Notes: generated by a model not told the origin, from the letters alone. A DNA stretch of 64,000 bases from Vitrella brassicaformis CCMP3155 (GCA_001179505.1 CDMY01000603.1:186001-250000), one strand, 5' to 3'. Numbered from the stretch's first letter, positions 1 to 64,000 are shown. Numbers and translations: made by a program.

Positions 1-580
1 GACCGAGGCCGCGTCTGAGTTCGTGCGTATCGCTGATGGCATGCAATTGAATCGTCAGACCACAGTCAGCGAGACACGAAAAGCGTACTTCCACTCATGC
101 ATGGATGGATGGGCGGATGCGTCTGTGTGCCGATCAGACCAGCTGTTTCCACTGACCGAGAAGGTGAAGTCTACATGCCATCGCACTTCTTGCAAAGGAA
201 CTTGCACATCACAATAAGTGCAGCCATTCAAAATGTCGTGAGTTGAGAAGAGAGCGTGCATGGTCAGAGAGCTCTCAGGTTGTCGCTGCCACATCGCATC
301 GTCCCACCCCTGTTGCCCACTGTGTATTATCGCGACAGGGTGTGGGCGTGTGGGCGTGTGGGTGTCTGAGTGAGTGACTGTCTGAGTGACTGTCTGTGTG
401 TGTGTGTGTGTGAATGAGTGCGTCCCCCACCCGTGTGTGTTGGTTGGCCATGGATGGATCATGTGAATGGAGGGCTTGCAGAGACCCTCCATGGCCAGTT
501 GACGCCTCAATGTGTGTCTGTGTGCGTGTGAGTGTGGTGCATTGAAGCAGCTGGTGCCACGAGAGGCAGCGTGCTGTCAC

Positions 581-790
581 GCCGATCGGAAAGATGCCAC
601 GCCCATCGGAAAGATGTCACGCCCGCCGGAAAGCTGCCACGCCCGCCGGAAAGATGTCACGCCCGCCGGAAAGCTGTCTTTCTGCCTCAGCGAGCTGTCT
701 TTCTGTGCGGAAAGCTGTCTTTCTGTGGCAGAAAGCTGTCTTTTTGATGGACCATCTGGCTTTCTGCAATGGGAAGCTGTCTTTTTGAGT
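581..790. repeat. 20-bp minisatellite (about 5 copies of GCCCGCCGGAAAG[A/C]TG[T/C]CAC) decaying into AAAGCTGTCTTT-type degenerate units
   Basis: Units in exact 20-bp register at 581-680. AAAGCTGTCTTT(C/T)TG-like cores recur at about 20-bp spacing up to ~790. Confidence 0.85.
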
Positions 791-1131
791 GGAGAGGTGT
801 ATTTCTGCAGCGGCAGATGGCTTTTTGCGGCGAAAGCTATCTTCTCCGGCAGATCGCTAGCTTTTGAGCTCGCCATCCAGCTTTTCGCCCAGACCTTGCC
901 TTGTCGTGTCGAATTGCATTCAGGGTCTATCCATTTGTGATCGGATAGAAACAAGCAAAAGCTGGCAATCCCTTCCGTGTTCGTGCAGCCCCCTCTCCGT
1001 GTTGCATGTTCGAACGGGGCGAACGCGTGGCGAGTCCCGACAGCCCAACGGAGGAGGGAACTTCATGCTTGACACACTCGCCTTCCTCCTTCGCCACACT
1101 GCGAGTTCCATGATTTGGGGCCGAGCTAGGG

Positions 1132-2423
1132 ATGGAGATGTCACCGAGGAACAGCCCTTGTCCTCTCTCGCCGGCCAGGGGGATAGCCGCCTTGAAGCCC
1201 TGTCAGGTGCACGGCGACAATGAGCCAGATCTGGATGTGATCAGCATCTCATCCAACCAGCAAGGGACTGACCCCATCGAAGGAGGCAACAGGCGAGCCG
1301 TTGGTGACCACATCGTGCTCACACCTTCCCATATCGGCCACCAGGACGACACACAGGCAGGGGACAGCACCGCGCAACCGCAAGACACCGTTGTTGATCA
1401 TGCTGTCAAGCAGCCCCCCGGCCAGCCCAGCGGCACCCAAGATGACGAAGAACACAGTGCGGGGCAACCACCTTTCTATCGAACAGCACTCTCGTCGACG
1501 AGCACCGCCTTCGCATTGACAGACAAGGTCGCCGCTGCGGAGAAAAATCATCAGCACAGTCAGCCGTGGACCAGAGACACGTGCTGCCGGGTCAGCGCCA
1601 CAAGGCAGCCCCATAAGGATCGCATGAGTGATTACAGAGGAGATGCCGAGGAAAACGTCGACACGAGAGAATCCTCTCGTCGTCAGTTGCGTTGTGAGGA
1701 GCGTGCAATAACGGAGTCGGTACGGGGCTTCAGGTATGATACCGAATTACCTCACAAATGAACGCCTCTCTATTCTCCCTGCCTGTCCACGGAGGCTGCA
1801 GGATACGAAGCGGCATACGAAGAACATCCAACAATTCTCGAGTACAAGACGATAAGCCATCCTGACCGCAGCACAACAGAAGTACTTGTCGGCGCACATT
1901 TCAGCCCAGAGCCGCTTAAGACGACCATCAAGCGAGTCCTTCGAGTTATTCTATGGCAGCTGACGGCGGCCGTCGGCGTTAGTCTGTGTATTGTTGCACT
2001 GTTGCTAATTTGCGTCTATCCGTGCAAAGCGACGGGTGTCCTGGGGATCGCTTTTGACGTCGTGCGTCGAATTCTGGTTGCCTTCACTATGTTCCTGGTG
2101 GTTGTGCACGTCACCGATGGATGCAGCGGGAGGAGGATCGTGTCTCGGCTGTGGAGATATCGGCTTTTATTCAGTATTCCAATGATCGTGTCCATTCTCA
2201 TTTCTGTGGCCAATCACGCCCCCTGGGATGTCATGTGGAGGCGAAATAATATCATCGCTCCGGTTTGGTGGTGCTGCCTTGTTGGGACCCCATATGCATA
2301 CTTTCGGAGCTTCGCTGGGGCCATCGGAATGAAAAACAAACAGGATTACGCCCTGAAGCTTGCAAATGTCTCCTGTCTCGGGGAGGGTTTGGGCCAATTA
2401 TATCTGCAATATATCTTGCCAGT
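1132..2423 (+). CDS. Multi-pass membrane protein, tandem copy A (3' part lost in gap)
   Basis: ORF 1132-1761 (hydrophilic N-terminus) and the same frame after its stop (GYEAAYEE...ILWQLTAAVGVSLCIVALLLICVYP...) give several hydrophobic segments. An intron near 1720-1800 is needed; its exact boundaries are unresolved. Confidence 0.6.
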
Positions 2424-2723
2424 NNNNNNNNNNNNNNNNNNNNNNNNNNNNNNNNNNNNNNNNNNNNNNNNNNNNNNNNNNNNNNNNNNNNNNNNNNNNN
2501 NNNNNNNNNNNNNNNNNNNNNNNNNNNNNNNNNNNNNNNNNNNNNNNNNNNNNNNNNNNNNNNNNNNNNNNNNNNNNNNNNNNNNNNNNNNNNNNNNNNN
2601 NNNNNNNNNNNNNNNNNNNNNNNNNNNNNNNNNNNNNNNNNNNNNNNNNNNNNNNNNNNNNNNNNNNNNNNNNNNNNNNNNNNNNNNNNNNNNNNNNNNN
2701 NNNNNNNNNNNNNNNNNNNNNNN
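2424..2723. other. Assembly gap (300 N)
   Basis: N run with the same length as the other four gaps, so a placeholder size. Confidence 0.99.
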
Positions 2724-4082
2724 TGCGGAGAAGAATCATCAGCACAGTCAGCCGTGGACCAGAGACACGTGCTGCCGGGTCAGCGCCACAAGGCAGCCCC
2801 ATAAGGATCGCATGAGTGATGACAGAGGAGATGCCGAGGAAAACGTCGACACGAGAGAATCCTCTCGTCGTCAGTTGCGTCGTGAGGAGCGTGCGATAAC
2901 GGAGTCGGTACTGGGCTTCAGGTATGATACCGAATTACCTCACAAATGAACCCCTCTCTATTCTCCCTGCCTGTCCACGGAGGCTGCAGGATACGAAGCG
3001 GCATACAAAGAACATCCAACAATTCTCGAGTACAAGACGATAAGCCATCCTGACGGCAGCACAACAGAAGTACTTGTCGGCGCGCATTTCAGCCCAGAGC
3101 CGCTTAAGACGACCATCAAGCGAGTCCTTCGAGTTATTCTATGGCAGCTGACGGCGGCCGTCGGCGTTAGTCTGTGTATTGTTGCACTGTTGCTAATTTG
3201 CGTCTATCCGTGCAAAGCGACGGGTGTCCTGGGGATCGCTTTTGACGTCGTGCGTCGAATTCTGGTTGCCTTCATTATGTTCCTGGTGGTTGTGCACGTC
3301 ACCGATGGATGCAGCGGGAGGAGGATCGTGTCTCGGCTGTGGAGATGTCGGTTTTCATTCGGTATTCCAATGATCGTGTCCATTCTCATTTCTGTAGCCA
3401 ATCACGCCCGCTGGGATGTCATGTGGAGGCGAAATAATATCATCGCTCCGGTTTGGTGGTGCTGCCTTGTTGGGACCCCATATGCATACTTTCGGAGCTT
3501 TGCTGGGGCCATCGGAATGAAAAACAAACAGGATTACGCCCTGAAGCTTGCAAGTGTCTCCTGTCTCGGGGAGGGTCTGGGCCAATTATATCTGCAATAT
3601 ATCTTGCCAGTTGAGGCGTTGCTGCACGATGATAATCAAAAGACCCAGCTGGCGTTAATCTCTCTCATTGTCGGGTGGCCTTTCGTGTCTCTGGTTCGGT
3701 GTGTAAGTACAAACACATCTCCCTACTCGTGTGCATGTGTTTTTCTGTGTCTGCACTTTTGTCGGACACACACAGCGAACAAGCTCTTGCGGTCCATACG
3801 GGTGAGTTACCTTGACAGGTATATAGCGATGAATCCGAGCTCAATTTGTGCGTGTCTGTTAATCAGGATGGACCGCCAACGTATCCTGCGCCCCTGATAG
3901 TCCTTGCAGTGATGGGCTACCTACTAGTCCCTCGAATCCTCCAAGTACAGTGAGATGCTTGTGTGCATATGTAGTGTCTTCTTTATTGGCTGTTTCCGAT
4001 TCATCTCAGGCCAGAATGATTAATTTTCGCAGCAAAGTCATCAACTCGATCATGATCGTCTCGTAAGAAGGACGGAACAGCC
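2724..4082 (+). CDS. Multi-pass membrane protein, tandem copy B (both ends in gaps)
   Basis: Near-identical to copy A. Extra downstream exons, e.g. DGPPTYPAPLIVLAVMGYLLVPRILQ at ~3868-3945. Confidence 0.6.
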
Positions 4083-4382
4083 NNNNNNNNNNNNNNNNNN
4101 NNNNNNNNNNNNNNNNNNNNNNNNNNNNNNNNNNNNNNNNNNNNNNNNNNNNNNNNNNNNNNNNNNNNNNNNNNNNNNNNNNNNNNNNNNNNNNNNNNNN
4201 NNNNNNNNNNNNNNNNNNNNNNNNNNNNNNNNNNNNNNNNNNNNNNNNNNNNNNNNNNNNNNNNNNNNNNNNNNNNNNNNNNNNNNNNNNNNNNNNNNNN
4301 NNNNNNNNNNNNNNNNNNNNNNNNNNNNNNNNNNNNNNNNNNNNNNNNNNNNNNNNNNNNNNNNNNNNNNNNNNNNNNNNNN
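4083..4382. other. Assembly gap (300 N)
   Basis: N run. Confidence 0.99.
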
Positions 4383-6810
4383 ATGCTGTCAAGCAGCCCC
4401 CCGGCCAGCCCAGCGGCACCCAAGATGACAAAGAACACAGTGCGGGGCAACCACCTTTCTATCGAACAGCACTCTCGTCGACGAGCACCGCCTTCACATT
4501 GACAGACAAGGTCGCCGCTACGGAGAAGAAGCATCAGCACAGTCAGCCGTGGACCAGAGACACGTGCTGTCGGGTCAGCGCCACAAGGCAGTCCCATAAG
4601 GATCGCATGAGTGATGACAGAGGAGATGCCGAGGAAAACGTCGACATGAGAGAATCCTCTCGTCGTCAGTTGCGTTGTGAGGAGCGTGCGATAACGGAGT
4701 CGATACGGGGCTTCAGGTATGATACCGAATTACCTCACAAATGAAGGCCTCTCTATTCTCCCTGCCTGTCCAGGGAGGCTGCAGGATACGAAGCGGCATA
4801 CGAAGAATATCCAACAAATCTCGAGTACAAGTCGATAAGCCATCCTGACGGCAGCACAATAGAAGTACTTGTCGGCGCGCATTTCAGCCCAGAGCCGCTT
4901 AAGACGACCATCAAGCGAGTCCTTCGAGTTATTCTATGGCAGCTGACGGCGGCCGTCGGCGTTAGTCTGTGTATTGTTGCACTGTTGCTAATTTGCGTCT
5001 ATCCGTGCAAAGCGACGGGTGTCCTGGGGATCGCTTTTGACGTCGTGCGTCGAATTCTACTTGCCTTCACTATGTTCCTGGTCGTTGTGCACGTCACCGA
5101 TGGATGCAGCGGGAGGAGGATCGTGTCTCGGCTGTGGAGATCTCGAGTTATATTTGGTATTCCAATGATCGTGTCCATTCTCATTTCTGTGGCCAATCAC
5201 GCCGGCTGGGATGTCATGTGGAGGCGAAATAATATCATGGCTCCGGTTTGGTGGTGCTGCCTTGTTGGGACCCCATATGCATACTTTCGGAGCTTCGCTG
5301 GGGCCACCGGAATGAAAAACAAACAGGATTACGCCCTGAAGCTTGCAAGTGTCTCCTGTCTCGGGGAGGGTTTAGGCCAATTATATCTGCAATATATCTT
5401 GCCAGTTAAGGCGTTGCTGCACGATGATAATCAAAAGACCCAGCTGGCGTTGATCTCTCTCATTGTCGGGTCGCCTCTCGTGTCTCTGGGTCGGTGTGTA
5501 AGTACAAACACATCTCCCTACTCGTGTGCATGTGTTTTTTAGTGTCTGCACTTTTGTCGGACACACACAGCGAACAAACTCTTGTGGTCCATACGGGTGA
5601 GTTACCTTGACAGGTATATAGCGATGAATCCGAGCTCAATTTGTGCGTGTCTGTTAATCAGGATGGACCGCCAACGTATTCTGCGCCCTTGATAGTCCTT
5701 GCAGTGATGGGCTACCTACTAGTCCCTCGAATCCTCCAAGTACAGTGAGATGCTTGTGTGCATATGTAGTGTCTTCTTTATTGGCTCTTTCCGATTCATC
5801 TCAGGCCAGAATGATTAATTTTCGCAGCAAAGTCATCAACTCGATCATGATCGTCTCGTAAGAAGGACGGAACAGCCATGTGCCTACATCCATGCGACGT
5901 GAGAGGTATAATGTATCTCGTTTTCTTTTATAATAGCTACGACCTTGTCNNNNNNNNNNNNNNNNNNNNNNNNNNNNNNNNNNNNNNNNNNNNNNNNNNN
6001 NNNNNNNNNNNNNNNNNNNNNNNNNNNNNNNNNNNNNNNNNNNNNNNNNNNNNNNNNNNNNNNNNNNNNNNNNNNNNNNNNNNNNNNNNNNNNNNNNNNN
6101 NNNNNNNNNNNNNNNNNNNNNNNNNNNNNNNNNNNNNNNNNNNNNNNNNNNNNNNNNNNNNNNNNNNNNNNNNNNNNNNNNNNNNNNNNNNNNNNNNNNN
6201 NNNNNNNNNNNNNNNNNNNNNNNNNNNNNNNNNNNNNNNNNNNNNNNNNCCTCACTAAAGCTAACACCTCGATACATTCGTCAGCTGACCGAGCAGATGC
6301 ACGTGAGCTGACGATTGAATACACACACAGACGGACGACAGCATGCTATTGCCCCCTCTCTTTCTCCCTTTATCCCTTCCTCTGCTCAGATGTATTCTCT
6401 AATGGAGAGCACTGTCCTCGTAGCCACGAATCTTGCTGTGATGGTCGGCCATCAATTATGGCCGCCAGGTCCTTCCCTCAGCATCTTTCTTAACGAAGTG
6501 GGCGCCCTGATGGTTTTGGTCTTAATAGAGGCAGCTGCCGAGGCCTTTCTCTTTGTTGTAAGACAACATATCTATGCCGACCACCAATACATATCTTGTC
6601 AATCTGTGCTCTTCTCGCCAGGTGATGATCAGATGGCATAATTTGCCACTCACGGGATCAGGGGAAGAGAGGGGCGTACTGTGGAATCGCACACTTGTGT
6701 GCCTGTGGGCGACTATCCATGTGTCTCTAGGGATTCTGACCTTTTTCTACACCTTTCTGACGAAGGTAGGCCTCTTTCCAGCAACGAATAGGCGGTGGGT
6801 AATTGTGTAG
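4383..6810 (+). CDS. Multi-pass membrane protein, tandem copy C; continues after the 5950-6249 gap with more hydrophobic exons
   Basis: Near-identical to A and B over 4383-5880. After the gap: MYSLMESTVLVATNLAVMVG, VGALMVLVLIEAAAEAFLFVV and TLVCLWATIHVSLGILTFFYTFL. That these belong to copy C is inference. Confidence 0.55.
5950..6249. other. Assembly gap (300 N)
   Basis: N run. Confidence 0.99.
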
Positions 6811-7129
6811 CGAACTCCCCGTGTCCCTTGCTTTGTTTGGCAGGTTGTTGATTCGGACAAGTGGGCCGGTGTCAATGTCGATCCCCATGATTTCTGTCCA
6901 CATTTTTCTTTCGTGCGCGAGTGGGAATACCACAGTAACAGAGTCTGATGTGTATCTTGCGAACAACCATGACTACTCTTGAGTGTCTCGACGTGTTCGG
7001 ATCGGAGATAAGCTGGTCGATGGCAGACAGACAGAAGGAGATGGACAGGCGAGGGTGGGCAATAAGTGAGCTGACGAGGAAAGTGATGTGTCGTGCAAGA
7101 AGTCTTCTTTGATGGCAGCTTCGGCTCAT

Positions 7130-7607
7130 GCCATGTACAGCACGCCGTGAATACCACCGGGACCATTGATTCAGTCCGACAGTGTATATCAGTCAGTCGC
7201 TGCGTGTGTGGCTGTAGGAGACTCTGATGCCCTGCTGGGCCAACTCAGGAGCAAAGTCTCGCTGCACCTCCGCACCCAACTCACCATGGCCAGCATTATA
7301 CTGAAGACAGAGACAGAGACAGACAGACATGCGTTCGCAGGGAGGACACGAGACGCCCCTCAATGCATTGCTGGTGTCTCATTGATCAATCACCTGTGCG
7401 ATCGGCCCAGCTTCAACGGTAGCGCCCCGCACAATGGTCTCCCCCATCCTTGTGCTGGTCATTTCACCCTCACCCAGCTGCCCCTGCCCCCTGCGCAACT
7501 CCTGGCTGTCCTGGCGCTGTGACAGCTCTGGGCCGAGGATTGGTGTCGCAGGCACACCGTCTGGCGACCTCGGAGACGTATGCTGGCTGGCAGATGAGCA
7601 GACGGGC
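7130..7607 (+). repeat. Left arm of ~480-bp inverted duplication (partner 15078-15561)
   Basis: GCCATG(T/C)ACA(G/A)CACGCCGTGAATACC...GCAGACGGG is the reverse complement of 15078-15561, roughly 95% identical by eye. Confidence 0.95.
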
Positions 7608-8220
7608 ATTGTGCGCCAGGAGTGAGGAAGAGGGAGAGGGATGGGCGGCTGGACAGGCTGATGTGGCTCCTGCATGACCAACACAAAAGGGACGACAACG
7701 CAGGCAGAAGTGAGGCGGGCGTGTCTTGTTCTCTGCATCCATGTACTTCTTCGTCGTCGGGCAACTCCACATAGACGTCACGATACTCGACTTCTACCCT
7801 GGGCACATACCTGTGCAGAGGGAGAGGAGGGAGGGAGGGCAGCTAAAAGCACATATTGCATTTGCAATGCCTGTTCTGTGTGTTGGGCATTCCCATGCCT
7901 GATAATCTCTCGTTCGGTGATCCGCGGGACGTATTTGACTCTCTGATGTATGATGGGCACTTCAACATACCTGAAAGAAAGACATCAGAGCATGACAAGA
8001 GCAAGAAGCCATGCTGCTCGAAGGGCCTCTTCAATCGCACCTCACTCTCTCGTACACCGGCTGCACGACCACCTGTCCACGCCAGCACACCCATACGTTG
8101 CCGCACGCAATGCCATGCACCTGTGTTTTCCTGTGCGCCTACAGCTGGGACAATGAAAGGCTGTGGAGAAGGCGGAGGGCGCACATGCATCCAGGGCTGC
8201 ATTCCAGGCGGCTGCATCAT
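7379..8220 (-). CDS. Alveolin / IMC-family cytoskeletal protein (~178 aa, 5 exons)
   Basis: Exons 8220-8143, 8072-8041, 7970-7899, 7810-7747 and 7669-7379 splice in phase to VVVQPVYERVRYVEVPIIHQRVKYVPRITEREIIRYVPRVEVEYRDVYVELP. This matches the V/P/E-rich VEVP/YVPK alveolin repeat. Intron 3 is GC-AG. Confidence 0.8.
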
Positions 8221-8573
8221 TGCAGAAGCCTGCCGGGGTTACCCACTCAAAATTTGACGGGGCGCCTGTGTAACGATCTCTGTCTCAACCTCAATTCCGA
8301 TGCAACGATGGATTTTTCAGCGCTCCTGAGGCAGCGCGGGAACGTGGTGTTTCCCAATGATCCATGCTGCCTCCCGCCAACCCACCGCTCCACTCAGCCA
8401 AGGGACTCAGCCCCGTGCAAGCGCCAGGGGGCCAGTCGGTCTTGATTGAAGGCTTCGAGCAGCCGCCAGCCGCTCAGGACGCTCACTCCACTTCATTGGC
8501 CGCAAAGAGCGATGCTGACGTCTGCTTGAGCGGAGCAGAAGCGGTCATAGCGACGACTGAGTGAGCGACGAGA

Positions 8574-11500
8574 GTGGCGCGAGTGTGGGTGCGGGAGGCT
8601 GACAGCTCGGTCATCAGCCACCGGACTTATCCATTCCTGCCCGACGACGTGAGCAGTGTTGACAGTCGTGTGATATACTTCGAGTGCCGTGAGTGTGACG
8701 AAGTGGCTCGTGAAGGGCCAGAGAGGGACGCCGGGCAGCATCACAAGCACGGCTGCAGCAGATTCACACCGCCACAGCAGCATCAGCATCAGCAACAGCC
8801 GGCACAGGAGACCCTAGCAACACAAGCTGGCGAGTCAATGGTGAGAGCAGGCACAACCACAAACACAAGCACCACGCGGTTGACTCATTGCTTGTCTTGC
8901 TGCTTGCTTCCTTCGTTCACTCAGCCTCCCCCGCAGCACCTCATCGCCGACCTAGATCACAAGCAGGTGCGGTCCTTCTCAGTCGCCGTCCGCCTCTCAC
9001 CCAACTTCCCGCAGGAGCTGGAGGGCACAGGTGTGCCTGCCGTGCTGCTCGTCGAGCCTCACGACCCCTCCGCGCCCATCTACATCGCCGAGGGGTTCGA
9101 CTACCTGTCGTTCCTGCGCCAGCGCCGCAACCAGAACGACCTCCACCCCAACCTATCCGACAACGACATAGAGAGCATGCGCGGCGACAGCCCCCATCTG
9201 ACCACCTACGCCTTCTTCGCCGGCAAGGACCTCGACGCCGTCTCGGGCAGCTCCAGGACGCGGCTCGTGCAGCCGGCCACGGCGAGGCTGTGGGTCAAGG
9301 GGCGGGACTGCACCACAGTGGCTGAGGAGCGGTCCTACTTGTTTCTTCACTGCGGTCTGGACAGCCCTGGCGAGGTGATGGTGGCCAAGTACTGCGGCCT
9401 GTGTCGGGGGACGGCGGTGCAGTTCGAGCCGGTGGACCACAAGATGACATGCCCGCTGCGGACGGTGTGGGGTGGGCTCATGGACGCTGCGGTGAGTGAG
9501 GCTGGCCGGCTGGCTGGCTAGGAGGGGGGAGGGCGGGGGTACATTCAAAAAGAGGGAGTAAGTGTGTGGTTTGTTGGTGGTTCTGCAGGCTGCTGGTGCG
9601 GTGCCCTTCATACCCATGGTTGGCGTCGGCGGCCTCACGAACGGCCTGCAGGAACCGAAGCAGCAGCAGCAGCAGGAGGCATCGCAGCAGCTAGCGAATG
9701 GACAGCGCCCTGGACTCATGGTGAGACCAACAGACAGACTACACCGCAACCACACCCATTCCATGGCCGCCGTGGTTGCTGCATTCAGGTTCCCCTCCCT
9801 CGAAGCCTTGCTCCTCCCATGACACGCATCAACGACTCCTTCTCGGCCGCGCCCACCCCGCTGTTCCTCCTCGCCCGTGACGGCGGCCCCATCACTGCCG
9901 AGCAGCTCAAGGACCTCGGCGCGCAGCAGATGACCATCGCATGCACCGACCTCGAGTGGACGCCTCTTCAGATGGCATCACACATGGGCCACATCGACGT
10001 TGTCCAGGCACTCCTCAGCCACCCCCTCGCCCCAGCCCTCATTAACAAGGCCATCGACCACCAGACCCCCCTGGTGCTCGCCGCGACAGCCAACCATGAC
10101 GATGTGGTGCAGTGCCTGCTGGAGGCTGGCGCGGACCCCACCACACGGACAGAAGACCAGCGCGGTGACACCCTCGTGCACCTCTGTGCGCGGAAGGGAT
10201 GCACAGAGGCCCTGTGGAAGCTCGGCGACTTCGATCGCAGTCTGCTGTCGCTGCCCAACCGGTGCGGGGAGACCCCTCTGAGCGCAGCCGTCAAGGCCGA
10301 CGAGTCGGGTGCGGTGACCTGCCTCCTCGACATGGGCGTCGACTTCAAGATGGTGACGAGCCACCTGCCCACCCAGCCAGACCACAAGAGGCGGCAAGCC
10401 ATTCCTCAGGGAGGAGCGGTGGTGCCATGGGCGGCGGAGGGGTCCATCGGGTCGGCAACAGCAGCAGGAAGAGAGGGCTCGTGTGACAGTGGTGGTGCAG
10501 AAGCTGAGGGTGTGATGGCTCGTGTCAAGAAGGAGGAGGAGGAGCTGGGTATTGGGGCGCTGGCCCAACCACTGGTTCCTATGCCATTAGCGACCGAAGC
10601 ACTTCCCCAATCACCACTCGAATCACCGGTAAGGGCAGGGCATGCACATCGGACAGCCAGACTGCGCAATCACCCCATCCATCCATCCATCCATGTCTCC
10701 TTGTCCGTCAGCAGGGAGGCCCGTTTGACGTGTTTCGCGGCACTGGCGCCCGCTACTCATTCGGCTTCCTGCTCGACCGCTACCCAGCCCACCGTTCGTC
10801 CCTGCCCTTCGTGAAGCTGCTGAGCTTCTTCCTGGAGAACCGCACCTACAACAACCGCAACGAGGCCCGATACGACTTCCTGCGCATCACACGCGGCGAC
10901 CTGAACTGCGTCAACCTCAAGAACGCGATAGCCAAGATGGTGGTGGACGGCCAGCCGGCCGACTACTTCGTCACCTGCGACCCGGGCAAAGGCTACCGAG
11001 GTGGGGGAGACAGCGCCAGGGAGAGGAGGGACAAGATACCTGAGGAAATCCAACACGTAAGCAAGCAAGGACATCCATCCGGCCATCCATCCATCCATCC
11101 ATCCATCCATCCGGCCATTCATTCAACTCTCTGCCTGCTTCAGGTTCGTTTCAACACGTCCTATGTGGTTATCGATCGCAATACGGGTGGCGAGTTGCGT
11201 CGGTGCAAGTCGCGGAAGAGCTCCAAGGACACACTCACTTCTGTCGACAACTTCCTGGCCAGCCTTTACCGTGAGCAAGACGCTGGCTACCGCCCGAGGG
11301 CTGCCGTACTGGTCATCAAGAGTATACAGGCCCAGGCTCAACGCAACTACCGAACCGCCGATCTCTCGTAAGCTAACTGACTGACAGGAGCTCACAGGGG
11401 GAGACTGCCATGCGACGCCTTTGTGCATGTCATGTGTGTCCTCCCTCAGTTGGCGGAAGGATAGCGGCATTCAGGACCTATGCGTTGCGTTCGGTGAAGA

Positions 11501-13933
11501 CATCACGCACGAGGTGAGACTGACTGACTGACAACCCATCAGACACACAGAGAGCATATCATGGCTGTATCCGTCGGTCACGCCTACACATCACATCCTC
11601 TAATACTGCTGTTCAGTTCGCTGACGTCATCTCACAGCTCGAGAGTGCCCCTGCCGACCAGCCACCTGCAGCAGCTGATGTGTCTGAGACGGCAGCCGCC
11701 CCTGCAGCAGCCGCAGCAGCAGCAGCAGCCGCCATGCCCTCCCAGGCTGCATCCGCCAGAGAGAACAGCGCCAGCATGACGTTGGCACCCTGCATCAAGG
11801 GCAACCCCCCGCCAGATCTGCTGGTGGCCCGTCTGCTGCTGTTCCAGGATGCCTCCCCTTGGTCCAACACCGACCCGTACAAGGTGGTGCGGCGAGTGGT
11901 GAGCCTGGGCGGCCCGGAGGAGGACTGCGCGGCACACATGAAGGTGGAGCTGGCGGAGCAGCAGCTGACGTCGCCGTCATTCACCATCGAGGGCTTCATC
12001 TACGACGACTTCATCAAGCGTCAGGCTGCCGAGGGGCGCCTTCTCAACTGGAGCAGCGACGCGGCCGTGACAGGTTCGGCGGACGGCGTGGTGGTGGTCT
12101 TCTTTGTTGGCTTCACTCTCGACCCCACGGCCCACCCGAAGAGCGCTCAGCTGGTGTCACAGGGCAGGTTCCGCGTGTGGAAGTCTCCGGGGCAGCAGGA
12201 GGGGCGTGGCAGACAGCGGGGCACGAGCACGGACATGGTGGGCGACCGGCCGTTCCTGTACTGCGGCATGGACGCTAACCGCGAGGTGGTGCTCTATCGC
12301 ATTTGTCCGCAGTGCCAGCAGTTCGTCCGTGGCCTGCACCACCGCATTCGCCATTGGCCCACATGCCCGGCATACGAAGCACATCCCGACGAGGTGACTG
12401 ACCGACCAGCTGACAGGAACGTCGAGAGCCGTGTATTGATTGCATCGGTATGCATGTTTGCCTCGTGTGTGTCTCCATGTGTCTGTGCAGTCTGACCAGG
12501 AGCATCCTGCCATGGCTGGCCCCCTGCTGCCACCCGACGCTCCACTGGTGAGCAACAAAGGGCACGCCTCGAGATGGATATCACCTGCCACGAGTGCACT
12601 GGTCCCATCCATCCGTCCATCCATATATGTGTGTGTGTGTGTGTGTGTCTCTGTGTGTCTTTGTGTGTGTGTGCTTCAGCCGCTGCCTGCCCCAGTGTCT
12701 GAGCGGCGGCCCCTCAGCTACCCACCCGGCATCCAGCGTGCGCGTGGCCGCAAGAAGGTCGTCAAGGAGGAGGTCAACAGCGACGTCACGCCCCCTCATG
12801 AGACGGGTGCCGCTGACGAGGAGTGCCCTGCCGTCGACATAGACTTGCAGCAGCGGCAGCAGCCCGACAGAGTGGCCCCCAAGAGGCGAGCCAAGCGAGC
12901 GGCGAGCAAGGCGGCAGCAGCAGCAGCAGCAGCAGCAGATGACACACTAGACGACGGCGACGATGACCAACATCAGCCGGACGCCGGCCAGACAGACATT
13001 GAGCCAGCAAAGAAAAGGAAGACCCCCAAGAAGACCGCTGCTGCCAGTAGAACACAAGACAAGGAGGACGAGCCACGCCAGGCACGCGGCAAGCGCAAGC
13101 CGACCGACACGCCGACAGCCAGCCAGAGGAAGCGCAAGGCGGCCAAGAAGCAGCCGATGGAGAGCGCGTCGGTGTTCGGTATTTCCCTGGCTGAGCTGCT
13201 CAAGGATGGGGGGCATGGGGCGCTCCTGACGGGCAGCGACATCCCCACCGAGTACGGCGGCGGGTCGGCCGATCTGCAGCCCGATGCCCTGCTGTCTCTG
13301 GAGATCGCTCAACAGCAACAAGGAGGCGGTGAGGGAGAGGTCCCACAGCAATCAATGGCGACGGTCTACCGCATAGAGGGCTTTTGCCTGCCTGACGACG
13401 AGGGCGGCAAGCAGAGGCCAGCCACGCAGCAACAGCAGGCGTCTTCTGCCGGTTCAGGCCCCCTCCTCTCCTTCGCCTTCCACCTCGGCACATCGCGAAT
13501 AGACAGCAATGGTGCCAATGCGGCAATGGCAATGGCGGCCGGCCAGCCGACTGCGCGTGTCTGGCGTCTGGAGGGGGAGGGCGGCCAACCAGCGGTCGAC
13601 AGCTACCCATTCGACTCAGACGCGGTCAACGTGGTGGTGGTGGATCTGTGCACTCACTGCGGTGCGTACGGCCAGCGGTCGGACAGCAGGGGCGACGGCA
13701 TAGAGCACAACGAGGCGTGCCCCGTGCCAGCCATGCAGGAGGTTAGTTCATCTGCCGGTGTGGGTGTGGCTTCGCGTGTCAAAGGGGGACGGCCCAAGAA
13801 GACTGCGAGCGGCTTGTCAAACACGAAGAGCAAGAGGGGCAGCAGTAGGAGTGCCGCTGGTGGTGGTGGCGGTGGTGGTGGTGTGGGTGGTGCTGCTGGT
13901 GGTGGCGCGTGCGAGCACATCGCCGACCTGTGA
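8574..13933 (+). CDS. ~1500-aa multidomain protein: repeated C2HC-terminated domain (x4), about 4 ankyrin repeats, unknown globular domain, basic low-complexity linker; 5' end unresolved
   Basis: GT-AG exons join in phase: ...-8840, 8925-9491, 9589-9720, 9789-10628, 10715-11056, 11144-11367, 11450-11513, 11617-12447, 12491-12547, 12680-13933. Ankyrin motifs WTPLQMA, QTPLVLAA, GDTLVHLCA, GETPLSAA. Confidence 0.75.
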
Positions 13934-14287
13934 ACACATACACACACGTGACGTATGTATAGACAGACAAACACATTTCACACATTGATGCACACACACA
14001 CACACACACAGGCAGACATAGATTGCCTGCCCTGTGCATGGCATGCAGTATAGAGAGCATTGAACAGACTCCTTTTCATTCAAACAGACTCGAGAATGGC
14101 CAGGAAGTGAATGAATGAATGAATGAGTCAACGAATGATTGAACGACTCGACTGACTGACCCGCCCTGTTGTCTATCTGGTGGTGTGTATCGTTGGGTAC
14201 ACGAAGTGGCCATCGAATATGAGCGGTAGGGTTTGAGACCCTGAAACCCGAAGAACCCTACGGAGAGGGAAGCGAGGCTCAGGGCGG

Positions 14288-15308
14288 ATGCCACCAGCGC
14301 GACCGGCCGGTGAGGGAGAGTCTCAGACTGGAGGGGCAGTTGGCACCAGTTCCAGCGCGACTGGCCGACCTCCTGGCACCCCCGCTCTTCTGCGTTTGAA
14401 ATTGAGCGGGCGAGAGGCTCCGGTCCTCTTTGAGACTGATTGGGTGGAACCGACGAGGCGATGGGGCGACGCCCCGCAGGGACGACGGAATGCCGCACTG
14501 ATAGGGATGAGTCTCCCCTACAAGATAGTCAACGAGAGAGCCCAGGACCACGGTATCCGCGCAATGCCATCCGATGAATGACACAACAGTCGGTCTCTTC
14601 GCATGTCGTCGGCTGCATCTGTGTGTAGGCAGGACGTTGGCGGAGAGACTCAGGGACAACGAACCCATCGTGATCAATGGCAGCGCCAAGCTGTGGGACG
14701 AGCACACGAGCATGGTCTTCAGCGAAGGCTTCCCTGTCGAGTTGCCCAAGGACGTCACAGTGAGCCGGGTGAAAGCCGAGCTCAAGCGATGGGGGATTGT
14801 GGCGGAGGAGACCGATATCCTATCCACCCAAATACTAAGGTGGGCGCTCAAGGATTGAGTCGGAAATGCATCTGTACATTTCATGGCGGCTGTCTGATCT
14901 CTCTCAGAGTCTTGTGTTTGAGGTTATGGGAGAGTGTGCAGCGGTGGTGGCGGAGAGGGCGTGAGCCAACACTGCTATAACAGTAATGCACCACCGCCAC
15001 CACAGCAAATGGACGAGGGGGGTGTTGACAGTGAAGCATATGCCCTTGACTCCCTCCCTCTCCCTCTGCAGGTGTGTCCCGTCTGCTTCTCATCTGCCAG
15101 CCAGCATATGTCTCCGAGGCCGCCAGACGGTGTGCCTGCGACACCAATCCTCGGCCCAGAGCTGCCACAGCGCCAGGACAGCCAGGAGTTGCGCAGGGGG
15201 CAGGGGCAGCTGGGTGAGGGTGAAATGACCAGCACAAGGATGGGGGAGACCATTGTGCGGGGCGCTACCGTTGGGGCTGGGCCGATCGCACAGGTGATTG
15301 ATCAATGA
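14288..15308 (+). CDS. BTB/POZ (KCTD-type)-like protein; 3' exon structure uncertain, ends in the duplicated alveolin tail
   Basis: Exons 14288-14552 and 14629-14839: LLRLKLSGREAPVLFET...PIVINGSAKLWD...FPVELP...VKAELKRWGI, resembling the BTB core (IDRD.LF...LP.....EL..WG). Confidence 0.5.
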
Positions 15309-15561
15309 GACACCAGCAATGCATTGAGGGGCCTCTCGTGTCCTCTCTGCGAACGCATGTCTGTCTGTCTGTCTCTGTCTCTGTCTTCAGTATAATGCTG
15401 GCCATGGTGAGTTGGGTGCGGAGGTGCAGCGAGACTTTGCTCCTGAGTTGGCCCAGCAGGGCATCAGAGTCTCCCACAGGCACACACGCAGCGACTGACT
15501 GATATACACTGTCGGACTGAATCAATGGTCCTGGTGGTATTCACGGCGTGTTGTGCATGGC
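15078..15561 (-). repeat. Right arm of ~480-bp inverted duplication (partner 7130-7607)
   Basis: Reverse complement of 7130-7607. Confidence 0.95.
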
Positions 15562-15756
15562 TTAAACTCATCTCATAGGTGCGCACGATGATTCATTCGG
15601 CACGCAAACACGCACACGTCTGTCCGTCAGCGAGTGACACACACACAAAATAACAGTAGTGTCTGTGCTAACATAACAGACTATACACCGCCACGCATGG
15701 AATACCGAGCTTCCCGTCCCCACCACACCACACCAACCACCCCATTCATTATATAC

Positions 15757-17796
15757 TCAATCAAGAGCCCGCAGATATGCCATGCAATCCCTCTCCCGCC
15801 GTCTCGTCTCATCCCGCCTCTCTGCCGCCTCCCACGCACTCGAGACGCCCATCACCACCCACTCGGGCAAATCGGCACTGAAGTCATCCCGCTCTTCGTA
15901 TTTCACCACAGTCAGAGCTCTGAGCTTTTCTTCGGCCCTCGACCGCCACCACCCCCTGCCCCTCCCCCTCGTGGCCGCCAGCCGTTTCATGTCGCGGTGT
16001 GAGTGCGGGGCGGTGAGGGATGCGGGCGGGGGAAGGGGTATGCCGAGTGGCGGTACTGCACCAATGTCTCTCTGATGGGGGATGCATGGCCCACCCGTGT
16101 GGTCCATCTGCCGCCTCTCAGGGTCAGCGGTGAGGGCTGGCGACGATGAGGCCGCAGACAGCTGAGCGGTTTCCTTGGGCTCCTCTGCCGCTTCTTCCAT
16201 CACATGGCGGGGGGGCATGCGGATGAAATCCTCCAGCGACATAATCGGAGCCTCACCCTCATCGGCCGATGATGCCGGCTGCGCCTCAATAGCCCTCCTC
16301 TCCTCGTCCGACGGCAACTCAACAGCAGCAGCAGCAGCAGCAGCGATAGACTCCGACGGCTGAGCCACTTCTGACCCTCGACGGTCCTCTCCCTCAACCA
16401 TAGGCACAGCAGATGGCAGGCCCGGTGCTGGTGCTGGCTCAGCGGTCTTATCGGCAGCTTGCTGGTCCTCGGAGCTCTTCCCCTCAGCAGCAGCGGGTGG
16501 GTGCGACACGGCCGCATGAGCACCGCCCCCAGCAGATGGCGAGCCAGGCACACGCGCAATGGGCGGCCGGACCTGCCGCAATGGCGGCAGAAAAGACAGC
16601 ATTGTCTTGTCGTCAACAGACCTTGCCGATCGCGAGCCGAGCTCGTCGGCTTCATGTTCCTGCTGCTGCTGCTTGCGTGAGGGAGGCAGCACCGGCAGGG
16701 AGGGTGTTGGGCTGCCTGGCGCGTGTGGGTGTGGCGGCAGAACGAGAGGGGGCTGCTGCTGCTGCTGCTGCTGTGTCTGGGGCTGTGGTTGCGTTGAAGG
16801 GGAGGAAGGGAAGGACGGAAAAGGGATAACTGTGGTGGCGGTGATGGAGGTGGGGCAGCTGGGCGAGGCAGGCACCGACGCACCCCGCCCTGCAGCACCG
16901 GGCTGGGCACTGGCAGTGGCCATCCACGAGCCAAAGAACGATGACACCACGGGGCTCTGAAAGACACAGACAGACAGACAGACAGACAGACAACACATTC
17001 TTGGCCATTCATTTGCCGCGTCCTGTGTCCTCACCACCAGTGTCTGCGGGGGGGTTGGTAGTGTCGGCATTGTCGGCAATGTCGGCAAGCTCAGCCGCCG
17101 GAATGCTGCAGCAGTGCGGGAGGGCGCCAGCAGCCAATCGGGTATCTCCCCAAGACCGATAGAGTGGATGAACTCGTTGGCGAAGTGACACGAGTTGCGG
17201 TCGACTGCGTCGTAGGAGTCGGCTCTCCAGTCGCTTGCCATCCGCCTGAGAATGAACTTTATCTCCTCCTCGCTGCGACGGGTGAACCCCTGACACCCAA
17301 CACAGCACAGCACAACAACCGTGCCAGCCAGAGTGATGCTGCTTCACTTCACTTCACTCTGCCCTTTGCTCTCTCACCATTTCGATTCGCTGCCTGTGTG
17401 TGAAGCCCTGCTTTGGGCCGCCGGGATTCCAGCTCACAGCGATGCCTACAGAGGGATATTGACGAAAGTGAGCAGACGATAAGCGGCGAGATGACAAGCG
17501 AGTCCTCCATCAGCATATGACTGGCTGACCTGAGTCGTTGATGCAGCCTGGGCGGCTCTCGCTGCTGAAGTCCAGTTCCTTCTTGTAGACCTCCACGCCG
17601 CAGTGGTACACGCCTGCATGGCATGCAGACAGCACACGGAGACCTCCATGCACGCCTCTATAGAAGTGTCGAGGAAAACAGTGCTTTGGCAGTGGTTCGT
17701 TCTGTTACCCGTGCCGATTGCTCGCATGATCTGACCGATTGCAGGGTGTGCAGGGTCATACACGTGCACGTACACAGGACTCCCATGCTCATCCAT
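15757..17796 (-). CDS. PPPDE/DeSI-family peptidase-like protein with long low-complexity C-terminus
   Basis: Spliced motifs VYVHVYD, GVYHCGVEVY, HRQRIEMGFTRRSEEEIKFILRRMASDW, YDAVDRNSCHFANEF...IPDWL. Possible upstream start at 17937. Confidence 0.85.
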
Positions 17797-18028
17797 TTCG
17801 CTCTTTCCCTCCCTCAAGCCAGAGAAGAGAAGCTCGCAGCTCCGTGAAACAGCTCCCCCCCTTGAAACAGCTGGTGGAAGGTAGGTGGAAGAGGAAGAAG
17901 GTAGCTTGGGAAGGAGCGGCTGCGACTCACTCCTCATAATACACACAGGTGAGCTGGCGTCAGTGCACTGATGCATTTACCTGGAACCGTCCACGATGCT
18001 ATGGATGTTTGTTTCAAGATCATAGAGA

Positions 18029-19911
18029 ATGGCATCGTCATTGTCCGTCACCGTGTCCGAGTGCAGCCTCTGCAAGGAGGAGTATGAGCCGTCGGGCAGC
18101 AAAGGGCCTCGGGTGCTCAGATGCGGTGAGTGCTCTCCAGCAAACGCCACACCACCTGTGCTGTGCTTTGCTGTGCTGTGTGTTGTCTGCTGCGTGTTTG
18201 GTCAGGCCATTCGTTCTGTGCTCAGGTAGTGAGTGACGCACACGCCGGGTGCCTAACCTGCCAGGCTGGGCTGCACGCATGGCTTGGATGTCATGTTTGC
18301 AATCAGTGCATCGTGGCGCTCATCAACCAACACCCTCATGGCCACCGCCAGGCCATCTGCCCCCTCTGCAAGTACGCTCACACACACAACACACACACAC
18401 ACACACACACAACACACATCTATCTAAAGCTGCTCTTTCTTGGGTGTGTGTGTGTGTGTGTGTTAGGGAGGTGACTGCGGAGGTGTGTGCGCGTGACAAC
18501 TATTTGGCGCGCGAGTGTGTGGAGCAGCAGTGGCAGCTGCGGGCGGCCTTGGAGCCGGATGCTCCCATGCCCCCGACCAAGGTCGTGTTCCGCGTCCGCC
18601 TCCCGACCGACTACTTCTACAGCCGCCGCCTCGGCAGACGCTGGGTGGAGCGTGTGCGGCTCGTGGGCAACCTCCCGACACTAGGTAGGTAGGTATATCT
18701 CGTTAGTACTAACGCCGCCCGTTGGAATGAATGAGTCAATGAATGATGCCACCCACAGGTTCGTGGGATCCTATGAAGGGCCTGGAGCTGACCACAAGTG
18801 ACGCCATGTGAGAGGAGCGTTGGCGGCGGTGGCTGTGTCACTCATAGTGTCTGTCTGTCTGTCTGTCGGTCGGTCGGTCGGTGTGTGCGTCAGGTATCCT
18901 GTGTGGCAGTCGCAGCCAATCAACGTGCCTCTTGGGGAGAAGGTGGAGTACAAGTACGTGACGGTCGACACCTGGTGTCGGCAGCTTCGCATCAAGTGGG
19001 AGGACCGCAAAGCCAACAGAGAACTCATCCCTTGGGGTACGCGAAGCCAAGCCGCGCCGTGTCAGACAGACGCGACACAGTGTCTGGTGTGCATCCGTCC
19101 ATCTGCACAGTTGAGGGCGGCAGTGTTGTTGGTAGCTTCGGCTACCGCGTGGTGCATGACGACCTGGGCAGCATGTGAGCCCCGACGGACACAACGCGGC
19201 TGCCTCATCTCACCATCCATGTGTGTGCCTGCGTCTGTCTGTCTGTCGCTCAGCCCCTCGGCACACGCCGCCTGCATCACCGACTGGCTGGGCGGCAGTG
19301 CACACCTCACTCTCCACTACTGGTACGGACGCACCACACACGTGGATGTGCCTTTCATCCACTGTGTGTGTGTGTGTGCGTGTGTGTGCGTGTGTGTGTG
19401 TGTGTGTATGTCAGCTCATCGCGTGACGGCAAGACGTACGACGATCTACTCCGCCACGTGGGCAGCAAGCACCGGGTGGTGTTGGTCATCAGCCACGGCG
19501 CACACCTCTTCGGGTGCTACGTCCATGAAGGCCTCCAGCCGCCCCAGAACTCCAGCAGCAAGCACAGCTACGCCAGTGTGGTGTGGTGGTTCTCCCTGGC
19601 CGGCGGCCACTTCGACACCCCCACCAAGGTGCTGGTCCAGGACACAAGAACGGGCCATGATAATGATGCCGATGCTGAGCGCAGTGCCGTCAGTGTGTGT
19701 GTGGCTGGTGACAAGTGCGTCCGGTGCGGCGACGGGGCGTGCGTGTCTATCGGATGGCTGTGTCTGGGGTGGGGGGGGCGCTGGCGGCACGTGTGAGGCC
19801 GACATCCGGCGCTGTTTTCAGTGCCCGCCGAAACGGTGCTGGGGCGACGCGGATGACTGGCGTGACGCCGTCTTCACGGCTGATGAAATTCAGGTTGTGG
19901 CGGTGCAGTAG
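18029..19911 (+). CDS. RING-HC E3 ligase - CBM20 starch-binding domain - TLDc domain protein (9 exons; 1-nt frameshift in a G run near the 3' end)
   Basis: Exons 18029-18125, 18206-18225, 18307-18371, 18467-18684, 18759-18807, 18894-19036, 19111-19174, 19254-19322, 19415-19911. RING: CSLC...CGHSFCAQC...CPLC. CBM20: VVFRV...LVGNLPTLGSWDP...LTTSDAMYPVW...VEYKYV...WE. TLDc: LHYCSSRDG...LFGCYV...FTADEIQV. Confidence 0.85.
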
Positions 19912-20507
19912 AATGGCGGGCGGGGGCTGGGGAGGGGGGTATTGTACATAGATCGCATCGACAGCGGAGGGAAAGTGCCATGGCACCACCTGACGAGAGT
20001 GTCGTTCTCCTCCATCTGGCTATTGTCATTCATTCATTGATCCATTCATTCGTCCAGTGTGGGTGAGTGGATGTACTACAGTGGTTGGTGGGGGTGGGGG
20101 CGGCTTCTGTGTGAGTTGAGTGTGTGTGATTGTGTGAGTGTGTGTGATTGTGTGAGTTGTGTGTGTGTAAGGTGTCATGTGTGAGTTGCGTGTACATAAA
20201 TAACACCATCTCAGAGATGACTGTCAGACTCCCAACGAATAAAAATCTCCCTTGCAATACAAATACGGCCACACTCACTGAACAGACAGTGGCCGGGCGG
20301 GAAAAATGACAGCAAGCTGCCCTCTCAAGCGGTCACCACACGTCTGTCTGTCTACTCAAACACCCTCACATATGCACAGCACGCAACTACACACACTTTC
20401 AGAAACACACACACACACACGAGACGCATCTATCCCTCTCCGTCTCTGTCTCTGCCACGCACTCTCAGACACCGCCACAGAACACAAAAACTCATTCATT
20501 CACTTAT

Positions 20508-23500
20508 TTATTCGTCGATCATCTCGACTTCTGTGACGGCCGGTGGTGCGACGGTGGGGTCGGGCGGGTAGCGGAAGAGCCAGTCACGGAACCTCTCCAG
20601 CTCTGCCAGGTGCTCGTCCAGACGAGCCTGCCCGCCCTTGACCAACTCGTTGCCCCGCTGGATCAAACCAGACTGAAGACAGACACACAACATAAACACA
20701 GAGGGGGAGAGCTGGTGCGGGTGAAGGGGCGGGTGGGGGCGAATGTACCTTGGCGCAGAATCTTTGCACGAGTGTGGCGCGGTGGACCCGCATCTCCTCG
20801 TACTCGCGGACAGCCGCCGGCAGGAGGGCGTTCATCTCTGTGAAGCACATCGACATCGCAGCACATCAACTCAGCTAGCTCACCATCAACAGCACAGCAC
20901 AGCAAGGAAAGCCGCCCGCCTCACTCACATAACATACACAAGAGAGAGCGTCCCAGTACCTGCCGACTGGACCTTGTCAGCTCCGATGTCAGCGATGATC
21001 TTGTCGATGGCCGCAGTGAGGCAGTGCACGTCCTGATTGGTCAGATCGACACACCGACCAACACACACAACACGCCGTGTGTGTGTGTGTGTGTGCGACT
21101 CGGTCGCTTGGCTTGCCTCAAAGGTCTGGTTGGCGCCCTGGCCTGGATCAGGGTGGGGGGCGTGCGCAGCGTCACCCAGCAGCACCACACGACCCTACGC
21201 ACACACACGCGCACACACATTGAAAGACAGGTGCAATGCAGACACATCACACAGCAGACACAAGACACAAACAAGGGCATACAGACTTACGGAGGGTGTG
21301 CTCCACTGCTTGAGTGCCTTCCTCGCGTAGATGCCTCTCTGGTAGATGCGGCTGGCGGGGGTGGCCTTGACGCAAGCCACGATGTCGGCCACCTGACGCG
21401 GCACCTCCTCGCCCTTCTCGCCACCCCCTCCAGCTCCAGCAGCACCGCCACCGCCACCGCCACCGCCCCCTCCACCACGTGTGAGGTAGGCGATGACCTC
21501 CTCCTTCAGCCCCGCCGCACCGATCTTGCCGCGGCCGTCGAAGTGCCACGCCTCCACACGCACCTGCACATTGACACACACACAGACATACACACACAGA
21601 CATACATTGTGGTGTGGTGGGGTGGGCTGGGCTGGGATGGGTAACAGACCTGCCAGAAGGTTTGGCCGTGTCCGCATGGGCACATGATGCAGCTGAGCGG
21701 CGGGTCCTCGACGACCAGCTTGACCAGCTCGTGGGGGGCGTGCACCGGCTTGGTGGGGGAAACGATCGACTGCACACACGAAAATTTCGCCACGTGCGAG
21801 TGCGTGTGAGAGTGTGTGTGAGAGTGTGTGTGTCTGTGTCTGTGTCTGTGTGTTGGGGGAGGGGGAGGGGGGGAAGGTGCTCACGGATGTATCGACGATG
21901 GCGTTCCAGTTCTTCTGGCCTGTTGGATGCATTGCATTCGATGGCATGACATGGCTGGGGAGAGAGATGCAAAGCAAAGCAGCGCATACGTACCGAAGAA
22001 TATGGGTGAGTCTTCCTCTGGCGGCAGCCCCGTGATGCGCCTGCGCAGCGTCGAGAAGGCGCCGTCAGCCACCACCACCAAGTGGGCCCTGGTTGAGAGA
22101 CAAGATACACACACGCAACTCACTCACCCTTGACACACAAAACACTGTTTGTGTACTTGCCTGACGGTGTAAGTGTCAGGCTGCCCCTGGAAGCGCACAG
22201 TGACCTCGGCGCCCTCCTCTGTGAAGTCCCGCCCGCCGTGTGAGCAGTGGATGGCCTCCTTCGGACACAGAGACGCCAGGTGGTTCTGATGCACCCACCG
22301 GCCCCAAACGAAGGACACACACATGATGCCAGGCCATGCTGCCCCATCCCATACCCACACACAGGCACAGGCATGGCACCTGAGCGTGTGTCCAGGGGAT
22401 GATGACCGAGGCTGACTGGTACTGCTGCTCGAACAGGCCAAAGTCGCGAGAAGAGGCCGTCTCCTGAAGGAAGGCACAGACACACAACACGCACGAGCAC
22501 AGAGAGGGAAACACAACCAACAGGCGTCTGTCTGTGTGCGTCGGTCGCTCCCTGTGTGTGTGTGTGTGTGTGTTAGACTCACTCACAGCCAGACAGACTG
22601 ACTTACCGTGCCGTCGGCCTTGCGGAGCTTGTGGACGCAGACGGGCTTGGCGCACCCCGACTTCTTGAACATCTCCACCACTTGAGGAATGGCCCTCTCT
22701 AAGGCGCGCATGCCGTTGGGGTAGCAGTGGAACACACCCTGGCCACATACACACACACACAGACAGAAACATACACAGACGCGCACAAAGGTGCAGGTGG
22801 CTCTGGTGTAGGTGGCTTGGGTCGATGGCTTGCTTACCTGCGACTGGTATCTCAGGTCAGGCGCCCTCTCAAACACGTGTGCATCCAGCCCTCGAGACCT
22901 ACACGCAACACACACAAAGACACCCATCCATCCCTCTCCCTCCCTCCCTCCCTCCGACAAGTAAGTAGTACTCTCTATTCACCTGAGGGCCGCCCCGAGA
23001 GCGAGCCCCCCCAGACCGCCCCCAATGATGGCCACCTGCACAAAGGCCGGTGCCTTCACGCCCTCGGGCACCATGACGTGCTGCGAGGGGGCGCTGTAGT
23101 AGTAGTCACTGGGGGCCGCGTCGGTCGATGGCGATGGGGCGGGGTGGTGTGGCTGTAGGTGTGCTGGTGTGGAGGGCTGGGTGGATAGGGGGAGGGAGTG
23201 GAGGTAGCTCAGCACCTCGCTCTCTGACTTCACTTCTGCGTACTTTGCCTGCACGCACACACACACACACACACACACACATGGATGGACACACATAAAG
23301 GACAAAACAGGTGTGGCTTGCCTGCAGATCGAAGAGGCTGGCGTCATGCACCTCCTGCCGCCTATCCCCCACGGCCTCCCGCACCACCACCGGCACAAAG
23401 CCGTGCTGCAGGCAGTCGGTCGCCGTGGCGCGGATGCAGCCACTCGTCGACACGCCACATATGATGAGCGTGTCCACACGGAGGGCACACAGCGAACTCG

Positions 23501-23605
23501 CCAGAGACGTCCCGAAGAAGGCGCTCGCGTAGTTCTTGACAATCACCACCTGTGCACACACACACAGGTGGCAGAGAGGAAGATGCTCACTCACTCAACG
23601 ATGTG

Positions 23606-23638
<33 letters not shown>

Positions 23639-24086
23639 TGCCTACCCACCTCTGTGGGCAGTGGCTGCAGCGCCTGCGGGAACCGTCCCAGAGGGTTGCC
23701 CTTGACGAAGCACTTGAGAGCGGGCACCTTTCGGAAGAACAGTCCGCCACTCACGCCCCTGTCGTCATACTCACTACAACGTACACACAAACGTACACAA
23801 AAGACAACCGCCATTCATTGCACTGCACTGCTTGCCTCTCTCTCTCCGGCCATGGCTTGGCTGCCTACACAGTGGTGTGGAAGACCGGCACGCCCGCCGC
23901 CCTGGCCTCCCTCAGCAGCCGCTGGCACGAGTCCAGGGCCCGCTCGGCGAGCGCCCCGGCGTACAGCGGCGATGAGGGCAGCAGGTACGCTTCCACAAAG
24001 TCGACGATGAGCAGCGCCGGACGGCTGCCCACAGGCAGATGCCCGTCGAACGCGCCCTTGTAGTTGGCTGTCAGCTCGGTGGACAT
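20508..24086 (-). CDS. Fusion: isochorismatase-family amidohydrolase (NicF / N-carbamoylsarcosine amidase-like) plus class A FAD-dependent monooxygenase
   Basis: N-part: [48 protein letters not shown], with the Asp-Lys-Cys triad intact. C-part: [46 protein letters not shown]. The junction lies within one exon (23248-22984). Confidence 0.88.
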
Positions 24087-24189
24087 CGTGATGGCGGGAA
24101 TGTGGCAGATCTGCTGCAAGCTGAGCTCGCAGGCGAAGGGGTCAATCTCTTCTCTCAGATCTGCGTCGTCTGACTCATCGATCTTGAAG

Positions 24190-24643
24190 ATGGCCGGTTG
24201 CTTTAGTCGCCTCAGGTGGTTCCCACAACATCTCTCACCATCGTCTTCCAGGGCCATCAAAGTCCCGCCACCACTGCATCGACATGCCAACAGGTTTCTC
24301 GCCACGGCAGCAGCAGCAGCACCATCAGCATCAGCAGTTGATTCATCATCACTACCACCACAAGCAGCAGGACCACAGACACAGACAGCAGCATCAGCAG
24401 CCCCGCCCCCTCCACCTCCTCCTCAGAGCGACAGTGAGTTCCTTCCCCGGCTGCGCAACATCGGCATCTTTGCGCACATCGATGCGGGCAAGACGACCAC
24501 CACCGAGAGCATCCTCTACAACGCCCAGGTCATCCACACCAGAGGGGCGGTGGACGAGGGCACCGCCGTCATGGACTTCATGGAACAGGTAACAGGCCAC
24601 TCAGAGTGGCACTCACAACACGGCAACACGTCCCCCTCTCTCT

Positions 24644-24675
<32 letters not shown>

Positions 24676-24762
24676 CTGTATTGGATATACAGGAGCGTGC
24701 GCACGGCATCACGATTCAGTCGGCGGCCACGACGTTCATCTGGCAGGACTGCAAGATCAACC

Positions 24763-24793
<31 letters not shown>

Positions 24794-25450
24794 GGCAGAG
24801 GTCGCCCGTGCTGTCCGTGTGCTCGACGGGGCGGTGGTGGTGCTCGACGGCCAGCGGGGGGTGGAGCCGCAGACGGAGAACGTCTGGCGACAGGCCAGCG
24901 AGGCCATGCTGCCGAGGGTGCTCTTTGTCAATAAGATGGACAAACCCGACGCCAACCTGGTTTGTCGAGGGGGTGGGGGGCTTGATGCCTGTGGTTGTAG
25001 TTGTGATTGAGATGTCACGGTGGCGGTGTGTTCGTGTGTTCGGTCAGGAGTACAGCGTGTCGAGTGTGTCGAGCCGGTTTGGGTGCAGGCCTGTGGTGCT
25101 GGTGGCGTCGGTGCCATTCGACAGTGGCCCTGTCGATGCGCTCGTCGACCTGTTCGACTTTCAGGTAGCCAGCCACCCACACACAGGACAGGACCTTCCT
25201 TCTCTGTGGTGTGATGTATGTCTGTCTGTCTGTCTGTCTGTCACACAGGCGTACCGTTATGAGGCCACAGGGGTGCTGAATCGCACCAGGAGGGCGGACA
25301 CACCATTGCCCAAGCAGTGGGACACCTCACAGCAGATTCCAGACGCACTGGCGCCATTCAAGATCACACAAATAGCGCTGCAGGTGAGATGAGAGAGTGG
25401 GCGAGAGGGAGAGACACTGAGCGGGGGCTCATATCCTCACCTGTGTGTGT

Positions 25451-25483
<33 letters not shown>

Positions 25484-28400
25484 AGAGTTTAGCGTCTGGT
25501 GGATCAGAGGGTTGAGCTGCTGGAGACGGTTGCGGACCTCGATGACGAGTTCGCTGAGCTATACCTCATGTATGTGTCTGTGGATGCATCGACACACCGC
25601 ACAGACAGATGCGCCGCCATACTTGCAGGGGGCTCTCTCTCTGTCTCTCTCTCTGTCTGTCTCTGTGTGTGTGCCAATGAGTGCAGGAGTGACAGCTCCC
25701 CGCCCCGCGAGAAGTTCGACCAGGCCGTCAGACGTATCACGCTCAAGCACAAAGGTCGGCTACCATCGCCACCCCCCCACCCATCCCTCCCTCCTTCCCT
25801 CCCTCCCTCCCTCCCTCCCTCCTCAGGTGTGCCTGTGTACTGCGGTTCTGCCTTACGCGACTGGGGTGTGGATCTGCTGCTCAACGGGGTGGTGACGTGC
25901 CTGCCCTCCCCTTTGGACAGGACGCCCCCCCGTGTGCGGCCGTACAATCCCACCACACACCTCAGTGTGTCGGGGGAGAGGGACAGGGACAAGGACAACA
26001 GGCTCAAGGTCAAGGGGCTGGTCAGCGCGCTGCCGACGTGTATTGGGAATGACCAACGGGTACGTGCCTGCCTCAAGTGGGGGTAATAAGGGGCGGTTGA
26101 GGGAGGATTCCTCAGTGCGTGTGTGTGTGTGGGGGCACGTGTGTGTGTCAGGTGTTGGTGCAGACGAACGTGAGTCCCTGTGCGCTGGCCTTCAAGGTCA
26201 TGTCGGACAAGAAGGGCGGACAGCTGGTCTTCTGCAGGGTCTACTCGGGTCTGTCAGTCAGTCCCACCATCGATCCCAGCCCCCCACACGCCTACGGAGA
26301 TCCTCCCTCCCTCCCTCCCTCCCTCCCTGCCCTCTTCGTAGGTGTGTTACGTGAGCGACAGCACCTGTACAACGCCACTCGCGGCGTCAAGGAGGCCATC
26401 ACACGCATCTTCAGGGCACATGCCGACCGCTTCGACAAGACCAACGCTCTCGCCGCAGGTAGGGTAGGGTAACCAATCAACACCTGCATCCACCCATGGA
26501 TATATGGATGGACACGCCCAGCTGGCCACACGTGGAGTGGATGGATGTCTGTGGCGTATGTGTGTGTGTGTGTGTCATCAGGCGACATCGGCGTGTTGCA
26601 GGGCTGCCGGCAGACGCTCACGGGCGATACTCTGCACGCCCTGACGAAGCCGGTGGAGCAGTCCTTCTATGTGCTGGAGCACACAGGCACCGAGTGGGAC
26701 CCACAGCCCGTCGCCTTTGCCGCTTTTGAGACCGAAAACGGTTGGTTTGTGGGCTGGGTGGGATGTGCGTGTGGGTTGGTGAATTTATGGGTGCAGTAAG
26801 TAGCGGTGGCGGATGGTCCTTGTGTGTGTGTGTGTGTGTGTGTGTGTAGCCAAGGATGAGGAGAGGCTGCAGGTGGCGCTGAGGGAGCTGACGCTGGAGG
26901 ACCCTTCTCTCCAGTTCCATACCGACGTGCAGACCGGTCGGTCAGTGAATATGCGAAGAGACGCAGAGTGACAGACATGGTGTGGTGTGTGGTTGTGGTT
27001 GTGGTTGTGGTTGCGTGTTTAGGTCAGTATCTGATGTGGGGCTTGGGTGAGCTGCACCTGCAAATCGTCAAGGAAAGGCTCGTGGCCGACTGCGGTACGG
27101 GACAGGCAGGAATGGCATGCCGCATGAGTGAGTGCATCCTCCCCTCCATTATGTGTGTCTATGTGTGTGTGTGTTGCTTGCTTCATCCACACACACATAC
27201 ACACACATACACACACCACACAGGTCTGAGCGTCAAGATGGGCAAGGTGGAAGTGGGATACAAGGCAAGCAGCCATCCATCCATCCATCCATACGGCTCT
27301 TCCTCTCTCTCTCTCCCTCTCTCTCTCAGGAGTATTTGGAGGAACCGGCGAGTGGCTCGCTGGTCGACCAGCTCACACAAGGAAGTACGACACTCCCACA
27401 CCCACACCCACAGGAAGAGAGAGAGGCGCATCGCATCCACACAGCAGCCAGGTTTTGTGCATCCGCCCATCAATCAGACCGGGCCGCGTCAGTGGAGATC
27501 AGCCTGCGTCTGGAGCCGCTGCCCCTGCCGGACCCCTATGAACTCAGGGAACCACCAACCTCCACCTCTCCCTCTCCCTCTCCCTCTCCCTCTGACGACA
27601 CCACATCCACACAGGCATCATCGGCTGATGAACATGGTGCAGACGTGGCGGCCGAGATAAGCATGGCCCCACTGAGCGAGGCTGCATACGCCAGCCAAGT
27701 GGGCACGCACAGAGAGAGAGACAGAGAGAGAGATCGGGGCCTGGTGGCTGGTATGTTGAATGGTGTGTCTTTAGGTGAGTGTGGAGGTGAGCCCGCTGTC
27801 GCGCGAATCGCTCATCGACGTCCCCGGCGACGCGCTGGAAGGTGATTGACTGACGGGATGGGATGGATGTGTCAATGTGTGTGATGGGAACGCACCCCAT
27901 CTGCCCCTGGTGTGTACTGCAGCTGCCGAGAAGACGTTGAGCGATGCGCTGAGCTCGGGGCCTCTCCTGGGATACCCAATGGTGTCACTGCAGGTATGTA
28001 GCAGACACACCCAGACACACACATGGGGTGCTGTCTTGGGATGCATGCCATGCAGCCGTGGGTGTGTGTGTGTGGAGTGTAGGCGACGGTCGATTCCATC
28101 AAGTGGAACCAGTTCTCCACCATTGGAGGTGAGATGACACACAAGACGCTGCTGCACCATCTCACCTCTGCTTGCTGTCGCTGCTGGCTGTGTGGCAGCG
28201 GTTCGTTCGTGTGCCGCCAAGCTGTTCCGGAGCCTGGTCAAGGGCCGGTCGGTGAGCCTGCTGGAGCCCCTGATGAAGGTCGAGGTGGTCACACCCGACA
28301 CACACCTCGGCAGCATCCTCTCAGAACTGGTATGCACGTACGTGTCATGACGCCGATTCTGATGCACACGGAGAGCGAAAAGCGCTGTGTGTGTGTGCGG

Positions 28401-29235
28401 TTGCGGGATGGATGGATGGATCTGGGGTTCAGACGAGCTTCCGCCGAGGTCACATCGTGTCGGTCTCGACGTATGAGGACCCCCTGGCGAGCAGGAAGAC
28501 CACCACGACCGCCTCCTCGTCGCGATCGGACGCTGTGAGGCTGTCCAAAATCAATGCTGTGGTACGGTACGGTGCCGCACGCCAGCCAGCCATCCAGACA
28601 GACAGACACGCCGACGGATGGATGGATGGATGGGTACAGGTGCCCCTGAGCACGCTTGAGGGCTATTCAGCGGTGCTCCGGTCCAACAGCCGCGGGACTG
28701 CCCACTTCACCATGACCCCCCACGGCTACGCTCCAGTGCCCGAAGACCTAGAGGAGCAGGCACGTACCCCTCCCCTACCCTCTGCCCCCCGAACAAACCT
28801 CACCACACAGACCTACCTTCATTCTGTCTGTCTGTCCGTGCACCGCGATGCAGATCCTGACTGAGGCACGTGGGCTGCGCAGCTTGGGTCTCCCGTCAGA
28901 GAGGGAGAGGGAGAGGGAGGAGGCTGCAGAAGAAGGAGAGGAGGGAGAGGAGGGAGAGGGTAAGGTTGAGGAGGGGATGGTGTACCTGGAGGGCGAGGAG
29001 CACGGCACCGTCATCGTCGAGGAGGACGAGCAGCTCAAGTGGTCCTCAAAGGCGCTACACCAGGACACTCACCCAGGTAGGGTACACAGACAGACAGACG
29101 CGCAGAAATGCTAGCTGCCACTGCAGCCGGACGTGTGTGTACCTGACCTGCGATTGTCTGTGCCTCGTCTCTCATGCAGAGCGGACGGAGGGCCATGGAA
29201 AGGCGCACGGACGGTCATCGGAGAGAAAGCTCTGA
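24190..29235 (+). CDS. GFM2: Mitochondrial elongation factor G2 / ribosome-releasing factor 2
   Basis: [54 protein letters not shown]...[36 protein letters not shown]. Arg/Ser/Ala-rich presequence-like N-terminus. EF-G2 rather than EF-G1 is judged from motif resemblance. Confidence 0.85.
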
Positions 29236-29693
29236 TATATCGATGTCTATCGTGATCGAATAGATAGATAGATGGACCGACCGGCGCCGCATTTTCGTCG
29301 TGTGTGTAGTGTAGTGTGTCTTGCAAGGCAGCCGGGCCAGCTGCTTAGGCAGCTCGATAGGTCAGACAGGATGGCAGTAGCTAGTTGTGCCGCCATGTTA
29401 TCTATTGGTCATGCAGTTAGCCGTGTTTGGTCTTATGTCTCTCTGCCGGTATACAGACATATATCGGTCAGGACAGCGGCGGCAGCCAGGCAGGAAGGAT
29501 CTGTTGTGTGTTTCTTGCGTGCGTGTATGTGACGCAGCAAGCAATGTCTGTATAGTAGCGAGTGCCTCAGGTGCGATCGCAACCATCCATCGGCCAAGAC
29601 GAGCAACCGAGACGGATGATCTGCAGTGCATGCAGACGGGGGGCGTCCTCAACGCCCCCACCCAAAATACACTCCGTTGCTCGGCGCGACACG

Positions 29694-30490
29694 ATGATGG
29701 GCCCCCCGACGGCTGCCGACAAGGCCAACACCGTCCCCATCCACATCAGGTCACACACAGATGAGGGACTGTCCTCCTCGGGTCTCTCTCCTTAAGACTG
29801 CCACTGCCTCCTGCATCTGCAGGGAGTTCCTGCGCACCAGCCACCCCGTCACATCGCCATATTGGTGTGTAGTTACATGGCCTGGGCTCATCTGCAATGG
29901 TGCGTGTCATGCCATCTGCAATGGCTGCAGGTGGCGAAGCCCGTCCCCTGGCGAGGTACGTCGTAAGGCTGACGAGGAGCGGCCCGCCACGCCGCCTCCC
30001 CCACACCTCAAGGGCGTCCCGCGCTCAGGCGTCTTCTCACATCAGGCACGCCACACGTACACTAACAGTCAGGCGTCTCACGCGTGCCTAGCTGCCCTTC
30101 TCCCTCCCTCCTTGTTGCTTTCGCCTTCAACGTGCAGAAGTGGCCTCAGTACCTGACGACCTACCAGGTGGCGTACAGCCCCTTTGGACACTTCAAGCCG
30201 TGGGACGAGGAGAAACCTGGAAGCATCCCGGGATACAGGTGGGTGGGTGCGTCAGGCATATCATTGTGTTGATTGACGAAGGGAGGGAGGGAGGGATTGA
30301 TGTCGCACAGGCATACTTGTGTGAGTGTGTTGATGTTGTTGTATGCAGTGGGTATCTGCCTGGCAAGGAGGCTGGCAATGTCATAGGGAAGACGTACTGC
30401 AAGGCGCGGGACGCCGCGATCGAGGGTCTGAGGAAGACGCGGCAGGCCATCATCTACCAGCAGCAGGACACCAATGGCGAAGACTGCTGA
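29694..30490 (+). CDS. Small protein with IPGYSGYxPG...GKTY motif, FAM166/CIMIP2-like ciliary microtubule inner protein
   Basis: The last two exons splice to GSIPGYSGYLPGKEAGNVIGKTYCKA. The third-exon donor is uncertain. Confidence 0.5.
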
Positions 30491-31123
30491 CAGACAAGAT
30501 GACCACACCCATCCATCACACCAGATCCATCCAGCTTTTGATGTACGTGTTGAGAGAGAGGAACCTGACTGGCATACACAGCACAGCACAGCGCGGCCAT
30601 TGCTGCATCCACATGGCTTGAGTGAGACATGTATGTCGATCGCACCGCACCAGACCTGAGTGAATGAATGATCCAAGGTCCGTATCACACGACACGGCTG
30701 ACACAGCACGACTCTACAACACACAACACACAAGACACAACACGCGTCGACTAAATGCGAGGAAAGGTCACCTGCTCGACTCGCTTCCTTGGCTGTCTGT
30801 CTGTCTGTCTGTCTTTCTGTCTATTTGATAAACAACACATGGATGCGCAAAAAACACGACACAAAAACCCGAGAAGGCAGGCAGGCAGGCGGCACACACT
30901 GCTCGCTGTCCTTTGCCAGGACGCGACGCGCAACCGCCACCCAGCCATCCATCCACCCATCCATCCATCCATCCATCTTGACAAATGACACACTCGACAC
31001 ACACACACTCGACACTTGTCATGTCACTCACACACAGACATCTCATAGCACTGCACACACATCACGTATCTAATTACGCAACCATGGCTAGGCTACCTGG
31101 CATCGATCACACCACACTTGCTG

Positions 31124-34100
31124 CTAGTGCTGCTGCTGCTGTGTGGAGCCTTTTGCCCCACAGGCACACGGGCAGCAGACGCCCTCGGTCTCTTGCTGGA
31201 AGAACTCTCGCAGCGGGGCGGGGGTGAACACGCCACCCTGACCCTTGCCCGTCATCTCCTCATCTACACAACACACACACACACAATCTGCTTGTGTGTG
31301 GGGGGGGGGGAGGTGGTCTGACCCGCGACAAAGCACTGCAGGATGGTGTCGACAGAGATGGCAAACACGTCGAGCACCTCACCGCCCACCACGAAGCCCG
31401 CGAAGCATCCCAAAACAGTCGGGCCGATAGGCGACGACAGCCGCGCGTCATAGATGCCGACAGACGAGAAGAAGCCCACAACCTGAAAGCACCCACACAC
31501 ACACACACACACATCCAGAGTGTGTCCACCTTCTTCTCTGATTTGCCCACCCCGGCAGTGAGTGTCATCAACACGAGGCCCAGGAACCGCATCGCAGGCA
31601 CCATACCGCCCAGCGCCGCAATCCGCCCAGCATTCCGCAGCACCAGCGTGAAGGCACTCCAGGAAGACTGACAGAAGTTCTTGCCGACCAAGGCCACCTG
31701 AATGTACGCTTTCTCGGACAGAAACTTCACAAACTTTTCGAAGCAGGTCACGGCATAGCCGAGGCACGACAACACGCCGATATAGGCCCTGTTCATGGCA
31801 GTCACGTTCGAGCAGAGGCCACCGATGCCGCAGCAGCAGAGGTGCTTGCACGCCTCTGTGGGGTGGTCTCTGGCCCACTCCGTCTGTGCGGCCAGCCACG
31901 CCAGAATCCACTGAAAACACCACACACAGAGAGATGAGAAACGCATCCATGGGTGCCGACTGGATCATTGTCACCTTGACGAGCTGCACAACGGCGAGGA
32001 CGAGGCTGCCGAATGCGATGCTGCCCATGTGGTAGACGATGCTCCAGCACAGCCACCGACACACGGCGCCCTGAGGATGCCGCTTGCCGTTCTGGTTGGG
32101 GGTCGTGAAGTACCAGGTTGCGCACACCCCCGCCAGCACCACCTGACGTGGGTGACACAACAAACACAGAGGAGAAGGAGAATATGAACCATTCGTTGGA
32201 AGGAAATGGCTGAGGTGGTGAGGGAGGGTGAAGGGAAGGCATATTGCCTGGTTATAGCCCATGAGAAAGGCGTTGTTCCACAAGAGAGAGAAGAAGTGGT
32301 AGATGAGGGAGTACTGAGTCTCGCTGCTCCAGGAGAAACGCTTCCCCTACTCACAGACACACACAGACAAACATACACACACAATGGACCACCACTGCCC
32401 ACTTCTCTCTCTCCTTGTTCGTCTGTCTCACCTGTTCTGATTCGGCTTCAGTGAGTGTGCTCATGGTCCATGCCGCAACAGCGATCCAAAAAACGTAGTA
32501 CACACAGGTAATGATGCCGACCACCAAAGGCACAAAGAGCACCGTTGGGGTGTGGGCCACAAAGAGCGCGGCGGACTTGATGACGGCGATGCCCAGCTGG
32601 ATCCGCTCACACAGGCACAAGACGATCAGGATGAACAGGGCTCCCAGCGCTGAACGAACGAGGGGGGCGCACAGCACATACACACCGACGACAGGTTGTT
32701 GAAGGGATGATGCGTTCCTCTGTGGCCTTTTCGCTTTCTCTTACCCCATAGCACATAGCTGCAGATGGTGAGGCTCCTCTCGTAGTACCCCTCCTCGATT
32801 ATCCTGCCCGTCCACATGCACACACACACAATCCAAACACGTCACCGGCTCTCCGCTCTTTCTCTCTCTCTCTCTGTGTGTGTCGGCGTACGGGGCGTAT
32901 ACGAAGGCCGCAGCTCCCGCCACGACGAACAGGCCCACTCCTATCACAATACTCATCCACACCAGCAGCCCCGCGCAGTACCGAAGCATCACCAGGAACA
33001 CCATCCTACACACACACACACACACACACACACAGAGAACAGCACACAAAACACACCATCCTCCACCTGTCTGCCCTCCCGTCAGGTCGTGGTTTCTCAC
33101 CCGCTGACGAGCGCAGCCGCCGCACAGATCAGAGGGACGGGCCAGGCGATGGTCACGTCGGCCATGACGTTGTTCCAGGACGACACAAGGTCATTCGGCA
33201 GGTAGTCCGTCAGCTTCAGCAGTGCCGCTGACACGCTGCTGGCGAGGCCGCCCTCCCTCTCAGACACCGTGGCAGCTCCTGCTGCCGAGGCTGCTGTAGC
33301 GTTGGATGATGCATTGGACTTGGCCAGACGGGGGAAGCAGTACCGATCCACAGCTGAATCAACACACACACACACACACAATGCTGTGCGGGACGGACGG
33401 GCAATCCCGCTCACTTTTCGCCATACCTTCGCTGGTGTCCGATTGGACAGGGACGCAATACTGTGGCTCGTAGGGGCAGATGTCCTCGGACAGCGCCGCC
33501 AGCTCGACGGTGACCCTGTCCTGCTCCACCACTGCCGTGCGGTTCATGACTGCCGGCACCGATGAGTCCCGACACGGCCGCCTTGTGCCGATGCGGTCGA
33601 CCTCATCGCCCGTGAAGCAAGGACATGCTGACACACACACCGGCCGGAAGTACCTGCGACCAACATCTCAAATCTCATCTCGATGCATCAAACCACACGT
33701 GCACAGAGCCATGACGCTCCCTCACCTTGAGAAGTGCTTAAGCTGGTCAAGGAACTGCCACCTCCCCGGTGTGTCGGCCACCTGCTGCAGGCCGGATAAG
33801 TCAGCCGAGTCGAAGCTGTCGAAGTCAAGCGTGTAGTAGAGCAGTCGCGAGTCGCTCTTGGCCGACGAGGGGAGGCCGCAGAAGTTGCCGGCGTAGTCCC
33901 GGCCGGCGAACAGCCTGTTTGGGTTGCCGTTGGAGAAAGCGATGTACGCCAACACGATCACACCCGCCCAGTGCAACACTGCACACACAGACACAGACAC
34001 AGACGCAGACACAAGCAGCAGGCATCATCGAAGGCGTGCCCAACAAGTGTGTGATCCATCCGTGCACGCAAAAGCAGCTTAGCTTACGGTAGAGTATGCA

Positions 34101-34286
34101 GAAAGGGATATCGCGCACTCTCCGCGTCCTCAGCGGTCCGTGTGACACATCGATGTCGGTGCCCTTGCAGAACTCCCGCCCAAGGTCATGCTTGACGCAT
34201 GGCAGTGCAGCTGCCCTTGACCGCAGGTACTCCTCGCCACTTCGGCTCCTGATCCCTCCTGCGGGAGCCGGTGGTGGGTCCACCAT
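31124..34286 (-). CDS. Choline transporter-like (CTL/SLC44) membrane protein
   Basis: GPLRTRRVRDIPFCILY, NGNPNRLFAGRDYAGNFCG, RIQLGIAVIKSAALFV, YHMGSIAFGSL, FEKFVKFLSEKAYIQVALVGKNFCQSS, VDTILQCFVA-DEE. Confidence 0.93.
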
Positions 34287-34628
34287 CGCGGCCACTCACA
34301 GATTTCGAGGAGATCTGTCAGAGGCTTTGCATCGGCAGAAGATCAGTCTTCCTGGGACGCCCTTCGTTTCGTGCACTCTATGCGAGCTCATCGGTTTTGC
34401 AGCAACGGTTTCGGTTGCCCCCTAGGCAACGTTTCTTTTCGGCGACCCGAAGACGCACTAGCGGATCTATCGTACACGAGGCGCTGGACGCCTTTGCGGT
34501 CGCGGGCGCCGTGCGCCGGCCCATCGACATTACAGCGACGATGAGGTACATCACGAGGCAGCATATATGGCACGCTGCATCTGGTCAATACATGCCCTCT
34601 GTGCTATTATGCAGGTCACGTTGAGATC

Positions 34629-36738
34629 ATGGCATCTTCGTCCAGTGCCAGCGGTCCGGCTGCGCCGTCACCATCGCCATCGCCAGCCCCTCACGCCACC
34701 ACCCTCCCTCACCGGCGGCATGCAGTCATCCAGAACCTCAGCAGACGGGTGTCCCCTCCAAACAGCAGCCCCGCCAGTCGCAGCCTCGCAGCTGCCGTCG
34801 AGCGACGCATCATCAGAGATGCAGCCACGGCCCTCCGACAGGGCGCTGACGCCAACGTGAGGGTGCTATACCAGCCACCCCATGAGCACTATCCCGCGCT
34901 GAGCTACGACCTCCTCAGTAGTGCCATTCCTCGACCCAGAGAGCGACGACCAGACCGGCTGTGCGGCGGTTGATGGAAGGTTGTCGGTATGCTCGCCACA
35001 CTGTCAGCCGCCCCGGTCTCGCCTGTCGCTGCCCACGTGGGCGACGCGAGAGGCGCAGCGGGAGATCCTCGAGACACTCATCGCTGGAGGGGCAGATGTG
35101 AATGGGCCTCCTGAGGGGGACGATGCGACGACAAGGCCGATCCGTGCGGCCGTGGTCAATGCCAACGCGACGGCACTGGAGGTCCTGCTGCAGCATGGCG
35201 TGAGGGTCACTGCACAAATATCATATCGGCGATCTGCACTCAATCAATCGAGTCGTCGTCGTGGATGTCGTCCTCGTCACTCTGCACAAAATGATGTGGA
35301 CGGATGAAGGGAGGGAGGGAGGGAGGGAGGCAGGGCCACTGCATCATCTTCGTGCCCGGCCTGCCGAAGACGCCGACGCCTGAGTTCGAGGATGCTCTTC
35401 TGGGCGTTTGTGGTCGCCTGCTGAAGCACGACCCGACGCTGGCAAGCGAATGGGTGCCGGAGTCAAGACCTCCTTCGGTGAGTGACAGAGCACGGGTAAC
35501 GGGAGGCACATGCACTGCACTGCACTGCACTGCCTGTGTCTGTACCTTTTTCTTGTGGGCTGGTTTTCATTCAGGAAGAGGATTTCCTTGATTTCGAGGC
35601 TGAGCCTTGTGACTATACCGGTCCGCCCTCAGAGGTCGGTAACAACGCCGTCCACCATCTCGTCGGCACCAATTGCTTCTCGCGAGACTTCGTGGTCAAG
35701 TACCTCGACATGCTCACGGCCATCGACCCATCCATCCTCACCGACTGCAATGAAGCCGGCGTGACGCCGCTGCAAGTGAGGCGTCGCTCTCAAACACATA
35801 GGGATGCACTGACACGCATTAAGCACAACAGGAATGGCCTGTGTGCAGGTTGCGGCTTGGCAGGGGTACGAGTATTCACGGAGCCCCAACATCCACGCCA
35901 TCGAGCACATCTGCCGGCAGGTCGAGCCAGCGCATGTCGAGCACGACGGTGATCATGGTATCGCACTCGTGTGGGCCGTCAAGACGCTCACCGGCCGGGA
36001 AGCATCGCAGCCCAGTGTGCGGGACGAGGGCCTCATCAACGAGTGGAGGCAGGCCGTCAGGACCCTGCTGCGGTGGGGCACAGCTGCGGCCCAGCTCCAG
36101 CATCTCGCCGGACAGTATGACATCGAGCCACAGCACCTCGAGCTCGTTGATCGCGAGTACACCGCTGTGCTCAATGAGCTGCTCCAGGAGGTGATGGCCG
36201 TCGCCAGTGGAGCCCTGCAGCCGAACATGGAGCCGGCGGCACAAGGCATCAAGGAGAGGATCAACCTGACCGACAAGACCACATTCGGCAAGCGCATCCA
36301 CATGGCCATGCAGCACTTCTTGACGAGTGCCGCCGCCACCAAGACGGCCAGCCACTGCAGCGAGGTGATGGGAGAGCCCCCCAGCCACGACGAGCAGGAG
36401 CAGGAGCAGGAGAGGAAGCGCGCCAAGGTCTCCGTCCCTTCGCGGCAGTGCTTCGTGGTGCGCGGCGTCAACTCCCGGCGGTTGGGTCTGCATGAGGTGG
36501 TGCACAGGGCGATAGTGGATGAGGCGGCCGCATGCGGCCTGAAGGGCCTCGACCAGCCCGGGGTGGGGGAGTGACATACAGATAGGGCTGGGCACACTCA
36601 AAGGGCTGCATCCATCCATCCATCCATGCACCCGTGTTTCTTTTTGTGTTGCAGGGCGACGCCCTCTGCCAGTTTGCGTTGCCGGAGTTGGGGTACCTCG
36701 ACAAGCACGGCAGGTTCCAGTCGCTGCAGATCGAGTAG
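34629..36738 (+). CDS. Ankyrin-repeat-containing protein of a lineage-expanded family; apparent frameshift near 34925
   Basis: ALRQGADANV, LIAGGADVN...PIRAAVVNAN...LLQHG, GVTPLQ, LVDREYTAVLNEL, CFVVRG...LGLHEVVH. The reading frame shifts from 0 to 1 around 34920-34930 with no clean intron. Confidence 0.65.
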
Positions 36739-37612
36739 AAGAATGACAGACTCTCGTGTGTAGCGTGCTTAGTAGGGAGATGGTCAATCGCTTTTGGTCG
36801 GCGGCCGCACTTTTGCGATACGGGCACACACAGCGGTTGCGAGCGTCGCCTTTTCCGCCACACTAGCTCGTCAGATGGCTCGCAGCGGGAATCTCCTCTC
36901 CTCGTCGTTACCAACCTCTGTTTTCCCTTGGTCAGCCGCCAAGGCGGAGCGGAGGTTGGTGATGCAGGCGGGGTGGGGGTCTCAGCTTTGGCCGGGATGG
37001 TTATAGCCTGGCGATACGATCGGTTGTGTATCTGTAGATGTGTGTGTGTATGTGCAATGACTGATGAGTGGGAAATATAACCGATGTCCTGTCTGCGTGG
37101 CGTCTGACCGACTGACTGCGTGTGAATATATAGCTCAGTAGAGACTTATCCTCTCCCATTTCATGCATACAGGCTGCGGGCTCAGCCTCTGAGGTCAATT
37201 TGCCCAGCCCAGAAATGAATCGTCAATGTCAGATCAGTGAGTGAGTGTCGTAGGAAGAGACACAACGCACACACACACACGCGACAAAAAGTGCACGCAG
37301 GCCACACACAGAACTGACACAAGCCCTATCTGTATCTGTGTGCAAGGCTTAGCCCAGCTGGCTATGCATAGAGCAATAGTAGGGGTGAAAGCGACACGAA
37401 AGACAGACACAAGACCATCGCGGAGAGAGACAGGAGATGGCACAGATAGCAGCTGCCGCAGATGGACAGACACCTCTGCGGCTGGGCTGGCCAGCAGAGA
37501 CAGATGCACACTGACCGTGACAGCAGCCGTGCTACACCTGGAAGGCTGGCAGCTGGCTCCTGCAGAGGTACACGACACACGACAGACACCAGACGACACA
37601 TGCATGACGCAG

Positions 37613-37937
37613 TCAGTGGCCCCGCCCCCCATTCGCGTACCGTCGTCTCCTTGGGCTTTCTTCCTCCAAAGCCTCCTGCAGAGCACACAAGACAAGCAGG
37701 ATTGCAGATGAGAGAGTCTCATCTGTGTGTGTTTGTTCGGTTGAGCTCACAAGTGCGCCCGGCTGTGCCTCGAGGTCTGTCTCGGCGGCTTCAGCCTTGG
37801 CAACGGCCTCCTTCAGCTTCTGAGCCTCAACGCGGCGCTTCATACGACGCCTGAGACACAGACAGACAGAGAGACAGACAGACAGACAGACAGGCAGAGA
37901 CACACGATGGCTGAATCTAGGGATGAAAAGCTTGTGG

Positions 37938-37973
<36 letters not shown>

Positions 37974-39228
37974 TGAGTGTGTGTGTACCTCCTGGCGTGC
38001 CAGCAGCATGCGGCCATAGTGAGGATCAAGAAGGTGCCGGTGCCGACTATACCAATGATCACCGGCACTGCGTTCGTTGATGAAAATGGATAAAGCAAGC
38101 ATGCGCAAATGGTCGACCGGCCTCCCTGCCTGTCCCTCTTCTCTGAGCTACTGTACCTGTGAAGAATCCCTCAGGGCATCTTCTCATCCTGTTCCAGATC
38201 TCCTCAATCGTGTTGTCGTCGTTGTCCGTTATCAGACAACCTGCACATGCACACGAAGCGACAGGATGACAGCGAAGAACGACTACATCAAACATAGTGT
38301 CAGAGCCTGCCAACCGTTCTCGCACGGCTTGCCCCCACGGAGCTTCTCGCACTCCTGCACGTATGACACAACGGCACAAGCAACAGAGGTGGATGGTAAG
38401 TGCATGTCCGCTTTCTCCAGTTTGCTCCGTCCGTCCGTTTGTCACCTTGACGACATCTTCATAGGTATCCCAAAAGGAGCTGTTGTGGCCTCGTACGGAG
38501 TTGTGGACCAGCTCGTGCAGCACGGTGCCGATCACCTGCTCGTACGGCACGAAGTCATCGTTGTTGAATCGCACCCGGACCTGACCCACAGCATAGAAAT
38601 ACCTGCAGCGGATGTGTGTGGCGTGTGCCTTCTTCCTGTGGGGCCAAGCCAGTACAAACCTTGACTTCCTCTCCCTGGTTGACATTGAGCCCCAGCAGTG
38701 ACTTCTTGCTGGGCTTGAACTCGCGCATCAGATACACCGACCACTGACGATTGCACATGATGGGGCGCACCTGCAGAGAAAGCAACGAGGCCAACCAACC
38801 AACCAAACTGCAATCAATATGTGTGTGCACGCATCGATTTCTTCCCATGAGCTGACTGACTGACTGACCAGGTTGGTGGCGTCCCTGAGCATCTGCATGG
38901 CCTTGCGGTCGTTCCTGTACCCCTCGGTTTTGATCTCCCGCACCACATACGGGTCGCAAGACTCACTCAGCTCCCGCCACGCCCCACCTCCCGGATCTGA
39001 GTCACCTATCGTCCTCTGATCTTCAGCATCACATGTGCGTGCCAGCACCAACACTGCCGTCGCAAAAAGGGCCCTCTGCAGCAGCTGGGCGAATGCCGAG
39101 TGGCTTCTCCTTCTTCGACGTTTGTTTGGCTGCGGTTCATCGGGTGTTGGGGGAGTTGGGATGGCAGTGGGGGCCTCCACATCAGACACTGGGGAAGCGG
39201 GGGCTGGCCTGGCTTGACGACGGCGCAT
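37613..39228 (-). CDS. WLM (Wss1-like) zinc metalloprotease with signal-peptide-like segment and C-terminal transmembrane helix
   Basis: VRPIMCNRQWSVYLMREFKPSKKSLLGLNVNQG, FVPYEQVIGTVLHELVHN (HExxH). Hydrophobic ALFATAVLVLARTCDA near the N-terminus. VPVIIGIVGTGTFLILTMAACCW followed by RRRMKRR. Confidence 0.85.
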
Positions 39229-39349
39229 TGATTGCACCTCTCAGCTGAAGGGAACTGAAGGGAGGCGCAGCTCGCAGCGAGTGCGAGCTAAAGAGGGCAG
39301 ATCTCCCGATGGCGAAAGAAGCGTCTGGGCCAACTTGAGGGCTGCCACG

Positions 39350-40669
39350 ATGATGACGGGCCCTTGCTGGGCCAGATCCCTCCTCGCCCTTCTATTTTTG
39401 GCGACCGCGGGCTTCTCTGCCGCTTTCGTGCCGCACTCTCTTCCACGCGGCGGCTCCATGTCTGCATTCCCCTCCGCAATGCGTCGCCGCTCGGTCCGCA
39501 TGTCGGCCGCTGCAGAGGTCGAACAGACGAACAGGGTGCGCCCACTGCAGGGCCTGGAGGAGGTGCAGGCAGCCATTGAGAAGGACAGCGGTGTCAACGT
39601 CATCTCAGTGGTGTTCATCCAAGCCAAGTGGTGCAAGAACTGCGCAGCCACGCGGCCCGTCCTCGAGGGGCTCGCCAAGGAGTGCGCAGAGGCCAAGACG
39701 CCAGTCAGCTTCTACTCCATCGACTTTGACGAGAGCAAGACAGCCATGACCGACATAGCACCGACCTTATCACGGCTGCCGTGGTGCCTCCTGTACGCCG
39801 CCGGCAGCGTGACGGCGTCAGAGAGCTTCGCGTGTGGCGAGTCGAAGGTTTACGGCGTGCTGAAGCCGCTGATTGACCTGTATTCCGGTCAGAAGGCTGG
39901 AGGGAGGGGAGGGGGTGAGTCGGTGGAGGTTGGTGTGACGCTCAAGCAGGAGCAGGAGAGCGAGCAGGAGCTGATGGAGGCGCTGAATGAGGTGTCGTCA
40001 CCCGCTGTCACTAAGATGTTTAACGATCTTTACAAACCACAGCCAGGTCAGCCACATGAACACGAACCACACGTAACCATCCACCCCACCTGCCCATTTC
40101 TGCCCATCTGACAGGGAAGCGGATCATCGGTGGGCTGCTGCTCGACACGCCGAAGGACGAGCTCGAGAAGCTGCCGGACCCGTCAGAGCTGGAGGCCCTT
40201 CGCAAGAAGGCGGCATCAGATCTGATCAACATCGGCGCGGACGAGAGGCGGCGCCGTGCCATCGCCGGGGCGGCCTCGGCGCTCGCCACCCTGGCCATTG
40301 GGTTCGCCTGTGTGAAGACGGGTGCATCACCACTCGCCAGGTTTGGTGCCGTCATTGTGCCGACATTCTTCACGGTTGGGTTCTCGCTGAGCGCCAAGGA
40401 GGGCCTCTGAAACGTCGCGCAAGCAGGTCGGCCGGCGCACAGCAGTGACTGCTGATTGCCTGTGATGTGTCATCTGTGTGGTGTGGCGGTGTGTGTGTGT
40501 GTGTGTGTGTGTGTCAGGGCTTTGGGACATCGGCAACGGTCTCGAGCGCATTGACGACAAGAATGTCGCCAAGGCCCTGCTTGCGAAAGTCAACAAGATG
40601 AACGCCCAAGGGCTCATCTACTCGGCAGTTGCAGCTGCACTTTTTGCAGTGGTCCCGTTCCCCAACTAG
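39350..40669 (+). CDS. Plastid-targeted thioredoxin (WCKNC) fused to a membrane domain containing an in-frame TGA; predicted selenoprotein
   Basis: Exons 39350-40046, 40115-40426, 40518-40669. Signal peptide ending SAA|FV followed by a Ser/Arg-rich transit peptide. TGA at 40408-40410 in EGL-U-NVAQA|GLWD, with the frame staying open across an in-phase intron to TAG at 40667-40669. Confidence 0.85.
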
Positions 40670-40748
40670 ATCCCACTTGACGAGGGAAATGGTCTGAGAA
40701 TGAAGTGGCGAGAGTTGGGCGGCGTGACGCATGTGGCCGCTGTGCTAT

Positions 40749-40819
40749 GGGGCCGACGAGTGAGGCGGGGGGCATAAAGTACGGGAGACGTACGTGTCCT
40801 TTGCTGAGAGGATGGCCCC
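40749..40819 (+). promoter_or_regulatory. SECIS element (type II, GUGA variant)
   Basis: Helix I GGGGCC 40749-54 / GGCCCC 40814-19. Core G-TGA 40760-63 / T-GA-G 40805-08. Helix II 40765-75 / 40794-804, fully paired with G-U wobbles. Unpaired AAA 40776-78. Mini-stem GTACG 40779-83 / CGTAC 40789-93. Confidence 0.88.
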
Positions 40820-41507
40820 GGGCGCAGATTGCCTGCTGCTGTCTGGCTCTCTCTCTCTGGGCGTGGAAGGCTGTTGTGTTGCAGTCAGTGTGTTGTAGTG
40901 CGGTTGGTGAGTGTCTGTACTTCCTTGCAAGGTTGTGCTGTGACAACAGACCCGTATGTATACGCTATCTGTTATGCGAACGGGTCAACGTGATCGTGTC
41001 AGTCCGTCGGAGAAGGTGCGAAAGGTGTCTGTCTGTCAAAAGGCGGCGGTGGCCAGCTACACCAGACTAGAAAAGCCTACACACATCCGTAAGTATCGAC
41101 ATTTGAGAACTCACACACACATGTCATGTCATGCACTCAGCAGCTGCGTACACACACCATTCGATTCATTACACAGGCAGCCGTGCAGACAGACTGACCA
41201 AGAACCCCACCCACCAAAAATACCGCAGCACAGTGCAGAAAGCTATTCACACATTCATTCACAGTCACACAGGCCGTGTTAGCAACCCACCCGCCCCACC
41301 CCATCCCACCCGCCACCATGGCATGCATGCATCAAAATCTTCAAAACCCGACAAACGGTCAAAACTGCTCCATCGGTCGGTCGCCCATCCATCCGTCCAT
41401 CCATCCACATGTCGGTGGGCAGGGCAGCAACTGAGCTGCTGCTATACTGAGCGGCTATCAACACACAGCCACACACACGGCACCCATTCCATTCTCTGGC
41501 GCCTCTC

Positions 41508-43542
41508 TCACACGAACACGTCACCGAGGCCAGCTGTCTCGTCCCCGTTGTTGTATGTGTATCGTGTGTGTGGTGGCCGTGTGTCGTTCTTGTACGTCAG
41601 CACGTCGTGCCGCCGGTTGTATGTGGACGTGCCGTAGTCGCCTTTGACGTGTGAAAGCATGATCATGATGCCCATGACTCCCGCATAAGCCCGGTCCCGT
41701 TTGTAAAACACGCGCATGCGCATCTCGGTGTTGGCCGGGATGACACGCTCGCCCTCTTCGTAGACACACGGAGCAATCCGCGACACATACCTGATGTGAC
41801 AGACAGCAACAAGGTGGGTGGGTGGATGTGTGTGTGTGTGTGTTGCGTGTGTGTATGGTGGTGTGTCCACCCACCCCAGCTCGTCTCCCGGTGCGTCTGG
41901 CTGTGTGCCATAGAGAGCGGGGGTGACGCAGAAGTCGTCACGTGTCTGCGGCAATTCCAGAGTGACGTTTATTGAGCCGATGTGGATGTGCCCTGATTGA
42001 TACAGACAGACACACACACAGTCAGACAGACACAGAGAGTGCAAGGCCACCAACATTGCTGCCCTGCCGAGCTATGGCGTACCCCGGATATAGGCGATCT
42101 CCATCTCTCGTCCGGTGGTCATCGTGACCTCCTTCACATCAACACAGTCTGGCGAAGCATCGCCATCGCCCACTGCGCCACCCTCCAGGCCACGCAGCGC
42201 ATTGACAGCAGCATCGGCATCATGATGTGTGTGTGTTTGGTGGCATGGCGGTACGTCATACTCGATGCGGCACTGGATGACATCCACCACGACCACCCGC
42301 ACCGGCTTGGTCTCCGGCGTGATCCGCCCGTATGTCACGGAATACTTCAACCGATACTCCTGTGCACACACACACGGGGAGAGGACCATCGATGAAGGCA
42401 CCCACACCACAGCAGGCTGCTTCGTGTATGGTGTTGTGTTGTGTTGTGGTGGTGCCTGCCTTCGGGTGCGGCCCCTGGCCGAAGAGGTTCTGGGGCCGTG
42501 GGGCGCGCAGGTGTGGCGGCACGGGAGGGCTGGGCTGCACACTCTCAGACACGAACGGGTCGTAATGCGTCACACAGTGGGTGCCGTCGGTGCAACACGC
42601 CACACCGCCAGTGGTGCCGTCTGCACGGCGAGAGAGAGAGAGAGAGATGGCCTGTCCGTCAACCATTCTTCATTCGTGTGGGCATCTCTCTCATCTCTTA
42701 TGTACCTGGTTGGCAGTGACACTCGATGCAGGCCTGAACGTCCGATACGTTGTCGGTGCGCAAGATGTGAACGTTCGCCAGCCACACCTCATCGCCTGAA
42801 CAATACCCCACACACACACCTAAGCTGCATTGCATGCCTCACTCGGTCTTCCGTGCAATGGCGACCCACCCACCTGATGTGGTGACGGCGTAGGGCGCTT
42901 TGAGCGTCACAGGTGTCCCACGCGACTCAGCACCTATGCCGAACATCTGTGGCAAGTCACGACACGGACCTGACAGAGCAATGGACAGCAACAAGCAAGC
43001 CCAATGAGTGACACACACGCCTGGCCTACACCACACCACACACACGTACCTGCGTTCGGCAGGAGGGTGGGTGGGCCGTGGGGGTCTGTACGGTTGGGTA
43101 GGATGGGGAAGACCAGCCAGTGGTGCAGATACACACTCGACAGCGGCACGGACGCATTATTTTCATCGACAATCTCAGCGTGGAAGCCACGGATGGCAAG
43201 AGGCCCTGCACAGAAGAAACACACACACACATTCAGAGGCCCATCTATGCTTTTCTGTGAGAGGGTGTGCATCTGACCTTTGGGCATCTTGAGAGTGGTC
43301 TCCCACGGCAGGCTGTTGAGCACATCGCCAGGCCGCAAAGAGAAAGGCCGGCTCACAAAGGTGTCGGTCACATCAGTGACATCACCACCACCACTATTCC
43401 CATCTTTGCTGCGTGTCGTCTCGTGCAGGTCGAACAGGAAACGGGGCGACGCCGACAGTCCCTGTGCTTCAATCTCCGACGCCGTCATGTGACCCGACGC
43501 CCCGGCAACCAGGAACAAAAAGACCAAGATGAAAGCAACCAT
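41508..43542 (-). CDS. Secreted SURNod19 (stress up-regulated Nod 19)-like protein
   Basis: Signal peptide [17 protein letters not shown]; [47 protein letters not shown]...GDELGYVS, YAGVMG. Confidence 0.75.
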
Positions 43543-43802
43543 CGCTCCCTCGCCGATGAAATGGATCAGAACGGTTCCGTAATACTGCAAAAACACCTGT
43601 TTGTGCCAAAGGATTTCCTACCTCATGCGAGCTCAAGCTTGCAGCGACAGAACGATTCGTGACTCTGAGATCTGATCTTGAGAGATTGCGCAGTCCTGGA
43701 CTGCGCCAGTGGATGCTCTTGCGTCACACGAGAGCACCAGCCACAGCCACAAACGTTCCACCACCACATCTCCGCCTGACCCGCCCGCGTCAGATCTGCC
43801 TC

Positions 43803-46800
43803 ATGGCGACCACAAACGGCACCGCCCCCGCACCCACAGCCACCGCCAGCAGCTCCACAGGCGGCCACAGCTTCGCCCGCCGTGACAAGCTTCTCAGCAT
43901 CGAGAAGTCGGTCCAGCAGCTCTGGCAGGAGGGCGACGTCTACACCGAGAGTGCCCCGCCGGAGCCGTGGAGCGACCAGAAGAACGAGGAGAAGTTCTTC
44001 GTGACATTCCCTTACCCGTACATGAATGGCCGTCTGCATCTCGGCCACGCCTTCTCGCTCACCAAGGCGGAGTTCCAGGCACGGTTCCAGCGGACTCAGG
44101 GCAAGAGGGTGCTGTGGCCATTCGGATTCCACTGCACAGGTACGTGACGTGACGTGACGGCAGGAACAGCATGACATGGGTGGCGGGCTCACTGATGAAT
44201 GAATGGTTCGCTCTATGCTATGTGTGTGCGAGTGGGTCCTTTCAGGCATGCCAATCGCGGCGTGTGCGGACAAGCTTAAGCGTGAGATCGTTGAGATGGC
44301 TGCAGAGAGGGAGGGGGCGAAGGAAAACGACTGCGAGCAGACCAACGGAGCGGCCGCAGCAGCAGCAGCAGCACCCGCGCCAGAGACCACCACTGATGGC
44401 GACCTGACCAAGTTCAAGGGCAAGAAGTCCAAAGCCGCCTCCAAGGCGGGCAAGGCGGTGCGTACACACACACGGAAACGGACACCCACGCACACAGAGA
44501 AAGAAGCACTTGCTGGTCATTGATGGGTTAATTCCATGATATTATGTGTGTGTGTGTGTGCAGAAAGGGCAATGGGAGATCATGGTGTCTATGGGAGTGC
44601 CCGAGAGCGACATCCCTGAGTTCGCCGAGGCGGGGCACTGGCTGCAGTACTTCCCCCCTCTCGCCGTCGAAGATCTCAAGATCTTCGGCATGGTAAATGA
44701 ATGCGCCCATCCATCCATCCGCTGCGTGTCCAGTGTACCGATGTCAACATGTATGTGTGGCGTGTGCTGTCACCTGTTTGAACAGGCCGTCGACTGGCGG
44801 CGGTCGTTCATCACCACTGACGCCAACCCCTACTACGACGCCTTCATCCGGTGGCAGTTCAACAAGCTCAAGGTACCTACCTTAGATCTAACCCTTCTGA
44901 ACAGCACTCATGGTGGATATGTGTGTGTGTGTGTGTGACAGGCCGCGAACAAGATCAAGTATGGCAAGCGCCATTCCATCTTCAGCCGTATCGAGGGCCA
45001 GCCATGCGCCGACCATGACAGGCACGCCACGAAAGCGCAACCACCCACTGACTGTCCCACCCATCCATCCATCCATCCACACACATGACATGCCAGCTGG
45101 TGTGGTTGGTGTGTGCCGCTGTGGTGTGTGCAGGGCGTCTGGTGAGGGTGTGGGCCCCCAAGAGTACACGCTGGTCAAGATGAAGGTCCTGGAGATACCT
45201 GCCGGGTGGAAGGTATGTTTAAACACCACACACACAGCACAGACACACACACAGACACAGACAATCACGGCCTCTCTGTCTGTCTGTCTGTGCTGTGGGT
45301 CGTGTGGTGTCGGGTTGCTGTCTGTGTAGGGTGCTGTGGGTGAGAGGTCGGTATTCCTGGTGGCTGCCACGCTGCGGCCCGAGACCATGTACGGGCAAAC
45401 CAACTGCTTCGTCAAGCCCGAAGGAGAGTAAGCACCAAAGCTTTCCCCTCTCACCCACCCACCAGACCCACACCACACACATGACATGGACGCATCTGTG
45501 TGGTGTGCAGTGACGCCATCTACGGCGCCTACCTGATGAAGTCCGACGAGGTCTTCATCTGCAGCCGCCGGTCCGCCCTCAACATGGCCTACCAGGACAT
45601 CGCCATCCTCGACGACCCCATCCCGCCAGATACCCTTCCCGAGCCTCGCTGCCTCCACACCATGCACGGCAAAGAGCTGATCGGGCTGAAGCTCAGGGCG
45701 CCCCTGGCTGTGTATGACGAGGTCTATGCGCTGCCGATGACCACGATCTCAATGGACAAGGGCACGGGGGTCGTCACGAGTGTGCCGAGTGATGCGCCGG
45801 ACGATTATGCGGCTCTGAAAGACCTGCAGGTGGGGCAGAGGGGGGGGGGGGGGGGGGGGGGGGNNNNNNNNNNNNNNNNNNNNNNNNNNNNNNNNNNNNN
45901 NNNNNNNNNNNNNNNNNNNNNNNNNNNNNNNNNNNNNNNNNNNNNNNNNNNNNNNNNNNNNNNNNNNNNNNNNNNNNNNNNNNNNNNNNNNNNNNNNNNN
46001 NNNNNNNNNNNNNNNNNNNNNNNNNNNNNNNNNNNNNNNNNNNNNNNNNNNNNNNNNNNNNNNNNNNNNNNNNNNNNNNNNNNNNNNNNNNNNNNNNNNN
46101 NNNNNNNNNNNNNNNNNNNNNNNNNNNNNNNNNNNNNNNNNNNNNNNNNNNNNNNNNNNNNNNGAGAGGGCGGAGGGAGGGGGAGAATGGCGAAGTGGAT
46201 GGATGGATGTGTGTGTGTGTGTGTGTGTGTCGTTGGTAGGATAAGCACAACATGCGGAATCACTTTGGTGTGAAAGACGAGTGGTGTGACCCCTTGAGGT
46301 TCAAAGTCGTGCCAATCATCGATATCCCTGGGTGAGGGAGGGAGGGAGTGACCGTGGGCAACACACACACACACACACACACATCCGACGTGACTGACGT
46401 GTGCAGCTATGGCGACCAGGCCGCCGTCAAGCTGTACCACGACAAGAAGATCCAGTCGCAGAAGGACAAAGTCAAGCTCGCGGTCCGTCCCCAGCACACC
46501 ACCGACTCACACCCACCCCACTCATCCATCCACGCCTTTGTGTGTGTGAATGGTATGAGCAATGCAGGAGGCCAAGGAAGAGGTCTACAAGAAGGGCTTT
46601 TACGAGGGCGTCATGTTGGTGGGAAACCATGCCGGCAAGAAGGTCGAGGAGGCGAAGAACCTCGTGAGAAAGGAGCTCATAGACAGGTGGGTGGGCTTCC
46701 CACACACACAGAACAGAACTGATCACCACACACACATCCATCCATCCATCCATCTTTGCCGCCAGTGGTGACGCCGTGCCTTACTTCGAGCCCGAGAAGC

Positions 46801-49636
46801 CGGTTATGTCACGCTCAGGTGATGACTGCGTCGTCGCGCTCTGCGACCAAGTGAGCACACCGACCCTTACACACCACTCGCACCCCACACACACCCCACA
46901 AACACACGTGTGTATGTGGGCGTCTCCCCTCCCTGCCTCCCTCCCTCCCCATTGGTTCATGCAGTGGTACCTCGACTATGGCGAGGACTCTTGGCGCACA
47001 TCCGTGGAGAGCCACGTGTCGTCCCCCGGGACCTTCAACGCCTTCAACGCCCTCGGGCACTTCAGGGCGGTGCTGAGCTGGTTGTGTCAGTGGGCGTGCA
47101 GCCGGAACTATGGGCTGGGGAGCTTCCTGCCGTGGGACGACAAGGTGCCGGCGGATTGGGGTGATGGACTGGACGTGCATCTCTCTCTGTGTCTGTCTAA
47201 GTGCGTGTGTGGCTGTCACTCAGGTGGTGATTGAGTCCCTCTCTGACAGCACCATCTACATGGCCTACTACACCATCGCACACATGCTACACGTACACAC
47301 ACACACACACACGCACAGCCGGGCCACACAAATCAGAGAAGGAGGAGGACACACTCTGGAGATGTGTGTGTGTGTGTGTGTGTGTTTGTCAGGGCGACAC
47401 GTCAAACCTGGATGGGTCGAAGCCGAGCCCCGCGAGCGTCAAGGCCGACCAGCTCACCGACGAGGTCTTCGACTACATCTTCCTGCAAACAGACACACCG
47501 CCACAAAACACGTCCATCCCCACAGACAAACTAGACGTCAGCAGGCAGAACAGAACACGCCTGTGGCCACCATACCATTTGCATGCCCACCTCTGTGTCT
47601 GTGTCTGTGTCCCATCAGCTGATGCGTCGTGAGTTTGCGTATTGGTATCCGATGGACCTGCGGTGTTCGGGCAAGGACCTGATCAACAACCACCTCACCA
47701 TGGCACTCTACAACCACGCAGCCATCTGGGACAAACGCCCTGACCTCTGGCCGAAGTAGGACAATGCGCCGCGCCATCCCTCTCGTCCCGTGGTGTGTGT
47801 GTATGTGTCTGCATGTGTTGGCAGGGCGTTCTTCACGAACGGCCACGTGATGGTGGACAACGAGAAGATGTCCAAGTCTGTGGGCAACTTCCTGACCCTC
47901 AAGCAGTCGGTCGAGGAGTTCACCGCCGACGCCACGCGACTCGCACTGGCTGACGCGGGAGACGCACTCGAAGACGCCAACTTTCAAAGGTCGTTTCGCA
48001 TGGCATGAAGAGGGGAAGAGCTGAGCTGCCTTAGTCCATGAGTGTGTGCGTGTGTGTGTATGTGTGTGTGTGCAGGAAGGTTGCCGAGACGGCGCTCCTC
48101 CGTCTTTGGAATTTCGAGCAGTTCGTTGCCGAGACCGTCAAGAGGCGTGACGACCTGAGGTACAAACACACACGCACAAACACACACACACACCCAGAAC
48201 ACGCACTCATCCACATGGACGGATGGATGTGTGTGTGCAGGAGTGGCCCCAAGACGTTCGTTGATGAGATGCTCATCAACGAGCTCAAGATCCTGGTCAA
48301 CGACGCGCGGAAATCCTACGCCGGGTTGGTGTACCGCGAGGCCCTGCGGTGCTCCTTCTACGACATGCAGGCCATGCGCGACGCGTACAAGACGCTCGTG
48401 GGCAACGAGGACATGCACCGGGAGGCCATTCAGCTGTGGATGGGTTAGACTGACGGCAAAGAAAAGCGGCCAGACAGTGAGTGCATGGGCGTGTGTGTGT
48501 GTGTGTGTTTTCAGAGTGGCATGTGTTGGCCTTGTCGCCGATCTGCCCCCATATCTGCGAGCACATCTGGACAAACATCCTCACGAAGCCCAACCTCATC
48601 GTCAGGGAGCCCTGGCCCACCTTCTCGCCCCCTGACCCAATCATGCACCGGTCGGTACACGGAGACACACACCACCACGCACCAATCCAATCCATGGCAC
48701 GATCGATGTGTGTAATGATTAATGTGTGTGTTCAGCAAGTACGCGACGCTCAAGCGGAGCCTCGAAGACTTCCGGAAGATGCGCGAGAAGGCCGAGAAGA
48801 CCAACCAAAAGTCCAAGAACACCGAACCACTCAACAAAGCGGTGGGCAGGCATCACACATGACATGACTGAATGAGCCGTCTCACTCACGTGTGTCTGTC
48901 GTTTGGCCGTCATGTCAGGTGATCTACGTGGCGAGCGAGTACCTGGGTTGGCAGCAGCAGGTGCTGCAGGTGCTGCAGACCATCCCTCTGGACCAGAACA
49001 GCAAGCCCCCGCCGCCCAAGGAGTACATGGAGATCCTCAAGAACAGCCCGGCCCTCCAGGCCTTCGAGAAGAAGCTGCTCAAGGACGCCCTGAGCTTTGC
49101 GGACTTCCAAATGAAGGTGGGCAGACGGACAGACACATGTGTGATGTGCTGCTGTCCTTCTCTGTGGTTCATTCAGGAGGTGCATGAGCGTGGCCCCGAC
49201 GCCCTGGACCTCAACCTGCCATTCGACGAGAGGGTCAGTGAGTGGACTCAGGCGGGATGCTGGGGTGGATGTGCGGATTGCGTGTGTGTCTGTGTGTGTG
49301 TGTGTGTTGTGTGCAGGAGCTGCTGCTGAGCTTCAAGGACTACATCTCGTCGTCACTCAAAGTAGAGGGTGAGCGAGCCACCGCACCACACCACACCACA
49401 CGACACACACGACAGTGAGGCTGGCTGTCGTGTGTGTCGTATGGGTCCTGCAGACATCGAAGTGGTTGATTCGGGAAGCACCCACCCCTCCGACTCATCG
49501 GACAAGTAAGCACCACTAGAGATGAAGGTGAGGTGGCGCCATCCATCTGTCGTGTGTCCGTCCATGTGGCTGCAGGCGTCTGCAAGCGGTGCCCTCCCGG
49601 CCTGTGGTGCACTTCTACTCCGGCGCCGGCGCGTGA
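43803..49636 (+). CDS. LARS1: Leucyl-tRNA synthetase, cytosolic (eukaryote/archaea type); spans the 45864-46163 gap in an intron
   Basis: [18 protein letters not shown] (HIGH motif), [62 protein letters not shown]. Confidence 0.98.
45864..46163. other. Assembly gap (300 N) after a poly-G tract inside a LeuRS intron
   Basis: N run preceded by about 25 G. Confidence 0.99.
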
Positions 49637-50167
49637 ACATGGATGCGGTCATGCTTTGCGTGACCGGATGGAAGGGTCGCTGCAGCCTGCGACCTTCGCT
49701 CATGTGGAGATGCATGTCCGGACATCCCAGTGACATCAAATTTTTGAATCTCTCGTTTTGTTTGTTTGTTTGTTTGTGCGTGCGTGCGTGTGTGTGTGTG
49801 TGTGTGAGTGTGTGTGCGCCGCCAATTGACATGGCTTTGTGTGGTGAGATGTGGGTGCTCGTCACAACATGCACTGCCGTGCAACCTGGAGTGGCTTGTG
49901 AGGTTTCGTCAATGTCTGTAAAGAAAGATCCCCTTACGGACTGGGCGTGGGCGTCCGGAATGTATCCCTCCCCCTGGTGTCTGCAGCAATCAGTCCCGCT
50001 GTGTGCCGCTGTGTTTGCAGCTCGAGTTGAACGTAACACAACAGCCCAGCCCAGCCCAGTCACCATCACAGCAATCACCCTGACGACCGTCCTTGAACGC
50101 TCTTGGTGTCTGTCGTGTTGTGTTGTGTCGTGTTGTCTTGTCTTGTCTTGTGTGTTGCGTCCCTCAG

Positions 50168-52576
50168 CTGTGAACGGGGCGACTGGGGCGGAGCTCGAGG
50201 TCAGGCTGCAGCAGGTCGCCGCCGCCTTCGCCCCCTTGCTGCACCACAAGAAGGACCTCCTCGACATCCACATCAAACAGGTAAATTGCACGCACCTCTC
50301 ACTCACACGCGCACCCTCACAGCGAAACAAACACACAAACAGAGAGACCGAGAGATGTGTGCACGCAAGTGTTACATACGTCATTATTGAGTTCTTTATG
50401 GCTGCAGTGCGTGTGCAAGTGTGTGCGGCAGCAGCAGAATGGAGGCGGCGACGACTCCCCCTGTGCTGGCAGCAGCTGCAGCAAGAGCCGCAAGAAGCCA
50501 AAAAAGCCCAAGAACGACAAGACCACCAAGGTCAAGATCCCGCCGCTCACGAAGACGACGCTCTTCAAGCCGACCCCGAACAAGACCGACGCTGCCCCCC
50601 TGCGCCACCACCGGACAACGTCGTGCGTCAAGTTAGTGGCCAGGCCGCCACACACAGCACAGCACAGACAGACAGACAGACAGACAGAGAGAGACGATTG
50701 CTTGATTGATGGTGTGGATGGATGGATGGATGTCATGTGTGTCCATCAATTAATGCGTGCAGGCGGATGCAAGCGTGACGGCAACGGACGTGGGCGACTC
50801 TGAGAAGGACGCCAGGACCCCCCAGTTGGGCACGCCCAAGGACCACCACACACCTTCGCCCCCTGTCGGTGAGCGAGAGAATGACTGAGTCGGCCGCCCA
50901 CCTACCCAGAGGGAGAGGGAGAGGGAGAGGGGGAGAGAGAGAGGGAAGGGCCATTCATTATGTCTCTCTTGTCATCCAACCGTTAATTCCCTCTCTGTGT
51001 GTGTGGGGGGTGCTGTTTGTGTGCCTTCAGGACCAGCACCCCCAGCACACCAGCAGCAGCCGCCGCCGCCCAGCCACCACACACACACTAGACGCGGTGA
51101 GTCGCGTCGCAGAGAGGAGAGAGAGAGAGAGGGCGGGCGGGCGGGCGGGCGGTGTGTGCGTTGAAGGCATCGCATCGCATCCATTTGTGGGCCTGCCTGG
51201 CTGCCTGGCTGCCTGGATGCTTGTGTGGTGGTTTGCATGTCTGTCTGTCTGTCTGTCTGTCTGTGCAGTCGTTGAGGTTGGACCACCCCGATCAAGATTG
51301 CCTGCGCCGGCCGGTGAGTGGAGTGAGCGGACGGGACGACTGTCTGTCCGACTGTCATGTTGTATGTATGTGTTTCTTCGTCCTTGTGTGTCTGTCCCAC
51401 GGCTGGGGTGGCGGGCAGCGGTCAAGCTGGACCATCGGCTCGAGTTCCACGGGTGGGCATGCACATCGGCAAGGGCGGCTGCCACGTCAAGAAAGTCCAA
51501 CACGACTTCGGGGTACGTGTGTACCTGGGTGGCGTCAGCGTCACGTCACGTCACACAACATACACATGCATGGCATGCCTTTCTGTGTGTGCGTGCGGCT
51601 GTGGTTGTCAGGTCAAGATCCACGTGATGCCGCCGCGCGACGGCAAGGCCAGGGTCCAGATGTTCGGCCCCTCCCAGGACAAACTCGAGGCTGCGCGGGC
51701 GGCATTCGAGTTTGTCAGGGAGGAGGTCATCATCAGCAAGGACGAGCTCATCTGGCTCAATCCCCCCCGCGACACCCCCAAGAAGCAGCAGCAGTACTAC
51801 CACGGCAGGGGGCGGCTGAGCGGGCGTGAGGTGGCCGAGGCCACGGGCGTGTCATCCATGACGTAAGTAACATACGATACATATGTACAATACACAAGGA
51901 ACACTTTGTCTTCTCTTCTCTCTGTGGATGGGTGGTGCGCAGATCGCTGCCTGCATTTTATATTCGATCGGCCGATGACGACTTCGAACCGCACTGCCTT
52001 GCTACATAGCCCTTTGCACATCGACGTGAGCTGCCGAAATACTCTATGCTGATCAAGTCGTGTGTACGTCTCTCGTGTCTGTGAATGCATGTCTACAGTA
52101 CCTGCAGGTGGATGGCTGTCCATCTTAATCATATTTGTGGACTTATCCGCGTGCGATGATGCAATGAGTCTGTGCCCTGCCCGCCAGGTACGCAAGTGAG
52201 GGAGAAAGGAAGACGGTATAGGGACTTCCTCGTGTCTCTTCTCTTCTCTGTGCGTTAACGCATATTTTGGCCGCTGCGGCGGCCACCGAGAGGTATGTTG
52301 GTTGGCCAAGCTGCAGGACGACTACATATGGGCCGACGGAGCTCCAAGAGAAGACCCCACGACCAATCAGGTCTGTCTGATGCGCACGTCGATTTGTACC
52401 ACACACAGCAAAGCACTTGTGTTGGTGTGGGGGTGCGGCTGCAGCTGTCCGATTTGCAGAAGCACTCCGACGATATCGACGCTGAGAAGAACACAAGAGT
52501 GCGCGTGTGCGGAAGTGTGTGGGTGTGTGTGCAGCTCCCTGAGTTGGTCAAGAGCTGGGAGGCATACGAGACATAG
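50168..52576 (+). CDS. KH-domain RNA-binding protein (5' end and last exons uncertain)
   Basis: VPRVGMHIGKGGCHVKKVQHDFGVRVYL (GxxG loop), then VQMFGPSQDKLEAARAAFEFVREEVII. Upstream exons are low-complexity and Lys/Pro-rich. Confidence 0.55.
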
Positions 52577-52980
52577 ACACACACACGAGGGACGGGCAAT
52601 GTGTGTGTGGGTGGGTGTGTAGACGAGACCATTGCCTTTGACGTGTATGTGTGTGTGTGCGCGGTGTTGCGTTCCATGGTCGGACCAGCAGTCATTTTCG
52701 TGTCATTTGTACGACGAAGCCACCCTGTGTTGTGTGTCCTCAGCTCATAGATATCATCCTCACAGCCACACAGACCAAACGTACCTCGATATAGACAGCC
52801 AGCCAGCCAGCAACACATGCGCTCATCCCAGAGAAAGAGACGGACCGACGCGCATCCATTTGCAGCACCCAGAGTCCGCGCACGCACGCACCCAGTCACA
52901 AATCACCTTTAAAAAACATCACACATCCAGCCCACCATCAAACCGATTGTGCCATTCAGACGGAGAGAGACAGACAGACG

Positions 52981-53015
<35 letters not shown>

Positions 53016-53145
53016 TCGAGAGCCTCCTGTGTGTGGGCGTGGGCGACGATTGTGTTGTTTTGTGTGAGGGAAAGGAAAGTGGTTGCAGTCACCTGACTAC
53101 TCTACCCGTCCGTCACCCACCCCCGGGCTGGCCGCTACTTGCGCT

Positions 53146-54204
53146 CTAAATAAAATATGACTTCTTCTTGCGTGGGCATCTGCCCTGCTTGTCGTCAAAA
53201 AAGCCCTTCTTGTCGGGGTGGCAGGGCTCACAGTAGCCGTAATTGCTACACATGCACTCCTGGGTGAAGCCTTGTCCCCAAGGGCCAGTGGCTTCATGGT
53301 ATTTGTTGCAAATCCCGCCGATCATCTCGGGAGTGGCCACCCACGCGCCAGTCGCAGGGTCCTTGCGCCCGCACGGCTTCATAGTGAAGGCTTTAGTGGA
53401 CCTGTTGCAGAAATCCGTCGTCGCGCCTGCATCCACACACACCACCCACACCACACACACACACACACATGGCGTTGGATGACTTCCAGGAAGCATAATT
53501 GCATACCGTGGTGCTGCTGCTGCTCTTCATGTCCGTATTCGCCGGTGAGGTGCATCTCGGCCCGCTGGATGGCGGCGAGTGCGGCCTCCTGCATGGTGAG
53601 TGCGGCCTCCCGCATGGTGAGGGAGCTCGTTATCATGCCCTTCAGATCTACCACCTCCTGCTCGATGAGCGTCAGCGCCGTAATTGAACGCACGAATGCA
53701 GGCGGCAAACCATGCAGGGCATTTGTGGGTGCTGTAGGTGGCACATGTACGTGCGGGCCTCATATATCTGCCCCTCACGCACGTAAGTACCTTCGCTGGC
53801 CTGGATCTCCTGAGTGCGGCCGAGAAACGACGCACCTGCACAAACAGAGGAAGCCAGAGAAACATGCCATCCATGGATCATTCCCGTTCGTGATAGATCT
53901 CGCCGCTCCATGGACCATTCACGTCAACGCCGCAGTCCTTCCCCTCCTCGCAGTCGGGGCCATAGCTCCCCTCGCCCACCCACATCTCTGTGGGCACACA
54001 TCAGTCATTCATCAGTCATGCGGCCATCCATATGCACAAAAGAGGACCGAACTCACGCAGTATGGGCAGATCAGTCATGGTGGATGGTTGGTTCGGCGCC
54101 TGTGTGTCCCCCCTCTGCTTACGTCGGTCAGAGTTGCGCTGGGCTGCCACAGCGGCCAGGCCGACCACCAGGATGACGAGGCTGAAACAACGCGTCATCA
54201 TCAT
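53146..54204 (-). CDS. Putative secreted protein with coiled-coil segment and Cys-rich C-terminal domain
   Basis: Signal peptide MTRCFSLVILVVGLAAVAA. Heptad-like ITALTLIEQEVVDLKGMITSSLTMREAAL. The last exon (53146-~53430) has 8 Cys. Middle exons are uncertain. Confidence 0.55.
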
Positions 54205-55443
54205 CGCGGCCCAGCAAATCGCAGACGATGTGCTCACTCGGCGACTAAGAGGCGCGAGAGATTTCGCCGGAACTCGGGCGGCGGGAAAACAGGGGCCGAC
54301 GCATGCATTTTGATCGGATCGCACCAATCACATTTGACGTCCCCAGATCGATTGCTGTGTGTCTGGGATAGAGCAGCAGGGATCCGCGTGTGACATGTGT
54401 GCGTCTGGCAGTGCGACGAAAAGGGCGCGCAGATTTGGCCAGCCCGGCGTCCTGGCCGTTCAGATTCACTTCGCCTGTCGTCCTGCCATATCTGTCTGCG
54501 CAACACGCGGGAGTGAGTACCTTCGCTACGGCTCCACACGGCAGCCTCCTGGCGGGATGCTGCATAGAACAAGAGAATGGACAGGAGTTTCATGGTGATC
54601 TACCCATCTGTGGGGTGTGTGTGTTGTCGCCCACCCTGAGCAAGCCCGTCAGCCAGCAACGCGAGGGACAGAAGCGACGAAACCATACGCAGCGCCATAA
54701 TGTATTCGCTCGCGAGGGTCCCCGACACCCTCCGCAAAACCGCTGTGCAATATCCTGGCCGGCCACACCACGCCAGGGGATGAGGGGTCTGTCGTCCTCC
54801 ACTGTTATTAAACACACTGTGGCAGCCGCACACGGTGTGGCCAGGGGGGAGGGGACGTGACCGGCAGATTCACGTCCCTGTCTCTGCCGTTCACGTCCCT
54901 GTCCCTTCTTTGCTTTTTTCTCTAGTGGCAGTGGCAGCGCTTAGGCGCCGCCATGCAGCAAGTCGCTCGCTGGTGAGTGTCAACTAAGTCATCACAGCGG
55001 AGACCACGCGCAAAAAACTCTCTGTTCTGTGCAGGAGCGGGCACGACGAGCCGCGTTTGGGCGGTGCACTCCAGTTTTCAGATGGAGGCGGCAGTCTGCA
55101 TGGTCAGACCGAATGACTGCATTATTTATGGCACTCACTCACTGATCCGTTCCGTGTCGCGTGTGTTCTTCTTCCACACCATGCAGCACATGGACTCACA
55201 CACAACACAAGTGTATGTCGTAGTGAGTGAGAAGGAGCCATGCAGACAGGACAGGGGCACACTTGGTGACCCACACGCCACGGCCACCAAGGCAGTGGGG
55301 TCAGACGAGAACCAGCGGCCCATATCGATACAGACACACACAGAATGAATGGCACACGAAAAACTGTGAGTGACTTCCTCTCTGCCAACTCTCTTCAAGA
55401 CACACACAGACAGACAAAGCTCTCGCTTAAACGATCAAGGAAC

Positions 55444-55743
55444 NNNNNNNNNNNNNNNNNNNNNNNNNNNNNNNNNNNNNNNNNNNNNNNNNNNNNNNNN
55501 NNNNNNNNNNNNNNNNNNNNNNNNNNNNNNNNNNNNNNNNNNNNNNNNNNNNNNNNNNNNNNNNNNNNNNNNNNNNNNNNNNNNNNNNNNNNNNNNNNNN
55601 NNNNNNNNNNNNNNNNNNNNNNNNNNNNNNNNNNNNNNNNNNNNNNNNNNNNNNNNNNNNNNNNNNNNNNNNNNNNNNNNNNNNNNNNNNNNNNNNNNNN
55701 NNNNNNNNNNNNNNNNNNNNNNNNNNNNNNNNNNNNNNNNNNN
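55444..55743. other. Assembly gap (300 N) followed by a poly-C tract
   Basis: N run. Confidence 0.99.
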
Positions 55744-55800
55744 CCCCCCCCCCCCCCCCCAACACACACACGAAATCTCTGCCGGCCAACACTCGTTAGT

Positions 55801-58800
55801 TCACTGTTTGGCGGCCTCGTCGCCACCGTCGTCTTCGGCCAGGTCATTGAGGCTGGGCTGCCCCTCAGTGTCGGGGAACTTGTTGATCCACCCCTTGAAC
55901 GACACCAGCAGCTCGCTGAGCTTCTTTCCTGACACGCGACGACCCTCACGCTCGGCGTCGCCCACCTGACACACACACACACACACACACACGATGTTTC
56001 AACGGTGGGTGTGGGGGACAGTGAGAGAAAGACGTTACCATGGTAGAGAACTGCTGGACGACGGACGCCCTGGGCACACGGACCTTCTCGTAGGCAGCCA
56101 CGGCGTCGGGCAGCCGATGCAGCCACGTGCCGTCACCACCTGCGGTGCACACAGACACACACACACACACACACACACATGACGCTTGATCGACGATTCA
56201 GTGCACGGCAGTAGGCAATACCGTGTTTCTCTCTCAGTTTGCCGATTTCGTCCACCAGCACGGCGACGTCCTCAAACACCTGGTTGGCCCCCTGCCCGGC
56301 CAATGGGTGCGGCGCGTGGGCCGAATCGCCCAGCAGCACCACACGACCCTGCACACACACACACACACAGAGGCATCCTTGCGCCACTCTGCCATTCTGC
56401 GTGTCTGAGCGGCTTGTTCACCCTGGGCGAGCTCCACTTGTCGATGGCGTCTCGCGAGAACATGTGCCGCTCGAAGATCTGCTCCTCAGGCGTGGCACTG
56501 ATGGCCGCCATGATGTCGCTGTGCTTGCTGCTGTAGTCCGCTCCACCAGTGCCGTCAAGCCGGCCCGTCTTGACGTAGTTGAGGAGCCGCTGCCGCACCC
56601 CCTGACGGCCAATGGCGCTGCGGCCGGGGCGGGAGGCATCGGGGGCGGGGAGGCGCAGCTGCGCACAACACACACATGCAGATAGATAGATGCCCCCACA
56701 CACACAGAGAGGGAGGGAGATACATCCATCCGTGTGACGAAGAGGGCAGAGGGGCGTGTGGGGCGTACGTACGAGCCAAAAGGTGAGACCCGAGCCGGCG
56801 TCGACAAGGAATGCCGAGAGGAAGGGTGTGTTGCTGTCGACCTTGACCACCTCATGGTCGCCATGCACCCTCTCACCAACGCTCTGATCACACACACACA
56901 CGCGCGCCCACGTAGATCTTTGTCTCTTTCGTAGCTCTCCTCTCTCTCTCTCTGTCCACCGCGTGGCTGACCTCAGTGGGGATCATGGCATTGTATGAGA
57001 TGTTCTTGTAGTAGTGCGGCGGGTCCTGCACAAGCACCGACGCCGCAAACGGGTTCAGGCCGCCACCTTTGCCCCCAGCCGCCGCCATCTCCTCAGGGGT
57101 GCTCGCAGCCGTCTGCTGCTGCTGCTGCTGGCTGCGCGATTGCGCCACGATGTGCGGGCGGAGAGCTGAGAAGGAGCCGTCAGCTGCGACCACTAGAGAC
57201 GCCCTGTAAGGTAGCCGCCGCACCACCACACACAAGACAAGACAAGACAAGACACACATGGAGTGTTTTGTGAGTGAATGGTGTGCTGGATGTTGAGGGT
57301 CGGATCATGGTGTGTGTGATGTCCTTACTTGACGTGGTAGTCGTCGGGCCGTCCTTCGAAGAGCATACACACGTCCTCTTCGGTCTCGGTCCATCCGCGG
57401 GCGCCATGGCCGCAGTGCACCACATCCGACGGCACGTGAGACGCGAAGGTGTTCTGAGCGGCTGTCCACCGCATCATGACACACGGGGCGCCGAACTTGT
57501 CGACGTACTGATCGCGCTTCAACGCAGTGCGCGTCTCCTGACCAACACAGCCACCACAGCCGGAAAGGGGCATGTGCGTGGGGGGCATGTGCGTGGGGGG
57601 TGGGGTTGTTTATGCTTACCGGCAATTCGTCTTTGCGTACGACCAGCTGTGAGGAGGGGCAGAAAACGCCGGTCTGCTCGAACTCGTCGGCGATGTCGCG
57701 GTAGGCCATGCGGATGGCCTTGATGCCGTTGGCGTCGGCCATGAAGATACCCTGGCAGGGTGTGGTACACACAACACACACACACACACACACGCACGCA
57801 CGCACACGCACACATAGCAGACAGACATCCACGCCGACGTGCAAGGATGGTAGGATGGTGTGATTTGTTCGTTTCGTGCCTGTGATGCATTTCTCAACGC
57901 AGGTGCGCGCTCAAACACATGGGCATCGATACCGCGCTTCCTATAATCGGCAAACACCACACCACACACACAATGCACTGCAGTGCAGCCACATCCACCC
58001 CTATTATGCTCAGTTTCTCACCTGAGTGCGGCGCACAGCAGGAGCCCCCCCAGTCCCCCGCCAGCGATGGCCACCTGCACCCTCTCGGGGATGCGCCGGC
58101 CGCTCTCCACATCGCGGCCGCTCTCACCCCACTGCCGGCTCACTGACCTGAGACGCAAATCATCAGGAATGGACGTCTCGCACGCCTAAAACATGAAAGA
58201 AGGAGAGAGAGAGAGGGGGGGAGGGAGGGAGGGATGGATGAGTGTGTCGGCCTGTGTGTGAAGGGAAGTGAATGTGGGCGTCTGTCGTCGGGTGACTGAC
58301 CTTGAGTATGGCGGGAAGCGACCACTCCACCGCCTGTGTGGGCTGGGCGATCTCTTTCTCGGCAGCCGAGCTGCCGCACGCGTGACTGAGGGCCTCGTCG
58401 AGCACAGCCCCCAATTGGCGGGGGACGGGCAGCCAGTCGCCCTCACCCACGGATGCGCTGTCGCCCTCCCGCTGCTGCTGCGACATGTAGACGGTCACTT
58501 CCCTGCAGACACACCACCACCTGGGTCTGTCTGAGTGTCTGTGCGGTGTCTGTGTGTGTCGGTGTGCTGACTGTGGCAGAGATGCGGTTGATGTCAAGAA
58601 GGCCTGCTCGGTGTGGGCGGGGTCGAGAGCGACGGCGCCGCCGCACGATGACAGAAATCCCTGAAGCATGAAGACGACGACAGACACACGTATTTATTGC
58701 GGGGTGCTGTGCTGTGCTGTGCTGTGTCTGTGTTGTGTGTGCGGCTCGCCGGACCTTCAGGAGCGCCTCGGCAACATATGGGCAGCGATGCAGACTGATC

Positions 58801-61224
58801 AGGCAGGGTGAGAGAACACACCCACCGCACATTTGGTGATAACAGCATGTGACTCACCCTCCCACTCACCCACCTCTCCGCGTCTGCCCCCTTCTGCGAA
58901 GGGATGACAGCGAATATATCCAGCCGCTGGATGACAGGCTCACCCGTCAGAGCATCAACCTCCACCTGACACACACCACACCACACACAGGATGATGATG
59001 ACACACAGCAAAATGCAAGCAATGTGCCCATCCATCCCATTCATCCGCAGACGGACCATCCATCCACGACTCACCTACCTCTGCGGCAGCAGCCACGTCA
59101 CGCCCTGCCATCTGTGCCGACTTGACAGCCACGCCCCTCTTGCGCCACCGGTTGTCACCGTTGTGCTTGTCAACCGCCGCACACCGGTCGCCCCATCCTA
59201 TAGAAGCCTTCAGCCGCTCAACCGCCGCACCCTCAGCGCACCCCGCTGCCATCGCCACAGAGCCGCCAAGCTTGGCACCGGTGAGTGAGATCTGCTGCCA
59301 TTGGTGGCCTTGTTGCTGTGCCATGATGGAGATCGACGGGAGGGGCGGTGTGGGGGTGAGTGAGAGGGATGGCAGGACGGCGGTGATGAATCGTGGGGAG
59401 GGGGCGGCGAGGTGTGTGTCGTCGTAGGAGCCGCGGGAGACCTCCCCGCCCAGCAGCACCAGGAACTTGAACAGCAGCGCCTGAGTGCCGCTGGGGACCT
59501 GACCGCTCATCTGACATCCATCCCAGTAGCAGGCCACACACACATCATTCAATCACATCCATCCATCCATCCACCACACCTGACCTGTGCGTTGGCGATC
59601 TTCAGCGCTTCCCATGCAGTCTCCTCGGTCAGCCCATACCCCTGCAGGAACTCCTCCACCCGCCCGAGCCGCCCCATCCCACCCTCCCAGCTCGCACACA
59701 CCCGCACTTCACGCAGCTGCCGCGTCACCGCATCCAATGCTGCCCAGCAACACACGCTGCCCACCGGCCGCCCCGTCCGCACCGGCGATGCCGTTCTGTA
59801 GGCACGATAGAGCGACTGTGCGGCGTCGATCGGCTCTGGCAGCGGCAGGGTGACCGACACGAGCAGGTAGTCGCTCCATTTGATGGTCTTGTTGTTGGGG
59901 TAGCCGATTCGGTCGAGGAAGGCCTCGATGGGCAGGGATGTCGGCTGTGGCTGTGGGTGTTGCTGCTCGCCGGATGACGACAGGTCGGCTGTGGTGTAGA
60001 ACTGCACGGATGCCTGCCATGTGACGAGAGCGGGAAGCAGGTCGGCGGCCGCGCCGCCCCTGCTGGACCCGCTCAGCTCACGCAGCACAGCACCGCCCAC
60101 CGTAAGCACGTTCCTCAGACCTCTCGGGGCAACCACACGCAGATGGTCCGCCAGTGCGTCGAAGTGCGATGCCTTCATGTCGGCCCGGTCGTGCCGCTCG
60201 ATCGTGTCCATCACCTGCTGCAGCACCACCGACGCGCCGAAGGTGACGTGAGTCGTCTGCGAGTCGATGCCGCGCATGGCCGGCAGGTCGCCCACGGCAA
60301 TGCGCGCCTGGCTTTCGGTGAGTGAGGTGTGGTCGAACGTGCTGCTGCCGTAGAGCAGCTCGAATGAAGGGGCCGGGGTGGCGGATAGAGTGGCCTGCAG
60401 CTGCTGCATCGATGTGGGCAGGTGGACGAACGCCGGCAGGTGCTGCAGCGATGAGGATGGCGGGATGGGCGTGGGCGTGGGGCGGAGTAGTGTTTCGATG
60501 AGCGAGAGGGGCGCCTTGGTCTTGTCGGCGATGTCCTTGGCCAGAAAGGAGGTGTCGAGGGTCGCGAGAAACGACAGCGCCTTGCACAGATCCGTCGCAT
60601 CTGAGCGATAGATACGTCAACGAACGCATGCATCACGTTATGCCATGCATCCCTCCCACTACCTCCCACTCCACTACCTGACTCACCATCTCTGTCGCAC
60701 GGCACACTCGCCACCCAGTCGCGCATCGCCTCGCTGTCCATCAGCCCCTCAGCAGACGAAGCGCCACCGCTCACCAGCACCCCCGCCGCACCCACAGCAA
60801 CGGCCGCACCGACACCGCCCCATTTCTCGGCCATGGTCTGCAGCTCCGCGGGCAGGTGCTGCAGCGTGGTGATGGTGGCGCCCTGCACGGCCACTGCGGA
60901 CACCAGTCGTGTGTAAGTGGGTGTGGGAGGGGTGGTCCATCCGCCGTGAAGTCGGTCGGGGAACGACACAAGCGCCGCGAAACACTCAAACTCTGCAGCG
61001 GCAGCAGCAGCGGCAGCAGCAGAGGGACAGACAGACAGACATGCATCATCGGCACGTTGCATGCGTTTGTGTGAGTGGCAGTTATTCCACCCACCTGTGC
61101 GGCCTGTGTGTTGCAGGACATCCAGGAGCGACGCGTTGGGGTCGATGCCGGCAGAGGGGATGCGCGCCGTCTGCCCGTCCAGCTGGTACACCAGCGGACT
61201 CATCTCGCCAGTGCCGTCAGCCAT
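55801..61224 (-). CDS. Fusion: degenerate, internally deleted xanthine dehydrogenase/aldehyde oxidase-like region plus class A FAD-dependent monooxygenase
   Basis: XDH-like traces: LVYQLDG...IDPNASLLDVL, GLRNVLTVGG...DLLPALV, ALLFKFLVLL, AVDKHNGDNRWRKRGVAV, AAEVEVDALTGE...RLDI, SASVGEG. Monooxygenase: VAIAGGGLGG, VFERAP, VVAADGSFS, VLLGDSAHAPHPLAGQGANQ. Joined by the phase-0 intron 58300-58186. Confidence 0.8.
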
Positions 61225-61424
61225 CTCTTAACCACACACAGATGGATGGATAGAATGAAGGGCAGATCTCATCAAGACGGCAGCAGCCTCGCGACGCGGG
61301 AGAGGGAAGGCGCTTCTCTCTGCCTCTGCAAGCTCAGCTCGCAATTTGTCGAGCTTTTCCCTGATGCTGAGTATAAGAAAAAGTAAGCCCATGAACAAGG
61401 TAAGGTAGGCACATTGAAGCAGGA

Positions 61425-64000
61425 ATGCAGAAAGGCATCCGTCTGACCGAGCGTCTTCTCCGTCAGGAGCCGCAAGCCAGTGACTCGCCATTTGGCGACT
61501 CGAGCGAAGCATTGAGCATGAGCATGCCGGCAGCGGCATCAGCCGAGGCCATCAATGCCGATAGCTATTCATCACCTCCAGCAGCAGCACCAGCCGCCGC
61601 CGATGACACTCCGCCTCTCGCTGCCAGCAGCAGCAGCAGCGCGTTTCATGACGCTCAGCCGGACAGCCCCCTGCCGCCATTAATCGCTGTCCCCCAATTA
61701 GTCGACATGTCCACCGATGCCATCGGCCTCGAGTGGGTGCGAAAACAGTCTGACGATCCCTACACACACTTCTGGGTTCAGGACGTGTTGGCCCTCTGCG
61801 AGCGGTACCAGAGCTTCCCGGGCGGCGGCAAGTTCGCCGTCTACGGGATGCTCTTCGGGGTGCTCTCGCTGACGCGCCGGCAGGACGAGAAGAAGATGAA
61901 GAAGATCCTGCGGGACGGGCTGCAGTGCTTCGCGAGGATCGCCAAGACCGGCATCGAGACCACCGACATGAGACTCGTTATGATCTCCTTCGTGGCTCGC
62001 AGCCGCCGCGCCAACACCGCGAGTGAGCACTACACGACTCTCTTCGATGTGCTGGCGCAGCTGAACGGCAGCAGCAGTAGCAGCGGTAGCGGCGCCCCGA
62101 ATGATAGTCAAAAGGGTGGGAAGGGTGTAGGTGGTGGCGGTGCTGGTGGTGGTGGTGGTGGTGGCGAGTTGGGGGTGGACGCGGCGATGCAGGCGCTCAT
62201 GCGGAAGTGGAAGCCGTATGACGGCATCAAGCCCATCAACGTGTCCGACGAGGGGCCGCTGCGGGAGTTTGCATTCATGCTGCTGAAGGCGTCTGAGAGC
62301 ATACCGTACCCTGACCAGGTCAGTCACGCCACGCCACGCCACGCATGGTCCTCCCGCCCCCCTTCTCCACCCATTCATATGTATGCGTCTCTTGTGTGTG
62401 TTGTCAGATAGCGATTCTTCTCAACGAGATGGCGGCCGACGCGGCGGCGCACCAGGTGCCCACGCCCCAGCAGCTGCCCGCCGACGAGAAGGAGAGGAAG
62501 GAGATGATGTTCATGTCCGACCTCCGCCGCCTCCAGTGGTGCGCCCTTAAGGACCAGATGCTCCTCCTCATGCTGCTGCACGCACGGTGCCAGCCGGAGG
62601 ACGCCGACCCACCGCGGCAGTGGTCGCAGCGCACCTACCTGCAGCACCGGGAGCTGGTCTGCACGCCCCTGGTGCACGCCTACCAGCAGGCCATGCAGCC
62701 CAAGATCGAGGCCGCCGCCCAGATTTGGGCGAATGACTTCTGTGAGGGCGTGGCGCAGATCGACCGGATTCTGAGGGTCATGGGGCACGAGGCGGAGAGC
62801 CTCGAGGCGATGCCGCTCAAGCGGAAGCTGCGGTGTCTCACGGGGTTCTTCCGCGACTGCGTCATCAACCCCGATTGGATGCCGCTGTGCGGGGACCTGC
62901 ACTTCGACAGCAAGGAGGCCATCGATGAGATCGTCTTCATCGTCAAGGTCGTGCTGCTGACCGCTCTGCAGATGGACCTGGTGAGCGGACATGCATGCCG
63001 CCCCCGGACTGTCTGTCCCGCCTCCATGTGCCCTCTGTGTCTGTGTGTGTGTGTATGGCGTTGTCAGGATGGCACGGACGGTTCGTTCTTCCTGCCGAGC
63101 GCCATCCCCCGCCGCCCTTCCCTCGACGTCAAGGCGGCCATGCTCACACACGTGCCACCCGCACCCGAGGGCCAGCCAGGACCGTCGGGGAGCTCCTCGT
63201 CCTCGGCATCGGCATCGGCAGGCCCCTCCCCCGAAGGCGGCAGCAGCAGCAGCAGCAAGAGTGGCCTCACCGTGTCGATCCTCTTCCCTCACGCCGCGGC
63301 CCCCATAATGAAGGACTACCTCGACAGCAACCCGCCTCCATTCTTCCTCATTCTCGGGGGCATCCTCGCGACCCTCTTCGCCGTGCCCCGCAAGGGCAAC
63401 GAGGAGACCATCCGCAACGTCCTGCGTGAGGGGCTCAAGGGCATGCTCGACACCCAGATGACCGACTTCACCTCCGCCGCCATGGATGCTTCTCTCATCA
63501 CTCTGACCAAGCTGCTGTGGGAGCGGCTGGACGTGCCGAAGTCCGACCAGGCTTTGGCTCAGTCCCTGGTGCACGGTGAGTACCAGCTGCTGGCCCACAT
63601 GAAGGAGGGCGAGCGCACGGACGCCGACATCACCGCGGCCATGGACCGCATCATGTCGGTGTCGTGGAAGCCGTCCACTGGCGAGACGGAGGTGGAGAGG
63701 CGGCTGAATGAGCGGTTTGAGCAGACCAAAGGCGGCGTTGCGCCCGTTGACGTAGAGGAGATCGTCGAGCATGAGCTGACGGTGTTTTCGTCATTCGCTG
63801 AGGAGGTCAACAAGAACAAGGCCATCGCCGCACTGGCCGAGCGGGAGGGCCGCCAGCAGAAAGGCAAACCGATGCGCGAGAGGGAGGATGAGTTCTGCAG
63901 GTGAGTGTGTGTGTGTGTGTGTGTGACACACTGAGATAGATGCATCCCTCTCTCCGTATGTGCGCATCTCTCTGTGTGTGTGTGCAGCCGTCTGGTTCAC
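61425..64000 (+). CDS. Large hypothetical, mostly helical protein; runs off the window end
   Basis: Long ORFs 61425-62318 and 62409-63900 with GC3-rich codon usage, joined by GT-AG introns (62319-62408 and ~62981-63067). No family recognised; start uncertain. Confidence 0.7.

What the first reader, a model, noticed from the sequence alone, without database searches (positions are those of the whole stretch)
55801..61224. Cofactor-stripped xanthine dehydrogenase skeleton fused to an intact flavin monooxygenase
Seen: XDH/aldehyde-oxidase landmarks in the right order, but the Fe-S ligands are gone. The GCxxGxCGAC position reads [15 protein letters not shown], and the QCGFC position reads GGVGAAVAVG. 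Most of the Moco-binding domain is missing: the chain jumps from the FAD-domain tail (ALLFKFL) via a short linker to AVDKHNGDNRWRKRG, then directly to EVEVDALTG. The exons still splice in phase with few apparent lesions, and the downstream monooxygenase keeps all three FAD fingerprints. Inference: a maintained non-catalytic XDH-derived module (scaffold, FAD/NAD(P)H supply, or substrate sensing) attached to a monooxygenase. I know of no description of this architecture.
Basis: partly seen in the sequence, partly recalled or inferred. Interest (0 to 1): 0.85.

Follow-up and report, generated by a model that had tools for sequence, protein, structure and literature searches.

The report
Dead aldehyde-oxidase half on live monooxygenase
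This alga (Vitrella brassicaformis) expresses a spare copy of a two-enzyme fusion gene in which the aldehyde-oxidase/xanthine-dehydrogenase half has lost its metal and molybdenum sites while the attached flavin monooxygenase is fully conserved, which gives a clear natural example of one domain of a fusion protein decaying but is not a new kind of system.

Summary
Window 61224-55801 (minus strand) is one 18-exon, 1281-aa gene of Vitrella brassicaformis, already deposited as CEM25789.1 with no function assigned. Spliced transcript contigs join the XDH-like part to the monooxygenase, and their lengths fit removal of the 58186-58300 intron.

The architecture is not unique. The same genome has intact paralogues on another contig with all aldehyde-oxidase/XDH domains fused to the same monooxygenase (CEL95367.1, 1925 aa). 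Nannochloropsis has the fusion too. So the fusion came first and this copy decayed afterwards:
- 2 of 8 Fe-S cysteines remain.
- About 610 residues of the Moco domains are deleted in frame.
- 17 of 41 conserved FAD-domain residues remain.

The oxidase half evolves about three times faster than its intact paralogue (155 vs 49 unique changes). The monooxygenase half evolves at parity (42 vs 39).

The decay is not fully neutral. The FAD-type domain keeps its hydrophobic core beyond a stop-free neutral simulation (66 of 73 positions, 55 expected, P=0.001) and is predicted to fold.

Best reading: a working group A flavin monooxygenase carrying a catalytically dead, partly still folded oxidase remnant. 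Whether the remnant has a role is open. I found no orthologue, and the substrate is unknown.

The parts
55801..61224 (-). Whole coding region: 18 exons, 1281 aa (CEM25789.1). Exons in window coordinates: 61224-61095, 60992-60687, 60600-59585, 59510-59079, 58965-58874, 58794-58755, 58660-58572, 58502-58301, 58185-58022, 57940-57880, 57751-57620, 57537-57329, 57203-56972, 56883-56773, 56658-56422, 56348-56222, 56139-56039, 55965-55801
   Evidence: The spliced translation is 1281 aa with no stop. The 274-aa exon-3 query matched P0001 at 100% (residues 210-483), and the printed P0001 sequence equals the model. Eleven introns are listed directly as GT..AG joints in contigs of runs X1 and X6. The other six fit the contig length bookkeeping.
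60823..61224 (-). Remnant of the N-terminal plant-type [2Fe-2S] beta-grasp (aa 1-100). Three of its four cysteine ligands are lost.
   Evidence: Alignments. AF2 pLDDT per 10-residue block is 64-91. Hydrophobic-core columns kept: 22 of 26.
60443..60822 (-). Remnant of the second [2Fe-2S] helical domain plus linker (aa 101-198). It is Ala/Gly-rich, and one of four cysteines is kept.
   Evidence: No Pfam Fer2_2 hit. AF2 pLDDT is below 50 for residues 103-198. Core columns kept: 18 of 28.
59585..60442 (-). FAD-binding PCMH-type domain remnant, FAD_binding_5 plus the CO_deh_flav_C region (aa 199-484).
   Evidence: PF00941 scores 47.7 bits against a cut-off of 27. AF2 pLDDT per 10-residue block is mostly 80-95, with dips to 58-73. 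Foldseek top hits are XDH/AO. Conserved residues kept: 17 of 41. Core columns kept: 68 of 77.
58301..59510 (-). Inter-domain linker and fragments of the Moco domain (aa 485-769). These include the WRKRG segment (59219-59118) and the EVEVDALTG segment (59093-58900). About 610 residues are deleted relative to the paralogue.
   Evidence: BLASTP against P0003 and alignments. No Pfam Moco hits. In AF2, aa 575-654 score 63-87 and much of the rest scores below 50.
58186..58300 (-). Phase-0 GT-AG intron joining the last oxidase-derived exon (ends ...AILK) to the junction exon.
   Evidence: Contig record 13 of run X6 has exactly 779 nt between genome positions 57536 and 59077. That count fits only if this intron and 57752-57879 are removed. 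The same intron position and phase occur in the paralogue gene.
58022..58185 (-). Junction exon (aa 770-823). A single exon carries the oxidase C-terminal tail (ACETSIPDD...) and the monooxygenase GGGLGG dinucleotide-binding motif. There is no in-frame ATG before the motif.
   Evidence: Sequence reading. The homologous exon in P0002 and P0016 begins with ACGTT.
55804..58086 (-). Group A flavoprotein monooxygenase domain (aa 803-1281). It carries the GxGxxG motif (58062-58045), the DG motif (57187-57158) and the GD motif (56333-56268).
   Evidence: PF01494 scores 52.7 bits against a cut-off of 22. PDB relatives are 8rqh, 3rp6 and 5eow. Rate parity with the paralogue: 42 vs 39 unique changes. 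The ML branch is shorter than the paralogue's.
60993..61094 (-). Intron 1 (102 nt, in frame).
   Evidence: GT..AG ends. It is removed in the deposited protein. The X6 contig 15 piece ends at 60989, with 201 further nt unplaced.
57752..57879 (-). GC-AG intron inside the monooxygenase part.
   Evidence: The donor reads GCACGA. Its removal is required by the contig length bookkeeping and by the deposited protein.

Best explanation
The gene is an expressed, old paralogue of a fusion enzyme found in Vitrella. The fusion joins an aldehyde-oxidase-type molybdo-flavoenzyme to a group A FAD monooxygenase.

Shown: in this copy the oxidase half is catalytically dead. It has no Fe-S ligands and no Moco domains, and its FAD motifs are degenerate. 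In-frame genomic deletions shortened it, but it is still transcribed, spliced and in frame with the downstream monooxygenase. The monooxygenase is conserved as strongly as in the intact paralogues.

Inferred: the protein works as an ordinary NAD(P)H- and FAD-dependent aromatic or heterocycle hydroxylase, and its catalysis no longer depends on the upstream half. The remnant persists first because the monooxygenase has no start codon of its own, so stops and frameshifts upstream are selected against. It persists second because its beta-grasp and FAD-type domain appear to be kept foldable. The substrate is unknown.
For: - One gene, spliced. Contigs of runs X6 and X1 carry GT-AG joints. One 2487-nt contig runs from the FAD-domain exon through the Moco remnant to the monooxygenase, and its length fits the junction intron being removed.
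- Paralogy. The monooxygenase tree places P0001 as sister to Vitrella P0003/P0016 with 100/99 support. Exon phases 0,1,1,0 match at the 5' end. A 202-nt phase-2 exon, a phase-0 junction exon and a 61-nt phase-2 exon are shared with the P0002 gene.
- Dead oxidase half. 2 of 8 Fe-S cysteines are kept. Conserved columns kept are 10/35 in the Fe-S part and 17/41 in the FAD part, against 27-39 in functional relatives. There are no Pfam Moco, Fer2 or Fer2_2 hits, and phmmer finds no PDB hit at E<=1.
- Relaxed constraint only upstream. Tajima counts are 155 vs 49 in the oxidase part (p=1e-13) and 42 vs 39 in the monooxygenase (p=0.74). ML end branches are 6.75 vs 0.6 for the oxidase part and 0.52 vs 1.13 for the monooxygenase.
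- Still translated sequence. GC3 is 0.76-0.82 in the remnant exons, as in the monooxygenase (0.81), while introns are flat at 0.53-0.56.
- Strong purifying selection on the monooxygenase N-terminus. It is 80% identical at the amino-acid level with saturated pS of 0.61.
Against: - No protein-level evidence and no enzymology exist.
- The transcript evidence comes from assembled contigs, not raw reads or full-length cDNA. Exon 3 is covered by three separate contigs with short breaks. Upstream contigs have lower depth (12-14 vs 33.6), so an additional internal start is not excluded.
- AF2 confidence in the monooxygenase middle region is low, but the alignment there is shallow.
- No orthologue exists for a per-domain dN/dS, and pairwise dS to the paralogues is saturated.
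Confidence: 0.72

Rival explanations
1. The oxidase-derived remnant is a maintained pseudoenzyme module. It would be a folded, cofactor-free beta-grasp plus FAD-type domain that serves the monooxygenase, for example as a dimerisation or docking scaffold toward the intact AO-FMO paralogues, or as a ligand-sensing domain.
For: - Hydrophobic-core columns are kept at 47/53 and 21/24 in the FAD-type domain, as in functional paralogues, against a background of 0.43.
- A stop-free neutral simulation, calibrated on the loss of conserved residues, expects 55.1 +/- 3.7 of 73 positions. The observed count is 66 (P=0.001).
- AF2 block pLDDT is mostly 80-95 (dips to 58-73) for aa 200-515, while the Fer2_2 region built from the same alignment scores below 50.
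- The rate acceleration is only 2.1x in the FAD domain, against about 5x in the Fe-S and Moco parts.
Against: - The alignment itself favours matching hydrophobic positions, and AF2 confidence leans on the intact homologues in the alignment.
- 24 of 41 conserved FAD-domain residues are gone, including the GNT and GGN motifs.
- Most of the Moco domain, which forms the dimer contact in XDH/AO (established knowledge of those structures), is deleted.
- No orthologue shows long-term retention.
Confidence: 0.3
2. The remnant is pure ballast, a long N-terminal leader kept open only because the monooxygenase depends on the upstream start codon. It would evolve neutrally apart from the exclusion of stops and frameshifts.
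For: - Large in-frame deletions.
- Loss of every cofactor site.
- A disordered Fer2_2 region with Ala/Gly/Pro/Ser/Thr enrichment (0.47 vs 0.41 in the paralogue).
- A 3-5x rate acceleration.
- No in-frame ATG in the junction exon.
Against: - The FAD-domain core is retained beyond the neutral simulation (P=0.001).
- It is retained significantly better than in the Fer2_2 region (68/77 vs 18/28, Fisher p=0.009).
- After a duplication old enough to leave only 38-44% identity in the constrained monooxygenase, a truly neutral 770-aa stretch should be unrecognisable. It still aligns to P0003 at E=1e-31.
Confidence: 0.35
3. The XDH-like and monooxygenase parts are effectively separate products. The monooxygenase would be made from an internal promoter or internal start (for example Met707), and the upstream exons would be a transcribed pseudogene.
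For: In run X6, contig depth is 33.6 for the 3' contig and 12-14 for the two upstream contigs. Run X1 covers the upstream part only in fragments.
Against: - The 3' contig already contains 79 nt of the FAD-domain exon, all Moco-remnant exons and the junction, properly spliced.
- The remnant exons keep coding-type GC3.
- All 17 introns keep the frame.
- Contig depth is not a valid measure of expression level, by the tool's own note.
Confidence: 0.1
4. The whole gene is an expressed pseudogene with no functional product.
For: Half of the protein has clearly lost its ancestral function. No orthologue was found in 1.84 billion representative proteins.
Against: - The monooxygenase evolves no faster than its intact paralogue (42 vs 39 unique changes; branch 0.52 vs 1.13).
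- It keeps all three FAD/NAD(P)H fingerprints.
- Its N-terminus shows dN/dS of about 0.13.
Confidence: 0.05

Closest known systems
Vitrella brassicaformis CEL95367.1 (P0003, 1925 aa) and CEL95372.1 (P0002): intact aldehyde-oxidase-type enzyme fused to a FAD_binding_3 monooxygenase
   Same: Same genome and same domain order. The junction exon and intron phases match. The monooxygenase is sister in the tree (100/99), and the first 58 residues of the FMO domain (aa 803-860) are 79% identical.
   Different: The paralogues keep all 8 Fe-S cysteines, the FAD motifs, the hammerhead and both Moco domains. The window gene lacks about 610 residues and is only 27-31% identical in what remains of the oxidase half.
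Nannochloropsis oceanica 'indole-3-acetaldehyde oxidase-like' 1902-aa protein (P0007) and a related 1815-aa protein (P0006)
   Same: Same AO-plus-group-A-monooxygenase fusion, with a similar short junction.
   Different: They are fully intact oxidases. Their monooxygenase is 34% identical to the window's. The tree does not resolve whether the two lineages share a single fusion event.
Eukaryotic aldehyde oxidases and xanthine oxidoreductases (e.g. PDB 7px0, 4uhw, 3zyv, 1fo4)
   Same: The predicted fold of aa 1-560 superposes on their Fe-S/FAD half (Foldseek E about 1e-17, TM 0.56-0.62). The intact paralogue scores best against aldehyde oxidases.
   Different: The window protein has no Fe-S ligands and no Moco domains, and sequence search finds no PDB relative. 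Even the intact Vitrella and Nannochloropsis forms have Ala at the column of the GGKE motif, where I place bovine XDH Glu802 from memory. That points to an aldehyde or heterocycle oxidase rather than a xanthine dehydrogenase.
Group A flavoprotein monooxygenases: tropone 2-monooxygenase (8rqh), urate hydroxylase HpxO (3rp6), 6-hydroxynicotinate 3-monooxygenase NicC (5eow), salicylate hydroxylases
   Same: The GxGxxG, DG and GD fingerprints are shared. phmmer E-values run from 1e-19 to 1e-12.
   Different: No family-level match. NCBIfam urate_HpxO scores 74.8 bits against a cut-off of 500. The domain has lineage-specific inserts such as a poly-Gln stretch, and the substrate is unknown.
Pseudoenzyme or degenerate domains retained inside multidomain proteins (general concept)
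   Same: Loss of catalytic and cofactor residues, with retention of a fold-like sequence pattern and of the reading frame.
   Different: No function has been shown for the remnant here. Part of it is deleted or predicted disordered.

Membership tests
Xanthine oxidase family molybdo-flavoenzymes (XDH/AO) | Two [2Fe-2S] clusters bound by eight conserved cysteines (Fer2 and Fer2_2 domains) | tested here: not met
   Only C47 and C151 remain of 8 invariant cysteine columns. There are no Pfam Fer2 or Fer2_2 hits. Residues 103-198 have pLDDT below 50.
Xanthine oxidase family molybdo-flavoenzymes (XDH/AO) | FAD-binding PCMH-type domain (PF00941 plus PF03450) with its conserved FAD-contact motifs | tested here: inconclusive
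   PF00941 scores 47.7 bits, above its cut-off of 27, and the fold is predicted confidently. PF03450 is not detected, and only 17 of 41 conserved residues are kept (GNT to GSS, GGN to GGA, FPSD to A.AD). FAD binding cannot be decided from sequence.
Xanthine oxidase family molybdo-flavoenzymes (XDH/AO) | a/b hammerhead and two molybdopterin-binding domains (PF01315, PF02738, PF20256) | tested here: not met
   There are no Pfam hits, whereas paralogue P0002 scores 59-222 bits on these domains. Residues equivalent to P0003 576-1034 and 1069-1219 are absent.
Xanthine oxidase family molybdo-flavoenzymes (XDH/AO) | Descent from the family (homology) | tested here: met
   BLASTP against P0003 gives E=1e-31 over the N-terminal half, plus the WRKRG and EVE.D.LTGE segments. 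Intron phases are shared.
Group A flavoprotein monooxygenases (PF01494, FAD_binding_3) | GxGxxG beta-alpha-beta motif, DG motif and GD motif, with a Pfam score above the cut-off | tested here: met
   GGGLGG at 811-816, AADGSFSALR at 964-973 and LGDSAH...GQGANQVFED at 1157-1178. PF01494 scores 52.7 bits against a cut-off of 22.
Group A flavoprotein monooxygenases (PF01494, FAD_binding_3) | NAD(P)H-dependent hydroxylation of a bound substrate | not testable with these tools
   This needs enzymology. The only indirect support is evolutionary constraint equal to that of the paralogue.
FAD-dependent urate hydroxylase HpxO | NCBIfam equivalog NF033623 at or above its cut-off | tested here: not met
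   The score is 74.8 bits against a cut-off of 500. Vitrella is reported to have a conventional urate oxidase (PMC6320678). The fused oxidases have Ala at the GGKE-motif column where canonical XDHs carry a glutamate (bovine Glu802, placed from memory).
AO-monooxygenase fusion proteins of Vitrella and Nannochloropsis (an undescribed group defined here) | A single chain with a complete AO/XDH module followed by a group A monooxygenase | tested here: not met
   The fusion junction and the monooxygenase are present, but the AO module is incomplete. The gene is a degenerate derivative of this group.

The most novel reading that the evidence does not exclude
Chromerid and eustigmatophyte algae have an undescribed bifunctional enzyme family that couples a molybdenum aldehyde or heterocycle oxidase to a flavin hydroxylase for two consecutive steps. 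In Vitrella, a duplicate has been converted into a genuine pseudoenzyme fusion. Its cofactor-free but folded FAD-type domain would be retained because it docks onto or regulates the monooxygenase, or pairs with the intact paralogues.
Probability: 0.25. Interest if true: 0.65.

Novelty: new variant of a known kind. Interest (0 to 1): 0.45.

Why it matters
There are two points of interest.

First, the intact aldehyde-oxidase-to-monooxygenase fusion in Vitrella and Nannochloropsis appears undescribed in the searchable literature. It is a 'Rosetta stone' link suggesting that the two enzymes act on consecutive steps of one unknown pathway.

Second, the window gene is a clean natural experiment on what happens to one half of a fusion protein once it is no longer needed. 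The reading frame, splicing, codon usage and part of the fold survive. The cofactor sites and whole domains are lost. The downstream enzyme stays under full constraint.

It is useful for annotation, because the UniProt name 'FAD-binding PCMH-type domain-containing protein' hides both facts. It is also a candidate pseudoenzyme domain. It does not open a new class of system.

Tried and rejected
- **Urate hydroxylase idea.** XDH followed by an HpxO-like enzyme was my first guess for the fusion. I rejected it as a family assignment. The HpxO model scores 74.8 bits against a cut-off of 500. The fused oxidases lack the xanthine-binding Glu. Vitrella is reported to have urate oxidase.
- **Nicotinate-pathway cluster idea.** NicC-like hits and a NicF-like fusion elsewhere in the window suggested a cluster. 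The neighbouring genes are unrelated: ribosomal S13, a KH protein and a tRNA synthetase. The other monooxygenase, at 21117-23071, is only 30-38% identical.
- **Gene conversion.** I tested this as the cause of the 79-80% identical monooxygenase N-terminus and rejected it. Synonymous sites are saturated (pS 0.61).
- **Orthologue search for dN/dS.** An exhaustive HMMER search with the FAD-domain exon found only this protein and the paralogue cluster among 1.84 billion representatives. Pairwise dN/dS to the paralogues is unreliable because dS is saturated.
- **PDB search with the remnant.** phmmer of aa 1-560 against the PDB gave nothing at E<=1.
- **Alignment problems.** A full-length alignment (A1) and one that included stand-alone monooxygenases (A4) misaligned the Moco remnant or the monooxygenases. 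I did not use either for structure prediction.
- I left those two sequences out entirely and built a new alignment.
- **Spliced aligner artefact.** My own spliced aligner produced spurious micro-exons for the last 13 residues of P0002. That tail is next to an assembly gap, and I ignored it.

Full report
**Gene model and source.** The region holds one minus-strand gene. I built the exon chain from the sequence and from splice joints seen in public contigs. The result is 18 exons from ATG 61224 to stop 55801, 3846 coding nt and 1281 aa with no internal stop. An exhaustive HMMER search with the largest exon returned a deposited 1281-aa protein that matches it at 100% (residues 210-483), and whose printed sequence equals the model (P0001). 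It is CEM25789.1 / UniProt A0A0G4GAN1 of Vitrella brassicaformis CCMP3155, contig CDMY01000603.1, named only 'unnamed protein product' or 'FAD-binding PCMH-type domain-containing protein'. An earlier scan note had already named the organism. I confirmed it here.

**Transcript evidence.** Runs X6 and X1 contain contigs that skip the predicted introns at GT..AG boundaries, whereas run X2 carries the unspliced genomic form.
- Contig 13 of X6 (2487 nt) runs from 79 nt inside the FAD-domain exon, through every Moco-remnant exon and the junction exon, to the 3' end of the monooxygenase.
- The joint at 58186-58300 is not among the 15 printed joints. However, the contig has exactly 779 nt between genome positions 57536 and 59077. 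That equals the summed exons only if both this intron (115 nt) and the GC-AG intron 57752-57879 (128 nt) are removed.
- Contig 15 of X6 is spliced at 60601-60686. Its aligned piece ends at the acceptor of intron 1.

So the oxidase-like and monooxygenase parts lie on one processed transcript. The limits are that these are assembled contigs, that exon 3 is covered by three contigs with short breaks, and that the upstream contigs have lower depth. An additional internal start cannot be excluded.

**The observation.**
- Pfam sees only FAD_binding_5 (47.7 bits) and FAD_binding_3 (52.7 bits).
- Among 53 outgroup aldehyde oxidases and XDHs, 8 cysteine columns are invariant. The window protein keeps two of them.
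- The second Fe-S motif reads GGVGAAVAVG, and the CRCTGYRP motif is gone.
- After the FAD domain tail (ALLFKFL) come a 38-aa filler, a 34-aa WRKRG segment, and then EVEVDALTG. About 459 and 151 residues of the paralogue have no counterpart.
- The monooxygenase keeps its three fingerprints.

One correction: the poly-Ala stretch lies in intron 1, an in-frame 102-nt intron that is removed in the deposited model.

The same genome has intact versions of the same fusion.
- P0003 (CEL95367.1, 1925 aa) and P0002 (CEL95372.1) lie 8 kb apart on contig CDMY01000227.1. They are at least 90% identical (one cluster). P0002 was scanned and has Fer2, Fer2_2, FAD_binding_5, CO_deh_flav_C, hammerhead and both MoCoBD domains, followed by the start of the same monooxygenase. 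P0003's precomputed Pfam list adds FAD_binding_3.
- P0002's monooxygenase is cut by an assembly gap. P0016, at the start of another contig, is a further copy of the 3' half and begins exactly at the junction exon.
- An unfused relative, P0026 (1331 aa), also exists.
- The fusion also occurs in Nannochloropsis oceanica (P0007, 1902 aa) and in a related 1815-aa protein.
- The intact N-terminal half scores best against aldehyde oxidases. At the GGK-x column (GGKE in canonical XDHs; I place bovine Glu802 there from memory), Vitrella P0003/P0002 and Nannochloropsis have Ala and the unfused P0026 has Ser. The family therefore looks like aldehyde or heterocycle oxidases rather than xanthine dehydrogenases.
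- I found no paper describing this fusion or this protein.

**Origin.**
- In the monooxygenase tree, P0001 is sister to P0003/P0016 with 100/99 support.
- Gene structures match. The first four exons have phases 0,1,1,0 in both genes. Both have a 202-nt phase-2 exon, followed by a phase-0 junction exon starting AC(E/G)T, followed by a 61-nt phase-2 exon.
- The window gene's exon 4 combines the 5' part of ancestral exon 4 with a fragment of exon 9.

The gene is therefore a DNA-level duplicate that later lost ancestral exons 5-8 and 10-11, and parts of 4, 9 and 12, through deletions that preserved the frame.

**Selection: the two halves behave differently.**
- With Nannochloropsis as outgroup, the oxidase part has 155 changes unique to P0001 against 49 unique to P0003 (p=1e-13). 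By region the counts are 39:7 for Fe-S, 54:26 for FAD and 54:11 for the Moco remnant. The monooxygenase has 42 against 39 (p=0.74).
- In ML trees, the P0001 end branch is 6.75 for the N-terminal half, against 0.6 for its paralogues. For the monooxygenase it is 0.52 against 1.13.
- The monooxygenase N-terminus is 80% identical with saturated synonymous sites. That indicates purifying selection, not gene conversion.
- The remnant exons keep coding-type composition (GC3 0.76-0.82), while introns are flat at 0.53-0.56. The remnant is therefore translated sequence, not a UTR or a dead pseudogene.

**Is the remnant only ballast?** Not clearly.
- At columns that are hydrophobic in at least 80% of outgroups, P0001 keeps a hydrophobic residue at 47/53 (FAD_binding_5), 21/24 (CO_deh_flav_C region) and 22/26 (beta-grasp). 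These are like the functional paralogues. The Fer2_2 region keeps only 18/28.
- I ran a stop-free neutral codon simulation started from the paralogue's codons and tuned to the observed loss of conserved residues. It predicts 55.1 +/- 3.7 of 73 core positions for the FAD domain. The observed count is 66 (P=0.001). The beta-grasp and Fer2_2 regions are marginal (P=0.05 and 0.07).
- AlphaFold2 on aa 1-560 gives block pLDDT of mostly 80-95 (dips to 58-73) for the FAD-type domain, 64-91 for the beta-grasp and below 50 for residues 103-198. The model matches XDH/AO structures.
- For aa 575-1281, the first 80 residues of the Moco remnant are moderately confident (63-87) and much of the rest scores below 50. 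The monooxygenase core scores in the 90s, but its middle region is low with a shallow alignment.

Two caveats apply. Alignment favours hydrophobic matches, and AF2 leans on intact homologues. I read this as moderate evidence that the FAD-type domain is kept foldable, without evidence that it binds FAD. The GNT, GGN and FPSD motifs are altered.

**Function.** The monooxygenase is a generic group A enzyme. Its nearest solved relatives are tropone 2-monooxygenase, HpxO, NicC and salicylate hydroxylases, and no curated family cut-off is reached. The substrate is unknown. The intact fusion suggests oxidase-then-hydroxylase chemistry on one compound class, but that is inference. The window protein most likely acts as a stand-alone hydroxylase with a dead N-terminal extension.

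**Verdict.** The oxidase half shows strongly relaxed constraint, with a possibly retained folded core. This is a new variant of a known kind and of moderate interest.

Noticed in passing
window 55444-55743: A 300-base run of N (an assembly gap), preceded by a poly-G tract, lies about 60 bases after the stop codon. The 3' UTR of the gene is therefore cut in the assembly.
   Followed up: no
L001 10001-15750 and L003 55-2299: The intact paralogue P0002 (CEL95372.1) is truncated inside its monooxygenase by an N run right after exon 18, so its last roughly 13 residues are probably artefactual. P0016, at the very start of contig CDMY01000219.1, begins exactly at the junction exon and is 81% identical overall (gaps included) to the 3' half of P0003. 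It is a candidate for the missing half, or a third copy.
   Followed up: partly
P0003, P0002, P0026, P0007 (alignment A1): At the GGK-x column, where canonical XDHs have the GGKE glutamate (bovine Glu802, placed from memory), Vitrella P0003/P0002 and the Nannochloropsis fused oxidases have Ala and the unfused Vitrella P0026 has Ser. They keep the GEPP glutamate and the R.PG arginine. They look like aldehyde or heterocycle oxidases, so the canonical XDH reported for Vitrella may be yet another gene.
   Followed up: partly
window 59334-59480 (aa 495-543): The linker between the FAD and Moco domains is the best conserved piece of the oxidase half between the two Vitrella paralogues (57% aa identity, 70% nt identity). 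It also has a lower synonymous difference (pS 0.40 vs 0.55-0.61 elsewhere), although it is not conserved with Nannochloropsis. With only 46 codons this may be chance or an old conversion tract.
   Followed up: partly
window 57752-57879: This is a GC-AG intron (donor GCACGA). The homologous intron in the P0002 gene has a normal GT donor.
   Followed up: partly
window 55966-58100, many introns: Several introns of this gene end in (TG)n or (GT)n runs directly before the CAG acceptor, for example at 55966-56000, 56140-56180, 56349-56375 and 57752-57810. The read tool skipped these places as repeats.
   Followed up: no
window 21117-23071 (minus strand): This is a second group A monooxygenase, 30-38% identical to the one studied here. 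It is not a close paralogue, and there is no catabolic gene cluster around the studied gene.
   Followed up: partly
window 59585-61224, run X6: Transcript contigs over the 5' half have lower depth (12-14) than the contig over the 3' half (33.6). This could be 3' bias or an additional internal transcription start.
   Followed up: no
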